The position numbers were made by a program, and so were the translations under genes. The notes under the pieces are model-generated. The model had not been told where the DNA came from. It worked only from the letters and a program-made list of their open reading frames with translations, and searched no databases. Shown here in pieces: positions 1 to 64,000 of a stretch of DNA of 64,000 bases. The stretch is from positions 1 to 64,000 of the forward strand of contig JAGLTS010000028.1 of assembly GCA_023135165.1 (NCBI GenBank), read 5' to 3'. This DNA comes from Phycisphaerales bacterium (GTDB lineage: Bacteria; Planctomycetota; Phycisphaerae; Phycisphaerales; JAGLTS01). The first letter of the stretch is position 1. Each line of letters begins with the position of its first letter.

Positions 1-387
1 TTTCCGAAGTCGCTTCCGATCGGCTCCGGCGCAGTTCCCGCCATAGCCGACATCGACCTCGACGGCAGAAACGAGATCATCATCGGCGGTTCCTATTGGA
101 ACGGCGTATTGGGCAACTATGACAAGGTCTGGGCGTACGACCTCGGAGGCGGGCCGCACGGCCGAGTCGAGTGGAGCCAGTTCGGCGGCAACGCGAGGCA
201 CACCGGCGTATACGTGCCGGCAACGATCCCCGGCGACCTCGACGGCGACGGCGATGTGGATCAGGCAGACCTGGGCATTCTGCTCGCTGCGTACGGCATC
301 AATGACAGCGGCGACTGTGACGGCGACGGCGATACGGACCAAGCTGACCTGGGCATCCTGCTCGCCAACTACGGGGCAGGCACGTAG
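1..387 (+). CDS. Partial (5' truncated) secreted repeat protein: FG-GAP-like motif followed by a C-terminal double dockerin-type-I-like module
   Basis: Frame 1 is open from nt 1 (FPKSLPIGSGAVPAIADIDLDGRNEIIIGG...), stop at 385-387. The C-terminus carries two DxDGDGDVDQADLGILLAxYG EF-hand/dockerin-like segments. The same module recurs at 10975-11055 and 23704-23866. Confidence 0.6.
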   Translation, partial: FPKSLPIGSGAVPAIADIDLDGRNEIIIGGSYWNGVLGNYDKVWAYDLGGGPHGRVEWSQFGGNARHTGVYVPATIPGDLDGDGDVDQADLGILLAAYGINDSGDCDGDGDTDQADLGILLANYGAGT

Positions 388-499
388 CACCACGCCCGCA
401 GCGCCGGCCGGGGGCATCCCCGCACCCCGCCGTGCGTCATCGGCTACACTCATCGCGCCGACATCCGCATCAACGCATGGGCGCGACGAGGATCAGCAC

Positions 500-1120
500 A
501 TGATCGAGAAACTCCTGATCGCCACGAGAAACGCGCACAAGATCCGGGAGATCAGGGCGGTGCTTGACGCGCTGCCGAATCTGACAATCGAGCTGCTGAG
601 CCTTTCCGACCTGGATGATCCGCCCGATGAGCCTGCTGAGGAGGGCGCGACCTTCCGGGACAATGGGCAGGCCAAGGCGACGTACTACGCCCAGCGCACC
701 GGCATGTGGTGTCTGGCGGATGACTCGGGGCTTGAGGTTGACGCACTCGACGGCGAGCCCGGCGTGCGGTCGGCCCGGTACGCCGGTGAGGGCGGTGATC
801 GACAGGCACGGGACGCTGCGAACAACCGCAAGCTCCTGGCGCAACTCCAGACGATTCCCGATGAGAAACGTGCTGCGCGCTTCGTCTGCGCCATGTGCAT
901 CGCTGACACGAAGGGGGCCGTCCAGTTCCGAGCGACAGGCACGCTGGACGGCATGATCGGCCAGTCACCACGCGGGACGAGCGGCTTCGGCTACGATCCG
1001 CTCGTGGTCATGGCTGACGGTCGAACCGTGGCGGAGCTGACCATGGAGGAGAAGAACGCTCGTTCGCATCGTGGGCAGGCTACGCAACAGGCTGCACACT
1101 GGCTTCAAGGCCAAGCCTGA
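500..1120 (+). CDS. rdgB: Non-canonical purine NTP pyrophosphatase (RdgB/HAM1 family, dITP/XTP pyrophosphatase)
   Basis: ATG at 500 in the frame of track ORF 119..1120. The MIEKLLIATRNAHKIREIRAVL...ADDSGLEVDALDGEPGVRSARYAG...FGYDPLV pattern is typical of Ham1/RdgB. The upstream part of the track ORF is an overlapping-frame artefact. Confidence 0.85.
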   Translation: MIEKLLIATRNAHKIREIRAVLDALPNLTIELLSLSDLDDPPDEPAEEGATFRDNGQAKATYYAQRTGMWCLADDSGLEVDALDGEPGVRSARYAGEGGDRQARDAANNRKLLAQLQTIPDEKRAARFVCAMCIADTKGAVQFRATGTLDGMIGQSPRGTSGFGYDPLVVMADGRTVAELTMEEKNARSHRGQATQQAAHWLQGQA

Positions 1121-1310
1121 CCGCTGCACCGCTCGCCCACAGCAACGATGCGGCTTCTTGAGCCTTCGAGGACTCGTGCATGGACCTCAGGAATCCCCGT
1201 TTCTTTCCCCTTCCGACGGCGGCGAGGGTATACTACTGGTGAGAAAACTAGCCACGGCAGGGGGCTGCGGTGTGCCTGTTTGCACAAGCCCGCTCAACGG
1301 GGGAGTATGA

Positions 1311-3140
1311 ATGCAGACGACACAGCAGCTTCCAGCGAATCGCATGGCGTATCTTGAGTTCCACACACCCGAAGGCTCGTGCAGGTATCAGGTCCAGGGC
1401 GATCGTGTCACGATCGGCAGGCATCCTGACAACATGATCGTCATTCGTGATGAGCGATCGAGCCGATTCCAGTGCGTCGTCGAGCGGCGAGGCAGTCGTT
1501 TTGTCCTGCGGGATCAGGGATCGCGGAACGGCACCAAGCTCAACGGCGATCGCATCACCGATGCCGACCTCCAGCACGGCGACGTCATCCGCATCGGTTC
1601 GACGGAACTGACGTTCATCGATCCGGATGGGCCAGCTCGACCCCCACGCCCGGATGACGCCGTGCCCGTCCGCCTTGAAGACGACCCACAGGTCTTGCCC
1701 GCCGAGGTAGAGCCATTGCCCCTCTCACCGCTCGGGCGAGATCCAGGCGATGATGAAACGCCCACGACAGGCATCCTCGGCGAGCTTGATGACATCAATG
1801 ACCCGCTCAGCGCGATGCACGCTCCCAAGCGATCGCACGACCACCTGCCCAAGTACGCCCAGTCGATCATGGCTGTGATCGACGCCGTCCCGCGCGGGTC
1901 GGTCGATCTCGACGACATCACGATCATCGACGCAGGCGGCGCGGTCAGGCACAAGCGCAGGACCAAGGATGGCGGCGGCGCCGAGGCGATCGACGTCTTC
2001 CGGCTGTTGCTCCTCGCCTGTTTTCGCGCCCGTGCGACCGATCTGCACCTGGAACCGAAGCGCACGAACACGAATGCGCGGATTCGCGTGGATGGCTTCC
2101 TCCTCAAGCTCTCGGACATGCCCAAGTCGATCGGGCAACGAATCCGCATCGCGGTGAAAGTGCTCTGCCAGATCGACACAGCCCAGCAGCGGATCGTGCA
2201 GGAAGGCCACTTCTCCGTGCAACTGCCCGATCGGCATGTGGACTACCGCGCCAGCTTCACGCCCAGTGTGAACGGACAAAACCTCGTCATCCGCGTCCTC
2301 GACAGTGCCGCCGCGCCCGCTACCTTGAGTCAACTCGGCATGGTCGGCTACATGCACACGCGGGTCAAGAAAATCTCCAGGCAGGATTCGGGACTGCTCA
2401 TGGTCTGCGGGCCGACCGGCTCGGGCAAGACCACAACGCTCTACGCCATCCTCCGAGAAATCGACCGCGAGCAGCGCAACGTCATCACCATCGAAGATCC
2501 TATTGAGTTCCAGATCGAAGGCGTGACGCAGCTTCCGGTCAACGACGATCGGGGCAACTCGTTCAGCGGCCTGCTGCGCAGCGTGCTCCGCCAAGACCCG
2601 GATGTGCTCCTCGTCGGCGAGATCCGTGATATCGAGACGGCACGCACAGCCATGCAAGCCTCGATGACGGGCCACGTCGTCCTCACCACGGTGCACGCGC
2701 GCGACACGATCGGCTCGATCTTCCGATTGATCGACCTGGGTGTCGAGCCTTACCTCGTCGCCAACGCGCTGAACATGGTGCTCGCGCAACGGCTCATCCG
2801 CCGGCTCTGCTCCGCATGCAAGAAGCCCGTCGCCGTCACGCCGACGCAGTCGATGTCGATGGGGCGCTTCATCGAGGGCGTGAGCGAGATCATGTCGCCC
2901 GTTGGATGCAAGAAGTGCTTGCGCACCGGGTTCCACGGCCGGCGCGCCATCTTCGAGCTGTTGCAGTTCAACGACGAGCTGCGCGACATCATCCTCAAAG
3001 AGCCGACCATCCAAGCCATGCGCCGCGTGATTGCGACCGGGCTGTTCACAACGCTGCAGCAGAGCGCATACCAGCTTGTCGCCAGGGGTCGGACGAGTTA
3101 CAGCGAAGCCGAGCGCGTGGCCGGCACCATCGATGGGTGA
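1311..3140 (+). CDS. FHA-domain-containing GspE/PilB-family secretion ATPase (type II secretion / type IV pilus traffic ATPase)
   Basis: N-terminal FHA fold (TIGRHPDNMIVIRDERSSRFQCVVERRGSRFVLRDQGSRNGTKLNG). GspE N2 domain, Walker A GPTGSGKTTTLYAIL, Walker B VLLVGEIRD and a C-terminal CxxC...C tetracysteine. RBS GGGGAG 5 nt upstream. Confidence 0.85.
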   Translation: MQTTQQLPANRMAYLEFHTPEGSCRYQVQGDRVTIGRHPDNMIVIRDERSSRFQCVVERRGSRFVLRDQGSRNGTKLNGDRITDADLQHGDVIRIGSTELTFIDPDGPARPPRPDDAVPVRLEDDPQVLPAEVEPLPLSPLGRDPGDDETPTTGILGELDDINDPLSAMHAPKRSHDHLPKYAQSIMAVIDAVPRGSVDLDDITIIDAGGAVRHKRRTKDGGGAEAIDVFRLLLLACFRARATDLHLEPKRTNTNARIRVDGFLLKLSDMPKSIGQRIRIAVKVLCQIDTAQQRIVQEGHFSVQLPDRHVDYRASFTPSVNGQNLVIRVLDSAAAPATLSQLGMVGYMHTRVKKISRQDSGLLMVCGPTGSGKTTTLYAILREIDREQRNVITIEDPIEFQIEGVTQLPVNDDRGNSFSGLLRSVLRQDPDVLLVGEIRDIETARTAMQASMTGHVVLTTVHARDTIGSIFRLIDLGVEPYLVANALNMVLAQRLIRRLCSACKKPVAVTPTQSMSMGRFIEGVSEIMSPVGCKKCLRTGFHGRRAIFELLQFNDELRDIILKEPTIQAMRRVIATGLFTTLQQSAYQLVARGRTSYSEAERVAGTIDG

Positions 3141-3155
3141 CGCGACGGCCTACGC

Positions 3156-4421
3156 CTACGCGTTTTCCGGCGCCTGGTGCATATGCACATCCTGCTGTGG
3201 GAACGGAATCGAGATGCCTTCCGCGTCGAATCGCTCCTTCACGGCTCGCGTCACATCCCAATACACCGTCCAGTAGTCCACCGTCTTGGACCAGGGCCGA
3301 ACAATGAAGTTGACGGATGAGTCCGCCAGTTCGTGCAGCTTGATGGTCGTCTCGGGATCGTTGAGCACGAGTTCGTGTCCCGTCGCGATCTCCTCCAGAA
3401 TCCGCATCGCCTTGCCGATGTCGTCGGAGTAGCTGATGCCGAAGACCATATCGACGCGTCGCGTGTCGTTCCCCGTGATGTTGGTGATCACACCGCCCCA
3501 GATCGAGTTGTTCGGCACGATGATGATTTGATTGTCAAACGTTGTGATCGTCGTCGACACGAGCGTCATGGCCTTGACGACGCCCGAGACGCCCGCCATG
3601 TTCACGGCGTCGCCGATGTCGTAAGGCCGGTAGAACAGGATCATGATGCCGCTGGCGAAGTTGCTCAGCGTCCCTTGCAGCGCGAAGCCGACGATGAAGC
3701 CGACCGCTCCGATCGCCGCGAGGAACGGGCCGATGTTGACCCCGAGCATCGAGAGCGCGACGACGATTCCGATCACGAGCGTCATCTTGCTCGCGAGGCT
3801 GACGAGGAACTCGCGCAGGAGCACGGATGTCTTCTTGACCTTCCCGAGCGCGCGGTTCGTGATGCCGCCGACGATCCGGGCGATGATCCAGAAGACGATC
3901 AGCGTGACAAGAAAGAGGCCGATGTTCACGCCCCACCGGAGTCCGCCCTCGCTCGAGCCGAGCCAGTTCGTGATCGTCATCCACACGGCGCTGGTGTCGG
4001 TGACATCGACGCTCAGGCCGGTGACGGCGGCGATGTAGAGATCGTACGCCTCGGTGTCGCCTCCCTTGGCATTGAGGGCATCGACGGCTGTGCGGAGCCG
4101 ATCAACGAGCCGTGCCCGTTCGCTGCGCAGCTCCGCCGCCTGCGTGACCAGGGCTTGCTTGGCGTCACCCTCGACCTTCCCGATCTGAATCTCGACATGG
4201 CTGATCTGATGCGCCTTGGCCTGGAGCACGCCCATCCACGCATCAGCCTCGATCACCAACTCATCGCGGGTGAGCGGCACGAGCAGCACCTTCAGATCAG
4301 ACGTCGAGATGTCAGCATTCCCAGCCGTCGTCGCAGGCTGCCCGACTGCCTCACCGGGAACCAGCAGCGGTATCATCAAGGCGAGCAGAAGCGCAAGCGT
4401 GTGAAAAAGCGATCGATTCAT
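3156..4421 (-). CDS. Mechanosensitive ion channel, MscS family, with signal peptide and periplasmic coiled N-domain
   Basis: PFLAAIGAVGFIVGFALQGTLSNFASGIMILFYRPYDIGDAVNMAGVSGVVKAMTLVSTTITTFDNQIIIVPNNSIWGG is the MscS pore/beta-domain signature. N-terminal hydrophobic signal. Confidence 0.8.
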   Translation of the reverse strand: MNRSLFHTLALLLALMIPLLVPGEAVGQPATTAGNADISTSDLKVLLVPLTRDELVIEADAWMGVLQAKAHQISHVEIQIGKVEGDAKQALVTQAAELRSERARLVDRLRTAVDALNAKGGDTEAYDLYIAAVTGLSVDVTDTSAVWMTITNWLGSSEGGLRWGVNIGLFLVTLIVFWIIARIVGGITNRALGKVKKTSVLLREFLVSLASKMTLVIGIVVALSMLGVNIGPFLAAIGAVGFIVGFALQGTLSNFASGIMILFYRPYDIGDAVNMAGVSGVVKAMTLVSTTITTFDNQIIIVPNNSIWGGVITNITGNDTRRVDMVFGISYSDDIGKAMRILEEIATGHELVLNDPETTIKLHELADSSVNFIVRPWSKTVDYWTVYWDVTRAVKERFDAEGISIPFPQQDVHMHQAPENA

Positions 4422-4520
4422 GGGTCGTACCTTTCTCTTTTCTGTGATGGAAGGGTGCTCTAGGGTGGCTGGGCAACGGTTCCCCGCACGCGTTCTGTCG
4501 GCGTCGAGCCGGTTGACCGC

Positions 4521-5192
4521 TCAGCCGTGGCGGTACGTGTCGCCCGCCTGCATGGTCTTCACTTCGACGCCCGCCGGTGCGAAGCCGGACACATCGTTTG
4601 TCAGTAGCGGCCAAGTCCCCCAGTGGATCGGGATCGCCACCTTCGGTTTGATGAACTCGGCAGCCTTCGCAGCCTGCTCGGGCCCCATCGTGAACCGGTC
4701 TCCGGCCGGGATCGCCGCCACATCCACGCCGTACATCTCGCCGATCAGCTTCATGTCGGAGAACAGGCACGTGTCGCCGCAGTGGTAGAATGTGACGCCC
4801 GCCATGTTCACGATGACGCCGCACGGCATGCCCATGTACACGCCGTCATACGACGACGAGTGGAATGCCTGCGTCAGCGCGATGAACCCGAAGGGTGTCA
4901 TGATCTTCCCGCCTGGATTGCCCGGCTCAACCTTGGACACGCCCTGACTGCCTGCGTAGTTGCAGATCTCAAACGCAGCAACAATCGTTGCGTCGTTCGC
5001 CTTGGCGATCCGCACGCTGTCGCCCATGTGGTCGGCATGGCCATGCGTCAGCGCGATGTAGTCGCACGTGATGTCAGCGGGCTTGTGCACAGCGACGGGG
5101 TTGTCGGTGAGAAACGGGTCGATGGCGATCGTGTGGGAACCATCGCTGAGCAGAAAGCCGGCATGTCCGAGGAAAGTGATGTCAAGCGGCAT
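4521..5192 (-). CDS. MBL-fold metal-dependent hydrolase (UPF0173-like)
   Basis: HGHADH metallo-beta-lactamase motif (IALTHGHADHMGDSV). Size 223 aa. Confidence 0.75.
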   Translation of the reverse strand: MPLDITFLGHAGFLLSDGSHTIAIDPFLTDNPVAVHKPADITCDYIALTHGHADHMGDSVRIAKANDATIVAAFEICNYAGSQGVSKVEPGNPGGKIMTPFGFIALTQAFHSSSYDGVYMGMPCGVIVNMAGVTFYHCGDTCLFSDMKLIGEMYGVDVAAIPAGDRFTMGPEQAAKAAEFIKPKVAIPIHWGTWPLLTNDVSGFAPAGVEVKTMQAGDTYRHG

Positions 5193-5246
5193 GGTGTTGT
5201 TCCGCGTGGAGGACTATGGGAGGTTCAGCGACGCGCATGCGGCGCG

Positions 5247-5717
5247 TCAGCTGGCCGGCGGCACGATGCGAATGACCTTCGGCTCGACGAGCCTGCTGAA
5301 GTCCTCGTATCGAAGTTGAAGCAGTTCGGTATGCGAACCGGCGTTGAAGGCGATCTCCTCATCCTCCGTGAGGGATTCGTCAACGTAAACCGGCATGCCG
5401 AAGAGGTTGCCGAACGGCGGCATCGCACCGACCTCGCAGCCGGGGAACAAGTCGGCGAATTGGCTTTCCTCAGCAACCTGCACGACCGACGCGTTCACCG
5501 TGTCGCGGAAGAAGTCGAGCCGCAGCTTGTGCGTCGCGGGCATGACGACCATGGCCAGCTTGCCGTCGATGTCGACGATCACCGTCTTGGCCAGGTTCTG
5601 GCCATGAACGTGCGCTGCGGCAGCGGTGCCTTGGGCGGTGTAGGCGACCGTGTGAGGGATGAGTTGGTAGTTGACGCGGTGCTCGTCGAGGAAGTTCTTG
5701 AGTTTCGTCAGTGGCAT
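5247..5717 (-). CDS. YbaK/aminoacyl-tRNA-synthetase-associated deacylase-domain protein
   Basis: Start moved to internal ATG at 5717 (MPLTKLKNFL), preceded by TAAGGAG RBS. GCEVGAMPPFG motif typical of the YbaK/ProX deacylase domain. Confidence 0.7.
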   Translation of the reverse strand: MPLTKLKNFLDEHRVNYQLIPHTVAYTAQGTAAAAHVHGQNLAKTVIVDIDGKLAMVVMPATHKLRLDFFRDTVNASVVQVAEESQFADLFPGCEVGAMPPFGNLFGMPVYVDESLTEDEEIAFNAGSHTELLQLRYEDFSRLVEPKVIRIVPPAS

Positions 5718-6607
5718 GGCTCGCTCCTTATGCATGCATGGTGCGCAGCGACGGTCGCGGCTCTCTGTAGTCCAGAATATCGGACGCCGGCCGTGGAGCA
5801 AGCGAAACCGCCCAAAGAGTCGGAAACAGACTGCCCGTCATCGCTCGGATGGGAGTGGTGGGTCCGCCGGAGGTCCGCCATGGGCGGACTTCGCTCAAGG
5901 TGGTGGGGGTGGGGGACGCTTGGCGGGAACGACGAAAACGCGCCTCGAAGCGGAGAGCCTCGAGGCGCGGGGTGGGACCACCTGTCATGCGAAGCCCGGG
6001 TGGCGTTCACGCGGTCGCCAGCGGCGTGGCGGACGATGCGCGTGACGGCCGAGGCCTCCGCACAAGGGTGGGGATGAGCAAGATGAACCGAGCGCGCATC
6101 CACGCCCGACCAGGAAAAAGTGTGCTCGAATACGTTCTCCGCAGATGACCGTGGTGTTGTCACACGCATCGTGAGCCCCGGTGCTCTCGATGCGTGCTCG
6201 CGGTCGTCTCAACCGGTGAATCCGGGGTTGCTTCGCATCTAAGGTACACCGACGATGATGAGAGACAACGGGTTTTCTCGACATCGCTGCGATTTCAACC
6301 TCGCAGGTCCGGAAACAGCGTCCGCCGATGCCAGCCGGAACATGCCTGATGACGGATTTGGATCGCGCCCAACCGATGCCCGGCATGTGATCGTCCGGAT
6401 GGCGGCCAATTCGGGAGATCTCGGGTTGGGAGAGCCGTCCGTCACGCCGGAGCGGGTGAGCATCTCGGTTCTCACAGGGCCCCAATGCGGTATCCTCAGT
6501 GACTGGAATCGGACCTGAATCACTTCCGCCATCAGCATGATGATTGCGTTGTTCGCCATGATCGCATCGCCATGTTATGTACTCGGTGAACACGGAGGCA
6601 TATCACC

Positions 6608-7558
6608 ATGAACTATGTGTTTGGTCCCGTACCGTCGCGCCGCCTTGGGCGTTCGCTGGGCGTTGATACGGTGCCCCTGAAGACATGCAATTGGAACTGC
6701 GTGTACTGCCAGATCGGCCGGAGCCGGCCCGTCGTGAACGCGCGCCGCGAGTACCTGCCGAAGGAAGATATCCTTGCGGAAGTGAAACATGCGCTGAGCC
6801 TGCATCAACCGGGTGACATCGATTGGGTGACGTTCGTCGCGTCCGGCGAAACGACGCTGCACAACGGCATCGGTTGGCTGATCCGTCAGGTCAAGGAGAT
6901 GACAGACATTCCAGTCGCGGTCATCACCAACGGATCGCTCCTTTCTCAACAGGAAGTGCGTGAGGAACTCATGGCATGCGATGCTGTGCTGCCCACGCTC
7001 GACGCGGGATCGAGTGAAGTGTTCCGGCGGCTGAACCGTCCGCATCCGGCCCTGACATTCGAGCGTCAAGTCGAAGGACTCATTGCGTTTCGTCGTGAGT
7101 TCACCGGCAGCCTGTGGATCGAAGTGATGCTCGTTCAGGGTGTGAACGACACGGAGGATGCGCTCAAAGACCTCCGAACAGTATTGGATCGCATCGGCCC
7201 CGATGAGGTGCATCTGGTCTCTCCGACGCGATCGCCGGTCGAAACATCAGTGCGTCCGACCGATGAAGCCGGGCTCATGCGGGCGACCGCGATCCTCGGA
7301 GAGATGATAACGGTCGCACCATCCCTCGATGTGACGACCGAGTTGAGGGGATCCGATTCAGTAGTCGACGCAGTGGTTGACATCGTGACGCGGCATCCAA
7401 TGAGTCAAGAACAACTGGAACGAGCGCTGGCGCAATGGGCGCCGGGCCACGTGGAAGAGGCGCTGCGTGATCTGCGCGCCGATCAGAGGGTCCAGACCGT
7501 CCGCAGATATGGGGTGCTATTTTGGACTGGTGCACATGCTGTCTATCCCGAGTCGTGA
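6608..7558 (+). CDS. Radical SAM enzyme (CxxxCxxC, COG0731-like N-terminus PSRRLGRSLGV)
   Basis: CNWNCVYCQ radical-SAM cysteine triad near the N-terminus. GGAGG RBS 9 nt upstream. Lies 255 bp upstream of the Sec-peroxiredoxin/YeeE cluster. Confidence 0.8.
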   Translation: MNYVFGPVPSRRLGRSLGVDTVPLKTCNWNCVYCQIGRSRPVVNARREYLPKEDILAEVKHALSLHQPGDIDWVTFVASGETTLHNGIGWLIRQVKEMTDIPVAVITNGSLLSQQEVREELMACDAVLPTLDAGSSEVFRRLNRPHPALTFERQVEGLIAFRREFTGSLWIEVMLVQGVNDTEDALKDLRTVLDRIGPDEVHLVSPTRSPVETSVRPTDEAGLMRATAILGEMITVAPSLDVTTELRGSDSVVDAVVDIVTRHPMSQEQLERALAQWAPGHVEEALRDLRADQRVQTVRRYGVLFWTGAHAVYPES

Positions 7559-7570
7559 CCGAGATGTGCA

Positions 7571-7600
7571 TTGACAGGGTTTACACAGGCAAGGTACAGT
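7571..7600 (+). promoter_or_regulatory. Candidate sigma70-like promoter (TTGACA-N18-TACAGT) upstream of the Sec-peroxiredoxin operon
   Basis: ttgaca at 7571-7576 and tacagt at 7595-7600, about 215 nt upstream of the prx ATG. Planctomycete promoter consensus is not well established. Confidence 0.25.
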
Positions 7601-7813
7601 CACGGGAGAGGCCCGCGACGGTCGTGGGCTTATCTGGGAATCCGTGGGTCACCCAGATCGTGTTGTTCCATCCGGGGCTGGTCGTGCGCGAAGGGGTTGA
7701 TGATGTCAGCATTGACTGATGGTTGTGTTCAGCCTGCTCGTGGGCCGATTGTGTCCACAACCGACTCCGAGGAGTCATCAATCGCAACCATACCGGCAAA
7801 GGAGGCAAGCATA

Positions 7814-8407
7814 ATGCGTGTCCAGGTTGGCAGAGAAGCTATCGACTTCGAAGCGAGTGCATTTATTGATGGCACGGGATTCAAACCAGTAAGGCTCACG
7901 GACTACAAGGGCAAGTGGATTGTCCTATGCTTTTACCCCGGTGACTTCACCTTCGTCTGACCGACAGAACTGGCGGCGGTCGCCGCCCGGTATGGTCAGT
8001 TGAAGGAACTGGGTGTGGAAGTCCTGGCGATGAGTGTGGACAGCCGATTTGTACACAAGATCTGGCAGGAGCAGGAACTGAGCAAGATGCTGGAGGGCGG
8101 AGTCCCGTTTCCCATGTTGTCGGATGCAGGCGGCAAGGTGGGCCGGATCTATGGTGTCTACGATGAGGCTGCCGGCGTTGATATCCGTGGTCGCTTCATC
8201 ATCGACCCGGACTTCGTCGTGCGTGCTATGGAAGTATTGACTGCGGAAGTCGGGCGAAGTCCCGATGAACTCATTCGTCAGATCAAGGCTTTTCAGCATG
8301 TCCGCGAAACCGGCGAAGTGACGCCATCGGGGTGGCAGCCCGGGCAGGTCGCGCTCAAGCCGGAACCCTCACTGGCCGGGAGGGTGTGGGAAGTCTGGAA
8401 ACCGTGA
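7814..8407 (+). CDS. Selenocysteine-containing peroxiredoxin (AhpC/Prx1-type; in-frame TGA at 7958-7960 replaces the peroxidatic Cys)
   Basis: Track ORFs 7571..7960 and 8000..8407 share a frame and are separated only by TGA. The joined product reads [14 protein letters not shown][U][30 protein letters not shown], the canonical FTFVCPTE Prx active site with TGA at the Cys codon. AAGGAGG RBS 8-10 nt before ATG 7814. The resolving Cys is absent (GEVTPSGW instead of GEVCP). Confidence 0.75.
7972..7987 (+). promoter_or_regulatory. Candidate bacterial SECIS stem-loop immediately downstream of the in-frame UGA
   Basis: ggcggcg-gt-cgccgcc perfect 7-bp GC stem starting 12 nt after the TGA. This is the position expected for a bacterial SECIS. 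Confidence 0.4.
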
Positions 8408-8457
8408 CCCGCGTAGGGGGAGAAGGGCGAAGAGGAGGGCAACAAAGGAGTCATACG

Positions 8458-9012
8458 ATGAAGAACCCGTTGATGCTGACCACGTGGTCGCCCTACGTGG
8501 TGGGGGCGGGCATAGGCATCCTTTCCTGGGTCACCTTCGCCTGGATGGGCAAGGCCCTGGGAACGTCCACCACGATGGCTCGCACCGCAGGTGTACTCAC
8601 GGGGCTGGTCGCGCCGGATCACGTATATGGCAACGCGTACTATCAGAAGTACCTGGGCACGGCCGCCGAGCCAAAAGCCTGGTTCGAATGGCAGTTCGCG
8701 CTGGTCATCATGATGATCATCGGCGCGCTGGTCGCCGCGAAGCTGGCGCGATCCACGTTCGTCGAGCACGTGCCGGAACTGTGGACTTGGCGCTTCGGAC
8801 CGTCGAAGTGGAAGAGGTATCTCGTCGCGTTCGTGGGCGGCATCGTCTTATTGTTCGGCGCGCGACTGGCCGGGGGATGCACATCCGGGCACGGCATCTC
8901 CGGCGGCATGCAGCTTGCGGTTTCGAGCTGGGTGTTCTTCCTGGCGATGTTCGCGTCGGGAGTCGTGACCGCGTTCCTCATGTTCGGAGCAAAGGGGCGA
9001 AGCCATGTTTGA
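8458..9012 (+). CDS. YeeE/YedE family membrane protein (sulfur/selenium-compound transporter component, DUF395)
   Basis: ATG at 8458 with AAAGGAG RBS. GGCTSGHG motif and multiple TM helices. Lies 50 bp after the Prx stop. Confidence 0.8.
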   Translation: MKNPLMLTTWSPYVVGAGIGILSWVTFAWMGKALGTSTTMARTAGVLTGLVAPDHVYGNAYYQKYLGTAAEPKAWFEWQFALVIMMIIGALVAAKLARSTFVEHVPELWTWRFGPSKWKRYLVAFVGGIVLLFGARLAGGCTSGHGISGGMQLAVSSWVFFLAMFASGVVTAFLMFGAKGRSHV

Positions 9013-9604
9013 GAACTTCTTTGCCGGATGGGAGCCCGTGCTGATGGGTGCGGGGATTGGGCTGGTCTTCGGGTTTCTGCTCCAGAAGGCAGCCGTGACC
9101 CGCTACCAGACGATCCTCGGACAGTTCCTGTTCAAAGACTTCACCGTGCTGAAGGTGATGCTGACCGCAATCGTTGTCGGCGGGATCGGTATCTATGCCA
9201 TGCGGGCGATGAACCCCGACATGAAGATGCATATCAAGAACGCGGCGCTGTTGGGCAACGTCGTCGGCGGGCTTATCTTCGGCGTGGGGATGGCGATCCT
9301 CGGCTACTGCCCCGGTACGGGCACAGCGGCGCTGGGTGACGGCTCGCGGCATGTGATTCCCGGTCTGCTGGGCATGATCGTCGGCGCCGGCGTGTACGCC
9401 GAAGTGTATCCGTTCATCAAGGACGGTCTGCTCAAGATCGGTGTGATCACCGTGGATGAGACGAGCAAGGTGAGTCTGCCGCAGCTCACGCATTTGTCGC
9501 CATGGTGGTTCCTCGCAGCACTGACGGTCATCGCCGTGGTGGTGTTCCTGATCATCGAGCGCGCGGAACGGCGCAGCAAGGCGAAGCCTGCCGATTCTGT
9601 CTGA
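9005..9604 (+). CDS. YeeE/YedE family membrane protein, second half-transporter
   Basis: GYCPGT motif. 8-nt overlap (ATGTTTGA) with the upstream gene indicates translational coupling. Confidence 0.8.
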   Translation: MFENFFAGWEPVLMGAGIGLVFGFLLQKAAVTRYQTILGQFLFKDFTVLKVMLTAIVVGGIGIYAMRAMNPDMKMHIKNAALLGNVVGGLIFGVGMAILGYCPGTGTAALGDGSRHVIPGLLGMIVGAGVYAEVYPFIKDGLLKIGVITVDETSKVSLPQLTHLSPWWFLAALTVIAVVVFLIIERAERRSKAKPADSV

Positions 9605-9786
9605 CAACCCAGCCGACGATCTCGACGAGAGACCGGCCTCCTGTTTCCACTCCAGGCGCGGAACTCAGAATTCGGGCTTGGATATCGTGAAGGGCGGGTT
9701 ATGCTGGAAGCTGGTCTGTGAATGGCTGGGCGATGGAGCCTGGCGAAGACATCCGGCAGATGTCGGTTCGAACGGAGGAGACGAAC

Positions 9787-11055
9787 ATGCGATATCTCAT
9801 GCTGCTTCTTGCGGCGGCGGCATCAGTCCTGAGCACCACCGCAGCCCACGCCGATTTCGGCGACCAACTCTTCAAGCTCCTGGCCGACGACGGCGCGGGG
9901 GGCGATTACTTTGGCTTCTCCGTCGCGATCAGCGGCACCACCGCCATCGTCGGGGCCCTCTATGACAACAGCGACGACTCCGGCTCGGCGTACCTCTTCG
10001 ACAGCACCACGGGCCAGCAGCTCTTCAGGCTGCTCCCGAGCGACGGCGCGGCGTCCGACTGGTTCGGCCACTCCGTCGCGATCAGCGGTGCCACCGCCAT
10101 CATCGGAGTCTACCGAGACGACGACAACGGCGACGCCTCTGGCTCGGCGTACCTTTTCGACACCACCACGGGTCAGCAGATCGCCAAGCTCCTCCCCAGC
10201 GACGGCGCGGGGGGAGACGGATTGGGTGTCTCCGTTGCGATCAGCGGCACGACCGCCATCGTCGGAGCCTATCACGACGACGACAACGGCGGTGCATCCG
10301 GCTCGGCGTACCTCTTTGACACGGCCACGGGCCAGCAGATCGCCAAGCTCCTCCCCAGCGATGGTGCGCAGATAGACTTGTTCGGCTACTCCGTTGCGAT
10401 CAGCGGCGCGACCGCCATCGTCGGGGCCTACCAAGACGACGACAACGGCAACGAATCCGGCTCGGCGTACCTCTTCGACACGACCACGGGCCAGCAGATC
10501 GCCAAGCTCCTCCCCAGCGACGGCGCGGCGGGTGACTGGTTCGGCCGTTCCGTCGCGATCAGCGGCGCGACCGCCATCGTCGGGGCCGCCTTCGACGACG
10601 ACAACGGCGACGACTCCGGCTCCGCCTACGTTTTCGACACCGCCACGGGGCAGCAACTCTTCAAGCTCCTCCCCAGCGACGGCGCGGAGTTGGACGTGTT
10701 CGGCTTATCCGTTGCGATCAGCGGCGCGACCGCCATCGTCGGGGCATACGAAGATGACGACAACGGTGGTGCATCCGGCTCGGCCTACATCTTCGACACG
10801 GCCACGGGCCAGCAGATCGCCAAGCTCCTTCCCGACGACGGCGCGGCGGGCGACCGGTTCGGCGATTCCGTTGCGATCAGCGGCGCCACCGCTATCGTGG
10901 GGGCAGACTGGAACGACGACAACGGCTATGAGTCCGGATCGGCGTACCTGTTCGACGCGAGCGCGGCGCCATGCCTCGGCGACCTCGACGGCGATGGCGA
11001 TGTCGACCAATCCGACCTCGGCATCCTGCTCGCCAACTACGGCTGCGGGACATGA
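9787..11055 (+). CDS. Secreted 7-bladed FG-GAP-like beta-propeller protein with C-terminal dockerin-like module
   Basis: Start at internal ATG 9787 (MRYLMLLLAAAASVLSTTAAHA signal peptide) with GGAGGAG RBS. Seven 53-aa repeats (LLPSDGAxGDxFGxSVAISGATAIVGAYxDDDNGxxSGSAYLFDTxTGQQ). C-terminal DLDGDGDVDQSDLGILLANYG. Confidence 0.75.
   Translation: MRYLMLLLAAAASVLSTTAAHADFGDQLFKLLADDGAGGDYFGFSVAISGTTAIVGALYDNSDDSGSAYLFDSTTGQQLFRLLPSDGAASDWFGHSVAISGATAIIGVYRDDDNGDASGSAYLFDTTTGQQIAKLLPSDGAGGDGLGVSVAISGTTAIVGAYHDDDNGGASGSAYLFDTATGQQIAKLLPSDGAQIDLFGYSVAISGATAIVGAYQDDDNGNESGSAYLFDTTTGQQIAKLLPSDGAAGDWFGRSVAISGATAIVGAAFDDDNGDDSGSAYVFDTATGQQLFKLLPSDGAELDVFGLSVAISGATAIVGAYEDDDNGGASGSAYIFDTATGQQIAKLLPDDGAAGDRFGDSVAISGATAIVGADWNDDNGYESGSAYLFDASAAPCLGDLDGDGDVDQSDLGILLANYGCGT
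9853..10966 (+). repeat. Tandem 159-bp coding repeats (x7) encoding the propeller blades
   Basis: The DNA-level periodicity gcgatcagcggcgcgaccgccatcgtcggggcc recurs every 159 bp. Confidence 0.6.
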
Positions 11056-11083
11056 CGCGCTAACCACTGCTCGCGCGCCGCAG

Positions 11084-11593
11084 CTACGGTTCGCGGCGGG
11101 TGAACGTCATCGTCTGCTGGTCCTTGATCACGCCTGGGAACGGCAGCACCTTGCCGTGTGCGACGGCGTACACACCAGGCTCGACGAGACCCGCGGCGAG
11201 CAGCGACTCGGTCAGGTTCTGTAGCGCATCGGATCGCGTCATCTCGTAAGGCCGAATCGCACCGGTGAGAATGATCGGTTTGGTCGGCGGGTTCATCTTC
11301 TCGTGCAGCCACTCACCGGTCACAGGCAGCGTATCCGTGCCGTGCAAAATAACGACGGCGTCGGAAAGCCGGCACGCGGACTTGACTGTGGCGAGGATGG
11401 CCTCTCGATCGTCCTCGCTCATGTCGAGGCTGTCCATGTGCATGAGTTCGCGGATGTGCAGCTCGGTGTCAGGGAGCTTGAGTTGATCGAGCATTTGTCG
11501 AACGACAGAGCCGAAGTTCGAGAGCCTTCCCGTGGACTCGTCGTACGTCTTCTCGATCGTGCCGCCGGTTGTGAGTAGTTCGATGTGTCGCAT
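11084..11593 (-). CDS. Asparaginase-family N-terminal domain protein (short, 169 aa)
   Basis: LLTTGGTIEK matches the asparaginase/glutaminase TGGTIA active-site motif. Only the N-domain length is present. Confidence 0.5.
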   Translation of the reverse strand: MRHIELLTTGGTIEKTYDESTGRLSNFGSVVRQMLDQLKLPDTELHIRELMHMDSLDMSEDDREAILATVKSACRLSDAVVILHGTDTLPVTGEWLHEKMNPPTKPIILTGAIRPYEMTRSDALQNLTESLLAAGLVEPGVYAVAHGKVLPFPGVIKDQQTMTFTRREP

Positions 11594-11617
11594 GAGGTGG
11601 GTGACCGACGCTGCTCA

Positions 11618-13090
11618 TCAGGTGAGTTGTTGGAAGTTCAGGTAAGGCCGAACGGGCGCCTCGCTGAAAATGCGATCGTTGCCGAAATGATACCGCCTGC
11701 CTTCGATGCGCATCGACGCACGGCGAACATGCTCACCGGCCAGGCTAAACGTCGCGGTATCGAGGATGTTGCGCATGTCGAGCTTCTTGAACGTGCCGGC
11801 AACGAAGGTCGCGCCTGCCGTATCGCCGCGGATCTGCAGCTTTTTCACGCGCGACGATCGCACTAAATCAGCGGCGCTTGTTGGTAAGCCGCCCGCCCAG
11901 TCCAGCGGCAATCCCACGTAGATCTCCAGCCCGTTGATCGGGCCGAGCTTCATCTTCTGTACATCCGCGATTGTCGAGATGCGTGCGCCTGTGGACTCGC
12001 CGCTGATATGGAGCTTCCGGATCGCGGTTCCGCCCGTAGCCGTCGCGGCGATCGACCCGGTGAAGTCCTCGCGCACGATGATCTTGCGGTAGCTCGTCGC
12101 CGTTACTTCGCCTGCGAATGAGCGCCGGATGGTGAAGGAGCGCATCGGGCCGGCGAATGTCCAGGCGCCGGAGAGGACGGACCCGCCGACAAAGACGGAT
12201 CGCGCGCCATCGGTCGCGAGCACCCAGTCGCCGGACACGTTGCCGCCGATGTGGATTGTTCGCGCCGCAGTCGCGGTGAATGCGCCGTCCAGCCACGAGT
12301 CGGCTGAGAGTCGCCGCACGTCGGATGCGAGGTCGATCGTCGTACCCGCGTCGATGCGTTTCAACCGAAGCGTGATGCCCCGGCGTGGTCCGTTGCCGGG
12401 CATGATGATGTCAGCGCCGTTCTCGACGTTGCCCAGCGTGACGGATGCGATCACACCGAGGCCCGTCATCACGATGCCCTGACCGACAAGGTGCGTGTCG
12501 GGCGCGATGAGCTTGCCGACGGGTGATTCACCGGTGATGGTTTCGATCGACGTGGCGCCGTCGCCCGCGTTGCTTGTGTTGATGACTGTTCGACTTCGCA
12601 AGGACGTCTGGTCATACGTGATGCTGATGATTTGGATGTCCGCGCCGGTGACGACGATGTCACGTTGGCCGATGTCCTGTTCGAGGTGCGTGCCGACGAG
12701 TTGCACGACGGCGGTTCCGATGCGGTGGGAGATGGCGATGCGCGTGCCGTCGGCATCGGTGAAGCGGACCGAGCGCGCCTGGGCGTCGCCGATGGTGATG
12801 AAGAGCTCCGGCACACCCTGCGTGAGGATGTCCGGTCGAAGCCCCGCATCAAGGTCATCGTCGGCATGTGGCGCTGCGACGACGGCGACGGAATCGACAT
12901 CGAGGTTCACGGGGATGGCATCCAGGAGCCGGCGGTCTTCAAGCCGCTGGGCCTGCGGTGCTGGGCGTGCTGCGTGGCGATGAGCGGAGGCGTGGTGACG
13001 GGACATGAGGTGAATCATCGGTGAACTCCCAAGCGTGCTCGGACGGAACGCTCTCCGCCCACTCCAGCCCAACGGGCGGAGGGGCGGCAA
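11618..13090 (-). CDS. Hypothetical protein, Gly/Thr/Ile-rich (probable beta-helix/adhesin-like)
   Basis: Long ORF with repetitive G/T/I/A-rich segments and no recognisable catalytic motifs. Start uncertain. Confidence 0.45.
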   Translation of the reverse strand: MPPLRPLGWSGRRAFRPSTLGSSPMIHLMSRHHASAHRHAARPAPQAQRLEDRRLLDAIPVNLDVDSVAVVAAPHADDDLDAGLRPDILTQGVPELFITIGDAQARSVRFTDADGTRIAISHRIGTAVVQLVGTHLEQDIGQRDIVVTGADIQIISITYDQTSLRSRTVINTSNAGDGATSIETITGESPVGKLIAPDTHLVGQGIVMTGLGVIASVTLGNVENGADIIMPGNGPRRGITLRLKRIDAGTTIDLASDVRRLSADSWLDGAFTATAARTIHIGGNVSGDWVLATDGARSVFVGGSVLSGAWTFAGPMRSFTIRRSFAGEVTATSYRKIIVREDFTGSIAATATGGTAIRKLHISGESTGARISTIADVQKMKLGPINGLEIYVGLPLDWAGGLPTSAADLVRSSRVKKLQIRGDTAGATFVAGTFKKLDMRNILDTATFSLAGEHVRRASMRIEGRRYHFGNDRIFSEAPVRPYLNFQQLT

Positions 13091-13249
13091 TGCTGCATGT
13101 GAGCGTACGCGGGTCAGCCCGCCCAGCCAAGCGAGCCGGCAGGCAAAGCGCCACCGGCATCCGTCCGGTCAGCAATGCCGACGCCATAAGCGCTTGGCCA
13201 ATCCAAAGATAGCACCCGTCACCGCCGGATGGCGACGGGCGCTTGGCAA

Positions 13250-13322
13250 TGGAGCCGACCGGGCTCGAACCGGCAACCCCTGGCTTGCAAAGCCAGTGCT
13301 CTCCCAATTGAGCTACAGCCCC
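13250..13322 (-). tRNA. tRNA-Ala (anticodon TGC)
   Basis: Minus strand reads GGGGCTGTAGCTCAATTGGGAGAGCACTGGCTTTGCAAGCCAGGGGTTGCCGGTTCGAGCCCGGTCGGCTCCA. It has the G3:U70 Ala identity pair, anticodon loop cTTTGCAa and a T-arm GTTCGAGC. CCA is not encoded. The track ORF 13229..15277 overlaps it spuriously. Confidence 0.85.
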
Positions 13323-13567
13323 GACCCAGCGGACATGCTACGCAATCAGGTCCGCCTTGGCGAGCGACAGCCCGGCGCTGGGCATCACCCCCACCCACAT
13401 CACATCATCATGAGACCACCTCCACCGCAATGCGGCCGCAGCACACTCGCGTGCGTGGTCACGCCGCCGGTCCAATCCGGTTCACGCAGCGCACAACCAT
13501 GCAGCGCAACTTCGGGAAGGCCCGTTCGTATCGAGCGAGCGAGACGAGAGGCCCGGCGCGGTACAGT

Positions 13568-15277
13568 ATGGGGATGAGCGAGATCCTCGGCCGATTCTGT
13601 CTCGTCCTTCACGGGCACCTTCCCTACGTCCTGCATCACGGCGTTTGGCCGCACGGTGAGGACTGGCTGTACGAAGGCGCCGCAGAGACGTACCTCCCGA
13701 TCCTCCAGATGGTCGATGAGGTCGAGTTCCTGAGCCAACCGGCGAAGATCACGATCGGTCTGACGCCGATCCTCCTCGAACAGCTCGCACACGATCGCTT
13801 CAAGACGGGCTTCCGTGCGTACATCGCCGACCGCATCAGGCAGGCGGAGTCGGACCGCAAGGAGTTCGAGTCGCGCAACGAGCTGCACCTGGCGTACCTG
13901 GCGCAGCGCTGGGTCGAGTGGTTCGGCAAGCTCGATGCGTTCTTCACGGAGATTAAAGAGGACATCCCGGCTGCCTACGCGGAACGGGTCAAGCGGGGTT
14001 GGATCGAAGTGCTCACATCGTGCGCGACGCACGGGTACCTGCCGCTCCTGCTGGAGGATTCGTGTTGCAGGGCGCAGATTCGGGCGGGCGTCGCGTCGAG
14101 TGAACGGCTGCTCGGGTTCAAGCCGACTGGGATGTGGCTGCCCGAATGCGCGTATCGGCCGGCGTATCAGTGGACCCCGCCGGTCTGGTTCGACAATCAG
14201 CGGAACCGCGTGGGCGTCGAGCACCTCATCGCAGACGAGGGCATTACGCACTTCTTTGTCGAGCACCACCTCGTCGAGCAGGGGCGCTCTGAGGGCGTCA
14301 TGCGGGCTGGGCAGTTCCACCGCGTCGGGTGGGACCACGCACCCTCGCACATGCACGAAGGCTGGTACGACGTGCATGAAGCCGTCGGCGTGAACAGCGA
14401 CGCAGGTCCGTACCGCACCGCCGCCTTCGCTCGCGATCCGCTCGTTTGCGAACAGGTCTGGTCCGGTTCGTTCGGATACCCCGCTGCCGGCACGTACCTG
14501 GAATTCCACAAGAAATACGGCCCGCGACGCGGGTTGCGCTACTGGAAGGTTACGCATAACAAGGCGGACCTCGGCGCCAAGGACCCGTACTATCCCGACG
14601 ACATTCCCGCGCGAATCCACGAGCACGCCCGGCACTTCTGCGACTTCATCAAGGGTCGATTGCGAGAGTACCGCCACAAGACGGGGCGCATCGGGACGGT
14701 CTGCGCCGCGTTCGATGCGGAACTGTTCGGGCACTGGTGGTTCGAGGGGCCGTTGTTCCTGCGCGATGTGCTGCTGTCGCTTCAACACGACGGCGAGGTC
14801 GATGTCTGCACGACGGCGGAAGCGCTCGATCGCCAGCCGCCCGACAAGGTCATGGCCCTGCCCGAAGGATCGTGGGGCGAGGATGGCAACCACAGCGTCT
14901 GGCTGAACGATCAGACGCGGTGGATGTGGGAGGTCGAGTACCGGGCTGAGGCTGAGTTCGGGAAGCTCACGTTTGAACTTCCTTGGGAAACGAACGATCA
15001 AGTTCGCGAGCTGCTTGAGCGGGCCGGCCGGGAGCTGTTGCTCATGCAGGCGTCGGATTGGCCGTTCGTGATTCGGCGAGCGCAGGCGGTGGACTACGGC
15101 ACGAAGCGCTTCGTCCTGCACGCCGGCCGATTCGAGAACCTCACCGACATCTGCAAGAAGGTCGCGCGCGGCGGCGAACTCGACGAGGTCGAGCGCTTCG
15201 AGATTCAAGATGCCGACCTGCACGACAGCGTGTTCCCGAAGATCGACCTGAACTGGTGGGCGAACACGCCGAAGTAG
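13568..15277 (+). CDS. Glycoside hydrolase family 57 (alpha-glucan branching enzyme-like)
   Basis: Start moved to ATG 13568 (MGMSEILGRFCLVLHGHLPYV) downstream of the tRNA. HGHLPYV... and the DUF1957-like C-terminus are typical of GH57 branching enzymes. Confidence 0.8.
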   Translation: MGMSEILGRFCLVLHGHLPYVLHHGVWPHGEDWLYEGAAETYLPILQMVDEVEFLSQPAKITIGLTPILLEQLAHDRFKTGFRAYIADRIRQAESDRKEFESRNELHLAYLAQRWVEWFGKLDAFFTEIKEDIPAAYAERVKRGWIEVLTSCATHGYLPLLLEDSCCRAQIRAGVASSERLLGFKPTGMWLPECAYRPAYQWTPPVWFDNQRNRVGVEHLIADEGITHFFVEHHLVEQGRSEGVMRAGQFHRVGWDHAPSHMHEGWYDVHEAVGVNSDAGPYRTAAFARDPLVCEQVWSGSFGYPAAGTYLEFHKKYGPRRGLRYWKVTHNKADLGAKDPYYPDDIPARIHEHARHFCDFIKGRLREYRHKTGRIGTVCAAFDAELFGHWWFEGPLFLRDVLLSLQHDGEVDVCTTAEALDRQPPDKVMALPEGSWGEDGNHSVWLNDQTRWMWEVEYRAEAEFGKLTFELPWETNDQVRELLERAGRELLLMQASDWPFVIRRAQAVDYGTKRFVLHAGRFENLTDICKKVARGGELDEVERFEIQDADLHDSVFPKIDLNWWANTPK

Positions 15278-15369
15278 CGGAGACAGGGGCTCGCAGCCCG
15301 GTGCGCGCACCTCAGCATCGCACCACGCCGGACCGGAGCGCAGCGCAAGTCCGGATATCCCAATGTTTC

Positions 15370-16245
15370 CTACGGCGCATTGATCCGGCGATACGCACCC
15401 TCCACATTGTGCCGACTCGGGTCGAGGTAGAAGCTGTAGTCCTTCGTCACCACATCACCCATGCGCTCGTGCCGCGCCGAGCCGTCGAGAAACGCCATCT
15501 GCCCCCAAGGCTCGTCGTGCCACCAGCCTGCGATGATGTTCATGCCAAGCCGCGTCAGCGGATCGTATCGGCCGGCGTAGTTCGACCCCGTACCGCCGAC
15601 GAGCACGAATTGCGATGCGCTAATCGCCACATTCGTCGGCCCGAGGTTGAACTGCAAATTCACCGGCGGCCGACCCTGCCCGTAGATCGAACCGATGCGG
15701 CAGTACATCCAGTCGTTGGCCTGGTAGCTTGTGCCCATCATTCCGAAAACGGTCATCCCGCCTTCGTCGGATCGGTTGTCTTGGGCCCAGTGGACCCAGT
15801 CGACGCGCTCGCCGGTGCGGCTGTAGCGCACGCCGTCGTCCAAGGGGCAACGGAACACTTCCGCCCGGCGCTCCTCTCGCAGGTCCGATCCGATGTACGG
15901 GTTGATCGGCCGATCCCCCGCGACAAGGTAGAACGGCTCGATCGCGTCGCCGTTCTCATCCTCGCCGTACCAGTGCACGCCGCCCCATGTGTACAACGGC
16001 ACGGTTGGGCCGCCATCCTCACCCTTCCCGACGGGGAAGTTGTCGAAGTCGTTCATGTACACGCCCCACGCCACCGAGATCTGGCGCAGGTTCATCAGAC
16101 ACACGGAGTTCCTCGCCGACCGCTTGGCCTTGCTCAGTGCAGGCAGGAGAATACCCACGAGCAGCGCGATGATCGCAATCACCACGAGTAGCTCGATGAG
16201 CGTGAACCCCCAGCCCGGCCGAACTCGACGAATCGACCTGCTCAT
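15370..16245 (-). CDS. DUF1559 (H-X9-DG) protein with prepilin-type N-terminal cleavage/methylation domain
   Basis: [25 protein letters not shown] prepilin-type N-terminus. [18 protein letters not shown]9-DG motif. This family is strongly expanded in Planctomycetota. Confidence 0.85.
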
Positions 16246-16319
16246 ACCACAATCCTACACCGCTCCGCCGGCCATGCCACCAGAAAGGCGAAACCTTCGA
16301 TCCACGACGATCCTCCCTC

Positions 16320-17885
16320 ATGCACCATTTCCCCTCACCCGCTGACTGGCGCGACCAGATCCTCTACCAGGTCTTCACCGATCGCTTCGAGAACGGCGAC
16401 CCAAGTCTGGACACCGCACATCCGACCGCCCAGATCGACCGCGTCCACCCCAAAGGGCTGCGGGGCGGCGATTTGTGCGGGATCGAACGCAGGCTCGACT
16501 ACATCAAGTCACTCGGGGCGACCGCGATCTGGATCTCGCCGGTCTCTCTCAACGATGCCGGCGGCGCGTACCACGGGTATGCGGCGATCGACTTCTCGCA
16601 GGTCAGCCCGCACCTAGGCGGCATGCCCGCGCTCCGCTCGCTCATCCGGGCTGCACACGACCGCGGCATCTACATCCTGCTCGACGTCGTCTGCAACCAC
16701 ATGGGCAGGCGAATCACATCCAGCCACGGCGACTACCCACGCTACCGCCCGCCGCCGCACGGCTACCGCATGCGATGGATCAACCCAAAGCGTAAGTACC
16801 CGCCGCCCTTTGGCACGCTCAGGTGCTTCCACAACCACGGCCACATCCGCCGATTCGTGGGCGATGAACTCGTCTACGGCGCGGTGCACGGCCTAGACGA
16901 CCTGCGCACCGAACTGCCTTACGTTCGCGAGCATCTCATCCGCATCCACCGCAAGCTCATCGCCGACACCGACTGCGACGGCTTTCGCATCGACACCGTG
17001 CGCCACGTCGAGTTGGACTTCTGGCAGCAGTTCGGCAGCGCGATGCGCGACGAAGCGCGATCGCTTGGCAAGAACCGCTTCCTGTTGATCGGTGAGGTGT
17101 GGGATGCCAATGACGCAGCGGTCGCGCGCTATGTCGGGCGCGGTGGTTCACATGGGGGTTTGCGTGGTGGTTCATGTGGGGGGCAGCCGGCGCCGTTTGC
17201 CCTCGATTCCGCGACGGACTACCCGCTTCATGCGGCGCTGATGGATGTGTTGCTCCACCGCAAGCCGCCCGTGCTTCTGGCGCAACGGCACGATCGCCTG
17301 CGCAACGATCTGTACGACCCGACGGTGAACGATCAGCTTCTCACGTTTCTCGATAACCACGACGTTCCGCGCTTCCTGTGGCGGGGACATCGCGACATGT
17401 CGCGCGGTGAACGCCTCAGCTATCTCAGGATCGGCCTGACGTTCCTCTTGACATCGCAGGGCATCCCGTGCATCTACGCGGGTACGGAACAAGGATTCTT
17501 CGGCGGCCCGGACCCGGCGAACCGCGAGGAGATGACGGGGCGCTTCAACCCACATCACCGGTTGTATCGCCTCACAGCACGGCTTGCAGCACTGCGCACG
17601 CAACACGTGGCGTTGCGCCGCGGCGTGCAGACCTACCTGCAGGCAGCGGCTGACGGGCCCGGCGTCATCGCATTCACCCGCACGTTCCCCGGCGACAGTG
17701 TGCTTGTCATCCTCAACACCGCACCCATTCGCCGACCGATGAGGACGATCCGCACGCCCTTTGCGCCTCGCACATTGCTCGTCGATGTGCTGGGAATCGC
17801 CCGTCCGACGCGCGTTGACGCCCAGTGTCGGTTGGCCGGCCGAATGATCCCGCCACATGCATGCCGTGTGTATTGCCCGGCCTGA
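16320..17885 (+). CDS. Alpha-amylase family glycoside hydrolase (GH13)
   Basis: GFRIDTVRHV (region II catalytic Asp), LDVVCNHMG (region I), EVWD (region III) and FLDNHD (region IV). Confidence 0.8.
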   Translation: MHHFPSPADWRDQILYQVFTDRFENGDPSLDTAHPTAQIDRVHPKGLRGGDLCGIERRLDYIKSLGATAIWISPVSLNDAGGAYHGYAAIDFSQVSPHLGGMPALRSLIRAAHDRGIYILLDVVCNHMGRRITSSHGDYPRYRPPPHGYRMRWINPKRKYPPPFGTLRCFHNHGHIRRFVGDELVYGAVHGLDDLRTELPYVREHLIRIHRKLIADTDCDGFRIDTVRHVELDFWQQFGSAMRDEARSLGKNRFLLIGEVWDANDAAVARYVGRGGSHGGLRGGSCGGQPAPFALDSATDYPLHAALMDVLLHRKPPVLLAQRHDRLRNDLYDPTVNDQLLTFLDNHDVPRFLWRGHRDMSRGERLSYLRIGLTFLLTSQGIPCIYAGTEQGFFGGPDPANREEMTGRFNPHHRLYRLTARLAALRTQHVALRRGVQTYLQAAADGPGVIAFTRTFPGDSVLVILNTAPIRRPMRTIRTPFAPRTLLVDVLGIARPTRVDAQCRLAGRMIPPHACRVYCPA

Positions 17886-18116
17886 TCGACCGCAGCCGGT
17901 CCATGAACGGTTCGAGATACGTGCATCAACAGCGATCGGCGGTTTTGCAGCCCCGCGCGGAAACGCGAGGCGCCCAGCCGGACGAGTCAGTGGGGCCGTG
18001 CGAATCGCAATTCCCTGCGTGCGCAAACAGCCTTCATCGGATGCCCAGGATAGACTGAGGACACCGCCACGCCTCGCGGTCTGGCCGGTATGACTCCCTG
18101 GAAAGGACACATCGCC

Positions 18117-20546
18117 ATGCAGAGACGCCGATTCACGTTGTTGCCGCTGAGACGTGTTGCGACAGTCGTGCTTGTCACGCTTGCTTGTCTCTTCGCCGCA
18201 CCGGACGCCCGCGCGCAAGGCACGCAGGGCCTCGTCCCCGACCCGATCACCAGCCGAGACCTCCGCGTGTATGCCGATCGGCTCGATCTGGCGAGCGACC
18301 AACGTCTCGCGCTGAGTGAGTTGCACCAGCAGTACCTTGAGCGGTTCAGCGAGCTGCGCGAAAGCGAGATTCAGGAACTGCTCGACCGCCTGTCGCAATT
18401 CAAGCCGATGCAGTTGCCCGGCGAGAAAGAGGTCAAGACGATGCTCGATCTTCGTCGGCGAGCCATGGCGCTCATCGAGGAGACCGATCGGCGGTTCTTC
18501 GAAGACGTCCGAGGCCTGCTCACGCCGACCCAGCAGGAACAACTTCCCAGGGTTGTTCGCGCACGCGCCAAGGAGCGCTACGAGGTCGACTTCGGCCCGG
18601 GCGGGTCGATGGATCTTGTCGAACTCATCGAGGGGCTTGAGTTCACGGATCAGGAGACCGACGCGATTGACGATGCGGTCGTTCAGTATGAGATCGCTTC
18701 GCTCGCGGCTGTGCGAGAACTGCACGACGTGACGCTGGAGATGTTCCTCAGCATCCTGAAAGAGCTTGAGAAGAGGGGATTCAGCGAGCAGTCGCTCCAA
18801 GATCCGACAGCGGCGGCGGGGATGTTCCAAGCCCTCCAGGAAGCGTACCGTGAAGCGAGCAAGGATCAGGTCAAGGCGACGAAGAACCTCGCAAGCCTGA
18901 CCACGCGAAGTCTGCGCCAGATCGCCGACCTGCTCCCGCCCGAGTCGGCAGACCGGCTCATGGATGCGTACAACCAGAAGGCCTACCCGCAGGTTTATCC
19001 CGATCGGGACTCAGCCCAAAGACTGCTGAACGCTGCCCTCGCACTGGATGACATCACTCTCGATGAGCAGTCCGCACTACTGGATCTTGCGCAGCGCCAT
19101 CGCGAGCAACACGATCGCCTCTGCAAGAAGATGGTCGAAGTGCTGGACGAGCAGAACGCCCGGCCGCTGGACTTCGATCAGCGATCCCGGCGCAAGCACC
19201 GGGAGCAACTCCGCGACCTCCGCACCCAGCGTGAGAAGCTCAATCGCACGACCGCCGACTCCGTTGCCGACCTGCTTGACGTCGATCGCTTCGCGCTCGC
19301 GCAGCGCGCCGCGAATCGCCTCGCCGGCGACGTGGCTGTTGACGACGAGCAGAGCCCCGCACCCGAAGTCATTCCTGATGAGTTCGAGTCCCTTGAGCAG
19401 CCGGCGCGCAGCGTCTACGCCCGACCGATCACGCGACGGGACATGGAGGTGTATGGCCGCGCACTCCGTCTTGACGCCGACCAGCGAGCTGCGCTGCGTT
19501 CGATGCACGAGGACTACCTTCATCAGTTCCAAGAGCTCCGCGACGGTCGAATCCAGACACTTGTCGACGAGCCGCGACGCAAGGTCTACAGCGAAGCGGG
19601 ACGCATCGACCTGGAGGCGGTGGAGGCGGTGCAGCGAGGGCGCGCCGAGGCGCGTGCGCTGATTGAGGAGCTTGACGCGAAGTTCCTCGACGATGTGGCC
19701 ATGCTCTTGACCGAGGAGCAGCATGCGGCGCTGTCGCAGGTCCGTCTGCGGCGCCGGCGCGCCATGTTCGATCTCGCGTTCGATCAGGCGTACTTCGTTT
19801 CACAGGATGATCCATCCAGGATTGATCTGGTCCAAGTCGTCGAGGGACTGTCTCTTGAGGATGCGCAGGCAGAGGTTGCCGATCCGATCTTGACGCAGTA
19901 TGTCGAGCGCATCGTTCCACTTCTCGACGACTTCTATGAGCTCGTGCTCGAGCAGAACAGCGCCTGGCTGAAGATCTACGCCCGGTACAGCCCCGAGGAG
20001 ATGGAGGAGACGCAGACGATGATGGAGGCGGGCATGGAGGCGCAGCAGGTGATCCGTGACATCGGGAAGCGCACCGCGCTGCTGCGAGCGGAGGCGGCTG
20101 AGATCACGGACGACACGCTCACCCGGCTCGAACAGGCGCTGCCTCCCCAGCAGGCGGATCGTCTCCTGGCTGCGTACTACGAGACGGCATACCCCGATGT
20201 GTATCCCGATCACGACGCTTCCGATCCCGTGTTTGACGAGGCGATGGGGCTGCGCGACCTGACCACGCCCCAGTACGAAGAGCTTCAAGCCGCCTTTGAT
20301 CACTACGCAGCCGAGCATGACAGGTTGTGCAGCGAGATGATCGACATCGTGTCGAAATACAACCGTAGCGGGCAGTCGCCGTATGATCCGGACAGCATGC
20401 AGGAGCAGCAGCGATACCGCACGCAGCTTGAGCGATTGGAGTTTGAGCGAAGCGAACTGAACGCCCTTGTCCGCACGCGGATCGGAGCGGTGCTCACACC
20501 CGAGCAAGTGAAACGCATGCGCTCGTTGCGACATGACGACGAATGA
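18117..20546 (+). CDS. Secreted alpha-helical protein with repeated LTXXQ-type motifs and an internal duplication (Spy/CpxP-like repeats)
   Basis: Start at internal ATG 18117 (MQRRRFTLLPL...signal ending ARAQG). Two homologous halves (DLRVYADRLDLASDQRLALSELHQQYLERFSELRESEIQ vs DMEVYGRALRLDADQRAALRSMHEDYLHQFQELRDGRIQ). LLTPTQQ / LLTEEQ / LTPEQ motifs. Confidence 0.6.
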   Translation: MQRRRFTLLPLRRVATVVLVTLACLFAAPDARAQGTQGLVPDPITSRDLRVYADRLDLASDQRLALSELHQQYLERFSELRESEIQELLDRLSQFKPMQLPGEKEVKTMLDLRRRAMALIEETDRRFFEDVRGLLTPTQQEQLPRVVRARAKERYEVDFGPGGSMDLVELIEGLEFTDQETDAIDDAVVQYEIASLAAVRELHDVTLEMFLSILKELEKRGFSEQSLQDPTAAAGMFQALQEAYREASKDQVKATKNLASLTTRSLRQIADLLPPESADRLMDAYNQKAYPQVYPDRDSAQRLLNAALALDDITLDEQSALLDLAQRHREQHDRLCKKMVEVLDEQNARPLDFDQRSRRKHREQLRDLRTQREKLNRTTADSVADLLDVDRFALAQRAANRLAGDVAVDDEQSPAPEVIPDEFESLEQPARSVYARPITRRDMEVYGRALRLDADQRAALRSMHEDYLHQFQELRDGRIQTLVDEPRRKVYSEAGRIDLEAVEAVQRGRAEARALIEELDAKFLDDVAMLLTEEQHAALSQVRLRRRRAMFDLAFDQAYFVSQDDPSRIDLVQVVEGLSLEDAQAEVADPILTQYVERIVPLLDDFYELVLEQNSAWLKIYARYSPEEMEETQTMMEAGMEAQQVIRDIGKRTALLRAEAAEITDDTLTRLEQALPPQQADRLLAAYYETAYPDVYPDHDASDPVFDEAMGLRDLTTPQYEELQAAFDHYAAEHDRLCSEMIDIVSKYNRSGQSPYDPDSMQEQQRYRTQLERLEFERSELNALVRTRIGAVLTPEQVKRMRSLRHDDE

Positions 20547-20752
20547 GTGGTCGGGCGAGGGTCGTCCCCCTGACAGCGGCCGTCCTATGGCCAAGGCGTG
20601 GTCCGAGAACCTGCGGATCAGGTGGTGTGGTTCATCTCAGGACGACACTCGCCGATTAACCATTGCTCGCCTGAGTGATTGGCAATACGATCAATCGCAG
20701 AGTTCTACGGTATGCGCCCATCTCGCCCGTCCGCCTTGACTCGGAGGAAACC

Positions 20753-23700
20753 ATGTTGCACGCACGCGCCATCGCACGGCCGTTGGTCGTCTCAGCCTTG
20801 ATGTCGATTAGCACGATCACGCCGGTGAACGGTGCGCCACAGACCGATCCGGTCGTTCGTGACGATGCAGGCCCGCCGATCGTCGCGATCACCGCTGTTG
20901 ATGACGACCGCATCGAACTGACCGTGCAGCTCGACGGCATCCGCGCGCAACAGGTGGACACGAAAGCCGGTGCGTTCGTCGCGCTGACTTGGCCCGGTGC
21001 GGCCCCTTGGGGTGATGTGGGGACGCCTCTCCTGCCCGTGTATCGTCAGCTTTTCACTGCGCCCGTCGGTGCGGATGTCAATCTCAACATCACGTCCGGC
21101 CCATCGCACATCATCAGCCTCCCGCCGCTGGGCTATGCCGACCCGATCGTGCCGATGCAGCCGCGCATTGAGATGACACCCTCCGCGATTGAGAACATAC
21201 CGTTCCGATGGGATCGTGCGTCGTACGCACACGATGCATTCACGCTCGCGCAGCGAGCAGGCATCACGAAGGCGGGCATCGCGCGCGGTCGGCAGCTCTA
21301 TCTCCTGGAAGTGAGACCCGTCGCCTACAACCCGGCGCGCGGTCAACTCAACGTTTGGCAAGACATCGACATCCGCATCACCATCACGGGCGGCGCCCGT
21401 AGCGCAGCCCGCATCGGACCGGCGGCGCCCCTCGATGCGCTGCTACTCAATCCGGAACCACTACTTGGGAGCGGTCGCGGAACAGGTAACTACCTCATCG
21501 TCGTCGCGGACGACCTCGCGGATACGATTCTGCCGTTCACCGCTGCGAAGACCGCCCAAGGTTTCGACGTCACGACGCAGGTTGTCGCGTCCGGTTCATC
21601 CGCTGCATCCATCAAGGCTGACATCGAAAGCCTATGGGGCACAGCTGACGCTCCGGATTACCTGCTCCTCGTCGGCGACTCGAATACCATTCCATCCTGG
21701 GTCGGCGGCGGCGCCCGGCACACGAGTACCGACCTGCCGTACGCCTGCATGGATGGAGGCGACGACTGGTATCCCGATATGGCCTACGCGCGATTCTCCG
21801 TGCGAAAGCAGGATCAGTTGCAGGCGATCATCGACAAGACCCTCTTCATGGAGGCCGGCGTCTTCGCGGACCCGACAGCGGTCAAGCGAGTCGTCTTCCT
21901 CGCCGGTTGGGATGCCCCCGCCAACGGCGAGCCGACGCACGATTGGGTCATCGATACATACCTTGGCCCGAGGGATTACGACAGCCGGAAGCTCTATACA
22001 CGCATCTACGCCGCTCGGACGCAGGATGTATATGACGAGTTCAACGCCGGCTGCGTCATCGGCGTCTTCCACGGCCACAGTTGGTGGGATCAGTGGCAGA
22101 GCGGGCCGGTGTTCTCTCATATCGACGTGCAGAATCTGAGCAATGAAGGGATGTATCCGTTTGTCCTCAACATGACATGCAGTATCGGGAACTACGCCAA
22201 CAGCACGTATGAGCCGTGCTTCACCGAGGAGTGGCTCCGCGTGCCGGACAAGGGCGCTGCCGCCGTCGTCGGCGCGACCGCGTATATCTACTACCAGAGC
22301 AATCCTGGCTGGCCGGAGACGTGTAATCTTGAGAAGTACGTGTTTGATACGATCTATCTCGACGGCATCTACGAGGTCAGCCCGATATGGCAAGGCGCGC
22401 TGGGTCGCCTGCTCACGATGTACGGCCCAGGGGACCCCGTCTGCCGTGACTACTTCGAGATGTTCGCGCTGCTCGGCGACCCGTCGCTTGAGATACCGAT
22501 GGACCTTTCATCCGGTTTCGCGCTGACCGTGTCGCCCGACTACCGTGATCTCTGCGCGCCCGCTGATGCGACGCACACGCTGGATATCCATGAGATCCTC
22601 GGTTACAGCGAAGAGGTCACGCTCAGCGCCGCGGGTGCGCCTGCGGGCACGACGGTTGACTTCAGCATCAATCCCGTTGTGCCGGGCGGATCATCCGTCA
22701 TGACGATCGGCAACACAGGCGCCGCGGTGCCCGGCGAGTATCTCATCGAAGTCACCGCCGAGTCGATCGACATGAGTCGAACCGTCGTCGTGGATCTCGA
22801 CATTTCGGCAAGCGCGCCGGATGCGCCGACGCCGACCGGGCCGACCGAGGGCGCGACGGATCAGGATCTCGTCCCGACGCTCGTCTGGGACGCCCCACCG
22901 CAGGCAGGCTTGCAGTACGAAGTCGGACTCGGCGTCGAGGGCAGCGGGACCAGCTACTATCACGGTCGAATCCCAGAAGCCAGCCACACGATCTCGTTCC
23001 ACACGCTCTCGCCGAACACCGAGTACTGGTGGCACGTCAAAGCGTACAACGGATGCGGCTACTCGGGCTGGTCGACGATGGCGCACTTCACCACCGGCGC
23101 TCGGCCGACTCGCTTCACCGAGCAGTTCAGCGGCGACTTCGATCTGGACGGCATGACGATCCGCTTCATCCCGGAGGATTCCGTCCACCACTACGAAATG
23201 TGCAGCCTCGCCGCCGCTGCGCTGCCGACCGATCCGGCAGGCGGAACGACGCTGACGCTGGATGATGATGACAGCACGCTCGTCACGCCCGGCTCAAGCG
23301 TCTCGCTCTATGGCGAGTCCTACGACAGTTTCCACATCAACAGCAACGGCTCGATCACGTTCACCGGCATCGACGCGACGTATCAGGAAAGCGTGCAGGT
23401 CCACTTCGTAGCGGCGCGAGTCGCCGGCCTGTTCGACGATCTCGACCCCGCATCGGCGGGCAGCGTGAGCTGGAAGGAGCTCGCCGACCGCGTGGCCGTG
23501 ACGTGGCAGAATGTGCCGGAGTACGGTCAGGTGAATTCCAACACATTTCAGATCGAACTGTTCTTCGACGGTGAGATCCACATCACATGGTTGGGCATCG
23601 CATCCACCGACGGCATCGCAGGGCTGTCGCCCGGCAACGGCCTGCCGGATGGGTATCTCGAAACGAACCTCTCCGCCGCCAGCACGTGCCCTGACGATCC

Positions 23701-23866
23701 GTGCCCGGGCGATCTGGATGGCGACGGCGATGTCGATCAGGCGGACCTGGGCATTCTGCTCGCTGCGTACGGCCTCAACGGCACCGGTGACTGTGACGGC
23801 GACGGCGACACCGACCAGGCGGACCTGGGCATCCTGCTCGCCAACTACGGCACAGTGTGTCCGTGA
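20753..23866 (+). CDS. Secreted peptidase C25 (gingipain-like) family protein with FN3-like domain and C-terminal double dockerin-like module
   Basis: Start at ATG 20753 (MLHARAIARPLVVSALMS signal). YLLLVGDSNTIPSW...DLPYACMDGGDDWYPDMAYARFSVRKQDQLQAIIDKTLFME matches the gingipain catalytic-domain pattern. Candidate His is in FHGHSWWD and Cys in NMTCSIGN. FN3-like YWWHVKAYNGCGYSGWS. C-terminal DLDGDGDVDQADLGILLAAYG...DCDGDGDTDQADLGILLANYG. Confidence 0.7.
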   Translation: MLHARAIARPLVVSALMSISTITPVNGAPQTDPVVRDDAGPPIVAITAVDDDRIELTVQLDGIRAQQVDTKAGAFVALTWPGAAPWGDVGTPLLPVYRQLFTAPVGADVNLNITSGPSHIISLPPLGYADPIVPMQPRIEMTPSAIENIPFRWDRASYAHDAFTLAQRAGITKAGIARGRQLYLLEVRPVAYNPARGQLNVWQDIDIRITITGGARSAARIGPAAPLDALLLNPEPLLGSGRGTGNYLIVVADDLADTILPFTAAKTAQGFDVTTQVVASGSSAASIKADIESLWGTADAPDYLLLVGDSNTIPSWVGGGARHTSTDLPYACMDGGDDWYPDMAYARFSVRKQDQLQAIIDKTLFMEAGVFADPTAVKRVVFLAGWDAPANGEPTHDWVIDTYLGPRDYDSRKLYTRIYAARTQDVYDEFNAGCVIGVFHGHSWWDQWQSGPVFSHIDVQNLSNEGMYPFVLNMTCSIGNYANSTYEPCFTEEWLRVPDKGAAAVVGATAYIYYQSNPGWPETCNLEKYVFDTIYLDGIYEVSPIWQGALGRLLTMYGPGDPVCRDYFEMFALLGDPSLEIPMDLSSGFALTVSPDYRDLCAPADATHTLDIHEILGYSEEVTLSAAGAPAGTTVDFSINPVVPGGSSVMTIGNTGAAVPGEYLIEVTAESIDMSRTVVVDLDISASAPDAPTPTGPTEGATDQDLVPTLVWDAPPQAGLQYEVGLGVEGSGTSYYHGRIPEASHTISFHTLSPNTEYWWHVKAYNGCGYSGWSTMAHFTTGARPTRFTEQFSGDFDLDGMTIRFIPEDSVHHYEMCSLAAAALPTDPAGGTTLTLDDDDSTLVTPGSSVSLYGESYDSFHINSNGSITFTGIDATYQESVQVHFVAARVAGLFDDLDPASAGSVSWKELADRVAVTWQNVPEYGQVNSNTFQIELFFDGEIHITWLGIASTDGIAGLSPGNGLPDGYLETNLSAASTCPDDPCPGDLDGDGDVDQADLGILLAAYGLNGTGDCDGDGDTDQADLGILLANYGTVCP

Positions 23867-24033
23867 ACCCAATGCGCCGACGCGGACCGCAGCGTCCCCG
23901 ACGGGGGGGTGCCATCCGCAGGCCAACGGTGCCGTGTGGGCCGATGGGTCGCTGCGCATAGCAACCCGCCACTGTGCCATCGTGATGTTGCTCTCGGGCA
24001 CATGGGCGCGCCCGTCAAGACGTACTTGTCACA

Positions 24034-25701
24034 TCAGTCCTGATTGGCCGGTGGGGGTTGTGGGGGTTGCTTGGGATCTTGGCCGGATGGGGGAGCAGGT
24101 GGGGGTGGAGGCGGTGGTGGAGGTGGAGGTGGGGGGGGCTGTTGGGGGTTGATGACGACCGGCTTTTGCTGCTGGCCCATGCCGGTGATGATCGTCTGCC
24201 CGCCGGGTGTGTAGGCGTCGGAACGGGTTGTCGCGACCTGTCCCATCTGCTGGAGCGCCTGGTTCATCACACGTTCGAGCTGCGCCGCATGTTCGCGGTT
24301 GCTCAGTCGTTCCTGCTCCATTTGCCTGCGGAGGTTTTCCATGACCTCGTCGTTGAGCTTGCCCTCGGACTTGAACCGCTCCAGCAGCGCCGCAGCGACG
24401 GCATCGCTCTTCTCAGCGGCAAGCACGAGAAGCTGCTCGGGCGACATGCCCTTCTGCTTCTCCATGCGTTCCAGTTCGAGCAGCGCATCCTTATCACCCA
24501 GACCCAGCGCGATCTTCGTCGCGGTGTCCGCATCGGAGATCGACTTGATCCGCTCGCGCTCCTCCTCGACATCCTGCATCTTCTTCTTGCGCCGGGCTTC
24601 GAGCGCGGAGTCGCGTATCTTCTCACCAAGCCTGAAGTCCTTCTCGTCGCCTTCACGCTCGAAGTCGCGGACCGTCGAGTCAGCCTCGGCTGTGCGAATG
24701 CGCTGACCCAGGAACGTGTCGATGTCCAGGTCCGACTGCACGCGCCCGTGCTGCCGCCCGGTTGCATCCAGTTCCAGCTCATGTTCGAGCTTGCCCATCT
24801 CGCGGGATTGCGTGCGCTCCTGCTCGAAATCGAGCGCATCGTGCGCAAGCTTCGCTTCGAGTCGCTCGAACTCATCAGTGCGCAGCCGATCACGAATGCC
24901 AAGCTCGTGTGTGGCCTGGCGTATCGCATCCTGCAAATCCGCCGCGGTGACAACCTTATGCTTCTCCGTGTCGGCGAGGGTCTCGCGCACGGACTTGAGC
25001 ACTTCAAGCCGGGCCGCTTCGATCGCGGCGTCGCGCCCTTCCAGATGCACTTCCGCCGTCCCCTCACGCTTCGGGTCGAACTGGTCCGACGTGATATGAA
25101 CGACGTTGAGCGCGACGAGCGTGAACCCAAGTCGCGTCAGGTTCTGGCCGACCCGCTGCTTGAGTTGATCGCCCGTCTGCTGGCGAAGCTGCGCGTTGTG
25201 GTACATCTCGTCGATCGGGTGCGTGCTCGACAGCGCGAGGAGCGCATCGTACAGCTCCGGATACAGATGCGATTGCAGGTCAGCCTCGACGTACTTGCTC
25301 CGATCCTTCATGACGTTCCGGTAGAACGCCTCGGGACCGGAGAGCTGCATCGTCAGACGAAGCCCTGCGTTGAGCTGGATGTTCTCACGGCTGTACAGCC
25401 CGGCGATCAGGATGTCGATCGAGATATCGCCATCCTCGACGATGACGAGGGTCGTCTGCTGATCGCCCGCGAACCACTTGCGGAACGGGCCGTCGATGTC
25501 GTGCTTTCCGGGCGGGAGTTGGCCGAGCAGTTCGCCTTTTGCGAAGACGAGCGCCGCGGTGCCGTCCCAGACGGTGAACGGGCGATTGACAAAGCGGCGT
25601 TTGACATCGCGCGATTCGATGCGGATGGCGACATCGCCTGCCTTACGTTCCCAACGTTCTGTTTTCTTATCGAACCATCCCATGGCAACCTCCTCGGTCA
25701 C
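24034..25701 (-). CDS. SPFH/band-7-like N-domain protein with long coiled-coil region and C-terminal poly-proline tail
   Basis: N-terminus (RFVNRPFTVWDGTAALVFAKGELLGQLPPGKHDI) resembles SPFH domains. About 300 aa of E/R/K/L-rich predicted coiled coil. Ends ...QQPPPPPPPPPPPPPPAPPSGQDPKQPPQPPPANQD. The start is either GTG 25701 (GTGA overlap with the upstream stop) or ATG 25683. Confidence 0.55.
   Translation of the reverse strand: MTEEVAMGWFDKKTERWERKAGDVAIRIESRDVKRRFVNRPFTVWDGTAALVFAKGELLGQLPPGKHDIDGPFRKWFAGDQQTTLVIVEDGDISIDILIAGLYSRENIQLNAGLRLTMQLSGPEAFYRNVMKDRSKYVEADLQSHLYPELYDALLALSSTHPIDEMYHNAQLRQQTGDQLKQRVGQNLTRLGFTLVALNVVHITSDQFDPKREGTAEVHLEGRDAAIEAARLEVLKSVRETLADTEKHKVVTAADLQDAIRQATHELGIRDRLRTDEFERLEAKLAHDALDFEQERTQSREMGKLEHELELDATGRQHGRVQSDLDIDTFLGQRIRTAEADSTVRDFEREGDEKDFRLGEKIRDSALEARRKKKMQDVEEERERIKSISDADTATKIALGLGDKDALLELERMEKQKGMSPEQLLVLAAEKSDAVAAALLERFKSEGKLNDEVMENLRRQMEQERLSNREHAAQLERVMNQALQQMGQVATTRSDAYTPGGQTIITGMGQQQKPVVINPQQPPPPPPPPPPPPPPAPPSGQDPKQPPQPPPANQD
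24094..24146 (-). repeat. Simple GGN/CCN repeat encoding a 14-residue poly-Pro tract
   Basis: gggggtggaggcggtggtggaggtggaggtgggggggg on the plus strand lies inside the SPFH-like gene. Confidence 0.6.
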
Positions 25702-26396
25702 GACTTACGGATCACGGTGCGCGGCTTGGACCCCTGCGCCATAAGGCGAAGCGCCCAGGGAGCGATGAAGAGTAGTAGCAGTAGGCCGACCACGACGACG
25801 CCGACGATCACCCACGCCCACCACTCATGCGCAAGCGCGAGAAAGAACGTCTCCGGATCGATCTGCACGACCGCCTCAGCGCTGCCCGAGCCGACGAGAT
25901 GACCCGTGGCGACGGCGCCCATGCGCGTCTGGATGCGCGCCTGGCCCTTGATTCTGCTGTCGTCGAGGCCGGCGTATTCCAGAACGCCCCAGACCACAGC
26001 ACCGGCGGGCAACACGTTCTGGAACTCAGGCAGCAGCTCCTCGGGGATCACGTCGAACATGTCCTCGGTGAACTCCCATTCGCTGGTGAGCCGCATCCAG
26101 TCCGGATCGCTTCGCGTCACGACGCGCACGCCGAGTTGGCTCGCCCGCTGAATCAGTTCATGCTCGATGGCTCGGACCGCCGCGCCATCCGCATCACGGG
26201 CGAATGGAAGCACGGCGATCGTCTCGATCTCAGGCGGAAGCGACACCACCATCTGCGTGACGGCATCCTCCGCTGCAAGCTGAAGCGCAGCACGAATGGC
26301 ATCGTCCTCACCGTGCCCATCCTGTCCCCACGCGCTCACGGTCAGGCCGAGCGACGCCGTCGCCGCAGCCGCGATTGCAATCAATGTGTATCTCAT
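25698..26396 (-). CDS. Secreted protein with C-terminal transmembrane anchor (hypothetical)
   Basis: N-terminal signal (MRYTLIAIAAAATASLGLTVSAWG). C-terminal hydrophobic helix (WWAWVIVGVVVVGLLLLLFIAPWAL). Stop overlaps the downstream gene start by 4 nt. Confidence 0.5.
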   Translation of the reverse strand: MRYTLIAIAAAATASLGLTVSAWGQDGHGEDDAIRAALQLAAEDAVTQMVVSLPPEIETIAVLPFARDADGAAVRAIEHELIQRASQLGVRVVTRSDPDWMRLTSEWEFTEDMFDVIPEELLPEFQNVLPAGAVVWGVLEYAGLDDSRIKGQARIQTRMGAVATGHLVGSGSAEAVVQIDPETFFLALAHEWWAWVIVGVVVVGLLLLLFIAPWALRLMAQGSKPRTVIRKS

Positions 26397-26407
26397 CGGT
26401 CGCTCCT

Positions 26408-27382
26408 TTATTCGCCGCTTCTAATCTGCGTGCGATCGATCTGCTGAATCTCAATCTTCATGCCCGGGGCCGTCGCGATGTACGTCCCAAGGTTGTGAAT
26501 CGCAGCCGGCTGAAGATAGATGACCATGCGTGCCGTGCCGGACCGATCATCCCATGACATCAGGCGAACGTCGTTGATGCCCTGCTGGCCGCGAAGGTGC
26601 GCCAGCAGGTGCGTGACCGTCCCGTAGTCATCCATGTCCGTCAGCGTCAGGCGGCGCGTCACCACGTTCTGGCCGACCTTGCGAATGATCTGCTCGATAA
26701 GGTAAGGCCCGACCTGGTCGACCGCGGCGATCAGTGCGCTCTTCGCCGCTGCATCCACGCGCGAACTGCGCTTGCCGACGGCGGTGAGTTCTTTGGTCGC
26801 GACCAACTGGCCGGCGGCTTCGTAGACGTTGGCGCGGATTGTTGCTTCGTAGCTGAGCATGCGACCGAGCCTGGACCGTTCGCTGACCGTGCCGTACACC
26901 GTGGTGACGAGATCCGCATCGGCCCGGGCGGCGAACTCGGCGATTGAGTCCGGGTCCGTCTGATATAAGTCCAGGTGCGAGACGTTCTGCACGCGGAAGC
27001 CGATCTCGGTGAAAAGCTCGCGGAGTTCCTGCGCGACCTTGTCACCGAGTTGGTAGCGGTCGATTTCCTCCCCACCGACGATCGCCATCTGCACATCGTC
27101 GAGGCTGTAGTAAGCGACGTGGGCTGCCTGCTGGGCGCGTGTGGTCTCGACGGGCTGTTGCTCATCGGGCAGGGCGAGGTTGGTGCGCTCGGACGCACGA
27201 TTCGTGCGCTGCGGCGCATCGGGTGAGATGTCGCGCGGCGTTCGGTCAATCGTCGTGGTTCCCGGCGGCTCGGGGACCGGCTCGACCGGGGCGTACGGCT
27301 TCGGCGTGCATCCGACGGCGCCGACGAGCAGCGTGCCCAGCGCCAGACCGATGGCCAGCCGACGTTTCGCTGTGGGTTTCAT
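26408..27382 (-). CDS. Lipoprotein (hypothetical; lipobox LLVGAVGC)
   Basis: Start at internal ATG 27382 (MKPTAKRRLAIGLALGTLLVGAVGCTP). ATGA overlap with the stop of the upstream HTH gene. Confidence 0.55.
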   Translation of the reverse strand: MKPTAKRRLAIGLALGTLLVGAVGCTPKPYAPVEPVPEPPGTTTIDRTPRDISPDAPQRTNRASERTNLALPDEQQPVETTRAQQAAHVAYYSLDDVQMAIVGGEEIDRYQLGDKVAQELRELFTEIGFRVQNVSHLDLYQTDPDSIAEFAARADADLVTTVYGTVSERSRLGRMLSYEATIRANVYEAAGQLVATKELTAVGKRSSRVDAAAKSALIAAVDQVGPYLIEQIIRKVGQNVVTRRLTLTDMDDYGTVTHLLAHLRGQQGINDVRLMSWDDRSGTARMVIYLQPAAIHNLGTYIATAPGMKIEIQQIDRTQIRSGE

Positions 27383-27750
27383 ATGGCATCCCTTTGCTCT
27401 GGTGAGTGTGTGTGGTTTTCCTCGGCACGGCGTGATGATCGCCACCCCTCGTCCCATGCTTGCCGACAGATCGGCTCGCCGGTGTCCGAAGCATACCCGC
27501 CGATGTCCAACTCGCTGACAATCCGCTTGCCTGTGATGCAGCAGAGGAGGTTCCGCGCGGGGACGGGTGTCTCGTTGGCCACGGCTGTCTTGCTGGATTC
27601 AAAGAAGGCGTCGAGGTCGGAGCGCTTGATGCGATAGACACGTCCGACGCGACCTGCGGGGAGCTTGCCCGACCGGACGAGCCGGTAGACGGTCTTGTAC
27701 TCGACGCCCAGGATCTCCGCTGCTTCATCAAGACTCAAGAGCTTTTCCAT
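27379..27750 (-). CDS. Helix-turn-helix DNA-binding protein (excisionase/MerR-like HTH_17) with C-terminal Cys cluster
   Basis: Start at internal ATG 27750 (MEKLLSLDEAAEILGVEYKTVYRLVRSGKLPAGRVGRVYRIKRSDLDAFF). C-terminal CC...C...C. Confidence 0.6.
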   Translation of the reverse strand: MEKLLSLDEAAEILGVEYKTVYRLVRSGKLPAGRVGRVYRIKRSDLDAFFESSKTAVANETPVPARNLLCCITGKRIVSELDIGGYASDTGEPICRQAWDEGWRSSRRAEENHTHSPEQRDAI

Positions 27751-27904
27751 TGCAGGTTCCAGGATACCCCAGAAATCTACTTCCACAACCACCTTTCTTG
27801 GATTCTCTTGCCTTTTCTTTTCATCTTCTATCCGCTCATGCCCTCGCCAGCCCCCATTATCCCCCACAATCCCCCAATTGGGTGGATTGGGCGCGGGTGC
27901 CACA

Positions 27905-30016
27905 TCACGGCTCCGCCACGACGCGGAACCCGAGGTAGCTCACCACGTACCCTGGCGCGAACCCTGTTCGCTGCGCCGATCGGCAGTGCTCGGGGCTGTC
28001 ATTCCATGACCCGCCGCGAACGGCTCGCAACTCGCCCGACCACGGCCCGGTCGGATCCTCGTTCGGCAAGAAACGGTACGCATCCTCGGCGTACCAGTCG
28101 CTGCACCATTCCGCGACGTTGCCGTGCATGTCGTGCAGCCCCCAATCGTTGGGCTCGAACATCCCGACCGGCGTCGTCTCCGCGCGGTAGTTGCCACCTT
28201 TCTCATCGAAGTCGTCCGCGTGGTTTGCCTGTTCCGTCGAAAGGTGGTCGCCGAACGCATACCGCGTCATTGTGCCCGCTCGACAGGCGTACTCCCATTC
28301 CGCTTCCGTCGGCAAGCGGTACGTCAGCCCTTCGCGCCGACTCAGCGTCTCGCAGAAGCGCACCGCGTCGTGCCATGTCACGCTATCGACCGGACGATCG
28401 CCGCCGTGGAAGGTGCTCGGGTCGGATTTCTCCCCCATCACCTCCCACCACTGCTGCTGCGTGACTTCCGCCACGGCTATGTAGTAGCCCCTTGTCAGCG
28501 TCACCTCGCGCCGGCGCTCGTCATCATTGCGATCATCCTCCCCGCGCGGGCTGCCCATCATGAACGAACCAGGCTCGATGTAGACAAGGACCATGCCGAT
28601 TGAGTTGGAAAAGACCTCGCCGAACGCAGCTCCGGGGTCTTCGGCGAACTCCTCCTCGAACCAGTTGTCTTCGGGCTTGGGATCACCTTTTGTTGGCTCA
28701 ATGTCGGGCACATCCCGCTCGACCGCGTGGTCGTCGGGCAGCGTTTCCCAGAATGGGTTCGTGATATCGTCAGGCTCGTCGACGGTTTCATCCCAGACCG
28801 GCCTGCCGGCACCGGACACGTCGAGTTCATACGGGTCCGACTCGGCAACGTCGATCACGAGGATGTGCGATTGGTCGTCTTCCGCCGGTTCATCCGTGAT
28901 CGGTTCGCCTTTCACAGGCTCGCTCTTGACCGGGTCGTGGATGGGACTGGGCGTTGGATCGGGTTCGCCTCCACCGCCCCCGCGCAGCGCGCTGATCCAC
29001 GGAAAAACGCCCGTCTGATCGAGCACGAATGCGGTCGCGGCGAGCCCGATGGTGAGGATGATGAGCACAGTCAGTACAGCACGAAGGCGCAGCCCGGCAT
29101 GGGCGGGCCGCTTGGCCGCGCGCGGCGTTGGGGGCGTGATCTTGGGCGCTGCCGCACCGACAGGCTCCGCTCCATGCAGCCGCGCAGCCAGCGCGCCGGC
29201 GCTTGCGGGACGATCCTGCTTTTCCTTCGCGAGTGCTGACGCCAGCACATCGTTCACATGGGCAGGCTGACCGGGAATCGGTCCCGGCTGCACGTACTTG
29301 ATCTGTTCCGGCAGGTCGCCGGTCGTGAACGGAGGCTCGCCGCGCAGCGCTTCGTACAGCGTCGCCGCGAACGAGTAGATGTCGTTGCTCTTGTGGTTCT
29401 CGCCTCGCAAGTGTTGCGGGCTCATGTAGGGCAGCGTGCCGGATGAATCGCGTCCCGTGACGCGCGTCATCGTGTCCTTCGCTTCACGCGCGATGCCGAA
29501 GTCCATCAGGTAGGCATCGTCATCCGCGTCGATCATGATGTTCGACGGCTTCAGATCGCGGTGCAGGACACCCTTGCGGTGCGCGAAATCGAGCGCCTCG
29601 GCGATCTGGCCGGCCCATTTCGTCACGCGGTCAAGCGGCAGGCCGTCGATGTGCGAGGCGAGCATGTCGTCAAGCGTGGTGCCCTGGACGTACTGCATGA
29701 CGAGGTAGGCCGTGTCGCCGCGCGCGGGGTCAACCTCGAAGTTGTAGAGGCGAACGATGTGCGGATGCGTGAGGTCCAGGCACGTCGCAGCTTCCTTCTT
29801 GAGTCGCGACACCGCTCGCGGGCTTCGACCCAGCACCGTCGGCAGGAGTTTCAGGGCAACTTGCCTGTCCTCCAGGCGCGTGTCCTCAGCGAGCCAGACG
29901 ACGCCCATCCCGCCCTGACCGATTTGCCGCAGAAGGTGATACCGGCCGGACAGCACATCGCCTTGTTCAAGCGAAACGAGCGTCCCTTGGAACTCATCCG
30001 GTGCAGGTTTCGACAT
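27905..30016 (-). CDS. Hanks-type Ser/Thr protein kinase fused to a C-terminal formylglycine-generating-enzyme (FGE/SUMF1) domain, with a TM helix in between
   Basis: Start at ATG 30016 (MSKPAPDEF). GQGGMGVVWLA...VALK, HRDLKPSNIMI and DFGIA kinase motifs. TM segment LTVLIILTIGLAATAFVL. C-terminal RLPTEAEWEYACRAGT...GLHDMHGNVAEWCSDWY...RGGSW FGE-sulfatase fold. Confidence 0.8.
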   Translation of the reverse strand: MSKPAPDEFQGTLVSLEQGDVLSGRYHLLRQIGQGGMGVVWLAEDTRLEDRQVALKLLPTVLGRSPRAVSRLKKEAATCLDLTHPHIVRLYNFEVDPARGDTAYLVMQYVQGTTLDDMLASHIDGLPLDRVTKWAGQIAEALDFAHRKGVLHRDLKPSNIMIDADDDAYLMDFGIAREAKDTMTRVTGRDSSGTLPYMSPQHLRGENHKSNDIYSFAATLYEALRGEPPFTTGDLPEQIKYVQPGPIPGQPAHVNDVLASALAKEKQDRPASAGALAARLHGAEPVGAAAPKITPPTPRAAKRPAHAGLRLRAVLTVLIILTIGLAATAFVLDQTGVFPWISALRGGGGGEPDPTPSPIHDPVKSEPVKGEPITDEPAEDDQSHILVIDVAESDPYELDVSGAGRPVWDETVDEPDDITNPFWETLPDDHAVERDVPDIEPTKGDPKPEDNWFEEEFAEDPGAAFGEVFSNSIGMVLVYIEPGSFMMGSPRGEDDRNDDERRREVTLTRGYYIAVAEVTQQQWWEVMGEKSDPSTFHGGDRPVDSVTWHDAVRFCETLSRREGLTYRLPTEAEWEYACRAGTMTRYAFGDHLSTEQANHADDFDEKGGNYRAETTPVGMFEPNDWGLHDMHGNVAEWCSDWYAEDAYRFLPNEDPTGPWSGELRAVRGGSWNDSPEHCRSAQRTGFAPGYVVSYLGFRVVAEP

Positions 30017-30208
30017 GGCCTGATCCCGCATGGACCGCATCACCGGCCGTGCGCCGCAAATGACAACGCACACAGCCTACCAGACACAGCCGTCACAGCA
30101 CCAGCGGAATCCGCCACGTACGCGCCCCGCATCAACGGAGCCATACCGACGGGGCGGTTCAGTCGCCACCGGCACCCACACCGGCTGACGGTCGATGCCC
30201 GGCGATGA

Positions 30209-31492
30209 TCAGGTCACGGGGGAGTCGTTGATGTCGGTGACATCCGGGTCTGACGGCCTCTCAGTCTCATCCATCGCCGGCACCCAGGTGTCGCCATAAA
30301 TGTCCTCAATCGTGTACTCCTTCGCTGCATTCATGAACATGTTGCACGGCGCGGAGACATCGTACCCTTGGTGGATGAGCTCGCGCGTCCTGTCTAGCCA
30401 CCACTTCACGACCTTCGGATCATCCCATTCGCACCCCTTCAGATGTTTCGGTATCTTCGTGACCTGAATGACGATCGGCCCCTGCAGGTCATGCTTCGCA
30501 ACGTACGGCCCGACCACTGGCTCCTCCGGGGGATCGGGATATGAACCATCGCCCCTGTCAGCCCATTCCGAAAGGACGCAGTACATCCCGAAGTCAGGGT
30601 CATCCGCCCAAAACGTCCCGTCTGCCCAGTTTGTTGAGCCCCTCGGATACATGAACCGCACATGCGGTCGTGGCTCGAGCAGCATTTGGCCTCCATAGCC
30701 CCGACCGCCCTGCTGTGTGGTTACCCGTCCCTTGAGATCATCCAAGAACTGGCGAGCCTTGGTCGTGTGGTGAGAAAGCTCCGGGATGTGGACTGCGGCC
30801 GCATCAACGATGATGGAGCATTGCGCATCGAGGAAATCCTGCACGCTGGCCAATGCTCGCTCCTCCCACCGATCAGCGTACGCCGTGTTGTCCATCCGCA
30901 CGATCCCCGGGATAGAGCAGTGCAGCGCCCCAAGGTAAATGTGCACGCGTTCCGAGCCGAGTTCACTTGACAGAGTGGCCAGCTTGTCCCGAAGCCAGTC
31001 GTAATCGAGGTTTTGGAACTCGCCGTGGTCTCGCTTTCGCTCCTTCGTGTGTTCAACCTGATCCCACTGCATCCAAGGGAGGCCCAACCTGCCTACAGGG
31101 GTATCCGGGGTGGACTTGGTCTTGCGCCCAGGTGGGTCGTTCTGGGCCGCGATGTTGCGTCCGTATGTTCGGTTGATGCCCCCTGGGTTATGCAGGTGCA
31201 GGGCGGCGTGGTCCCCCATCCAGTCCAACGTAGCCTTGACAACGCCTGCATAAACCCAATCAAACTCATCCGGCTCATCCGGCGTCTTGCCGGAGCGATT
31301 GCCCATCCCCGCCTTCTCTGCGGCGCTCTTCGGGGGATCGATGATCCCGTCGAAGAACCATCGAAATCCCCTGTCGAGGATCTTCTTGTTGATCAGCTTC
31401 CACTCCAGCGGGTCGTCGAGTTGACCGCTACCTCCGATCTCGAAGTGTGCGAACAGCCGGCCTGGATTAGATCCCGTCGATGCCCGTTTCAT
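30209..31492 (-). CDS. Hypothetical protein (427 aa, no signal peptide, no recognisable motif)
   Basis: Clean ORF with AAGGGA RBS. Flanked on both sides by FGE-domain genes on the same strand. Confidence 0.5.
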   Translation of the reverse strand: MKRASTGSNPGRLFAHFEIGGSGQLDDPLEWKLINKKILDRGFRWFFDGIIDPPKSAAEKAGMGNRSGKTPDEPDEFDWVYAGVVKATLDWMGDHAALHLHNPGGINRTYGRNIAAQNDPPGRKTKSTPDTPVGRLGLPWMQWDQVEHTKERKRDHGEFQNLDYDWLRDKLATLSSELGSERVHIYLGALHCSIPGIVRMDNTAYADRWEERALASVQDFLDAQCSIIVDAAAVHIPELSHHTTKARQFLDDLKGRVTTQQGGRGYGGQMLLEPRPHVRFMYPRGSTNWADGTFWADDPDFGMYCVLSEWADRGDGSYPDPPEEPVVGPYVAKHDLQGPIVIQVTKIPKHLKGCEWDDPKVVKWWLDRTRELIHQGYDVSAPCNMFMNAAKEYTIEDIYGDTWVPAMDETERPSDPDVTDINDSPVT

Positions 31493-31721
31493 TGTCGTCC
31501 CTTTCAGAAGAGCGTCTACTGCATCTGGCCAAGTTTGCGTGCCACGGCCGGGCCGCGGTCTTCGGCAGCATTTACAGGTGCTGCCCTAGTACTAGTCTCT
31601 TCAGACGCCGCTGCGCAACGCGCTTTTTGGCAACTTTTGCAGTTTTTCTTCGAATGTGGGCGTTCATGAGCACCACAGCGACACGCTGGCGACACCAAGC
31701 AACACGAATGGCCCGGTCGCG

Positions 31722-32747
31722 CTACGGCTCCATCACCACACGGAAGCCGATCGTTGCGAAGCGATGGCGAGGCGTCGCGCCGAATCGGTGTGCTGATCGA
31801 CAATACTGGGGATAGCTGACCCAGTGTCCGCCTCGCAGGACGCGCAGCCTGCCGTTCGCGGGGCCGGTCGGGTTCCGCTTCGGCGACTGCCCGTAGGACG
31901 CATCGCTGTACCAGTCGGCGCACCATTCCCAGACGTTGCCGTGCATGTCATACAAGCCCCATGCGTTGCTACCCAGGCTGCCGACCGGAAGCGTCGCTCG
32001 CCGATATACGCCCGCGATGCCCTTTCCGTAGACTTCTCGGCCGTCGTAGTTCACGACTTCCGTCGAGATTGTCTCGCCAAACGAGAACGGCGTCGTCGTG
32101 CCGGCGCGACATGCGTATTCCCATTCCGCTTCCGTCGGCAGGCGATATGTCTTGCCTTCACGTTCACTCAGTCGCCGACAGAACTCCGCAGCATCTTCCC
32201 ATGACACCTTCTCGACTGGCAGATCGCCCTCATCGCGAAACTTGCTCGGGTTGCTCCCCGTGACCTGCTCATACTGATCCTGCGTGACCTCTGTCGCGCC
32301 GATGTAGAACATGTGCGTGAGTTCAACCCTGTGCTGAACCTCTCGATCATCCCGGTCTTGTTCATCCTTCGGCGAGCCCATTATGAAACCGCCCGGCTGG
32401 ATGGAGACGAACGCCATGCCGATCGAGTTGACGACTCTCGCGTTCACATCGTCCGAGACGGCGGCTGGTGGATCGGACGATTCCGCAGCGCTCGGGTCGC
32501 GCAGACGAATCAGGCCGCTGTGTTGGATGGACTTCGTCGGCTGCTCGACGGCCGGCACGTGCTGCTCGCGCTCGGCAGGCTGTGCAGGCTGCGTCTTGTC
32601 CGCCTCGTCCTCAACGATCGGTGCCTGCGCCTCTTCGACTTGGGCGGTTTCGCGCGTCGCGATGGGTGTGCTCACATCACACCCGTGCCCGCCTGTGAAC
32701 GCAGCAAGCAGGAGCGCGGCCGTCAGACGTATCGTTGACCAGTCCAT
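31722..32747 (-). CDS. Lipoprotein with formylglycine-generating-enzyme (FGE/SUMF1) domain
   Basis: Signal plus lipobox (LLLAAFTGGHGCD). RLPTEAEWEYACRAGTTT...GLYDMHGNVWEWCADWY...RGGHW. Confidence 0.75.
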   Translation of the reverse strand: MDWSTIRLTAALLLAAFTGGHGCDVSTPIATRETAQVEEAQAPIVEDEADKTQPAQPAEREQHVPAVEQPTKSIQHSGLIRLRDPSAAESSDPPAAVSDDVNARVVNSIGMAFVSIQPGGFIMGSPKDEQDRDDREVQHRVELTHMFYIGATEVTQDQYEQVTGSNPSKFRDEGDLPVEKVSWEDAAEFCRRLSEREGKTYRLPTEAEWEYACRAGTTTPFSFGETISTEVVNYDGREVYGKGIAGVYRRATLPVGSLGSNAWGLYDMHGNVWEWCADWYSDASYGQSPKRNPTGPANGRLRVLRGGHWVSYPQYCRSAHRFGATPRHRFATIGFRVVMEP

Positions 32748-32964
32748 GCCTGCATCCTCTTCTGCTCGACCCGCTGCGTGATGCGGAACGGTGTGCAGTG
32801 TATCGCAAACGACCCCTCATCCGGTCCGACCCGCGGTCCCGCCCCTGAAGCCTCCACAACACCTCGATCCGGGCGTAACCCCAGCCCAGGGGAGATAAGC
32901 GGACGGCTTTGCGGTATCTTGAAACCACCGGCGCCATGCAGCGCCTTGGAGAGCTTCACCCGCG

Positions 32965-34317
32965 ATGAACGACACTGACTCGCCAATCGAGCTTGCGGTG
33001 AACACGAATCGGCTCTTCATGGAAGGGCTGCACGCCGTCCTGGACATTCGGTTCTCCAACCGAAGCCCGGATGACCGGTTCAAGATCAGCCTGCACCTTC
33101 GCAGCCGATTGCTTCCTGAAGATGCGGAAATGCATGTGACGCTTCATGAAGGTCAGCAGAGACGCAGGTCGCTCGACCTGCACCTGCCCAGGGCGGCGGA
33201 GGGCGGCGTGGGGTCCGCGGGCGATGCTCGTTTCGATGTCGAACTGATCGTCGATGCGGGTGAAGAAGGGAAGCACCACTTCGTCGGCGAGTTCATCCTC
33301 TGCGTCCTCGCCTACACGGAGAGCAGGCGCGAGATCAACGTCAACATCGGCAAGCTCGTCGAGCAGCACGGCGACAAGGCGGGCATGGGCGCGATCAACG
33401 AGTTCGACATGAGCGACTTCATCAAGTTGCCCGAGTCGATGAGCGTCAACGATCTCATCACGCAGCCCCGCGCCCCGCGCTTCACGCCGATCGAACTGGA
33501 ATACGAAGGCGAACTGACACCGCCCACATCACCCCCACCCCCAGCACCACCCCCATCGCCCGTCGGCGAACGCGATGTGACTGGCTTGACGCGATGCGCG
33601 CTCGACGATCAACGCACGGGAGCGCGACTGCTCGTACATGCCGGTGATTCGATCACCCTCGGATGCGGTCGAGCCAAGGCGGACATCGTGACGTGGGTTC
33701 TTCCAAGATCCGAGGAAAACGACTGGGCCACACGCCACATCTCGAATGTGCATTGCGAAATGCGTTTCACACGCCGTGGACTGACCGTCACGCTACGCTC
33801 CAAGACGAATCCAGCGTGGCTGAATGATGAGAAGCTCATCGCGGAACAAGAGGTCGCACTGCCGATCGACGCTCCGGTTCGGCTGCGCCTCGCGTCGAGC
33901 TTTGAGCTTTCGCTGACCGCGCTCTCGACCCCGCCTGTTGCGCAATCAACTTTTGATGCGTGGTTCAAGCATGTAGAGGGCGCGGCGCGCGATCGATGGA
34001 CATGGTCCGGCCAATCGGGCATCGGCGCCATCCTTATTGAGCGCAACGACCTGCTCGCCGCGCAGGAACGGTATCTCTGGCTGATCTCCGCATGCGCTCT
34101 GCCGCAGTTCACCGATTCGACGGAGCCGCTTGAAGAGACCGGCCTGCTCTCGCTGCCGAACGTCGCATTCGCAGCCGTCGCCGGTGGAGCGAACCTCGCC
34201 GTGGATGAGCACGGCGTCCCCGAGAGCACAGCCTGGCCGATCGCGGAGAACGACCAGATCATAATCGGCGACTGCGCGCTCACCGTCGGCCCACCCGCCC
34301 AGACGCTCGATATCTAG
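32965..34317 (+). CDS. FHA-domain-containing protein (hypothetical; FHA in the central region, Pro-rich linker)
   Basis: Central segment ...LLVHAGDSITLGCGRAKADIVTWVL...HCEMRFTRRGLTVTLRSKTNPAWLNDEKL has the FHA topology. Divergent from the FGE/kinase cluster. Confidence 0.55.
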   Translation: MNDTDSPIELAVNTNRLFMEGLHAVLDIRFSNRSPDDRFKISLHLRSRLLPEDAEMHVTLHEGQQRRRSLDLHLPRAAEGGVGSAGDARFDVELIVDAGEEGKHHFVGEFILCVLAYTESRREINVNIGKLVEQHGDKAGMGAINEFDMSDFIKLPESMSVNDLITQPRAPRFTPIELEYEGELTPPTSPPPPAPPPSPVGERDVTGLTRCALDDQRTGARLLVHAGDSITLGCGRAKADIVTWVLPRSEENDWATRHISNVHCEMRFTRRGLTVTLRSKTNPAWLNDEKLIAEQEVALPIDAPVRLRLASSFELSLTALSTPPVAQSTFDAWFKHVEGAARDRWTWSGQSGIGAILIERNDLLAAQERYLWLISACALPQFTDSTEPLEETGLLSLPNVAFAAVAGGANLAVDEHGVPESTAWPIAENDQIIIGDCALTVGPPAQTLDI

Positions 34318-34444
34318 GCCCTTCCTCTGCCCCGCATGCCCCGCCTGTGCTGGATTCCGTGAGTCCGGTGCACGTCTGAACCGCCACACGTGTCCGTGAC
34401 CGGGGCTTGACGACGGCCTCGGAACGGGTCGGTACGATGCTGCG

Positions 34445-35842
34445 ATGATCGACCTGAAACTGCTTCGTGAAAACCCGGATCGCTATCGCGTCGGTGCTGA
34501 GCACAAGGGCATCGCGGTGGACATCGACGTTGTGCTTGAGCTTGATGCGAAGCGGCGGGCGATGCTCAGCGATGAGGAGAAGCTGCGCGCCGAGCAGAAG
34601 CGCCTGGGCAAGGAAACCGGCGTCGAGATCGGCCGACTCAACGGGATGCTCAAGAAGGCGAGCGACGCGGACAGGCCCGGCATCGAAGCGCAACTTCGTG
34701 AACTGAAGGATCGGCCGGTCCAACTCAAGCAACGCATCGCGAAACTCGACGAGTCGGGTCGAGCGATCGAGGTGGAGTTGCGCAACTTGCTCCTGGAGAT
34801 CCCGCTTCCGCCCGATGCGGATGTCCCGCTCGGCGCATCGGAAGAGGACAACGTGCAGGTCGGCGACTGGCACCCGGATCGGTTCGACCCGGCCAAGTCG
34901 TTTGAGGAAAACCGTGGATTCGAAGCGCGAAGCCACATCGAACTCGGGGCAGCGCTCGGGCTGTTCGAGTTCGAGCGCAGTGTGAAGATCGCAGGCACGC
35001 GAAGCTACACACTCACCGGCGACGGCATGCGATTGCACCAGGCGGTGCTGCGTTTCGGTTTCGACTACATGGTGAACGAGATCGGCTTCACAGCGATGAG
35101 CGTGCCGGTCATCGTGCGTGAGGCGTGCATGGAGGGCACGGGCTTTTTCCCCGGCGGGCGGGATCAGGCATACCACGTTCCCGAGACGCAGCGAGGCGCG
35201 GGGCATGACCTGTTCCTCACCGGGACGGGCGAGGTCGGCTTGATGGCGTATCACCAGGGCGAGATCCTCGATGCGGCGCGGTTGCCGCTTCGCTACACGA
35301 CGGTGAGCACGTGCTTTCGGCGTGAGGCGGGGGCTGCGGGCAAGGACACCGCCGGGCTGTACCGCATCCATCAGTTCGACAAGGTCGAGCAGGTCGTCAT
35401 TTGCGAAGCTGACGATCAGGTAAGCCAGCAGTGGCATAAGCAAATGATCGGCTACGTCGAGACGCTGCTGCGCAGGCTGGAGTTGCCGTACCGCATCATG
35501 CAGTGCTGCACGGGCGATCTCGGGCCGAAGAATGCGTCGATGATCGACCTGGAGTGTTGGATGCCCTCGCGCGGCGAGACAGGCCCGGACGGGCGACCGG
35601 CTGGCGCGTACGGCGAGACGCATTCCGCATCACGCCTGGCTGACTTCCAGTGCAGAAGGCTCGCGTTGCGTTACCGCGTCGAAGGCGGCAAGCCGGTCGT
35701 CTGCCACAGCTTGAACAACACCGTCGTCGCCAGCCCGCGAATCCTCATCCCCATCATCGAGATGTATCAGAACGAGGACGGCTCGATCACGATTCCCACC
35801 GCGCTTCGCCCATACATGAACGGCGATGAACGCATCGGATGA
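34445..35842 (+). CDS. serS: Seryl-tRNA synthetase
   Basis: N-terminal coiled-coil arm (MIDLKLLRENPDRYR...) and class II aaRS motifs (...FRREAGAAGKDTAGLYRIHQFDKVE... and GETHSASRLADFQCRRL). Confidence 0.9.
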   Translation: MIDLKLLRENPDRYRVGAEHKGIAVDIDVVLELDAKRRAMLSDEEKLRAEQKRLGKETGVEIGRLNGMLKKASDADRPGIEAQLRELKDRPVQLKQRIAKLDESGRAIEVELRNLLLEIPLPPDADVPLGASEEDNVQVGDWHPDRFDPAKSFEENRGFEARSHIELGAALGLFEFERSVKIAGTRSYTLTGDGMRLHQAVLRFGFDYMVNEIGFTAMSVPVIVREACMEGTGFFPGGRDQAYHVPETQRGAGHDLFLTGTGEVGLMAYHQGEILDAARLPLRYTTVSTCFRREAGAAGKDTAGLYRIHQFDKVEQVVICEADDQVSQQWHKQMIGYVETLLRRLELPYRIMQCCTGDLGPKNASMIDLECWMPSRGETGPDGRPAGAYGETHSASRLADFQCRRLALRYRVEGGKPVVCHSLNNTVVASPRILIPIIEMYQNEDGSITIPTALRPYMNGDERIG

Positions 35843-35925
35843 TCGCCGGCGAGGTCCGCTCTACGCCGCTTCGACAACCGTCACACCCCATCAACCGCGA
35901 CGTTGCGATTGCCCTGTCTGCATCG

Positions 35926-36582
35926 TTAAACCTCGCCCATGTCGCCGATCGGTCGATGACCAATGGCGTCCGTGTGCGTCGTCTCCACTGCTGATCGCTG
36001 GGATCGCTCACCGGCGCCTTCGAGTTCGCGTCGGGCCTGCGCCTCCATGTGCGATGCGCGTGCCGCCACCGAGCGGTCCGCTGCGGATGGATCTTGCGGC
36101 GCCAGTGCTGCTGCGCGGATTCGCTGCGCCTTGGCGATCGTCGCGTCCGGGTCACCCGGGATGGATGCGGTGTCAATCCTCACTCTGCCGCTCGTCGCAT
36201 ACTGCCTGCCATCCGGTCCGGTGGTGTACGCGTAGTGAGGGCCGGAGGTCAGTCCCGAGCCTGCCGCGACGTGCGCCTGTTCATGCCGACGCACTTGTGC
36301 ATCGCGAGCCTGGAGCTTCGCCAGTTCCTTGTGCTCCTCGGCATCAAGCTCCTTGCTGCTCAGCGTCACGGTGTCACCATCCGCATTCCGCTGGAAGGCC
36401 GACCCGAGATACGGCCGCTCAGTCGGACGGGTCGGGTCGGCTGACGGTGTCGCATCGGGCCGCTCGGCGGCACTTCGCTGGCCAATGCGCACCACCGGCC
36501 GAACCGCCTGCGGGCCGAACGCGCGCGCGAGCAGGCTGTTGGATGCCAGACCGAACGAGTTGGCGGAAACACCCTGGATCAT
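35926..36582 (-). CDS. SprA-related family protein / putative HEQAH metallopeptidase-like protein
   Basis: ARDAQVRRHEQAHVAAGSGLTSGPHYAYTTGPDGRQYATSGRVRIDTASIPGDPDATIAKAQRIRAAALAPQDPSAADRSVAA matches my recollection of the SprA-related (PF12118) pattern. Confidence 0.45.
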   Translation of the reverse strand: MIQGVSANSFGLASNSLLARAFGPQAVRPVVRIGQRSAAERPDATPSADPTRPTERPYLGSAFQRNADGDTVTLSSKELDAEEHKELAKLQARDAQVRRHEQAHVAAGSGLTSGPHYAYTTGPDGRQYATSGRVRIDTASIPGDPDATIAKAQRIRAAALAPQDPSAADRSVAARASHMEAQARRELEGAGERSQRSAVETTHTDAIGHRPIGDMGEV

Positions 36583-36693
36583 GAGGCACCGATAGCGCTA
36601 AGTCGCCCGTTACATCGACCAAGGGCGGGGAGTTCTTGACCACAGGCCCTACGCGCCGGTTTTGCTGGGTTTATCGGACGAAACCGCCGCCAG

Positions 36694-37062
36694 TCACCTC
36701 ATGGCTGAACGGATACGCTCCAGCGTCGCATCCTCAAACAGAGTGTTCTTGCCGAAGCCCGGTTGAGCGCCCGCCTCCTCCGCCTCCACCTGGGCATCCA
36801 CGAAGTTACTCACGAGGATCGCACCCGGGCCGTCCTGCCTGCCCGTCACCGTGCGAATCAGATCGATGCCGAGCGTGATCGGGAACGAGCCGTCGAGCTC
36901 CCGGTTCACGAGCAGCAGCGACAGCTCAGCGAGCTGCGCATCGAGCACCGCCTGATCGTTGATGAGCACGACCTCCGCATCGGGGACTGCCCGGTGCGCC
37001 GTCGTCTTCAGCATGAACACATCAGGCCCGCAGTGCCCGACCAACGCGATCGTTTTCGCCAT
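36694..37062 (-). CDS. Hypothetical protein (122 aa), translationally coupled to tilS
   Basis: Start ATG 37062 overlaps the tilS stop (TGATG). No recognisable motifs. Confidence 0.4.
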   Translation of the reverse strand: MAKTIALVGHCGPDVFMLKTTAHRAVPDAEVVLINDQAVLDAQLAELSLLLVNRELDGSFPITLGIDLIRTVTGRQDGPGAILVSNFVDAQVEAEEAGAQPGFGKNTLFEDATLERIRSAMR

Positions 37063-38117
37063 CAGCGTTCTCCATCCGAGTCGGGTACATCCGCATCCGT
37101 TCGCAACGTGACGAGATGGGCTGTCACCTGAACCCAGAGCCTGCCCGCCAGGTGCAACCGCCTCGGCTCGGTCGAGCCATCCCGGATCGCATCCGCACAT
37201 TGCGTGAGCTTCCGGCCTGTGAGTTGATCCTCGCCGTCGCCGCCGAGCAGGGCTGTAGCGCGTCGGCGAAGCCCCTCAGCGAGCACCGCCGGGTCGAGCA
37301 AGCGGAGATCATCGCGCCGCCAGGCATCCGCCTCGCCCATGGCGTCGTCCGCAGCCTCGGTCACAAGCTCAGCCGCTGCTCGCCACAAGGGGGCCGCATC
37401 GACAAGACGGCGGGCGGTACCGGGGCGCATCCGTTCGATGATGGGCACGAGATCCGCGCGAACCGCTGCCCGTGTGCGTGACAGATCCCGGTTCGTCCGA
37501 TCCTCACGCCAGGCAAGCCCCGCGGTCCGGCAGCAGCCGACAGCCCAGCGGTGATCGACTGCCAGCATGGGACGAACCAGCGGTACGCCTGGTGAAAGCG
37601 GTCGCCGCCACGCCATGCCCGCCATGCCGCGCGGACCGGCCCCGCGCAGCAGCGCCATCAGCACGGTTTCGAGTTGGTCCTGCTCGTGATGCCCGACCAC
37701 CACAGCCGTCGCTCCGTCGCGGCGCGCCAACTCGCCGAGTGCCGCGTACCGGGCGGATCGGGCGGCAGCCTCGGTGTTCGCGGGCACCTCGGCCAGAACA
37801 TCGACGTCGATGACCTCGCAGGGGATTCCCAGCTCCTCACACCATTCCGTGACCGCCTCGGCGTCGGCGCTGCTCTCAGCCCCACGCAGGCCGTGCTCGA
37901 CGTGGCCGACGGTCAACGTGTAGGCGTGCTCTCGCCGCTGCGCCAGCGCAGCGACGGCGAGCAGCAGCGCTGCCGAGTCGGCCCCACCGCTCACCGCGAG
38001 GATGAGCCGAGACCCAGCCCGCACGCCGCATCGCTCGCGCAGCGCCCGCCCGATCGCAGCGACACCCCGCTCACGATGGGATGGAAGCACGAGCTTGCGG
38101 GCATTTGTCACGGACAT
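37062..38117 (-). CDS. tilS: tRNA(Ile)-lysidine synthetase
   Basis: Start at internal ATG 38117 (MSVTNARKLV...). PP-loop SGGADSAALL. The ORF upstream of this ATG is probably untranslated. Confidence 0.75.
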   Translation of the reverse strand: MSVTNARKLVLPSHRERGVAAIGRALRERCGVRAGSRLILAVSGGADSAALLLAVAALAQRREHAYTLTVGHVEHGLRGAESSADAEAVTEWCEELGIPCEVIDVDVLAEVPANTEAAARSARYAALGELARRDGATAVVVGHHEQDQLETVLMALLRGAGPRGMAGMAWRRPLSPGVPLVRPMLAVDHRWAVGCCRTAGLAWREDRTNRDLSRTRAAVRADLVPIIERMRPGTARRLVDAAPLWRAAAELVTEAADDAMGEADAWRRDDLRLLDPAVLAEGLRRRATALLGGDGEDQLTGRKLTQCADAIRDGSTEPRRLHLAGRLWVQVTAHLVTLRTDADVPDSDGER

Positions 38118-38198
38118 CGGAACATGGTACCGATACACCTGACAAGGCGTTCGGCGGAGACCGAACGCGCGATTCCGCCGACAGGAGGTCGTTACGCG

Positions 38199-38891
38199 GT
38201 GCCGCCAACCGTTCGGGCTATTCTGCAACTCTCGCAACTTGAAGGGAATCGCGGCCTCGCCGCCTTGCTCTTTGCAGGCGGGGCGCTGCTTCTGATCGCC
38301 CTGCTCATCATCCGGATGCGGCGTCAACAGGCACAGCGAAGACACGCCTATCGCCCGCCGCGCGAGCGCCTCGCGACCATCCGAAAAGACGCTGCGCAAC
38401 GTGATGATCTCCACACGACAATGGCGGATGTCGAGGAACTGACGCGGCGCTGCGCTGCGCACCTGGACAACAAGGCAGCCCGGCTCGAGTACCTCATCAC
38501 CCTCGCTGACGATCGTCTGGCGAGGCTCGAAGCGTCCGCCAGTGGTGAACCGGTCCCAACAAGCCCCGCAGCGTACGGCGAGGATCCCACGGCTCCGCTT
38601 GCCGACCTCCGACCCGACCAGGAAGGCCCGCCGCCGCCGACGCGGAGACAGATGGAGCAGCGAGCGACCCGCACTGCCCGGGCCGACGCCGCTCCGAACG
38701 TCTTTGATGCCGCTCCGATCAAGGCTGGGGACGGCCTGCCATCACCGGTCATCACCGAACCGCCCGATGATCCGCTGACGCGACGCGTCTACCAGATGGC
38801 TGACCGCGGCGCGGAACCCGTCGAGATCGCGCAGACGCTCGACGAGCAGGTCGGCAAGGTCGAGCTGATCCTGGCGCTGCGCAGCGCGTGA
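38199..38891 (+). CDS. Membrane-anchored hypothetical protein (single N-terminal TM, Pro-rich, conserved C-terminal helix)
   Basis: GTG 38199 is preceded by an AGGAGG RBS with 9-nt spacer. TM GLAALLFAGGALLLIALLII. Alternative ATG at 38124. Confidence 0.4.
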   Translation: MPPTVRAILQLSQLEGNRGLAALLFAGGALLLIALLIIRMRRQQAQRRHAYRPPRERLATIRKDAAQRDDLHTTMADVEELTRRCAAHLDNKAARLEYLITLADDRLARLEASASGEPVPTSPAAYGEDPTAPLADLRPDQEGPPPPTRRQMEQRATRTARADAAPNVFDAAPIKAGDGLPSPVITEPPDDPLTRRVYQMADRGAEPVEIAQTLDEQVGKVELILALRSA

Positions 38892-38935
38892 ACGATGCGG
38901 TCATCGCTGACTTCGCACGGGTGTGCGACGGCCGG

Positions 38936-39817
38936 TCACTCCACGACATCGAGCCGAAGCGAAGCGTTGCTCGTCGTCATCGACGAGGTCTGTCCGCCTT
39001 CGCCGAGCTTGACGGTGAAGCCATTGCGGGACTTGGAATGGATTTCACCCGGGCCGGTGATCGTGACTCGACCGTTGCTTGTTGACCCGGTGATCAGGCC
39101 GGGGAACTCGGCGGGCGCTGTGGCGGTGATGAACCCGTTCGATGTCTTCAGGCGGAACGAGTCGGCGGCGGAGTCGGGCAGACGCAGCGTGATCGAGGCG
39201 TTGTTCGTTCGGCCGACGACCGGACCTGTGATGTCCGTCAGCGTCAGTGCCCCGTTGGATGAGCGAACATCGCACGAACCTGTGACGGTTGAGCACCCAA
39301 CGCTCCCGTTCGCTGTGACGATGATGACATCCCCATCGTGCTGATCGACGGAGACGAAGCCGTTGGATGTGGTGAGGTCGGCCGTACCCGCTAGGCCTGC
39401 AATCGTGATCGATCCGTTGCTCGATGTGATGGTGACGCCGACAGCATCAGGAAGGCGGATGCGAAGGTTGCAGCCATCGTTGGATTGAGCGCCGCCGGGC
39501 CACTCGGGGTGGATGACGAGCCGGCCGTCCTCACGGTCGATGTGGAGCACCGTGCCGTCGAGTCGCGTCTGGGCCTCCGCCAAGGTTGAGCCGGACGCCT
39601 TGATCGTCGCGTCGATGACGACCTGATCGCCGAGCGTGGGGTCGGCGACCACGGAGACGGAGCCGTTGCGGGTCCTGATGTCGATCGGCGAGCCTGTCTG
39701 GTGGTCGAGCGTCTGGTGCAGATCCGCCTTGGCGGTGACACGGTTCCCGGTACAGCAGGTGCAGCCGGCGATGAAAATAAGGAGAAGAAGCGCAACCGTG
39801 CGTGTGACGCGGTTCAT
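38936..39817 (-). CDS. DUF4097-family lipoprotein (beta-helical putative adhesin fold)
   Basis: Signal/lipobox LLLIFIAGCT. Repeated ...SNGSITI... / TSNGFV / SSNGAL / TSNGRV segments typical of DUF4097. AAGGA RBS. Confidence 0.65.
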   Translation of the reverse strand: MNRVTRTVALLLLIFIAGCTCCTGNRVTAKADLHQTLDHQTGSPIDIRTRNGSVSVVADPTLGDQVVIDATIKASGSTLAEAQTRLDGTVLHIDREDGRLVIHPEWPGGAQSNDGCNLRIRLPDAVGVTITSSNGSITIAGLAGTADLTTSNGFVSVDQHDGDVIIVTANGSVGCSTVTGSCDVRSSNGALTLTDITGPVVGRTNNASITLRLPDSAADSFRLKTSNGFITATAPAEFPGLITGSTSNGRVTITGPGEIHSKSRNGFTVKLGEGGQTSSMTTSNASLRLDVVE

Positions 39818-39884
39818 GGTGTCGATCCTTTCGGGTTGGTGCGACGTTCGCTGTGTTGATCTTGGGATTTCAGCCCGGCGCGCT

Positions 39885-40775
39885 TCAGTCGTCGATGGGC
39901 CAATCGCCGGTGAAGACCTCGACCGCCGGGCCGGTCATCGTGATGGGGCCTTTCGGGCTGGCCCAGACGATGTGCAGATCACCACCGGGCAGATGCACAA
40001 CGGCCTCAGGGTCCAACCTGCCCCCCAGCACGCCCGCGACAACGACCGCACACGCCCCGGTGCCGCAGGCGAGCGTCAGCCCGGCCCCTCGCTCCCAGCT
40101 TCGCATCGACACCTCGCTGCGCGACGCCGCCGATGCGAAATGCACGTTCATCCGGTTGGGAAACGCGCGGTGGTGTTCCAGACGCGGACCGATCGTCTGG
40201 AGTCCCAGCCATGTCAACTCCGTCGGCGTGTCGAGAAAGACAACCATGTGCGGGTTGCCCATCGAGACGAAACGGGCGATCCACGCATTGCCGCCGTCGG
40301 TGACGACATACTCCCCCGGATGATCAGTAGGTCGCAGTTTCGCCCGATCAACGGGGATCCGATCCGGGTCAAGGATCGGCTCACCCATGTCAACCGTCGC
40401 CTGCGCGACCATGTGGTGTGCATCGAGCATGCATCGAATCGCGAGGATGCCCCGCCTCGTCTCGACGCGCAGCGGGTTGGCGGTGCGCAAGCCGTGGTCG
40501 AGCACGTACTTGGCGACGCATCGCACGCCGTTGCCGCACATCTCCGCCTCCGAGCCATCGCTGTTCAGCATCCACATGCGGACATCAGCCCGATGTGAAT
40601 CGGTCGGCGGACAGATGACGATCAGGCCGTCGCCGCCGACGCCCGCTCGCCGATCGCAGAGAGCAGTCGCGAGCCGAGGCAGGTCAGCGCCCAGGACATC
40701 AGCCTGCTCGAAGGCGTCAATGCAGACGAAGTCGTTGCCCAAGCCATGCATCTTGGTGAAGCGCATGATGCGCAT
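39885..40775 (-). CDS. dapF: Diaminopimelate epimerase
   Basis: MRIMRFTKMHGLGNDFV...MCGNGVRC...ACGTGACA. Both active-site Cys motifs are present. Start set at ATG 40775. Confidence 0.85.
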   Translation of the reverse strand: MRIMRFTKMHGLGNDFVCIDAFEQADVLGADLPRLATALCDRRAGVGGDGLIVICPPTDSHRADVRMWMLNSDGSEAEMCGNGVRCVAKYVLDHGLRTANPLRVETRRGILAIRCMLDAHHMVAQATVDMGEPILDPDRIPVDRAKLRPTDHPGEYVVTDGGNAWIARFVSMGNPHMVVFLDTPTELTWLGLQTIGPRLEHHRAFPNRMNVHFASAASRSEVSMRSWERGAGLTLACGTGACAVVVAGVLGGRLDPEAVVHLPGGDLHIVWASPKGPITMTGPAVEVFTGDWPIDD

Positions 40776-41027
40776 CGTATCGCCTGCCCGGCGATGCGCA
40801 TCGCTTGACAACACCTCAGGAACACTGATGTTCAGCGCGTCCAGCCGCCGTAGGCTCTTGTGACGTTCCGTTGCGCGCCAACGCGGAGCCAATCCAGAGA
40901 GCGACCATGCACGTTCGTCTCAGGCCCGGCCCTTCTGGGGGGAGCCGGGTGGTCTGGAGGGCTGGCGGCGAAGCCCCCCAGTCTCGCGCCACGGTTCCCC
41001 GCAACCCACACGAAATCCCGAAGCCCC

Positions 41028-43784
41028 TCAATTGAAGTCGATCGATCCCAGCGTGATTCGCTCGCCCGTCGCGAGCGCTGCGTTGCAGATTTGGTCGCCA
41101 TAACGGACCTTGCATGGCCGACCGAGCTTGGAGCGGATCGTCGCGGAGACCAGCGATCCATCGCTCCACTTGAGGTCGACTTCGAACCCGCCGCGCGCAC
41201 AGAGGCCCGTCACGTGTCCGTCGGGCCACGCCTTGGGCAGCGCCGGCAGCAAGTGCAGTTCACCGGCGTGACTCTGAAGGAGCATTTCGGCGATCCCCGC
41301 GCATCCGCCGAAGTTGCCGTCGATCTGGAACGGCGGGTGATTGTCGAAGAGATTCGGGTGCGTGGACTTGGCCAGCAGGAGGCGCAGGTGCTCGTGGGCG
41401 AACTCGCCGTCGCGGAGACGCGCGCCGAAGTTGATGAGCCAGGCCCGTGACCAACCGGTATGCCCGCCGCCGTGTGCGAGACGGGCGTCAAGAACCTCGC
41501 GCGCCGCGGCGGCCAGCTCGGGCGCGCCGTCCGGCGTGATCCGATTCCCCGGATGCAGCGCGTAGAGGTGCGACATGTGACGGTGGCCCGGCTCGGCCTC
41601 TTTGTACTCGCGAGCCCACTCCATGAGACGGCCGTCGCCGCCGATGCGCATCGGCGCGAGGCGCGCCAGCGCATCGCGCACACGCGCGACAAACGCGTTC
41701 TCGACGCCGAGCCGCTCCGCCGCCCCGAGCGTATTCGTGAACGTCTCGGCGATGATCTGCTGGTCCATGGTCGGACCCATGGAGAGGCTGAGACGTTCGC
41801 CGTCGAAGAGATACGTATTCTCCGGCGACGTGGTCGGTCCGGAGATCAGCAGGCCGGTCGCCGGATCCTCTGCGAGCCAATCGAGGAAGAACTCGCTCGT
41901 CTCGACCAGGAACGGGTAGGCGCGCTCGCGCAGGAACGACACGTCGCCGGTGAAGCGGTAGTGCTCCATCATGTGCGCTGACAGCCACCCCGCGCCCATC
42001 GGCCACATGCCCCAGAGGGTGCGGCCCTGCACGGCGGACCACATCCACGCATCGCTGACGTGTCCGAACGCCAGGCCATCGCAGCCGAAACGACGAGCCA
42101 GCTCGCGTCCGTCGGTCGCCATGCCCTCCATCAGATCGAACAGCGGCAGGTGACATTCCGAGAGGTTCGTCACCTCCGCCGGCCAGTAGTTCATCTGGAT
42201 GTTGATGTTGAGGTGATAGTCAGCGTTCCATGGCGCGGCGATGTGTTCGTTCCAGATGCCCTGGAGATTCGCGGGCATCGTGCCGGGACGGGAAGAGCAC
42301 AGGAGCAGGTACCGACCGTACTGGAAGTACAGCATTTCGAGGTGCGTGTCGGTCGCACCGGCGACGACACGGCGCAATCGCGCGTCGGTCGGCGATCCCG
42401 GCGCCGGGTTGGGACCGAGGTCGAGCTGAACGCGCCGAAACAACCGGCGATGCTCGGCGAGGTGATCGGCCTTCAGGCGTCTGTATGGTGCCTCGCCGGC
42501 GCGCTTCAGAACGGCGCTGCAGGCCGCGAGCAGATCGCGCCGCTTCGGGTGACGCGGGTCGTCGAAGTTGTAGTCCGTCGCCGTGGCCAGCAGGAGGAGC
42601 ACGGAATCGGCGCTGCGAATGCGGAGGCCGTCATTCTCCGCGACGAGTTCGCCGCCGGTGACGAACGCATCGACCACCGCGAGATACTGCACGCCCGGAT
42701 GCGCGCCGTCCTGGGTCGCCCGCCCCCGCATGATCAGACGGTTCTCGCCGGCGGCGGTCGTTGCGTAGTCGGCGGGACGATCAAGGGCGAGATCCAGCGA
42801 GACCTTGCCCGGGCGACTCGCGCTGACGCATACAACGAGCACGTCGTGGACCGGACTGGCGAAGACCTCCCGGGTGAACGTCACGCCGTCGATGACATAC
42901 CTGGTCGTCGCGATCGCCGCGTCAAGATCCAGCTCGCGCCGATAGCCGTCGGGCGCGCTGTCGGCGAGGAGTCGAACGCTTCGAGCCATGTGACCGGGGC
43001 CGCCGACGTTTCGGGCGGCGACGGCCAGCACGTTGCGCCCGGGCCGCAGCGCTTCCCGCACGTCGAAGCGGTGCGGCTTGTTCCAGACGCTCGTGGCGCC
43101 GATGGGGACGCCGTTGAGATGGATTGCGGAGGCGTCGTCGATCGGACTGAGTTCGAGGATCGCCAGACGGCCGTCAATCTGCTCTTCGGTGAGTTCGAAC
43201 GTTGCGCGGAACAGGACGGTGGAGTGCTCGGGAATCGCGCGATCGGCGTCGGCGGCGATGGGCGGCCAGTCGGCGTCGTCGAACGTCGGCGCTAAGAGCG
43301 ACGAATCGACGTCGGCTCCGCGGGAAACAGGGCCGCGCCGCCACGCGGCAATCTCCACGGGCTCAGGTACAGTTCGGCCTTCGTGGATCATGTGCAGATG
43401 CAGGTCGCCGAGCGTTTGATGGCTGCGCGGCGAGATGCGCGGCGCCATGATGCGCTGCTGCACGAGCGATTCGCCCTCCGCGGGCCTGCCGTCAAAGAAC
43501 AAGCGGCGCGCCTCGGCGAGGTCGGCGGCCATGTCCTCGGGGTTTTCCTGGACGGGCGGACCGGCCCAGATCGACTCCTCGTTGAGCTGGATGCGCTCGT
43601 GATCGACGCCGCCAAAAACCATGGCGCCGAGGCGGCCGTTGCCCACGGGCAGCGCTTCGGTCCACGCCTGCGCCGGCTGGGCATACCACAAGACCAGGTC
43701 GTTGACATCATCTGTCTCGGCGCGCGCGGGATGCAGCGAGCAGGCGGCGACGAGCAGCGACAGGAGAAGCGTCGAAGTGTGCAT
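41028..43784 (-). CDS. Secreted glycoside hydrolase family 95 (alpha-L-fucosidase-like) with an inserted galactose-binding-like module
   Basis: Signal peptide. [42 protein letters not shown] is the GH95 N-terminal signature. About 900 aa. Confidence 0.8.
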
Positions 43785-44396
43785 GGCATGCCAATCGATC
43801 GAGAGATAAGTCGGGATTCAGGAGATTGTTATATCGAGGCGATGATCGGCCTCAAGGACGATCTCCTCAGCGAACGTCAGCGTGAGACGGCGATCCTCCG
43901 GCGTGAAATCGGACTCCGTCATCGCGCCTGCGGCGCCGACGATAACGCTGGCCGGCTGCATCGTCTTGGGGACCTCCAGCCGACATTTCCCATATGACCT
44001 TCACCCGGCTCCACCGCCGGGCCTTTCGAGTACCAGTGTACCGCCACATAAGATCCATCTGGGAAATCCGAGTTCACATGATGCGCATCGACCTCGCCTA
44101 TCCGCGAGCCGGGTTCGTATGACAACCAAGTGATGAGAGGGTGGCGCACCGCTCGTCAAGGGGAGGCCACGCCCGCGCTGAGTTGTTCGAGTATCCACCG
44201 CTGGCGATCACTGACCCCCGTGTCACCGCTCGCGTTCCGATGGTCCCGGGGTTCATCGGGGATGGCCTCGCCGTTTGGGTCGGCGTCGTGGTCGCTCGAT
44301 GACCCCATGCGCCCGCGCCGGAGATCGCCTGCCCACCTAACGTCAGAGTCGCGGGGTGCCTGCAAGCCGTCGCCTCCCAAGACTTGTTATCTCTCT

Positions 44397-45668
44397 TTAT
44401 TCGATCAAGGTGGAATCCTTCACAATCGTGCTCTCCGCGACAAATCGAAGAAGTGGAACCTCCTTTGAAAGTGAGTGGTCATCGACGAATGGCGTATACT
44501 TTGCCTTATCTCCGTCTTTGCTGTGAACGAGAGCGTTTCGCGTCTGGTAAATGCGTTTCGCTAGCTTCCTCATTATATCGCTGGAATCTGCAGATCGCAG
44601 GTCAACTTTGCTCCCTCCAGAAAACGGAACTTCGTTATCGCGGTAGTAGTCAATCGTGGCCGCATCGTAGGTGTCTAGGTCATTCATTAGGCCGTTCAGA
44701 TCGACATATCTTGTGAGGGTTAGGCGTAGTGCGTCCTCCTCAGAGAATGCAATCGTATCATTCCGTATCTTCATGGATTTACGGATTGCGGAAATCAGCC
44801 CCTTAATGTCGCGCTTCCGTCGATAAGAGAAAGCGGGCTGGGTGAGCCGATCCTGGATTGAGGATATCAGATCATCGTCGAATACAGCCCCATAGAAATG
44901 CTCCAAGACATGGTAGTGCGACAGATATTCAACGACCGGGTTGTCCGTAGAGACTGCAAGCAAATAGTGATGGGTCAAATCTTCGTTGTAGATCCTTCTC
45001 GGGGGATCAATGTCAGTGGGGCGACTCCTTCCCATGCGATCAATGCGCCCCGGCCGCGAGAGCACGCCCAACGCTCTCTGAGGCACCCAGGCGGTGTCAG
45101 TATTGAAGGCCATCTGAAACAGGAACGCATTGGCGTAACGGGACATCTTCGCCAGCGGTGTGTTTGTGTCGCAACTGACCGTCACCGTGTATATGCGAAG
45201 AAACCCGATGCGCAGTAAGCTGAATACGTCAAGGTCATCTTCAAGGTCAGCAATCTTACGCTTGAGTATGTGCGATGGATAAGCGCGTAGAAAGAACCGG
45301 AAATCAGTATGTTGGGAGATTTGATCAAGGAAGAAAAGAATGTAGGAGTCTGAGGCAGATGATATGCGGTAGGAGATTGCGTTATCGTCATCGCGGGCGT
45401 CGAGTGTCGCTTTGGAGAATATGCGGAATAGAGTGCGACTTTCTTCCTGAACTAGTATTTCGAGACTAGCTTCGTCGTATAGCCAAAGCGACTCGCTAAC
45501 GGTCTTCCGATTGAGTTCGCTGAGCAGCTCTGTGAGAGCCGTCTTCGGAAGGTCTACATTGAGGTTGTTGTGGCGCTCTCCAAGGGAGAACGAGTAGTGG
45601 TCGTCCATCTCTTCGACCTCGCTCTGCAAGGCCTGAGACACTAATTCTACTGCGCGTGATTCGTCCAT
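44397..45668 (-). CDS. Low-GC hypothetical protein with C-terminal RNxxxH (HEPN-like) motif; candidate abortive-infection/defense protein
   Basis: GC is about 47-50% over 44375-45700 versus about 66% in the flanks. Codons such as AAA, ATA and TTA are atypical for this genome. No SD before the ATG. The C-terminal ...RIYQTRNALVHSKDGD fits the HEPN Rx4-6H motif. Confidence 0.5.
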   Translation of the reverse strand: MDESRAVELVSQALQSEVEEMDDHYSFSLGERHNNLNVDLPKTALTELLSELNRKTVSESLWLYDEASLEILVQEESRTLFRIFSKATLDARDDDNAISYRISSASDSYILFFLDQISQHTDFRFFLRAYPSHILKRKIADLEDDLDVFSLLRIGFLRIYTVTVSCDTNTPLAKMSRYANAFLFQMAFNTDTAWVPQRALGVLSRPGRIDRMGRSRPTDIDPPRRIYNEDLTHHYLLAVSTDNPVVEYLSHYHVLEHFYGAVFDDDLISSIQDRLTQPAFSYRRKRDIKGLISAIRKSMKIRNDTIAFSEEDALRLTLTRYVDLNGLMNDLDTYDAATIDYYRDNEVPFSGGSKVDLRSADSSDIMRKLAKRIYQTRNALVHSKDGDKAKYTPFVDDHSLSKEVPLLRFVAESTIVKDSTLIE

Positions 45669-45864
45669 TGGCGGCTACTTTGCGAGACAATGGTTGACTG
45701 AACAGAACCTCGTTGAGGCTGGGTCGTGTGCCATGCTCTGCGGGACTCCACAGAGCAGGGACATCGCGATGCTCAATCGAGAAAGCGAACACCGTGCCGG
45801 CGAGTCCGGCGGGCCGAGGACCGCCCCCAGCTTGCCGCGATGGTCGTTCGCAGCGGGCCGCACG

Positions 45865-47322
45865 TCAAGCTCCGCTCATGAACAGATCGACGAGAATCAG
45901 GGCGACCAGCACGAGGACGCCGACGCCGGCGATGATCTTGAAGATGAGGATCTGCCGGTCGATTCGCAGCTTGTCGCAGCGCAGGCCGACGATCGACCGC
46001 AGGTATCGCTGCCGCCATCGGATCGAGCCGTGACGCCAACTGCGTCGATCCGGCGGGATGTGATTGAGCGTCGCGACAAGCCCCAGCGCACCGGCCATGG
46101 TTGCGACGGCTTCGCCCGTCACGACGGCTGGCTCGTCACCCGCAGCACCCTCCGGCGATTGACTGAGGTGCTGCACCGCGAACGTATCCGCCTGACGTTC
46201 AAAACGCCGGCTCACATAACCGAACGCCAACAACCCGACGATAAACGCCGCAGCCGTCACGCCGACCTCGCGCACCGGCTCGGTCATCAGATCGGTCAGT
46301 TCGCTGGGGACGAACCACCAGTGCGCCATCCACCACATGACAGCCGAGACATACTCGAAGATGACCGACGCTCCCGCTACACAGATCATCAGAAGCGCCA
46401 TGAGCGTGGGAAGATGCCGGCGCTTGATGTGGCCGATCTCGTGCGCCATGACTGCTTCGACATGCACATCGCTCATCGCTTCGATGAGGCCGTCGGTGAG
46501 CAGAACGTAGCGCAAACGCCCGATCATGCCCATGACGGCGCCGTTGATCATGCCGCCGTGCGTGCGCCAGATCAGCAGTTGCCGAACGCGCGCGCGGTGT
46601 CGCCCGCACAGCCCGACGAGCCGATCCCGCAACTCGCCCGGCGGGAGGGGCACTGTGTCCCATGCGTACCTGATGATGACCGGTGAAACGACAAAGATCG
46701 CTACGATGCCTGCGAGTTGAAGCACGGGCGACAACCAGCCGGCCATGCGCGCATCGAGAAGAAAGGGGAGTGTCTCGACCCAGATCATGATGAGTGAAAG
46801 TGGAATGAGCGTCAGCAGCAGTTGATGTCGAATCTGGAGGCCGACGTACTCGCGGCGCGTCGGGATGGGTTGGACCGGTCGGGCCTGATCCAGAAAGCGG
46901 ATGAGCATCACTTCACGGATGCGCCGCTCAATGGGGTAGTACATCCACCAGAGCAGGATCAGCGCGAGGATGGCGGGCAGCGTGGCGAGAGCCTCGTCGA
47001 CAAAGACCAGATCGCCGACGGTGTTCCGCACGACGGTGAGCCAGTTCCAGAGCAGGATGTTGTGACAGTGCGCGCCGATGATCAGAAGCGGCGTCAACGC
47101 CATCACACGGTCGGCGGTCACGACGGCTGACGCTCGACCGGTGCGCGTGAGGCGTCGCCCCGCCAGATGGATGCGCACCGCCGCGATGAGCGTGATCCCA
47201 CCGATGAGCGACATGGAATACACCGCATCTCGCCAACCTGCGTCGGCGGCGCCATGCTCCACGCCGATCACACGGTCGTGAAGGAAGATCACCGCGATCA
47301 ACGCAATCATCAAAGGCTGCAT
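45865..47322 (-). CDS. M48-family zinc metallopeptidase (HtpX-like) with multi-TM N-terminal extension
   Basis: HEIGHIKRRH HExxH motif. Multiple TM helices. GTG at 47325 or ATG at 47322. Confidence 0.7.
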   Translation of the reverse strand: MQPLMIALIAVIFLHDRVIGVEHGAADAGWRDAVYSMSLIGGITLIAAVRIHLAGRRLTRTGRASAVVTADRVMALTPLLIIGAHCHNILLWNWLTVVRNTVGDLVFVDEALATLPAILALILLWWMYYPIERRIREVMLIRFLDQARPVQPIPTRREYVGLQIRHQLLLTLIPLSLIMIWVETLPFLLDARMAGWLSPVLQLAGIVAIFVVSPVIIRYAWDTVPLPPGELRDRLVGLCGRHRARVRQLLIWRTHGGMINGAVMGMIGRLRYVLLTDGLIEAMSDVHVEAVMAHEIGHIKRRHLPTLMALLMICVAGASVIFEYVSAVMWWMAHWWFVPSELTDLMTEPVREVGVTAAAFIVGLLAFGYVSRRFERQADTFAVQHLSQSPEGAAGDEPAVVTGEAVATMAGALGLVATLNHIPPDRRSWRHGSIRWRQRYLRSIVGLRCDKLRIDRQILIFKIIAGVGVLVLVALILVDLFMSGA

Positions 47323-47401
47323 CACGACCTGGCCTGGGTCCTTTCTACGCGGGCGCTCGGCCGGCGTCGGCGGTGCGTGTCACGGTGCGACGAATCGGCT
47401 G

Positions 47402-48823
47402 TCACCGCTCGATGACGCCCATGTCCACGATACACACCCGACCGTCGCTGAGCCGGGCATAGTAGTCCGCGTTGAGCCTCCCCCGCCCGACCGATGTGAA
47501 GACGAGGCACGCCGCCCCGCTCCTTGCTGCGTACCGCAGATCGCCCGGGCCGGGGCCTGCCGCGGCGCGGTTGTCGCGACGTTGTGCGTGGAAGTGGTAC
47601 TGCGCCAGGGCGGTGTATCCGCGCTCGATCATGTCCGTGGAGACTTGGTACGACACATCGCTACGGGCACGTCCGGGTTGCGGCGGGAAGGCGACGGCCT
47701 GGAACGAACCGGCTCCCGTCATGGTGTGGTGATCGAGCAGTCCGCCGTGCTCGCTGGTTTCATCAAGACGATCCGCCTCCGCTTGTGCCAGAAGCGATCG
47801 GACCACTACGGGGTCGTGCAGGGCTGTCTGCAGGACCCGCAGCATCACAAGCTCACCCCAAGGCAGCGTGTCCAACCCATGTGCGGCATCAATGGTGAGG
47901 ACGCCGGCCGATTCGACATGCGAGGCGGACACGTGATGCTCCGCTCGCGCCAGATCCCGGCGCACCGCGGCGAGCAGATCGCTTCGCGCGCCCGGGTCGC
48001 AGCCTATCTCGATCGCCCGCAGATGGCGCAGCGCAAGCCCTTCTTGCTGCTGCTTGTCGAGCGTGCTGACCAGATTCGCCCACCGTCGCCACATCTCGCC
48101 GTGGTCTCGCAGCAGCGAGGCGACCCAGATGATCTCATCTCGCGTGGCGGGCAGGATGCCAAGCTCGGTCGCCGCCCGGTGAAGAGCGCCGAGCATGCCG
48201 TCATCGGGGCTGGCATGCAATAGCCACCGCTTTGCCTCGTCTCGCCCCGCGAGCCGGACCAGCAGAACCCACGCATCCACGCGAACCGGGGCAGGCTCGC
48301 CGGCCTCACCCAGGATGTCGATCAGCGCCTCGCGCAGCGATGCGCCGGGTGACAACGCCACCAGCGCCTGCCGGGCAGCGGACGAACCGTCGGCCGGCTC
48401 GGCACTGGCGATTCGTCGCACGATCGGCCCGCGCATCGCCATCCAGCCCCGCGCAGCCGCGACGGCGCACAACTCGTCAGCCCACGCACACGCCGGGAGC
48501 GTAACCACGATCGCCGCTGCCAACGCCTCGGCTGCCCGCTCATCCTCCGCGATGAGTTCAAAGAGCGCCAACCGATGGTCCGCAAGGTGGAAGGCGGGGT
48601 CCGCCACAGCGGCTCGCAGCGCCTCGGTCCGCTCTGGGGATGGCCTGCCATCGACCACGCGCTGAAGCGCCGCGCGTCGGAGATGCCCCGGCCTTTCACC
48701 ATCCAGCACGATCGCCGCCGGGTCGGCGTGCCGCCCCGTCCCGCACGCGCTGCTGAGCAGGGGCATCAGCACGCTGACGGTGAGGAGCAAGACCCGGGTG
48801 CGATGGTCGAACCGATTCCGCAT
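47402..48823 (-). CDS. Hypothetical lipoprotein
   Basis: Start placed at M31 (MRNRFDHRTRVLLLTVSVLMPLLSSACG lipobox) because the longer N-terminus would overlap the divergent NifU-like gene. Ala/Arg-rich, no motifs. Confidence 0.4.
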   Translation of the reverse strand: MRNRFDHRTRVLLLTVSVLMPLLSSACGTGRHADPAAIVLDGERPGHLRRAALQRVVDGRPSPERTEALRAAVADPAFHLADHRLALFELIAEDERAAEALAAAIVVTLPACAWADELCAVAAARGWMAMRGPIVRRIASAEPADGSSAARQALVALSPGASLREALIDILGEAGEPAPVRVDAWVLLVRLAGRDEAKRWLLHASPDDGMLGALHRAATELGILPATRDEIIWVASLLRDHGEMWRRWANLVSTLDKQQQEGLALRHLRAIEIGCDPGARSDLLAAVRRDLARAEHHVSASHVESAGVLTIDAAHGLDTLPWGELVMLRVLQTALHDPVVVRSLLAQAEADRLDETSEHGGLLDHHTMTGAGSFQAVAFPPQPGRARSDVSYQVSTDMIERGYTALAQYHFHAQRRDNRAAAGPGPGDLRYAARSGAACLVFTSVGRGRLNADYYARLSDGRVCIVDMGVIER

Positions 48824-48911
48824 CACGCGAGTGTAGGCGCTCGGCTGGCTGACGTTGGCTGGAGCGGCTGGGGCGCGTATGATGACGCACACAGAATGTA
48901 AGGATGCGTGC

Positions 48912-49175
48912 ATGTCTCACGATACAACTCAGCCTCAGCACAAGAGCGAACTGTACCGACAGGTCGAAGAAGTGATTGACCTGATTCGGTCGACCATCCA
49001 GGCGGATGGCGGCGACTTGGAACTCGTGGCGGTCCATGACGACGGCCTGGTCCAGGTTCGATTCCACGGAGCCTGCGTCGGCTGCCCATCATGCGGGATG
49101 ACGCTGCACATGGGCATCGAGCGAATCCTCAAGGAGCGCGTGCCGGGCGTCGCCAGCGTTGAGGCAGTGAACTAA
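48912..49175 (+). CDS. NifU-like (Nfu-type) Fe-S cluster assembly domain protein
   Basis: Start at ATG 48912 (MSHDTTQPQH...). GGDLELVAV...GACVGCPSCGMTL is the NifU C-terminal domain signature. Confidence 0.7.
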   Translation: MSHDTTQPQHKSELYRQVEEVIDLIRSTIQADGGDLELVAVHDDGLVQVRFHGACVGCPSCGMTLHMGIERILKERVPGVASVEAVN

Positions 49176-49294
49176 AAACCAAACACATATCTAACAAAGT
49201 ATCCTCCGTTTTTTGTTTCCTGTTGGGGCAGGTCCGTGGTAGGGTGCATGCTTAGGATGTGGGTGAGGGCTGTCCGTGTGGACAGGAGGTCCCA

Positions 49295-49528
49295 ATGCTG
49301 GTCATCACAAGACGTGAAGGCGAGGAAGTTGTGATCGGCGATCCGCAGTCCCCGATCGGGATCGTGCGAATCGCTGGGATCAAGGGTGATCGTGTGCGAA
49401 TCGCGTTTGACTTCCCACGGGAGATCGACGTGCACAGGCGTGAGGTGGCCAACCAGATCATCGCTGAGCTTGAAATCCCCGCTGTCGTCGCCAAGATCTC
49501 GCCGAAGCCCGCATCCGGCCAGGTCTGA
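49295..49528 (+). CDS. csrA: Carbon storage regulator CsrA
   Basis: Start at ATG 49295 (MLVITRREGEEVVIGD...IVRIAGIKGDRVRIAFDFPREIDVHRREV) with AGGAGG RBS. Classic CsrA fold sequence. Confidence 0.8.
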   Translation: MLVITRREGEEVVIGDPQSPIGIVRIAGIKGDRVRIAFDFPREIDVHRREVANQIIAELEIPAVVAKISPKPASGQV

Positions 49529-49598
49529 GCGCCATCCCCTGCTCAGGTAGCTCACTCGACCCCACATCCACCGCCCCCGCATATCCCCCGAGGACGAC

Positions 49599-49907
49599 AT
49601 GAGCCGAATCCTCAAGCTTGAGAAGCTCCTTGAGCTTGACCCTGACGATCCGTTCTGTCTCTACAGCCTCGGGCAGGAGTACGCCACGGTCGGCGACCAC
49701 GCCCGCGCGATCGAGTACTACGACCGCACCATCACAGCCGACCCGCGGTACAGCTACGCCTACTACCACAAGGCGAAGCTGCTTGTGAAGATAGGCGACC
49801 TTGACCAGGCACGCGCGACCTACGACAAGGGGCTGGAGGCGGCGACCGCGACCGGCGACGAGAAAGCCCTGGCGGAACTGCGCCAGGCGAGGGATGATCT
49901 CCCCTGA
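49599..49907 (+). CDS. Small TPR-repeat protein
   Basis: LYSLGQEYATVGDHARAIEYYDRTITADPRYSYAYYHKAKLLVKIGDLDQARATYDKGL gives two clear TPR units. Confidence 0.6.
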   Translation: MSRILKLEKLLELDPDDPFCLYSLGQEYATVGDHARAIEYYDRTITADPRYSYAYYHKAKLLVKIGDLDQARATYDKGLEAATATGDEKALAELRQARDDLP

Positions 49908-49954
49908 CCAGCGCGGACCGCCACGCCTCCCAAACGCCCCACACCAGCACATCC

Positions 49955-50425
49955 GTGACCTACGACAAAGCCCGCAAGACCGCGATGACCATGCTCAACC
50001 GCCGTGCATTGTCCCGCGCGATGTTTGTCGAACGGCTTGAGCGGCGAGGGGCCGACGCTGACGACGTCCAAGCGATCGCTGATGAGTTCCAGCGGATCGG
50101 CCTGCTTGACGATCATGCCTACGCGCACGCCTTGATCCGAACCGCGACGCTTCGCGCCCCGGCAGGCCCCGATCATTTGCGCCGGCTCATGCGCCGCGAC
50201 AAGGTCGATCCGGATGTCGCCGAGGCGGTCATCGCCGAGGTGCTCGCTGAGCGCGATGTGCAGGATGACGCCACCACGTACGCTGCGAAGCGCATGACCA
50301 CGATGCGCACACTCGATCCGCCGGTCGCTCGACGCAGGCTTCTTGGCCAACTGCTGCGGCGAGGCTTCGACGACGAGACGAGCAGACGGGCGATTGACGC
50401 GGTTCTGCCTCCGGAAGATTGGTAG
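49955..50425 (+). CDS. recX: RecX regulatory protein
   Basis: GTG 49955 (alternative ATG 49985). RecX three-helical-repeat pattern (...ALSRAMFVERLERRGADADDVQAIADEF...DHAYAHALIRT...). Confidence 0.65.
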   Translation: MTYDKARKTAMTMLNRRALSRAMFVERLERRGADADDVQAIADEFQRIGLLDDHAYAHALIRTATLRAPAGPDHLRRLMRRDKVDPDVAEAVIAEVLAERDVQDDATTYAAKRMTTMRTLDPPVARRRLLGQLLRRGFDDETSRRAIDAVLPPEDW

Positions 50426-50496
50426 AATCGTCGCACGTGCATCGGGGCGCTCGGAGATGACACAAGAGCGCCGTCCGTGCCGAGGAGGCCTCCGCC

Positions 50497-50988
50497 ATGC
50501 GACGAAAGATCCTCACGCTGCTTCCCTGGGTCGTGCTTGTGATGTGGCTCGGTCAGATGTGGGGCTGCGCACCGACCAACGAGGTCGCTGTGGATGCCGT
50601 CCGTCTGCCGGATGTCGTCACTGAAAACGCAGCCGTTCCGCTCGCCGGCGTCGATCGTTCACATTGGCCGATACACACCGTCCGCGTGCTGTTTGACGGG
50701 ACCGAGCACCGGCCGACGTACGCAACGACCGTCGATCTCGCATCCGACACGGCGCGCAACCGCGGCGAGTATCCCACCGCCGAAAGCGCGCTGGGACTGA
50801 GCGGGCGCGGCGAGTTCGGCCTGCGTCTCGCTGAGATTCCCATTGCCGCGGGAACGGTTGCCTTCGATCTGGTCATCGTGCCCGTGCGCTGCGTTCTCTC
50901 TCCGCCCTGGACCATCCAGCGAAGCCCGCAGCGAGCCTACGAGCGCGTTGTTGCACCAGCTCCCACGTCTCCCCTCGACGCTGAGTAA
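50497..50988 (+). CDS. Hypothetical lipoprotein
   Basis: GAGGAGG RBS. Signal plus lipobox (LVMWLGQMWGCAP). Confidence 0.45.
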   Translation: MRRKILTLLPWVVLVMWLGQMWGCAPTNEVAVDAVRLPDVVTENAAVPLAGVDRSHWPIHTVRVLFDGTEHRPTYATTVDLASDTARNRGEYPTAESALGLSGRGEFGLRLAEIPIAAGTVAFDLVIVPVRCVLSPPWTIQRSPQRAYERVVAPAPTSPLDAE

Positions 50989-50994
50989 CACGCC

Positions 50995-51894
<900 letters not shown>

Positions 51895-51918
51895 GCGCAG
51901 CCGCGCCCCGTTGTAGCC

Positions 51919-51956
51919 AAAGCCCAGGGAAAGCTTTCCCTGGGCTTTCCATTCGG
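51919..51956. repeat. REP-like element copy 1 (30-bp perfect palindrome aaagcccagggaaagctttccctgggcttt plus ccattcgg), inverted relative to copy 2
   Basis: Perfect inverted repeat. Flank ccattcgg is the reverse complement of the ccgaatgg flank of copy 2. Confidence 0.7.
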
Positions 51957-51968
51957 TAGCATGCCGAC

Positions 51969-52496
51969 ATGGAACCGTGGAACAACTGGTATCACTGCAC
52001 GGGAAACACGTATGGCACATGGCTTCCCGGAGATCCACGCGGCTGGCGCGCCAGGCATCATCGGTTGCACGTGGAAGGCGACTACAAGAACCCACCCACG
52101 CCCGGCGAACACGCAGCGTTGCACGAGCGGTCGCGGTCGAAGCTCACACGGCAACCGGTGTATCTCGGCTCGCGCGCTCAGGCGATCGCATGTGATGCCA
52201 TTGTGGAGAAGCTGAGCGAGAAGGCGGTCGAGATCGGCGCGGTTGCGGTGGATGACCACCACCTTCACGTTGTGGGAAGGTTCATGGATCGCAATCCGCG
52301 GCGCTGGATCGGGCTTGCGAAGAAGAACAGTGCGTGGGCGGTACGTGAGGCAGACCTGGCGCCGCGCGGCGGCATCTGGGCGGTGCGAGCGCAGTGCCTT
52401 CCAATCGCGGATGAGGTGCATTGGCGGACGGCCGTTGCGTATGTGCTACGACATGGCGAGCGAGGCGCCGCCGTATGGAGTCCGGACCACGCATGA
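51969..52496 (+). CDS. IS200-like / REP-associated tyrosine transposase (RAYT, Y1 HuH transposase family)
   Basis: HuH motif HLHVV. C-terminal W...AVAYVLRHG resembles the RAYT Y(I/V)xxNPVKHG catalytic-Tyr region. N-terminal WYHCTGNTYGTWLPGD. Flanked by inverted REP palindromes. Confidence 0.65.
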   Translation: MEPWNNWYHCTGNTYGTWLPGDPRGWRARHHRLHVEGDYKNPPTPGEHAALHERSRSKLTRQPVYLGSRAQAIACDAIVEKLSEKAVEIGAVAVDDHHLHVVGRFMDRNPRRWIGLAKKNSAWAVREADLAPRGGIWAVRAQCLPIADEVHWRTAVAYVLRHGERGAAVWSPDHA

Positions 52497-52499
52497 CGT

Positions 52500-52573
52500 C
52501 CGAATGGAAAGCCCAGGGAAAGCTTTCCCTGGGCTTTGATGTCATTCTGTCACGCACCGATGAGAAACCCCGC
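52500..52573. repeat. REP-like element copy 2 (ccgaatgg + 30-bp palindrome + 36-nt tail gatgtcattctgtcacgcaccgatgagaaaccccgc)
   Basis: Lies 3 nt after the transposase stop codon. Confidence 0.7.
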
Positions 52574-52626
52574 GGCAGAACAACGGTTCGTGACGTCTTG
52601 TCTTCCCGCAGTCCTGAGATACCTTT

Positions 52627-53532
52627 TCAGTCATCCTCCACGGGCGCTTCCGATGCTTGCTCTCGCATCGCCGCTTCGATGAGCTGCACGATCGCCTCCC
52701 GCTGCCCATCCGTCCTGGTCTTCATCGTATCAAGCGCTGTGTGGCCGTTCTCATCGACAGCCGCAGCATCCGCGCCGTGAGCCAGGAGCGCCTCAACAAC
52801 ACTGACATCGCTCAGCGCCGTTGCCCACATCAACGGTGTCATGCCCAGGTGATCTCTCGCGTTCGGATCCGCGCCTGCGTCGAGCAGCAATATTGCGATC
52901 TCCCCGTGCTGGTAGTAGATCGCCACTACGAGCGTATGATCTCTCCACCACCGCTGATAGTTGCCGGCTGCGATATCGTATTCGATGTTCGGATTCATTC
53001 CGAAGCGAAGTTGGCGCGCCACGCCCTTGGTGTCACCTGCCATGACAAGGCCGAACAAGGGCTGCGGATCGCGCTGCGCCGCTGGATTCACCAGGCTCAC
53101 CCCACCGCGCAACGTGACATGCACAAGAATCAACACGACAAGTAGACGCGGAGTCACCAGCGTGCGGTGTCGAACTTCGCGCAGTCTCGCGGTCGTGCGC
53201 GGCATGTGCATCCACACCACGAGTGCGAGCAGCCCGAGCATGTGAAGCAGCCGCAAGGCGATGGCGATCACCTCGCCCGGCTCCCACCACCAGTAGGCGA
53301 TCGCCCGATTCACATCACGCACACCGGTCAACGTCAGTTCGGCCAGCGCGAGAAGCACAGCGATTGTGATGCTGTGCCAGAGCAGGCGATTGCCTCGTGC
53401 GCCGGCCGCCGCCAATGCGCCCGCTTCATCCGTCCGCCAACCACATTCGGAACACGTGCCGCTCCCCTCAACCTCCAGTGGGTAATCGCAGTTGGGACAA
53501 CGATCGGGCACGGTCAACCTCCACTTGCCCAA
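52627..53532 (-). CDS. Ankyrin-repeat protein with N-terminal zinc-ribbon and transmembrane segments
   Basis: CPNCDYPLE...CSECGW zinc ribbon. Several TM helices. C-terminal ankyrin repeats (GMTPLMWATALSDVSVVEALLAHGADAAAVDENGHTAL). TTG start as read. Confidence 0.6.
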   Translation of the reverse strand: MGKWRLTVPDRCPNCDYPLEVEGSGTCSECGWRTDEAGALAAAGARGNRLLWHSITIAVLLALAELTLTGVRDVNRAIAYWWWEPGEVIAIALRLLHMLGLLALVVWMHMPRTTARLREVRHRTLVTPRLLVVLILVHVTLRGGVSLVNPAAQRDPQPLFGLVMAGDTKGVARQLRFGMNPNIEYDIAAGNYQRWWRDHTLVVAIYYQHGEIAILLLDAGADPNARDHLGMTPLMWATALSDVSVVEALLAHGADAAAVDENGHTALDTMKTRTDGQREAIVQLIEAAMREQASEAPVEDD

Positions 53533-53583
53533 GGCACGACGCCATCATCGCAGATCTCGCCCTCCTCCGCTCCCGGACATGCC

Positions 53584-53648
53584 AAAGCCAGGGAAAGCTT
53601 TCCCTGGGCTTTGATGTCATTCTGTCACGCACCGATGAGAAACCCCGC
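53584..53648. repeat. REP-like element copy 3 (palindrome with 1-nt deletion in left arm plus the same 36-nt tail)
   Basis: gccaaagccagggaaagctttccctgggctttgatgtcattctgtcacgcaccgatgagaaaccccgc. Confidence 0.7.
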
Positions 53649-53664
53649 AGCGCGGGCTGCGGGG
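53643..53664 (-). terminator. Candidate intrinsic terminator downstream of dnaK (hairpin ccccgcagc-gcgg-gctgcgggg followed by TTTCTC on the transcribed strand)
   Basis: 8-bp GC stem 45 nt after the dnaK stop, followed by a weak U-tract. The adjacent REP palindrome could add a second hairpin. Confidence 0.35.
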
Positions 53665-53708
53665 TCAGCAGAGAGGAGAGATTTGGTGGTGGGGGGGCGC
53701 TGCGGGCG

Positions 53709-55628
53709 CTACTTGTCTTCCTTCACTTCGTAGTCGGCGTCGATGACATCGTCGTCGCCTGACGCTGCTGCGCTGACGCCTTCCTCGTCGGGCGCTTCGG
53801 TTGCTGCGCCTGCCTCGGCTTGCTTGGCGGCTTCGGCTTCGTAAATCACCTTGCCGAGCTCCATCGCTTCCTTGTTCAGGTTCTCAAGCGCTGCGTCGAT
53901 CGCTGACTTGTCATCGCCCTTGAGCGCTGTTTCAAGATTGCTGATCGCCGACTCGATGTTGCCGCGAACGTCCGGCGTGACCTTTTCGCCGTACTCCTCG
54001 AGCGACTTGCGCGTCTGGTAGATGATCTGCTCAGCCTTGTTCTTCGTGTCAATCAACTCGCGCCGGGCGCTGTCCTCTGCGGAGTGCTCCTCCGCTTCCT
54101 TCTTCATCCGGTTGATCTCATCGCTGCTCAGGCCTGACGAGCCGGTGATCTTGATGTTCTGGCTCTTGCTCGTCTTCTGATCGGTCGCGGTGACGGTGAG
54201 GATGCCGTTGGCGTCGATGGCGAACTCGACCTCGATCTGCGGCATACCGCGCGGCGAGGGCGGGATGTCGGTCAACTCGAACCTGCCGAGCGTGCGGTTG
54301 TCCTGCGCGAAGTCGCGCTCGCCCTGCAGCACATGGATCGACACCGCGGTCTGACTGTCAGCAGCGGTCGAGAACGTCTCTTTCTTGGATGTCGGGATCG
54401 TGGTGTTGCGTTCGATGAGCTTGGTCATCACGCCGCCGAGCGTTTCGACGCCGAGCGAGAGCGGGGTCACATCCAGCAGCAGCACATCCTTGACATCACC
54501 TTGCAAGACGCCGCCCTGGATCGCAGCGCCGACGGCGACAACCTCATCGGGGTTGATCGACCTGTTCGGCTCCCTGCCGAAGACTTCGCGGCAGATCTCC
54601 TGCACCTTCGGGATGCGGATCGACCCGCCGACGAGCACGACCTCCTGGATATCGCCCTGGCTGACCTTCGCATCGCGCATCGCCTGCTCGCAAGGCCCGC
54701 GCAGACGGTCGAAGAGGTCGCTGCACAAGGACTCGAACTTGGCCCGCGTGACGGTGAGCTGCATGTGCTTCGGACCGCTCTGGTCCGCTGTGATGAACGG
54801 CAGGTTAACGGTCGTCTCCTGCATCGTCGAAAGCTCGCACTTGGCCTTCTCCGCAGCCTCCTTGAGGCGTTGCAGCGCCATCGCGTCGCTGCGGATGTCG
54901 ATGCCTTCCTGCTTGCGGAACTCCTCAGCGAGGTGATCGAGAATGCGCTGGTCGAAGTCGTCACCGCCGAGATGGCCGTCGCCGTTGGATGCGAGGACTT
55001 CAAAGACGCCGTCGCCGACATCGAGGATGGAGATGTCGAATGTTCCGCCGCCGAGGTCGAAGACGATGATCTTCTCGCTGGTCTTCTTGTCCAGGCCGTA
55101 GGCGAGTGCGGCAGCGGTCGGCTCGTTGATGATGCGCTCGACGGTGAGGCCTGCGATTTCGCCCGCCTGTTTCGTCGCGGTGCGTTGTGCATCGTTGAAG
55201 TACGCGGGGACGGTGATGACAGCCCGATCGACCTTCTCGCCGAGGTAGTCCTCAGCGGTCTTCTTGAGATCCTGGAGGATCATCGCGCTGATTTCCTGGG
55301 GCGTGTACTCCTTGCCGTCCGCCTTGACCTTGACGAGTTCATTGGGGCCGCCGACGACTTCGTAGGGGACGATCTTCTCTTCGGAGTGGACCTCGTCGTG
55401 CCGCCGACCCATGAAGCGTTTGATCGAGAAGATGGTGGCCTTGGGGTTGGTGATCTGCTGGTGCTTGGCCTGCTGGCCGACGAGTCGGTCGCCCTTGTCG
55501 GTGAACGCGACGACGGAGGGTGTGATCCGCTGGCCGGCGGAGTTGATCAGCACCTTGGGCTGATCGCCCTCCATGACGGCGACGACGGAGTTGGTCGTTC
55601 CCAGGTCGATTCCAATGATCTTGCTCAT
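53709..55628 (-). CDS. dnaK: Molecular chaperone DnaK (Hsp70)
   Basis: [26 protein letters not shown], ...[21 protein letters not shown]. Full-length 639 aa. Confidence 0.95.
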
Positions 55629-55884
55629 CTGTCAGCCTCGTAAGCGTGAGCGCCGCGCGTGGCGTCGGCGGCGCATGGGTCTTGGTGTACATCCACCACG
55701 CAGGAGTAAGGGCAACGCCGATGCCAGAACGGATCGGCCCTGATGCGGTCGTGAGGCGGGTTCAGGGCGGGCGCATCTGCCGGTTTGGCAGGACCGGCCG
55801 CGCCGGGACGCCGCCCGGGCACAGGCGGGCCTGCTGCGTTTCGTGCGGCCGCGCTTCCCTTCGGGGCGCGGCTACACTGCGGAC

Positions 55885-57405
55885 ATGACCGGGTCGTACG
55901 ACTGGATCGCGTGGACGGCCGGTGGGTTCGTCGGCCTGCTCGGCGTGTACTTGGCGCTGCGGGCGCTTCTTGTCGACGGATTCAGACGGCGCTGGCACAA
56001 GCAGCGGCGCTGCCCCAAGTGCTGGTACGACATGCGCCACACGCCGGGGGCGACGTGCAGCGAATGTGGGTTCACAGCCAAGCGGGAACGTCAGCTTTTC
56101 AAAGCGCGACGCCGATGGCGCTGGGTGGCGGTCGCGCTTCTCCTCATAGCGATCGGTTGGGGCGGCGGCGTGTATCCCAAAGCGCGGCGCGACGGCTGGC
56201 GCTCCGTTGTGCCGACGACGGTGCTGATCGCAGCCCTGCCCTGGTTGGATGAACCAGAGACCCCGATTGAGGGAGGACTCACACGCGTGGGGCCGCAAGG
56301 TGCCACCAAGTTGCGTTCGCTTCACAGCGAACTCACGTGCCGCGCAAAGGACGACCTGCTCTGGGATTGGCAGTGGCACTGGCTGGCCCGGCGCTCCTGC
56401 GCGGGCGATGCTGCTCGGCGTCCACCATCGCAGCGCTGGCACGACACGTATCGACGCCTCCTGAACAGCGCCATAGGGGCTGGACACCCTTGGGACGACA
56501 GGATGCTGCCCGCCCTGGCTGTCGCCGACATCGCCGTGCGCCACCGATGGCCCGCGGACCAACCTCTTCAAGCACGATGCATCATCGAGAGGCGTTACTC
56601 GCACAAGAGGCTGGAGATAAACGAGCTACTCGTTCAAATCGCCCCACGCATCCCTGGCTTGTCGCCGGTGGAGAAGCGCCTCTCCGAGTATCTCTTCTCC
56701 GCGCGTTCCAACGACTACGTCTGGCGCTTGCCTGCTCGATCGTGCTGGCAGGATCCCACACCCGGAGAACTCACCACGCTCGGCTCGGTGCCGTGCGGTA
56801 CGACACACATCGATTTCGACATCAGCTTTGGGCAGATCGACGAGGAGACTGGTATCGCAGAGCCCATCTGGTCGACCGTGGTGCGCACGCCGATTGACGT
56901 GGTCGAGACAACGGCGGATGCTCTGGTTGCGGTCCAAGCACCGGCTGTCGAGGAGGCGATTCGCACAGAGCTCGATCTCGACGAGTGGTACATCGTGCCC
57001 CGCGCCATCGGTTTCGAGCATGCCATCGCGGCGCTTGCCGACCTTGCCCCAATCACGCTGGCGGTGACGATCGAGTTCGTGGATGGCGAGGAAGTGATGT
57101 TCTCGGCAAGCGCCTGGTGGTCGGTTCGCCGCGCACCCGACAGTACGGGGGCGGCTGATGTGGCCGTCACACCAGCGACGCCTTGGGTGTGGCTGCGCAT
57201 GACACACGAGACAAGTCGCCCGATCTGGACCCGTGGCCGCGCTGGGTCGGACATAGTCTCGCTACGGATTCGCAGTGATCCGGCGGTGGCGCTGCGCAAC
57301 TTCGACTGTGACCGCTACTGGGTCGGCGAGGTCACCATTCCACTGAGGTGGTCGGACGAGGGCCAGCTCGTGCCGGACCAAGGCGCACGCGGCGGCGGCG
57401 AGTAG
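55885..57405 (+). CDS. Zinc-ribbon two-TM membrane protein, paralog A (unknown function)
   Basis: Start at internal ATG 55885 (MTGSYDWIAWTAGGFVGLLGV...). TM1, then CPKCWYDMRHTPGATCSEC zinc ribbon, then TM2, then a large extracytoplasmic domain. Confidence 0.55.
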   Translation: MTGSYDWIAWTAGGFVGLLGVYLALRALLVDGFRRRWHKQRRCPKCWYDMRHTPGATCSECGFTAKRERQLFKARRRWRWVAVALLLIAIGWGGGVYPKARRDGWRSVVPTTVLIAALPWLDEPETPIEGGLTRVGPQGATKLRSLHSELTCRAKDDLLWDWQWHWLARRSCAGDAARRPPSQRWHDTYRRLLNSAIGAGHPWDDRMLPALAVADIAVRHRWPADQPLQARCIIERRYSHKRLEINELLVQIAPRIPGLSPVEKRLSEYLFSARSNDYVWRLPARSCWQDPTPGELTTLGSVPCGTTHIDFDISFGQIDEETGIAEPIWSTVVRTPIDVVETTADALVAVQAPAVEEAIRTELDLDEWYIVPRAIGFEHAIAALADLAPITLAVTIEFVDGEEVMFSASAWWSVRRAPDSTGAADVAVTPATPWVWLRMTHETSRPIWTRGRAGSDIVSLRIRSDPAVALRNFDCDRYWVGEVTIPLRWSDEGQLVPDQGARGGGE

Positions 57406-57510
57406 CGCGAGACGGATGCGGGTTGTCGGCCGGACGTGCATCGGCCCGAGACGGGCCGGCTCTGTTTCGTGCGGTCGCGCTTCCCTTCGGGGCGCGGGTA
57501 CACTGCGGAC

Positions 57511-59025
57511 ATGACCGGGTCGTACGACTGGATCGCGTGGACGGCCGGTGGGTTCGTCGGCCTGCTCGGCGTGTGCCTCGCACTGTGGGCGCTGTTTGTC
57601 GACGGATTCAGACGACGTTGGCACAGGCAGCGGCGCTGCCCGAAGTGCTGGTACGACATGCGCCACACGCCCGGAGCAACGTGCAGCGAGTGCGGGTTCA
57701 CAGCCAAGCGCGAACGTCAGCTTTTCAAAGCGCGACGGCGATGGCGCTGGGCGGCGGTCGCGGTTCTCCTCATGGGGATCGGTTGGGGCGGCGGCGTGTA
57801 TCCCAAGGCGCGGCGCGACGGCTGGCGCTCTGTCGTGCCGACGACGGTGCTGATCGCAGCGCTGCCCTGGTTGGACCCACCACGGAACCAACAGCGTTCT
57901 GTGCAGTGGCTACTGCCACCGCAGCCCTCCCTCTTGAACGAGCTTGACGATCGCGCAGCACCACAGAATCAGCTTTGGGACTGGCAGTGGCGGTGGCTGA
58001 TCGACCGGGCGTACACGGGTGATGCAGCACGCAGGTCCCCCTCAGAGCAATGGCACAGCAAGTACGGGCGACTCATGTGCTGGGCCGATGTAAGCGGCCA
58101 CCTCGACGATGATCCGCGCCGCCAAGAGAGAATACTGCCTTGCCTCGCCATCGCTGACATCGCCGTGCGCGATCGCTGGCCTGCCGAACTGCCCCTGCAA
58201 GCCCGATGGGTCATCCGTAGCGGGTGGCCCCTCTGGGACAGCACGATGAACGAGTTGACCGTTCGAATCACACCCAGAGACCCGGTGTTGTCACCGATCG
58301 AACAGCACCTCACCCCTCCTTTCCTTGCCAGCCTTGACTCCGAGGCCTTGGGGATCTCCACGCGAGGATACCGGCTGGATCGATGCTGGGAACTTGCGAC
58401 ACTCGGTTTGTTGCCGGTCGGCACGACGCACATCGACTTCGACATCACGTTCGAGCAGACCGGCGAGGCTGCGGGTGTCGCCATGCCCCTCTGGTCCACC
58501 GTCGTTCGACGGCCAATCGAGGTGGTCGAGACGATCCAGGATGTGCTCGTTGCGGTTCCGTCACCGGCCGTTGACGAGGCGATCCGGACCGTATTTCAGA
58601 TCCTCGACCGCTGGGAACAGATTCCGGGCTACATCGGCTTTCAGCATGTTCTCGCGGAGCTTGCCGACCTTGCGCCGATCACGCTTGCGGTGACGATCGA
58701 GTACGTTCACGGTGACGAGGTCCTGTGCTCAATGAGCGTCTGGTGGGACGTGCAGCGGGCGGCAGCTGGGGCAGTGAGTGCGCAGGTTGCGCCAGAGGAG
58801 TATCGCGTGCGTTGGCGGATGACGGATCGCGTCAAGCAACGAATCAGGGCACACGCTCGGGAGGGTCCCGGAGCGGTGTCGCTGCGGATTCGCAGTGATC
58901 CGGCGGTAGCGCTGCGCAACTTCGATTGTGACCGCTACTGGGTCGGCGAGGTCACGATTCCATTGAGGTGGTCGGACGGTGGCCGGCTTGTGCCGGACCA
59001 AGGCGCACGCGGCGACGGTGAGTAG
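57511..59025 (+). CDS. Zinc-ribbon two-TM membrane protein, paralog B (tandem duplicate of 55885..57405)
   Basis: The N-terminal about 130 aa and C-terminal about 48 aa are near-identical to paralog A. The central about 330 aa are diverged. Confidence 0.55.
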   Translation: MTGSYDWIAWTAGGFVGLLGVCLALWALFVDGFRRRWHRQRRCPKCWYDMRHTPGATCSECGFTAKRERQLFKARRRWRWAAVAVLLMGIGWGGGVYPKARRDGWRSVVPTTVLIAALPWLDPPRNQQRSVQWLLPPQPSLLNELDDRAAPQNQLWDWQWRWLIDRAYTGDAARRSPSEQWHSKYGRLMCWADVSGHLDDDPRRQERILPCLAIADIAVRDRWPAELPLQARWVIRSGWPLWDSTMNELTVRITPRDPVLSPIEQHLTPPFLASLDSEALGISTRGYRLDRCWELATLGLLPVGTTHIDFDITFEQTGEAAGVAMPLWSTVVRRPIEVVETIQDVLVAVPSPAVDEAIRTVFQILDRWEQIPGYIGFQHVLAELADLAPITLAVTIEYVHGDEVLCSMSVWWDVQRAAAGAVSAQVAPEEYRVRWRMTDRVKQRIRAHAREGPGAVSLRIRSDPAVALRNFDCDRYWVGEVTIPLRWSDGGRLVPDQGARGDGE

Positions 59026-59094
59026 CGCGAGACGGATGCGGGTTGTCGGCCGGACGTGCATCGGCCCGAGACGGGCCGGCTCTGTTTCGTGCGG

Positions 59095-60954
59095 TCAGCC
59101 GAGGTTCATCGTCATGAGGAACTCGCCGTTGCTCTTGGTCTTGCCGAGCCTGCTCTTCATCAGCTCCATCGCCTCGACGACGTTCATGTCGCTGAGCACT
59201 TTCCGCAAGCGATAAACAAGCTCAAGCTCCTTAGGCTGAAGCAGCAACTCTTCGCGGCGTGTGCCGGACGCTGCGATGTCGATGGCGGGCCAGATGCGTT
59301 TCTCGACGAGCTTGCGGTCCAGGTGCAGCTCGGAGTTACCGGTGCCCTTGAACTCCTCGAAGATGACCTCATCCATCTTGGAACCTGTGTCGACGAGCGC
59401 GGTAGCGAGGATCGTCAAGCTGCCGCCCCGTTCGATGGCGCGTGCCGACCCGAAGAACTTCTTGGGACGTTGCAGCGCGTTGGAGTCCAGGCCGCCGGTC
59501 ATGATCTTGCCCGAGTGCGGCATCTCAGCGTTGTAGGCTCGGGCAAGTCGTGTGATCGAGTCGAGCAGGATCACGACATCATCACCGAACTCGACCATAC
59601 GCCGAGCTTTGCCGATCACCATCTCAGTGACCTGCACATGCCTGCTCGAGTGCTCATCAAACGTCGAAGCGATGACTTCAACGCTGTCGGGCGTGTGGCG
59701 GCGGAAGTCCGTGACTTCCTCCGGCCGTTCGTCGATGAGCAGAACAATGACGTGCACCTCGGGGTGGTTCGTCGAGATCGCGTTGGCCATCTTCTGGAGG
59801 AGGATGGTCTTACCCGTGCGAGGCGGCGCGACGATGAGCGCTCGCTGGCCGTAGCCGATCGGCGTGACGAGGTCGATGATGCGCGTCTCGATGATGTTCG
59901 GTTCGGTTTCGAGGGTGAAGCGCTTGTCGGGATGCAGCGGTATCATGTCCTCGAAGATCGGGAGTTCAAGGATCGCTTCGGGCGGGCGGCCGTTGATGTT
60001 GTCGACGCGGAGCAGCGCGAAGTAGCGTTCGGACTCCTTCGGCGGGCGAACGAGGCCCTGGATGATGCATCCCTTTCGCAGGCCGAACCGTCTGATCTGA
60101 CTCGGGCTGACGTAGATGTCATCCGGTGACGGCAGGTAGGAGTACATCGGGCTGCGGAGGAAGCCGAAGCCGTCGGGGAGGACTTCGAGCGTCCCCTCGC
60201 CGAACATAAGCCCCTGCTTGGCGATGCGCGACTTGAGGATCTTGAAGATGAGATCTTGCTTGTGGAGTTTGCCGAGATCGGTGAGGCCTTCCTCATGGGC
60301 AACCGTGTGGAGATCATCGATCTTCATCCGCTGCAGTTCGGAGAGGTGGATCGCATCCTTCTTGACCTCTTCGTAGCGGTCGCCGATCTCCGCAGCGAGT
60401 TCAGCGGCCTCGCGTTCGAGCTGCTCATCGCTTGGGAGTTCGGATTCGAGGATGATCGGCGCATCGGGCGAAGGCCGGTAGCCGCTGCTGCCGCCGCCGC
60501 CTGACTTCTTGCGCTTCTTGCGCTTCTTCTTCTTGCCAGAGGGCTGTTGCTGCTGCTGCTGTTGTTGTTGTTGCTGCTGGCGATGGCCTTGCGGCTGCTT
60601 TCGCTCATCCTGGCGCTGCGCGGGTGCGGGTGGCGTCTCTCTCGCTTCGTCTGGTGCTGCCGAGTCATCTGCCCGACTGCCGGACGAGGCGTCACCTTGC
60701 GATGGCGTATCTCGGGCATCCGTCGGGGTCGGCTGCGAGGCCTCGGCCTCGGCCCGGCCATCCGCAGCCGGCTTGGACGCAGCCCGGCTCTTGGATTCGG
60801 GCGGCGCCTCCTCGATCACCGCTGATGCGGTACCCGCGTCACCGGCGGCGGATGTCGCGGTCTTCTTGGTGGTTCGGCGGCGACGAGGCTTGCTCGCTGC
60901 GGGGGTCTTGACTGCTTCGTCCTTCATTTCTTTCGTGGACGACTTGGTGGCCAT
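59095..60954 (-). CDS. rho: Transcription termination factor Rho with extended K/R/Q-rich N-terminal insertion
   Basis: Start at ATG 60954 ([20 protein letters not shown]). C-terminal RecA-like ATPase ([24 protein letters not shown], ...[12 protein letters not shown]). The N-terminus has (Q)13 and a [10 protein letters not shown] tract. Confidence 0.9.
60544..60580 (-). repeat. CAG/CAA trinucleotide microsatellite encoding poly-Gln in rho
   Basis: ctgttgctgctgctgctgttgttgttgttgctgctgg on the plus strand. Confidence 0.7.
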
Positions 60955-61175
60955 AGCTTGTCTTCCTTCATCGGCAACGTGTGGGTTGCTCGCTCGTTGG
61001 CGCGGCTCTCGGCTCATCAGGCATTTGTGAGCCGCAGCCGATGTTGACACCGGTCAGCGCTTCCTGCACGTACGTGATTTCACTGGGGAAAGCGTCGAAT
61101 CCAAACTTGGGTGAGACACCCCAACTCAGCGGGACGTGCACTCACATTCCACGCGGACGGGTCGGCATGGGCACT

Positions 61176-61880
61176 TCACTCAGCCCCAAACGCATCACCA
61201 CACCCTGATTCCGGGTGGTCTACCAGACCCGTTGTCCGCTGGCAAATCCGGTTGAATACGGCTTCGACCCGTCGAGCAACGTCGGCCGGATCACCGTCAT
61301 TCTGCACAGTATACTGAGATCGACGGCGCTTTTCTGCAAGGGGAAGCTGCGTTTTTTCACGCAGATCCAGTTCGTCTGGCCCCCACCCCCGGCTCTCCCG
61401 CACCCGCTTTTCCCGCACATCGCGCGGTGCTTCGACGAACACCACGGCATCACACAGGTCGTCCAGACCGGCTTCTACGAGCAGCGGCGCGTCGATGATA
61501 AACGCCTGTACCCCAGCAGTTTGCGCCTCGGCGAGCAACCCGCGAATCAGCTCGGTCACAATCGGGTGAATCAGCGCCTCCAGCCGTCGCCGCTCCTGGG
61601 GATCGGCAAAGACGATCCCCGCCACCACCTTGCGATCGACCCTGTCGTCACACCCGATCACACGCTCGCCCCACCATCCGATCAGCTCCGATCGCACATC
61701 AGGCCGATCCAGGGCCGCGATCGCCAGGGCGTCGGCATCCGCAGCGGCGCACCCGAGATCACAGAAGGCCCGGGCAACCAGGCTCTTGCCCGCACCGATT
61801 CCGCCGACCAGGCCGATGACCGCGAACCGATCGCTCCGTCCTGATGATGCGCGGCCGTGCTTGGCGCTGTCTGTTCCCAT
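61176..61880 (-). CDS. coaE: Dephospho-CoA kinase
   Basis: Start at ATG 61880. P-loop VIGLVGGIGAGKSLVA. Immediately upstream of rho on the same strand. Confidence 0.8.
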   Translation of the reverse strand: MGTDSAKHGRASSGRSDRFAVIGLVGGIGAGKSLVARAFCDLGCAAADADALAIAALDRPDVRSELIGWWGERVIGCDDRVDRKVVAGIVFADPQERRRLEALIHPIVTELIRGLLAEAQTAGVQAFIIDAPLLVEAGLDDLCDAVVFVEAPRDVREKRVRESRGWGPDELDLREKTQLPLAEKRRRSQYTVQNDGDPADVARRVEAVFNRICQRTTGLVDHPESGCGDAFGAE

Positions 61881-62044
61881 ACCACCGCATCGTACCCCAC
61901 GCTCGGGCACATCTCGACAACCACACCCTCGTCCAACAACCCGGGTGCTGAACGATGAAACTCACAGAGACAAAGATCGACGATCGCGCGACGCCCCACG
62001 CGCTCGGAACATCCCTCTTGTGCAGGCTGATGAACCGACCGACT

Positions 62045-62893
62045 TCACTTCATCGGAGCGTCATCGTCCGCTGCATCCGCCGTCCCCGTGGCTGGGGTCG
62101 TCGGGTTCGCTGCGGCAGGCATCACGCCCAGCGTGCTCGGCCGAAGGTAGATCTCGACGCGCCTGTTCTCCGCCTCACCGCGCGGGGTGGCTGCGACAAC
62201 GGGTCGATACTCGCCCCATCCGCCGACGCCGACGCGCGCCGCGGGCAGTCCGGCGCGCACGAGCACGGACTGCACCGAGATCGCCCGCGCCACCGACAGA
62301 TGCGTGTTCGTCGGGTACAGACGCTTCACAGCCGGGTTCGCCACGGGCTGGCTGTCCGTATGGCCGACCACCCACACCTCAAACGGCAAATCCTGATGCC
62401 CTTTCAGCACGGTCGCCAGTCGCTCGACGACCGTCGTCGCGTCGGGCTTGAGTTCCGTGCTTCCCGAGGCAAAGCTGGCGTCGCTTCCCAGGCGAATCAC
62501 GCCGTGGGCTGCATCGTATGACATCACGCTCGCCTCGCGCGTCGCCAGATCCGCGAGCGCGCTCTGCAGTTCCGGATCGAGGACCGCCTGACCCAGATCG
62601 GCGAACCGCTCGTCGAGCATCTCCATCGTTCGGCGCGCGGAAGTCAGGTCGCGCGTCAGCGTCTGGATCTGTCGGCGTTGGTTGGTGACGACCTCATCGC
62701 GCTGGGCGTCACGCTGTTCGTGAGCCTGAACGCGGGCCTCGGCGTCATCGATTTGCCGCTGCAACTCGAAGACGCGGTTTTCCGCTGCTCGGGCGACTTG
62801 GTTCTCGCGGTCGAATTCGGTCTGGGACACGCAGCCGGCGAGCAGTGCCGCCGCGGTCGCCATTGACAGGCTCAGTCGTGTGAAACATTGCAT
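62045..62893 (-). CDS. OmpA/MotB-family lipoprotein (coiled-coil region plus C-terminal OmpA-like peptidoglycan-binding domain)
   Basis: Start at internal ATG 62893 (MQCFTRLSLSMATAAALLAGC lipobox). C-terminal ...VWVVGHTDSQPV...NRRVEIYL OmpA_C signature. Confidence 0.7.
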   Translation of the reverse strand: MQCFTRLSLSMATAAALLAGCVSQTEFDRENQVARAAENRVFELQRQIDDAEARVQAHEQRDAQRDEVVTNQRRQIQTLTRDLTSARRTMEMLDERFADLGQAVLDPELQSALADLATREASVMSYDAAHGVIRLGSDASFASGSTELKPDATTVVERLATVLKGHQDLPFEVWVVGHTDSQPVANPAVKRLYPTNTHLSVARAISVQSVLVRAGLPAARVGVGGWGEYRPVVAATPRGEAENRRVEIYLRPSTLGVMPAAANPTTPATGTADAADDDAPMK

Positions 62894-63002
62894 CGCAGAA
62901 GTGCTCCCAAACGTGTCTTTTGGTCCGCGCGGAGTGTACCGCCGGGATGCGGGCGGGCAAAGCCCACACCCAGAATTGCATCGGCTCGATACGCTGGTGC
63001 GC

Positions 63003-64000
63003 ATGAAACCTTCCGCCATCCTGTACCGGGCGAGGGCGATCGTCGATGCAGCCGGGCTGTCTGCTGCCCCCGCGGCGCTGCTGCTGCGCGGCGGTTGTGT
63101 CCTCGCTGCCGGTAGGCCGGAGGTCGCAGAGCAGCATCCCGAAGCGGGCCGGGCGCGGGTGGTGGATCTCGCCGATTCCCTGTTGATGCCGGGTCTGGTC
63201 AACGCCCACACCCACCTGGACCTCACACATGTCGGCCCACAGCCCTACGACGCGAAGGGTGGGTTCATCGGCTGGGCTGAACGCATCCAGCAGGCGCGCG
63301 CTCACGATCCGGTGGATGTGCGACAATCCGTCCTCGCAGGGATTGACCTGTCCCTGCGCGGCGGCACGTGCCTGATCGGTGACATCGCGGGCGCCGGGTC
63401 GCTTGTCCCGCTTACAACCCTCCGCCGATCCCCGCTCCATGGCGTCAGCTACGTCGAGTTCTTCGGCCAGGGCGATATGCAAAACGCCGCGATCGCGACT
63501 CTGAGCCGCATCGCCGGCGAGATATCTCACGACATGGCGGGCGTGCGCCTCGGTGTCCAGCCGCACGCCCCGTATTCCGCAGGGCTGCGCCTGTACGACG
63601 CGGCTGCATCGAGCGGTCTGTCCGTTGCGACGCACCTGGCGGAATCACCGGAGGAGGCGCGGTACGTGGCACATGGCGACGGGCCGATCCGGCAACTCGT
63701 CGAACGTCTCGGCGTGTGGAACCCAGCCATCCTTCAGGGCGATGACGCCATCGGACAGGGCCGCCATCCCATCGACCACCTTCGATCCGTCCTGCGCATC
63801 GCCCCGTTGCTCGTCGCCCACATCAACGACCTCGGCAACGAATCGCAGGCGGGCGACCACCTCGCATTGCTCGCCCGGTCCCGTTGCACCGTCGCGTACT
63901 GCCCACGCGCCAGCGACTACTTCCACCACGCTGACCACTTCGGGCCGCACCCGTACCGCACGATGCTCGATGCAGGCATCAACGTCGCGCTCGGCACCGA
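63003..64000 (+). CDS. Amidohydrolase-family deaminase/chlorohydrolase-like protein (3' partial, runs off the window)
   Basis: ATG 63003; frame stays open to nt 64000. LMPGLVNAHTHLD HxH metal-binding motif, VATHLAES, ...HPIDHL... Absent from the ORF track because no stop lies in the window. Confidence 0.7.
   Translation, partial: MKPSAILYRARAIVDAAGLSAAPAALLLRGGCVLAAGRPEVAEQHPEAGRARVVDLADSLLMPGLVNAHTHLDLTHVGPQPYDAKGGFIGWAERIQQARAHDPVDVRQSVLAGIDLSLRGGTCLIGDIAGAGSLVPLTTLRRSPLHGVSYVEFFGQGDMQNAAIATLSRIAGEISHDMAGVRLGVQPHAPYSAGLRLYDAAASSGLSVATHLAESPEEARYVAHGDGPIRQLVERLGVWNPAILQGDDAIGQGRHPIDHLRSVLRIAPLLVAHINDLGNESQAGDHLALLARSRCTVAYCPRASDYFHHADHFGPHPYRTMLDAGINVALGT

Follow-up and report, generated by a model that had tools for sequence, protein, structure and literature searches.

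An intact prxU gene with a predicted selenocysteine at the peroxidatic position in a Phycisphaerales contig

Results

The prxU locus and its product

Two open reading frames in the same frame of the forward strand (7571..7960 and 8000..8407) were found in the window, by which we mean the whole 64-kb stretch of DNA analysed here, and, as the original prediction had read them, they are parted solely by the TGA at 7958-7960. Readthrough of this codon from the ATG at 7814 gave a product of 197 residues that reads FTFV*PTE around the stop and is, as claimed, of the AhpC/Prx1 type. The complete reading frame and the features that it contains are as follows, all on the forward strand.

7700..8407, forward strand: full prxU reading frame in its long form, 235 codons including that for selenocysteine (Sec), starting at ATG 7700 or 7703 and ending at the stop TGA 8405-8407
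7718..7750, forward strand: conserved tail motif DGCVxPARGPI with a candidate tethered resolving cysteine (TGT 7724-7726), the cysteine being invariant in orthologues
7799..7816, forward strand: internal Shine-Dalgarno sequence AAGGAGG (7799-7805), 8-nt spacer and ATG 7814-7816, conserved in orthologues
7958..7960, forward strand: in-frame TGA, the predicted selenocysteine codon at the peroxidatic position, from its conservation and its alignment with the peroxidatic cysteine of Prx2
7972..7987, forward strand: predicted SECIS minihelix made up of GGCGGCG (7972-7978), GU (7979-7980) and CGCCGCC (7981-7987), from covariation
8321..8323, forward strand: threonine codon ACG at the canonical C-terminal resolving-cysteine position (GEVTPSGW), from the Prx2 alignment (7kj1, E 4e-47)

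Pfam analysis of the readthrough product returned AhpC-TSA (PF00578, E 5.5e-37) together with 1-cysPrx_C. Against NCBIfam, using a query that carried C in place of U, the product scored 368.6 bits with the equivalog family NF040737 (peroxi_PrxU), passing the curated cut-off of 270, and residues 7-234 were aligned with profile positions 2-230 of 233, so that the N-terminal extension was covered as well. The active-site motif PGDFTFV-U-PTE (PxxxTxxU, or TxxU) can be read directly from the sequence, with the predicted selenocysteine as residue 86 of 235 in the long-form product. The best matches among solved structures were human Prx2 (7kj1) and AhpC, with E values of 4e-47 to 3e-45 over residues 41-229. 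The 148 codons 3' of the TGA contain no further stops or frameshifts.

The expectation that a standard pipeline would misannotate this gene proved correct, as GenBank keeps just a 135-aa C-terminal fragment, MCK4872135.1, which corresponds to the second open reading frame. This record, a "redoxin domain-containing protein" with 99% identity from a 139-kb Phycisphaerales MAG contig, begins downstream of the TGA, and both the sole catalytic residue and the selenium use of the organism are therefore invisible in it. The closest homologues (80-87% identity) were either 145-aa fragments that start immediately 3' of the TGA or gene calls by JGI that place W there (FTFVWPTE). The 145-aa fragment clusters P0089 and P0100 comprise 139 and 151 members, and the JGI calls with Trp at the Sec codon are P0001-P0003.

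Conservation of the in-frame TGA

Related copies were collected from genomes and metagenomes that span many phyla; the same codon is TGA in 159 of 165 of them and Cys (TGC or TGT) in 6. These 165 copies were compiled from two scans and from individually fetched contigs, five of the latter being of the Cys form, and they include 132 unique TGA sequences. The scan of species-representative genomes yielded 80 loci, with TGA in 82 of 83 copies when the window and locus L001 were counted, from taxa that included Chloroflexota/Anaerolineae, Desulfobacterota, Acidobacteriota, Planctomycetia, Ignavibacteria, Actinomycetota and the isolate Desulfothermobacter acidiphilus, among others. The metagenome scan, which was seeded with the Cys-form alignment, also yielded 80 loci, and every recovered copy was again of the TGA form. 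Cys homologues P0009, P0016 and P0058 read FTFVCPTE at the site, and Cys is found in several homologues that are slightly further removed. Alignment of U against Cys-containing homologues, a check proposed with the original prediction, placed the TGA codon on the peroxidatic cysteine, and the stops at differing positions that would be the mark of random pseudogenization were not what the orthologues displayed.

A sequencing or assembly error was considered as the origin of the TGA. The window comes from a single MAG contig, and errors do occur, but the identical codon and the hairpin downstream of it recur in about 160 independent assemblies, and the deposited GenBank protein from the contig starts downstream of the same stop. 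We regard the probability of such an error as negligible.

Selection was then considered on the two sides of the codon. Between the window copy and eight orthologues, dN/dS was approximately 0.06-0.11 where dS was estimable, synonymous sites being saturated in the remaining comparisons, and the ratio was approximately 0.1 or less both for the 47 codons before the TGA and for the 148 codons after it. Purifying selection is equal on both sides of the TGA, and the region 3' of it is therefore translated.

These results bear on whether the gene could be a pseudogene or relic, either inactivated by a change of TGC or TGT to TGA or stranded as a Sec gene after loss of the Sec machinery, with translation stopping at 7958. 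Such a reading would agree with the GenBank annotation of a fragment only, and also with the gene content of the 64-kb window, in which ARAGORN (which found only a tRNA-Ala) and Pfam analysis of 36 long ORFs revealed no selA, selB, selD or tRNA-Sec. However, a decaying gene would not be expected to share an identical TGA with the great majority of related copies across many phyla, to keep dN/dS 3' of the TGA as low as upstream, to remain open over all 148 downstream codons, or to retain in the window copy a perfect SECIS with the invariant GU of the family (see below). We therefore assign the pseudogene reading only a small probability. Given that the window contains no sel genes, we infer the capacity of the host to decode Sec from the intact, selected gene and its intact SECIS. 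A scan of the 64-kb window for further genes that combine an in-frame TGA and a coding signature returned three spurious candidates and no second selenoprotein candidate.

The downstream hairpin

The 7-bp GC hairpin noted in the original prediction is present, with a spacer of 11 nt, so that its first stem base is the 12th nucleotide after the TGA. Taken alone, the window hairpin is not statistically remarkable: single-sequence folding gave a z-score of -1.48, and 20 of 200 shuffles folded equally well in a sequence of 63% GC. Moreover, four of the seven pairs are forced by the encoded A-A-V-A-A, because GCN GCN GTN GCN GCN can pair with itself at the first and second codon positions. The significance of the hairpin rests on comparison with orthologues.

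In this comparison, the stem was located at the identical column, gap-free, in all 82 aligned sequences, and 94% of the cells of the 7-bp helix were paired in the ungapped alignment. We observed 70 double-change cells in comparison with 19.4 +/- 10.5 in shuffles, none of 500 shuffles reaching the observed number, and the covariation score was 0.331 as opposed to 0.173 for shuffled alignments and 0.16 or lower for slid controls. Changes on both sides were seen in 4 of the 7 pairs, with the caveat that four pairs are partly fixed by Ala codons. The three pairs that involve third codon positions only were paired in 90%, 100% and 98% of the 132 unique TGA orthologues, and the innermost pair (21-24) was found as AU in 40 and GC in 39, through paired synonymous changes (GCG/GTC versus GCA/GTT). 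The apical GU was invariant, being present in all 132 unique TGA forms. The corresponding control in Cys forms, of which 3 had fully paired hairpins, is too small to be informative (n = 6).

The SECIS of E. coli fdhF begins as a minihelix 11 nt after the UGA and has a palindromic stem, GCAG-GU-CUGC, with a role for G23/U24. The prxU hairpin shares with it the position within the coding sequence directly 3' of the UGA, the 11-nt spacing and the palindrome around an apical G-U, whereas its stem sequence is different and also encodes L-A-A-V-A-A, and no bulged U is evident. A small apical loop with a conserved G is a described feature of bacterial SECIS elements (PMC1088965). Rfam searches of the whole window at gathering thresholds, and of 7900-8060 at E values up to 10, gave no SECIS match, an uninformative outcome, the library being without a matching bacterial family. 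Collectively, the comparative evidence leads us to predict that the hairpin is a standard bacterial SECIS.

The same evidence bears on the possibility that TGA specifies a standard amino acid here, whether as Trp or Gly under genetic codes 4 or 25 or as Cys or Trp by near-cognate readthrough, for which the W in the JGI gene calls could be taken as an indication. Those W calls, however, come from contigs of approximately 1 kb, where gene callers can favour the longer ORF. TGA ends 16 of the 20 Pfam-supported genes of the window, among them prxU itself, at the conserved C-terminus of the family; it is thus an ordinary stop in this genome, and recoding at prxU would be site-specific. A peroxidatic Trp or Gly would abolish catalysis, yet purifying selection on the gene is strong, and a reassigned code would leave both the covarying hairpin and its invariant GU unexplained. 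To this reading we assign a probability smaller still than that of a pseudogene.

The central claim of the original prediction, namely Sec at a peroxidatic UGA followed by a SECIS and concealed by a split annotation, is thus supported by TGA conservation, covariation, selection and the match to NF040737. With high confidence, which extends to this explanation as a whole, we take 7700-8407 on the forward strand to be an intact prxU gene that would encode a thioredoxin-fold peroxiredoxin of the AhpC/Prx1 type with a peroxidatic selenocysteine.

Two other loci deserve separate description. Of the 80 genome loci, only L051 (6247) holds a copy with Cys (TGC), and this copy retains a perfect GGCGGCG-GU-CGCCGCC hairpin; it looks like a recent Sec-to-Cys conversion. 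Locus L050, a Deltaproteobacteria MAG contig, carries two prxU paralogues at 1910 and 7252, approximately 5.3 kb apart, both with TGA and SECIS.

The N-terminal tail and the resolving cysteine

The replacement of the resolving cysteine by Thr (GEVTPSGW), which had also been claimed, was borne out by alignment to human Prx2. Across the family, T occupies the canonical resolving position in 123 copies, with M, A, L or V there in 22 and C in only 3. From this replacement the product had been labelled a 1-Sec peroxiredoxin. The canonical resolving cysteine is indeed absent, but the label itself is doubtful, because a cysteine in the N-terminal tail is invariant.

The tail came to light in the orthologues, which run on in frame upstream of ATG 7814 with M-x-E-x-K-D-G-C-V-x-P-A-R-G-P-I, followed by a linker rich in A, P, S, E and T and then by the canonical domain. 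The tail cysteine was found in every one of the 163 copies whose upstream sequence was long enough, and 150 of 156 copies have 27-30 aa between it and the internal start. In an AF2 monomer model of the Cys homologue P0009 (overall pLDDT 86), the tail motif had a pLDDT of 63-67 and the linker fell below 50. The 38-residue Cys-bearing tail is without counterpart in solved Prx structures. A cysteine on a linker of constrained length is the obvious candidate for the resolving residue.

Two start signals

The original prediction had placed the start of the gene at ATG 7814, behind an AAGGAGG ribosome-binding site. This signal is real and conserved, but it is not the start of the reading frame, as the start in orthologues lies 37-38 codons further upstream. 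ATG serves as the upstream start in 144 of 157 orthologues, GGAGG or AGGAG accompanies the start in 140 of 157, and the start lies 7 codons before the cysteine in 137. In the window, the upstream start, ATG 7703 (or 7700), is preceded by GAAGGGG.

The internal signal comprises GGAGG in 141 of 158 unique orthologues, with a modal spacer of 8 nt, and ATG or GTG in 127 of 158. Codon choice at the internal site is strongly skewed: the GAG:GAA ratio for Glu is 120:1, in comparison to 969:1192 elsewhere in these genes, and the AAG:AAA ratio for Lys is 65:4, in comparison to 1149:897 (Fisher p 5e-39 for Glu and 4e-12 for Lys, both inflated by sequence relatedness). The internal start signal is, on comparative grounds, conserved at the nucleotide level.

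Among Cys forms, the internal signal is kept by four cytoplasmic ones and absent from two signal-peptide-bearing planctomycete ones. These two (loci L085 and L086, proteins P0047 and P0051) keep DxCxxPARGP after the signal peptide and have no internal GGAGG and ATG, a pattern (n = 2) that fits an internal start useful for cytoplasmic forms only.

As there are two conserved in-frame Shine-Dalgarno and ATG signals (at 7700/7703 and at 7814), one prxU gene probably yields two isoforms, a long one with the tail and a short one without it; the short isoform, if made, would be without the tail cysteine. Purified PrxU of E. acidaminophilum is reportedly of approximately 203 aa, with Sec47, and would presumably match the short isoform from the internal ATG. 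A more detailed model, in which the tail cysteine of the long isoform forms a Se-S bond with Sec, the short isoform is a true 1-Sec enzyme and their ratio tunes recycling or oligomer behaviour, we put forward tentatively, leaning slightly against it. We found neither the tail nor the dual start described in the literature searched, which leaves most subscription journals outside it, and both may be known.

Genomic neighbourhood

Three further features flank the reading frame.

7571..7600, forward strand: promoter-like TTGACA-18 nt-TACAGT, weak, with 10 of 12 consensus matches
8458-9012, forward strand: half-size YeeE/YedE (Sulf_transp) membrane protein gene (PF04143, E 1.7e-21)
9005-9604, forward strand: second, overlapping half-size YeeE/YedE (Sulf_transp) membrane protein gene (PF04143, E 2.7e-20)

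The promoter-like site lies just after a radical SAM gene and approximately 100 nt before the long-form start; only this position is suggestive, as the count is no more than chance (1 found against 0.9 expected in shuffles). The radical SAM gene itself (6608-7558), directly upstream of prxU, carries a CNWNCVYC motif and was recognized by Pfam only, with no NCBIfam family above cut-off. Radical SAM homologues adjoin prxU in seven other loci (L004, L024, L051, L055, L099, L114 and L139).

The YeeE/YedE genes, which overlap by 8 nt, begin 50 nt after the prxU stop and are probably co-transcribed with prxU. NCBIfam gave weak, below-cut-off matches of the pair to TsuA and YedE/FdhT. In L068 and L076 as well, prxU is followed by this pair, which could be a link to sulfur or selenium transport. 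In Neorhodopirellula (L086), two Sulf_transp genes are located two genes after the Cys-form prx, behind a Lactamase_B+Rhodanese gene. Conservation of the prxU neighbourhood is weak, with the radical SAM gene in seven loci and the YeeE pair in two to three, and we claim no functional operon beyond the window.

The remainder of the window (13229-63635) is typical of Planctomycetota. Its products include a DUF1559 protein, two proteins with FGE-sulfatase domains, one of them a fusion to a Ser/Thr kinase, enzymes of the GH95, GH57 and alpha-amylase types, a C25 peptidase and a Rho protein of 651 aa that is extended far at its N-terminus. The long ORFs 18090-20546, 55843-57405 and 57436-59025 gave no Pfam match.

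Discussion

Our analysis of this contig points to an ordinary prxU gene that belongs to the known selenoperoxiredoxin family (TxxU) and does not represent a new kind of gene. TxxU peroxiredoxins are a family of selenoproteins established by experiment (Söhling 2001, as cited in PMC13188914), and the gene resembles PrxU of Eubacterium acidaminophilum (NF040737; "Prx, TxxU" in the Zhang/Gladyshev selenoproteome surveys) in its AhpC/Prx1 fold, in Sec within PxxxTxxU and in a SECIS directly downstream. Its architecture, with Sec86 of 235 residues, essentially matches that of the C. sticklandii selenoperoxiredoxin, in which Sec is residue 84 of 240 (PMC3091704). Nothing essential sets it apart from known PrxU proteins; the host is a Phycisphaerales (Planctomycetota) MAG instead of a Firmicute or deltaproteobacterium.

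The suggestion that such proteins occur in a few anaerobes did not hold. PrxU is among the commonest bacterial selenoproteins, with 43 TxxU Prx genes in Sargasso Sea data (PMC1088965) and 253 in GOS (PMC2398784), and occurrences in Syntrophus, Geobacter, Anaeromyxobacter, Alkaliphilus, Symbiobacterium and others (PMC1794560), and our own genome scan recovered it from many phyla.

Two other groups of proteins call for comparison. Typical 2-Cys peroxiredoxins (human Prx2, 7kj1/1qmv; Amphibacillus AhpC, 1we0) share the active-site motif and the GEVxPxGW segment, whereas the window protein has Sec for the peroxidatic Cys, the extra 38-residue Cys-bearing tail and, at 8321-8323, Thr where members of that class carry the resolving Cys of GEVCPxxW. 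The UxxC/UxxU Prx-like thiol:disulfide oxidoreductases and Prx-SUH (CxxU) have in common with it the AhpC-TSA fold and a Sec residue that forms part of a redox motif (PMC13188914), but their Sec sits in a thioredoxin-like UxxC or CxxU. The window protein has a true Prx TxxU motif and therefore belongs to neither of these families.

From the established bacterial Sec pathway, a mechanistic model can be proposed. SelB·GTP·Sec-tRNA(Sec) would bind the hairpin at 7972-7987, 11 nt 3' of the UGA at 7958-7960, and the UGA would receive Sec rather than release factor 2. In the folded enzyme, the selenolate in the PxxxTxxU pocket would reduce H2O2 or organic hydroperoxides and be converted to a selenenic acid. 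Because the canonical C-terminal resolving Cys is Thr, recycling would most likely proceed via the tail cysteine (Cys9), which sits on the flexible linker of 27-30 residues, giving a selenenylsulfide that would then be reduced by thioredoxin; alternatively, thioredoxin may attack directly.

The main value of this finding lies in annotation, since the same error is systematic in public data, where hundreds of 145-aa fragments and W translations stand for the gene. The tail cysteine on its constrained linker, together with the two start signals, may offer a modest lead for Prx enzymology if they are undescribed. For the organism, the presence of prxU implies that this planctomycete would decode Sec and invest it in peroxide defence, as is expected for a family known since 2001.

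Follow-up and report, generated by a model that had tools for sequence, protein, structure and literature searches.

An old tandem duplication of zinc-ribbon membrane protein genes in a Phycisphaerales genome, with ends probably kept alike by gene conversion

The window analysed here, a 64,000-nucleotide stretch of a Phycisphaerales metagenome-assembled genome (MAG), carries at positions 55801-59096 two tandem copies of a transcription unit composed of a leader, a gene and a terminator-like hairpin, and the duplication is genuine. It is old, and its ends are far more alike than its core; this pattern is plainly visible, and gene conversion after the duplication is the mechanism that would have made the ends alike. 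The joint explanation, to which a probability of about 0.6 can be given, is an old tandem duplication whose ends have been kept alike by conversion together with selection and whose products are envelope binders or sensors anchored by a transmembrane hairpin.

Tandem duplication of a complete transcription unit

The two copies form a direct repeat whose period is about 1626 nt; the pieces detected by the repeat finder are spaced by 1620 to 1629 nt. Identity reaches 89% between positions 55801-56100 and 57427-57726 and 95% over the 221 nt shared by 57256-57476 and 58876-59096, and the middle pieces of the two units match at 73-74%. The repeat contains two complete genes on the plus strand, gene 1 (KAS72_05585, 55885-57405, 506 aa) and its paralogue gene 2 (KAS72_05590, 57511-59025, 504 aa). 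Their open reading frames are 100% identical to the deposited proteins P0001 and P0002, respectively, and their products share 63% overall identity (BLASTP). With this pair the genome holds at least two paralogues in direct orientation, and the duplication into two paralogous zinc-ribbon membrane protein genes put forward in the original prediction proved to be real. Both motifs quoted there, CPKCWYDMRHTPGATCSECG and SLRIRSDPAVALRNFDCDRYWVGEVTIPLRWSD, were found as given. The dnaK gene (53709-55628; NCBIfam DnaK, E 4.6e-298) lies on the minus strand and is, as had been stated, divergent from the two genes, and rho (59095-61050, minus strand; NCBIfam Rho, E 2.2e-190, residues 235-649) is the convergent neighbour on the other side. 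A locus with the dnaK-rho context was sought in other genomes to show the ancestral copy number, and none was found.

Each gene is accompanied by its own flanking elements. The 5′ leader of gene 1 (55851-55884, plus strand) carries a GC-rich stem-loop, GCGCTTCCCTTCGGGGCGC, just before the ATG, and is identical at 33 of 34 positions to the leader of gene 2 (57477-57510, plus strand), which has the same stem-loop. This hairpin appears in the predicted fold with a z-score that is not significant, and the z-scores of the leaders and flanks together are only -0.8 to -1.1. Downstream, the terminator scan revealed a terminator-like hairpin after each of the two genes. In the 3′ flank of gene 1 (57406-57476, plus strand) it occupies positions 57441-57459 and is followed by CTCTGTTTCG; all 71 bases of this flank are identical to those of the 3′ flank of gene 2 (59026-59096, plus strand), with its hairpin at 59061-59079. 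The latter flank overlaps the rho stop codon (59095-59097) by 2 nt and had been described as a 70-bp stub of a third unit, but it is better read as the duplicated 3′ flank of the gene.

A diverged third copy of the 50-nt hairpin-containing flank repeat, X1 (55801-55850, plus strand), is situated upstream of gene 1. It forms the left edge of the repeat, where the similarity to unit 2 starts, and is identical at 35 of 50 positions both to 57427-57476 and to 59047-59096. Within the window, flank pieces of 33-34 nt occur only at the repeat positions (0 expected in shuffles), and the flank hairpin was therefore rejected as a genome-wide repeat. The Rfam scan of positions 55600-59200 gave no matches. 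Most likely, the tandem would have been formed by unequal recombination between direct repeats of about 50 nt flanking the ancestral gene, and the presence of three hairpin elements in the order X-gene-X-gene-X would follow from such an event.

An artefact of metagenome assembly, in which strain alleles or dispersed paralogues were misjoined in head-to-tail order or a more extended array had collapsed, must be weighed for a sequence that comes from a MAG. The ends, which are 92-95% identical over 220-415 nt, can confuse short-read assemblers, and the second record with this contig derives from the same sample. Such an artefact is very improbable, however, given that the junction at 57406-57510 reads coherently as a 3′ flank followed by a leader and that same-strand arrays of the same family are present at independent loci in other assemblies (22 loci). 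Moreover, the DNA divergence between the cores amounts to 39% and is accompanied by indels, and therefore the locus is not a collapsed repeat.

Divergence of the ends and the core

The identity between the two proteins amounts to 93% for residues 1-122, 51% for residues 123-457 and 94% for residues 458-506. The near-identity predicted for the N-terminal part is thus confirmed, but over 122 aa and not about 130 aa, and that of the last 48 or so residues holds as proposed. The core had been called only loosely similar; it has indeed diverged, but this wording understates a similarity that can be aligned along the full length. The dS and dN values are 0.23 and 0.034 in the N-terminal region, 1.20 and 0.43 in the core (dN/dS 0.36) and 0.27 and 0.033 in the C-terminal region, with a dN/dS of 0.12-0.15 at the ends, so that in this regional comparison the core is not as conserved as the ends. 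Synonymous divergence is about five-fold lower at the ends than in the core, a difference to which stronger codon bias at the ends (GC3 0.82 versus 0.73) could contribute in part. Among the codons for the same amino acid, 26 of 147 (18%) differ at the ends versus 79 of 151 (52%) in the core (Fisher p = 3.5e-10), and the non-coding flanks of the two units, identical at the 71/71 and 33/34 positions given above, reach 97-100%.

The 5′ tract of high identity (55830-56245, plus strand; partner 57456-57871; dS 0.23) comprises the leader and codons 1 to about 120. In 60-nt windows its identity ranges from 0.85 to 1.00, and near position 56245 it falls from 0.93 to 0.38 within about 60 nt. The 3′ tract (57256-57476, plus strand; partner 58876-59096; dS 0.27) comprises the last 50 or so codons and the 71-nt flank, and has a discrete boundary near 57255, where identity jumps from 0.48 to 0.97. 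Both may be regarded as putative gene-conversion tracts. Identical runs of 76-77 nt connect the two units, the longest (77 nt) being located in the 3′ tract, and the recombination substrate that had been claimed is therefore present.

The synonymous divergence of the core is saturated (dS about 1.2), which indicates that the duplication is old. Together, a dS at the ends of about one-fifth of that in the core, the near-identical non-coding flanks and the abrupt identity boundaries argue for gene conversion at the ends, as had been suggested, and the codon test points in the same direction. Conversion among the paralogues would reset the ends to a dS of about 0.25 and leave the flanks 97-100% identical, and the core would have diverged under relaxed purifying selection.

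Strong purifying selection on the N-terminal module and the C-terminal strand motif would also hold the ends alike. It explains part of the pattern, because the conserved ends are family-wide motifs, found even in homologues of 25-30% identity. That selection has been the only cause, acting more strongly on the anchor module and the C-terminal motif of an old duplication which never underwent conversion, is rather unlikely. The low dN/dS of the ends would agree with such a history, as would the conservation of the same two regions across the family even at 24-33% overall identity and the N-modules of unrelated members, which are about 46% identical where the rest is below 25%. Selection at the protein level, however, does not cut synonymous divergence five-fold, and the lower rate of codon differences at identical amino acids, the identity of the non-coding bases and the abruptness of the identity steps all stand against it.

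A third paralogue, L001, sits on another contig of the same genome. Compared with the tandem pair, its N-module has a dS of 0.26-0.31 and its core a dS of 1.2-1.4; its flanks are unrelated to those of the pair, with only the last 17 nt or so of the leader in common. Conversion of the N-terminal module would thus extend to this dispersed copy. The three cores found in this genome are mutual closest relatives (39-51% identity versus at most 33% to anything else), and the closest protein outside the source genome is only 28-32% identical. These relationships bear on the opposite order of events, a recent duplication into which a centre of about 1 kb was swapped, either by horizontal transfer or by recombination with alleles or paralogues that had diverged. 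A swapped core predicts the same dS mosaic and sharp boundaries, and module shuffling does occur, as the N-module is joined to unrelated C-termini elsewhere in the family. With three paralogues and no close orthologue, converted ends and a core replaced by recombination are formally inseparable. A replaced core is nevertheless unlikely, since no outside donor is visible where the three cores of one genome are each other's nearest relatives, and a short conversion tract is the simpler explanation for a dispersed copy that has a young N-module but no shared flanks.

The combination of conserved ends and a diverged core had also been compared with diversifying or polymorphic proteins. The pattern itself stands, but this cause finds no support in the core dN/dS of 0.36 or in the position of the most variable stretches, which are low-confidence linkers or loops. 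It is quite improbable that the core of a polymorphic surface protein was driven apart here through positive selection or the action of a targeted mutator, for example a diversity-generating retroelement or silent cassettes. The layout with a variable middle would suit such a protein, as would the predicted extracytoplasmic position of two beta-sandwich domains, and a few 40-codon windows compared with the third paralogue (alignment columns 241-300) have dN above dS; these windows, however, are unreliable, because they fall in indel-bearing loops with pLDDT below 50. The core substitutions between gene 1 and gene 2 (87 C/G, 161 transitions and 214 transversions, along with 28 gap codons) are of all types and therefore show no adenine bias. 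A diversity-generating retroelement or hypermutation was rejected in view of this spectrum, the gap codons and the extent of the divergence (about 1 kb), and the repeat finder returned only the tandem units themselves, with no separate template repeat. Silent-cassette antigenic variation was rejected as well, as both copies are full-length and each has its leader and terminator-like hairpin.

The RRCPKCWY family and its predicted architecture

Both proteins fit the definition of a family named here RRCPKCWY (alignment A2). It comprises TM1, RRCP[KR]CWYDM...C[SP]ECG, K.RRRWRW, TM2 and RRDGW..VPTTVLIA, to which full-length members add a C-terminal DPxxALR..YWxGE motif, kept in homologues of 24-33% identity. 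Residues R41, R42, C43, P44, C46, W47, Y48, C58, E60, C61 and G62 are invariant across the family alignment; the four cysteines among them form two CxxC pairs, invariant in 15 sequences, as expected of a zinc ribbon. The family profile recovers 5210 clusters (50% identity) at E <= 1e-3 and 1376 at E <= 1e-30, and 183 family loci were found in species genomes, nearly all from Phycisphaerae/Planctomycetota. Same-strand arrays of two to five genes are frequent and occur at 22 of 79 related loci. Of the 27 neighbour pairs whose remaining parts can be compared, all but 3 show higher identity in the N-module (37-87%) than in the remainder (20-40%). The nearest N-module lies in the same genome for just 25 of 82 modules, family-wide homogenisation being moderate. 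Moreover, 44 of 107 complete ORFs combine this N-module with a HEAT-repeat or another C-terminus. The homologue search with the N-module alone yielded short proteins only, which give no information on C-terminal diversity. ORF clustering at 80 loci revealed no conserved partner gene beside family members; the neighbours shared there, such as 6-phosphogluconate dehydrogenase, SRAP and an ABC-F ATPase, reflect lineage synteny and housekeeping. A full-text literature search for the family yielded nothing relevant.

In the AlphaFold model of the gene 1 product (pLDDT 77), the zinc ribbon, with isolated strand residues 41, 48, 56 and 64, lies between two long helices, and two beta-rich domains are also present. 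The predicted order is a transmembrane helix, a basic loop with the four-cysteine zinc ribbon, a second transmembrane helix, a linker, a helical region and two generic beta-sandwich domains. The loop between the helices contains 12-18 lysine or arginine residues and the N-terminal tail at most one, with none in 13 of 15 sequences. Hydropathy, charge distribution and the model together suggest that each protein is a hairpin-anchored envelope protein. The short N-terminal tail would be located outside, followed by TM1, and the strongly basic zinc-ribbon loop of about 50 aa would be cytoplasmic. Beyond TM2, a conserved juxtamembrane segment would lead through a flexible linker and a small helical region to two beta-sandwich domains outside the cytoplasmic membrane. 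A third hydrophobic segment, only about 14 residues long according to hydropathy, could be a short transmembrane helix that leaves the C-terminal domains in the cytoplasm; this arrangement would fit the HEAT-repeat variants of the family.

Scans of both proteins against Pfam, NCBIfam and PADLOC gave only sub-threshold zinc-ribbon noise. The score for DZR_2 (13.1 bits versus a cut-off of 27) places the ribbon outside the Pfam families DZR_2 and Zn_Ribbon; the PADLOC defence models gave no families at E <= 0.1, and the PDB sequence-profile search had no match with E below 0.1. From the architecture we infer that the proteins are tethered to the membrane by a conserved anchor and use a variable head for binding or sensing in the envelope, and a surface or sensor role is plausible as a candidate function. 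The conserved module of anchor and zinc ribbon probably has a conserved partner, in the cytoplasm or the membrane, to which it docks or signals, and the variable beta-sandwich head probably binds ligands that differ and may belong to the envelope or come from outside. On this view, tandem arrays would represent a small repertoire of receptors or binders on one common handle.

Resemblance to known systems and significance

A small cytoplasmic cysteine-rich zinc module, a membrane span and a variable extracytoplasmic domain also make up ZAS-type anti-sigma factors. Those carry an N-terminal HxxxCxxC anti-sigma domain, whereas the proteins described here have CxxC-11-CxxC between two transmembrane helices. 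An identity as ZAS-type anti-sigma factors was rejected, as there was no match of the zf-HC2 or RsiW type and the neighbours are dnaK and rho, and no adjacent ECF sigma gene was found in the window. At one related family locus, an ECF sigma gene is located about 4 kb away.

In the systems of Anaplasma msp2, Borrelia vlsE and Neisseria pilE/pilS, one expression site is combined with promoterless partial cassettes. The pair shares with them conserved ends that bracket a variable centre and gene conversion as the likely engine. In contrast to the cassettes, each of the two copies is a complete gene that has its own leader and terminator, and the recent exchange would have taken place at the ends, not at the centre.

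In Helicobacter pylori, babA, babB and babC undergo concerted evolution: gene conversion within the genome homogenises their ends, and binding specificity is believed to reside in the middle (PMC4552749, citing Pride and Blaser 2002). As in the bab paralogues, envelope proteins of one genome have N- and C-terminal parts that are nearly identical, and a middle that diverges. The bab products, however, are outer-membrane beta-barrel adhesins whose genes lie at dispersed loci, have CT repeats that are phase-variable and are documented to form chimeras among strains, whereas the present genes are tandem, their products have a predicted inner-membrane hairpin anchor with a zinc ribbon, and a repeat-based phase switch was not seen. 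Conserved segments beside a highly variable one are also the hallmark of segmentally variable genes, whose variable parts were proposed to be interaction or adaptation domains (Zheng, Roberts and Kasif 2004; PMC387263). The pair has this arrangement as well, but the category is a descriptive one that applies between species and does not imply tandem duplication or gene conversion.

As an evolutionary pattern, a tandem duplication with a diverging core and with ends kept by conversion and selection is textbook knowledge, and nothing here hints at a new mechanism. What is worth recording is the RRCPKCWY family, with thousands of sequence clusters, nearly all from Planctomycetota and mostly from Phycisphaerae. 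It combines a highly conserved zinc-ribbon membrane module with interchangeable C-terminal domains and a tendency to form tandem arrays. The envelope biology of Planctomycetota is poorly understood, and therefore the family could reasonably be proposed both as a lineage-specific system for sensing or binding and as the basis of a new domain definition. More tentatively, the N-terminal module may possibly be a handle for anchoring or signalling that is specific to Planctomycetota, has not been described before and is placed on many heads, in which the members of arrays are kept alike by gene conversion. If so, these bacteria would possess a modular repertoire of envelope receptors that share one cytoplasmic docking partner. 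The candidate heads on this handle include the two-beta-sandwich and HEAT-repeat types, among others.

Tandem pair and its flanks

The two genes lying between dnaK (53709-55628, minus strand) and rho (59095-61050, minus strand) belong to an uncharacterised, lineage-specific family of membrane proteins with a zinc ribbon. The best reading of the pair is an old tandem duplication whose ends are kept alike jointly by purifying selection and gene conversion. The repeat finder returned direct repeats spaced by 1620-1629 nt over 55801-59096, with an 89% match between 55801-56100 and 57427-57726, a 95% match between 57256-57476 and 58876-59096, and a middle in three pieces matching at 73-74%. The units carry two full plus-strand ORFs, gene 1 (55885-57405, 506 aa) and gene 2 (57511-59025, 504 aa), identical to the proteins deposited for a Phycisphaerales MAG as KAS72_05585 and KAS72_05590. 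Gene 1 is divergent from dnaK, as originally predicted, and gene 2 is convergent with rho. The proteins are 63% identical over their full length (BLASTP). When the codon-aware alignment was split into three regions, protein identity was 93% in the N-terminal region (residues 1-122), 51% in the core (residues 123-457) and 94% in the C-terminal region (residues 458-506). The predicted duplication and conserved ends are therefore genuine. The core had been called only loosely similar, which understates a homology that is clear along its whole length. An assembly artefact is an unlikely source of the pair, since the two cores are 39% different in DNA sequence and similar arrays occur in independent assemblies.

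The 71 nt past the gene 2 stop (59026-59096) are identical at 71/71 positions to those past the gene 1 stop, the identity ending two nucleotides into the stop codon of rho. Both copies include a terminator-like hairpin (TCGGCCCGAGACGGGCCGG then CTCTGTTTCG; 57441-57459 and 59061-59079). Therefore, the segment previously read as a stub of a third unit is the 3′ flank of gene 2, duplicated together with the gene. The 34-nt leaders are identical at 33/34 positions, and the 50 nt upstream of the first one (55801-55850) are a third, diverged version of the hairpin element, identical at 35/50 positions. With X denoting this ~50-nt hairpin-containing repeat, the order is X-leader-gene-X-leader-gene-X. 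Unequal recombination between short direct repeats around one ancestral gene would produce such a layout, and we infer this origin; a longer, older array with later loss of copies is a possible alternative. The hairpin element has no further occurrence within the window, and an Rfam scan of the tandem-pair region gave no match. Identical runs of 76-77 nt persist between the units and, as had been proposed, are a substrate for more unequal recombination.

Selection and probable gene conversion at the gene ends

Sliding comparison of the units revealed two plateaus of 0.85-1.00 identity (~55830-56245 and 57255-57476), separated by sequence at 0.4-0.78 and bounded by abrupt edges, where identity falls from 0.93 to 0.38 inside ~60 nt. 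Between gene 1 and gene 2, Nei-Gojobori dS was 0.23 in the N-terminal region, 1.20 in the core and 0.27 in the C-terminal region (dN 0.034, 0.43 and 0.033; dN/dS 0.15, 0.36 and 0.12, respectively). When the comparison was limited to codons for the same residue in both copies, which removes amino-acid constraint, 26/147 differed at the ends versus 79/151 in the core (Fisher p = 3.5e-10). The lower synonymous divergence, the identical non-coding flanks and the sharp boundaries are all expected under gene conversion, or under a recombinational exchange of equivalent effect, and none of them under protein-level selection; the suggestion of conversion at the ends is thus supported. GC3 is 0.82 at the ends versus 0.73 in the core, which fits GC-biased conversion and could also reflect stronger codon bias. 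The third paralogue, P0003, located on another contig (L001:6001-7542), shows dS against the pair of 0.26-0.31 in the N-module (TM1, zinc ribbon, TM2 and juxtamembrane part), 1.2-1.4 in the core and an intermediate 0.57-0.69 in the C-terminal region, and its flank resembles theirs over only ~17 nt upstream of the ATG. Its N-module is young without common flanks; therefore, N-module exchange reaches beyond the tandem pair.

Selection explains part of the end conservation too. In the family alignment, which includes homologues only 24-33% identical, most invariant or near-invariant columns cluster within or beside the zinc ribbon (invariant R41, R42, C43, P44, C46, W47, Y48, C58, E60, C61, G62, R75 and R77), the remaining few being R153, W222, P223 and P227 in the ectodomain. 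Conservation extends to a juxtamembrane segment, 'VPTTVLIAALPW', and to a C-terminal motif, 'DPxxALR...YWxGEVTIP'. Therefore, the layout of conserved ends and variable middle is common to the family and not peculiar to the pair. The proposed diversifying evolution of the middle found no support: core dN/dS is 0.36, a weak test given saturated dS and three sequences only, and dN exceeded dS in few windows, against the third paralogue, where pLDDT is below 50, indels occur and the alignment is unreliable. Core differences comprise all substitution classes and 28 gap codons, which rules out adenine-targeted, DGR-type mutagenesis. The pair also lacks the defining features of anti-sigma factors, DGR targets, silent-cassette systems and known defence genes, the last with no significant PADLOC match. 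The closest described analogue of its evolutionary pattern is the Helicobacter pylori bab paralogues, whose ends are nearly identical, whose middle is divergent and among which conversion takes place within the genome (PMC4552749), and 'segmentally variable genes' (PMC387263) provide a descriptive class. The evolutionary mechanism is thus of a known kind, and the protein family is unstudied and merits domain definition.

Protein family, architecture and arrays

No significant sequence match was found in Pfam, NCBIfam, PADLOC or PDB. A profile built on 15 full-length members retrieved 5210 clusters (50% identity) at E <= 1e-3 and 1376 at E <= 1e-30, and a scan of one genome per species gave 183 loci with family members, nearly all from Phycisphaerae or other Planctomycetota MAGs. 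Members also occur at L003 and L080 (WYBR01, 'Vicinamibacteraceae bacterium isolate PLA1') and L018, in MAGs assigned to Vicinamibacteraceae (Acidobacteriota). This is probably a taxonomic mislabel and not a real occurrence, judging from PLA1 as isolate name and from a distribution otherwise restricted to Planctomycetota.

The AlphaFold model (pLDDT 77, pTM 0.65) predicts a long helix (TM1, residues 6-37), a small Cys-knuckle region (38-71), a second long helix (TM2, 72-103), a disordered linker (121-145), helices (146-210) and two beta-rich domains (212-340 and 348-497), the second mostly with pLDDT > 90. Median 19-residue hydropathy across the family is 2.3 for TM1 and 1.7 for TM2. The intervening loop of ~50 residues holds 12-18 K/R, and the N-terminal tail at most one (none in 13/15 sequences). 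The positive-inside rule would place the zinc ribbon in the cytoplasm and, probably, the large C-terminal part outside the cytoplasmic membrane. A further hydrophobic stretch after TM2, of only ~14 residues and with a 19-residue hydropathy of 0.9, is a possible short third span. Our best guess for the role is an envelope binder or sensor that is anchored in the membrane and has a conserved zinc-ribbon handle in the cytoplasm. The full architecture was present in 63/107 complete family ORFs; the other 44 join the N-module to different C-termini, many with HEAT-like repeats (Pfam HEAT on homologues P0009, P0013, P0014, P0016, P0022, P0029, P0034 and P0035). Short proteins with scarcely more than the TM, zinc ribbon, TM module were also seen (P0179-P0191, including P0184, 197 aa, on a 67.9-kb contig); some may be fragments, and at least one sits on a long contig.

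Whether the family is always tandemly arrayed had been asked: same-strand arrays of 2-5 genes, frequently with stop/start codon overlap, were found at 22/79 related loci. Neighbouring N-modules are 37-87% alike versus 20-40% for the rest, and the N-module was the more similar part in 24 of the 27 neighbour pairs with a comparable remainder. Arrays of four to five genes lie in other Planctomycetota MAGs at L008:4419-10352, L075:5992-11772 and L023:4536-13511; these are operon-like, with stop and start codons often overlapping, and in the first the N-modules are 78-87% identical versus only 26-29% for the rest. Moreover, where the rest is equally diverged, N-modules are more alike within than between genomes (for example 0.55-0.66 vs 0.46-0.47), a modest difference (Mann-Whitney p = 3e-10) that is largest inside a single locus. 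The nearest N-module lay in the same genome for only 25/82 modules, and homogenisation is therefore occasional, not general. The neighbours of family genes are housekeeping genes that give no functional clue, and in none of the other genomes sampled do dnaK and rho enclose a family gene.

Other features near the pair

Rho has an N-terminal extension of ~234 aa that holds low-complexity sequence, among it a 13-Q run and a K/R-rich stretch, and Rho models cover only residues 235-649. Perfect 30-nt palindromes of sequence AAAGCCCAGGGAAAGCTTTCCCTGGGCTTT lie at 51919, 52508 and 53583. A perfect 39-nt inverted repeat (51918-51956 and 52500-52538) brackets a plus-strand 175-aa ORF (51969-52496) with an HLH (HUH-like) motif, which matched the NCBIfam REP-associated tyrosine transposase weakly and below the cut-off (E 0.0025); 51918-52538 thus looks like a RAYT between REP hairpins. 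A second, different zinc-ribbon membrane protein is encoded at 52627-53532 (minus strand), with an N-terminal CPNCDYPL...CSECGW followed by hydrophobic segments and then ankyrin repeats (Pfam Ank E 1.6e-10). Direct repeats of 73 nt (52504-52576 and 53579-53651, 93%), with the REP-like palindrome inside them, lie on either side of its gene.
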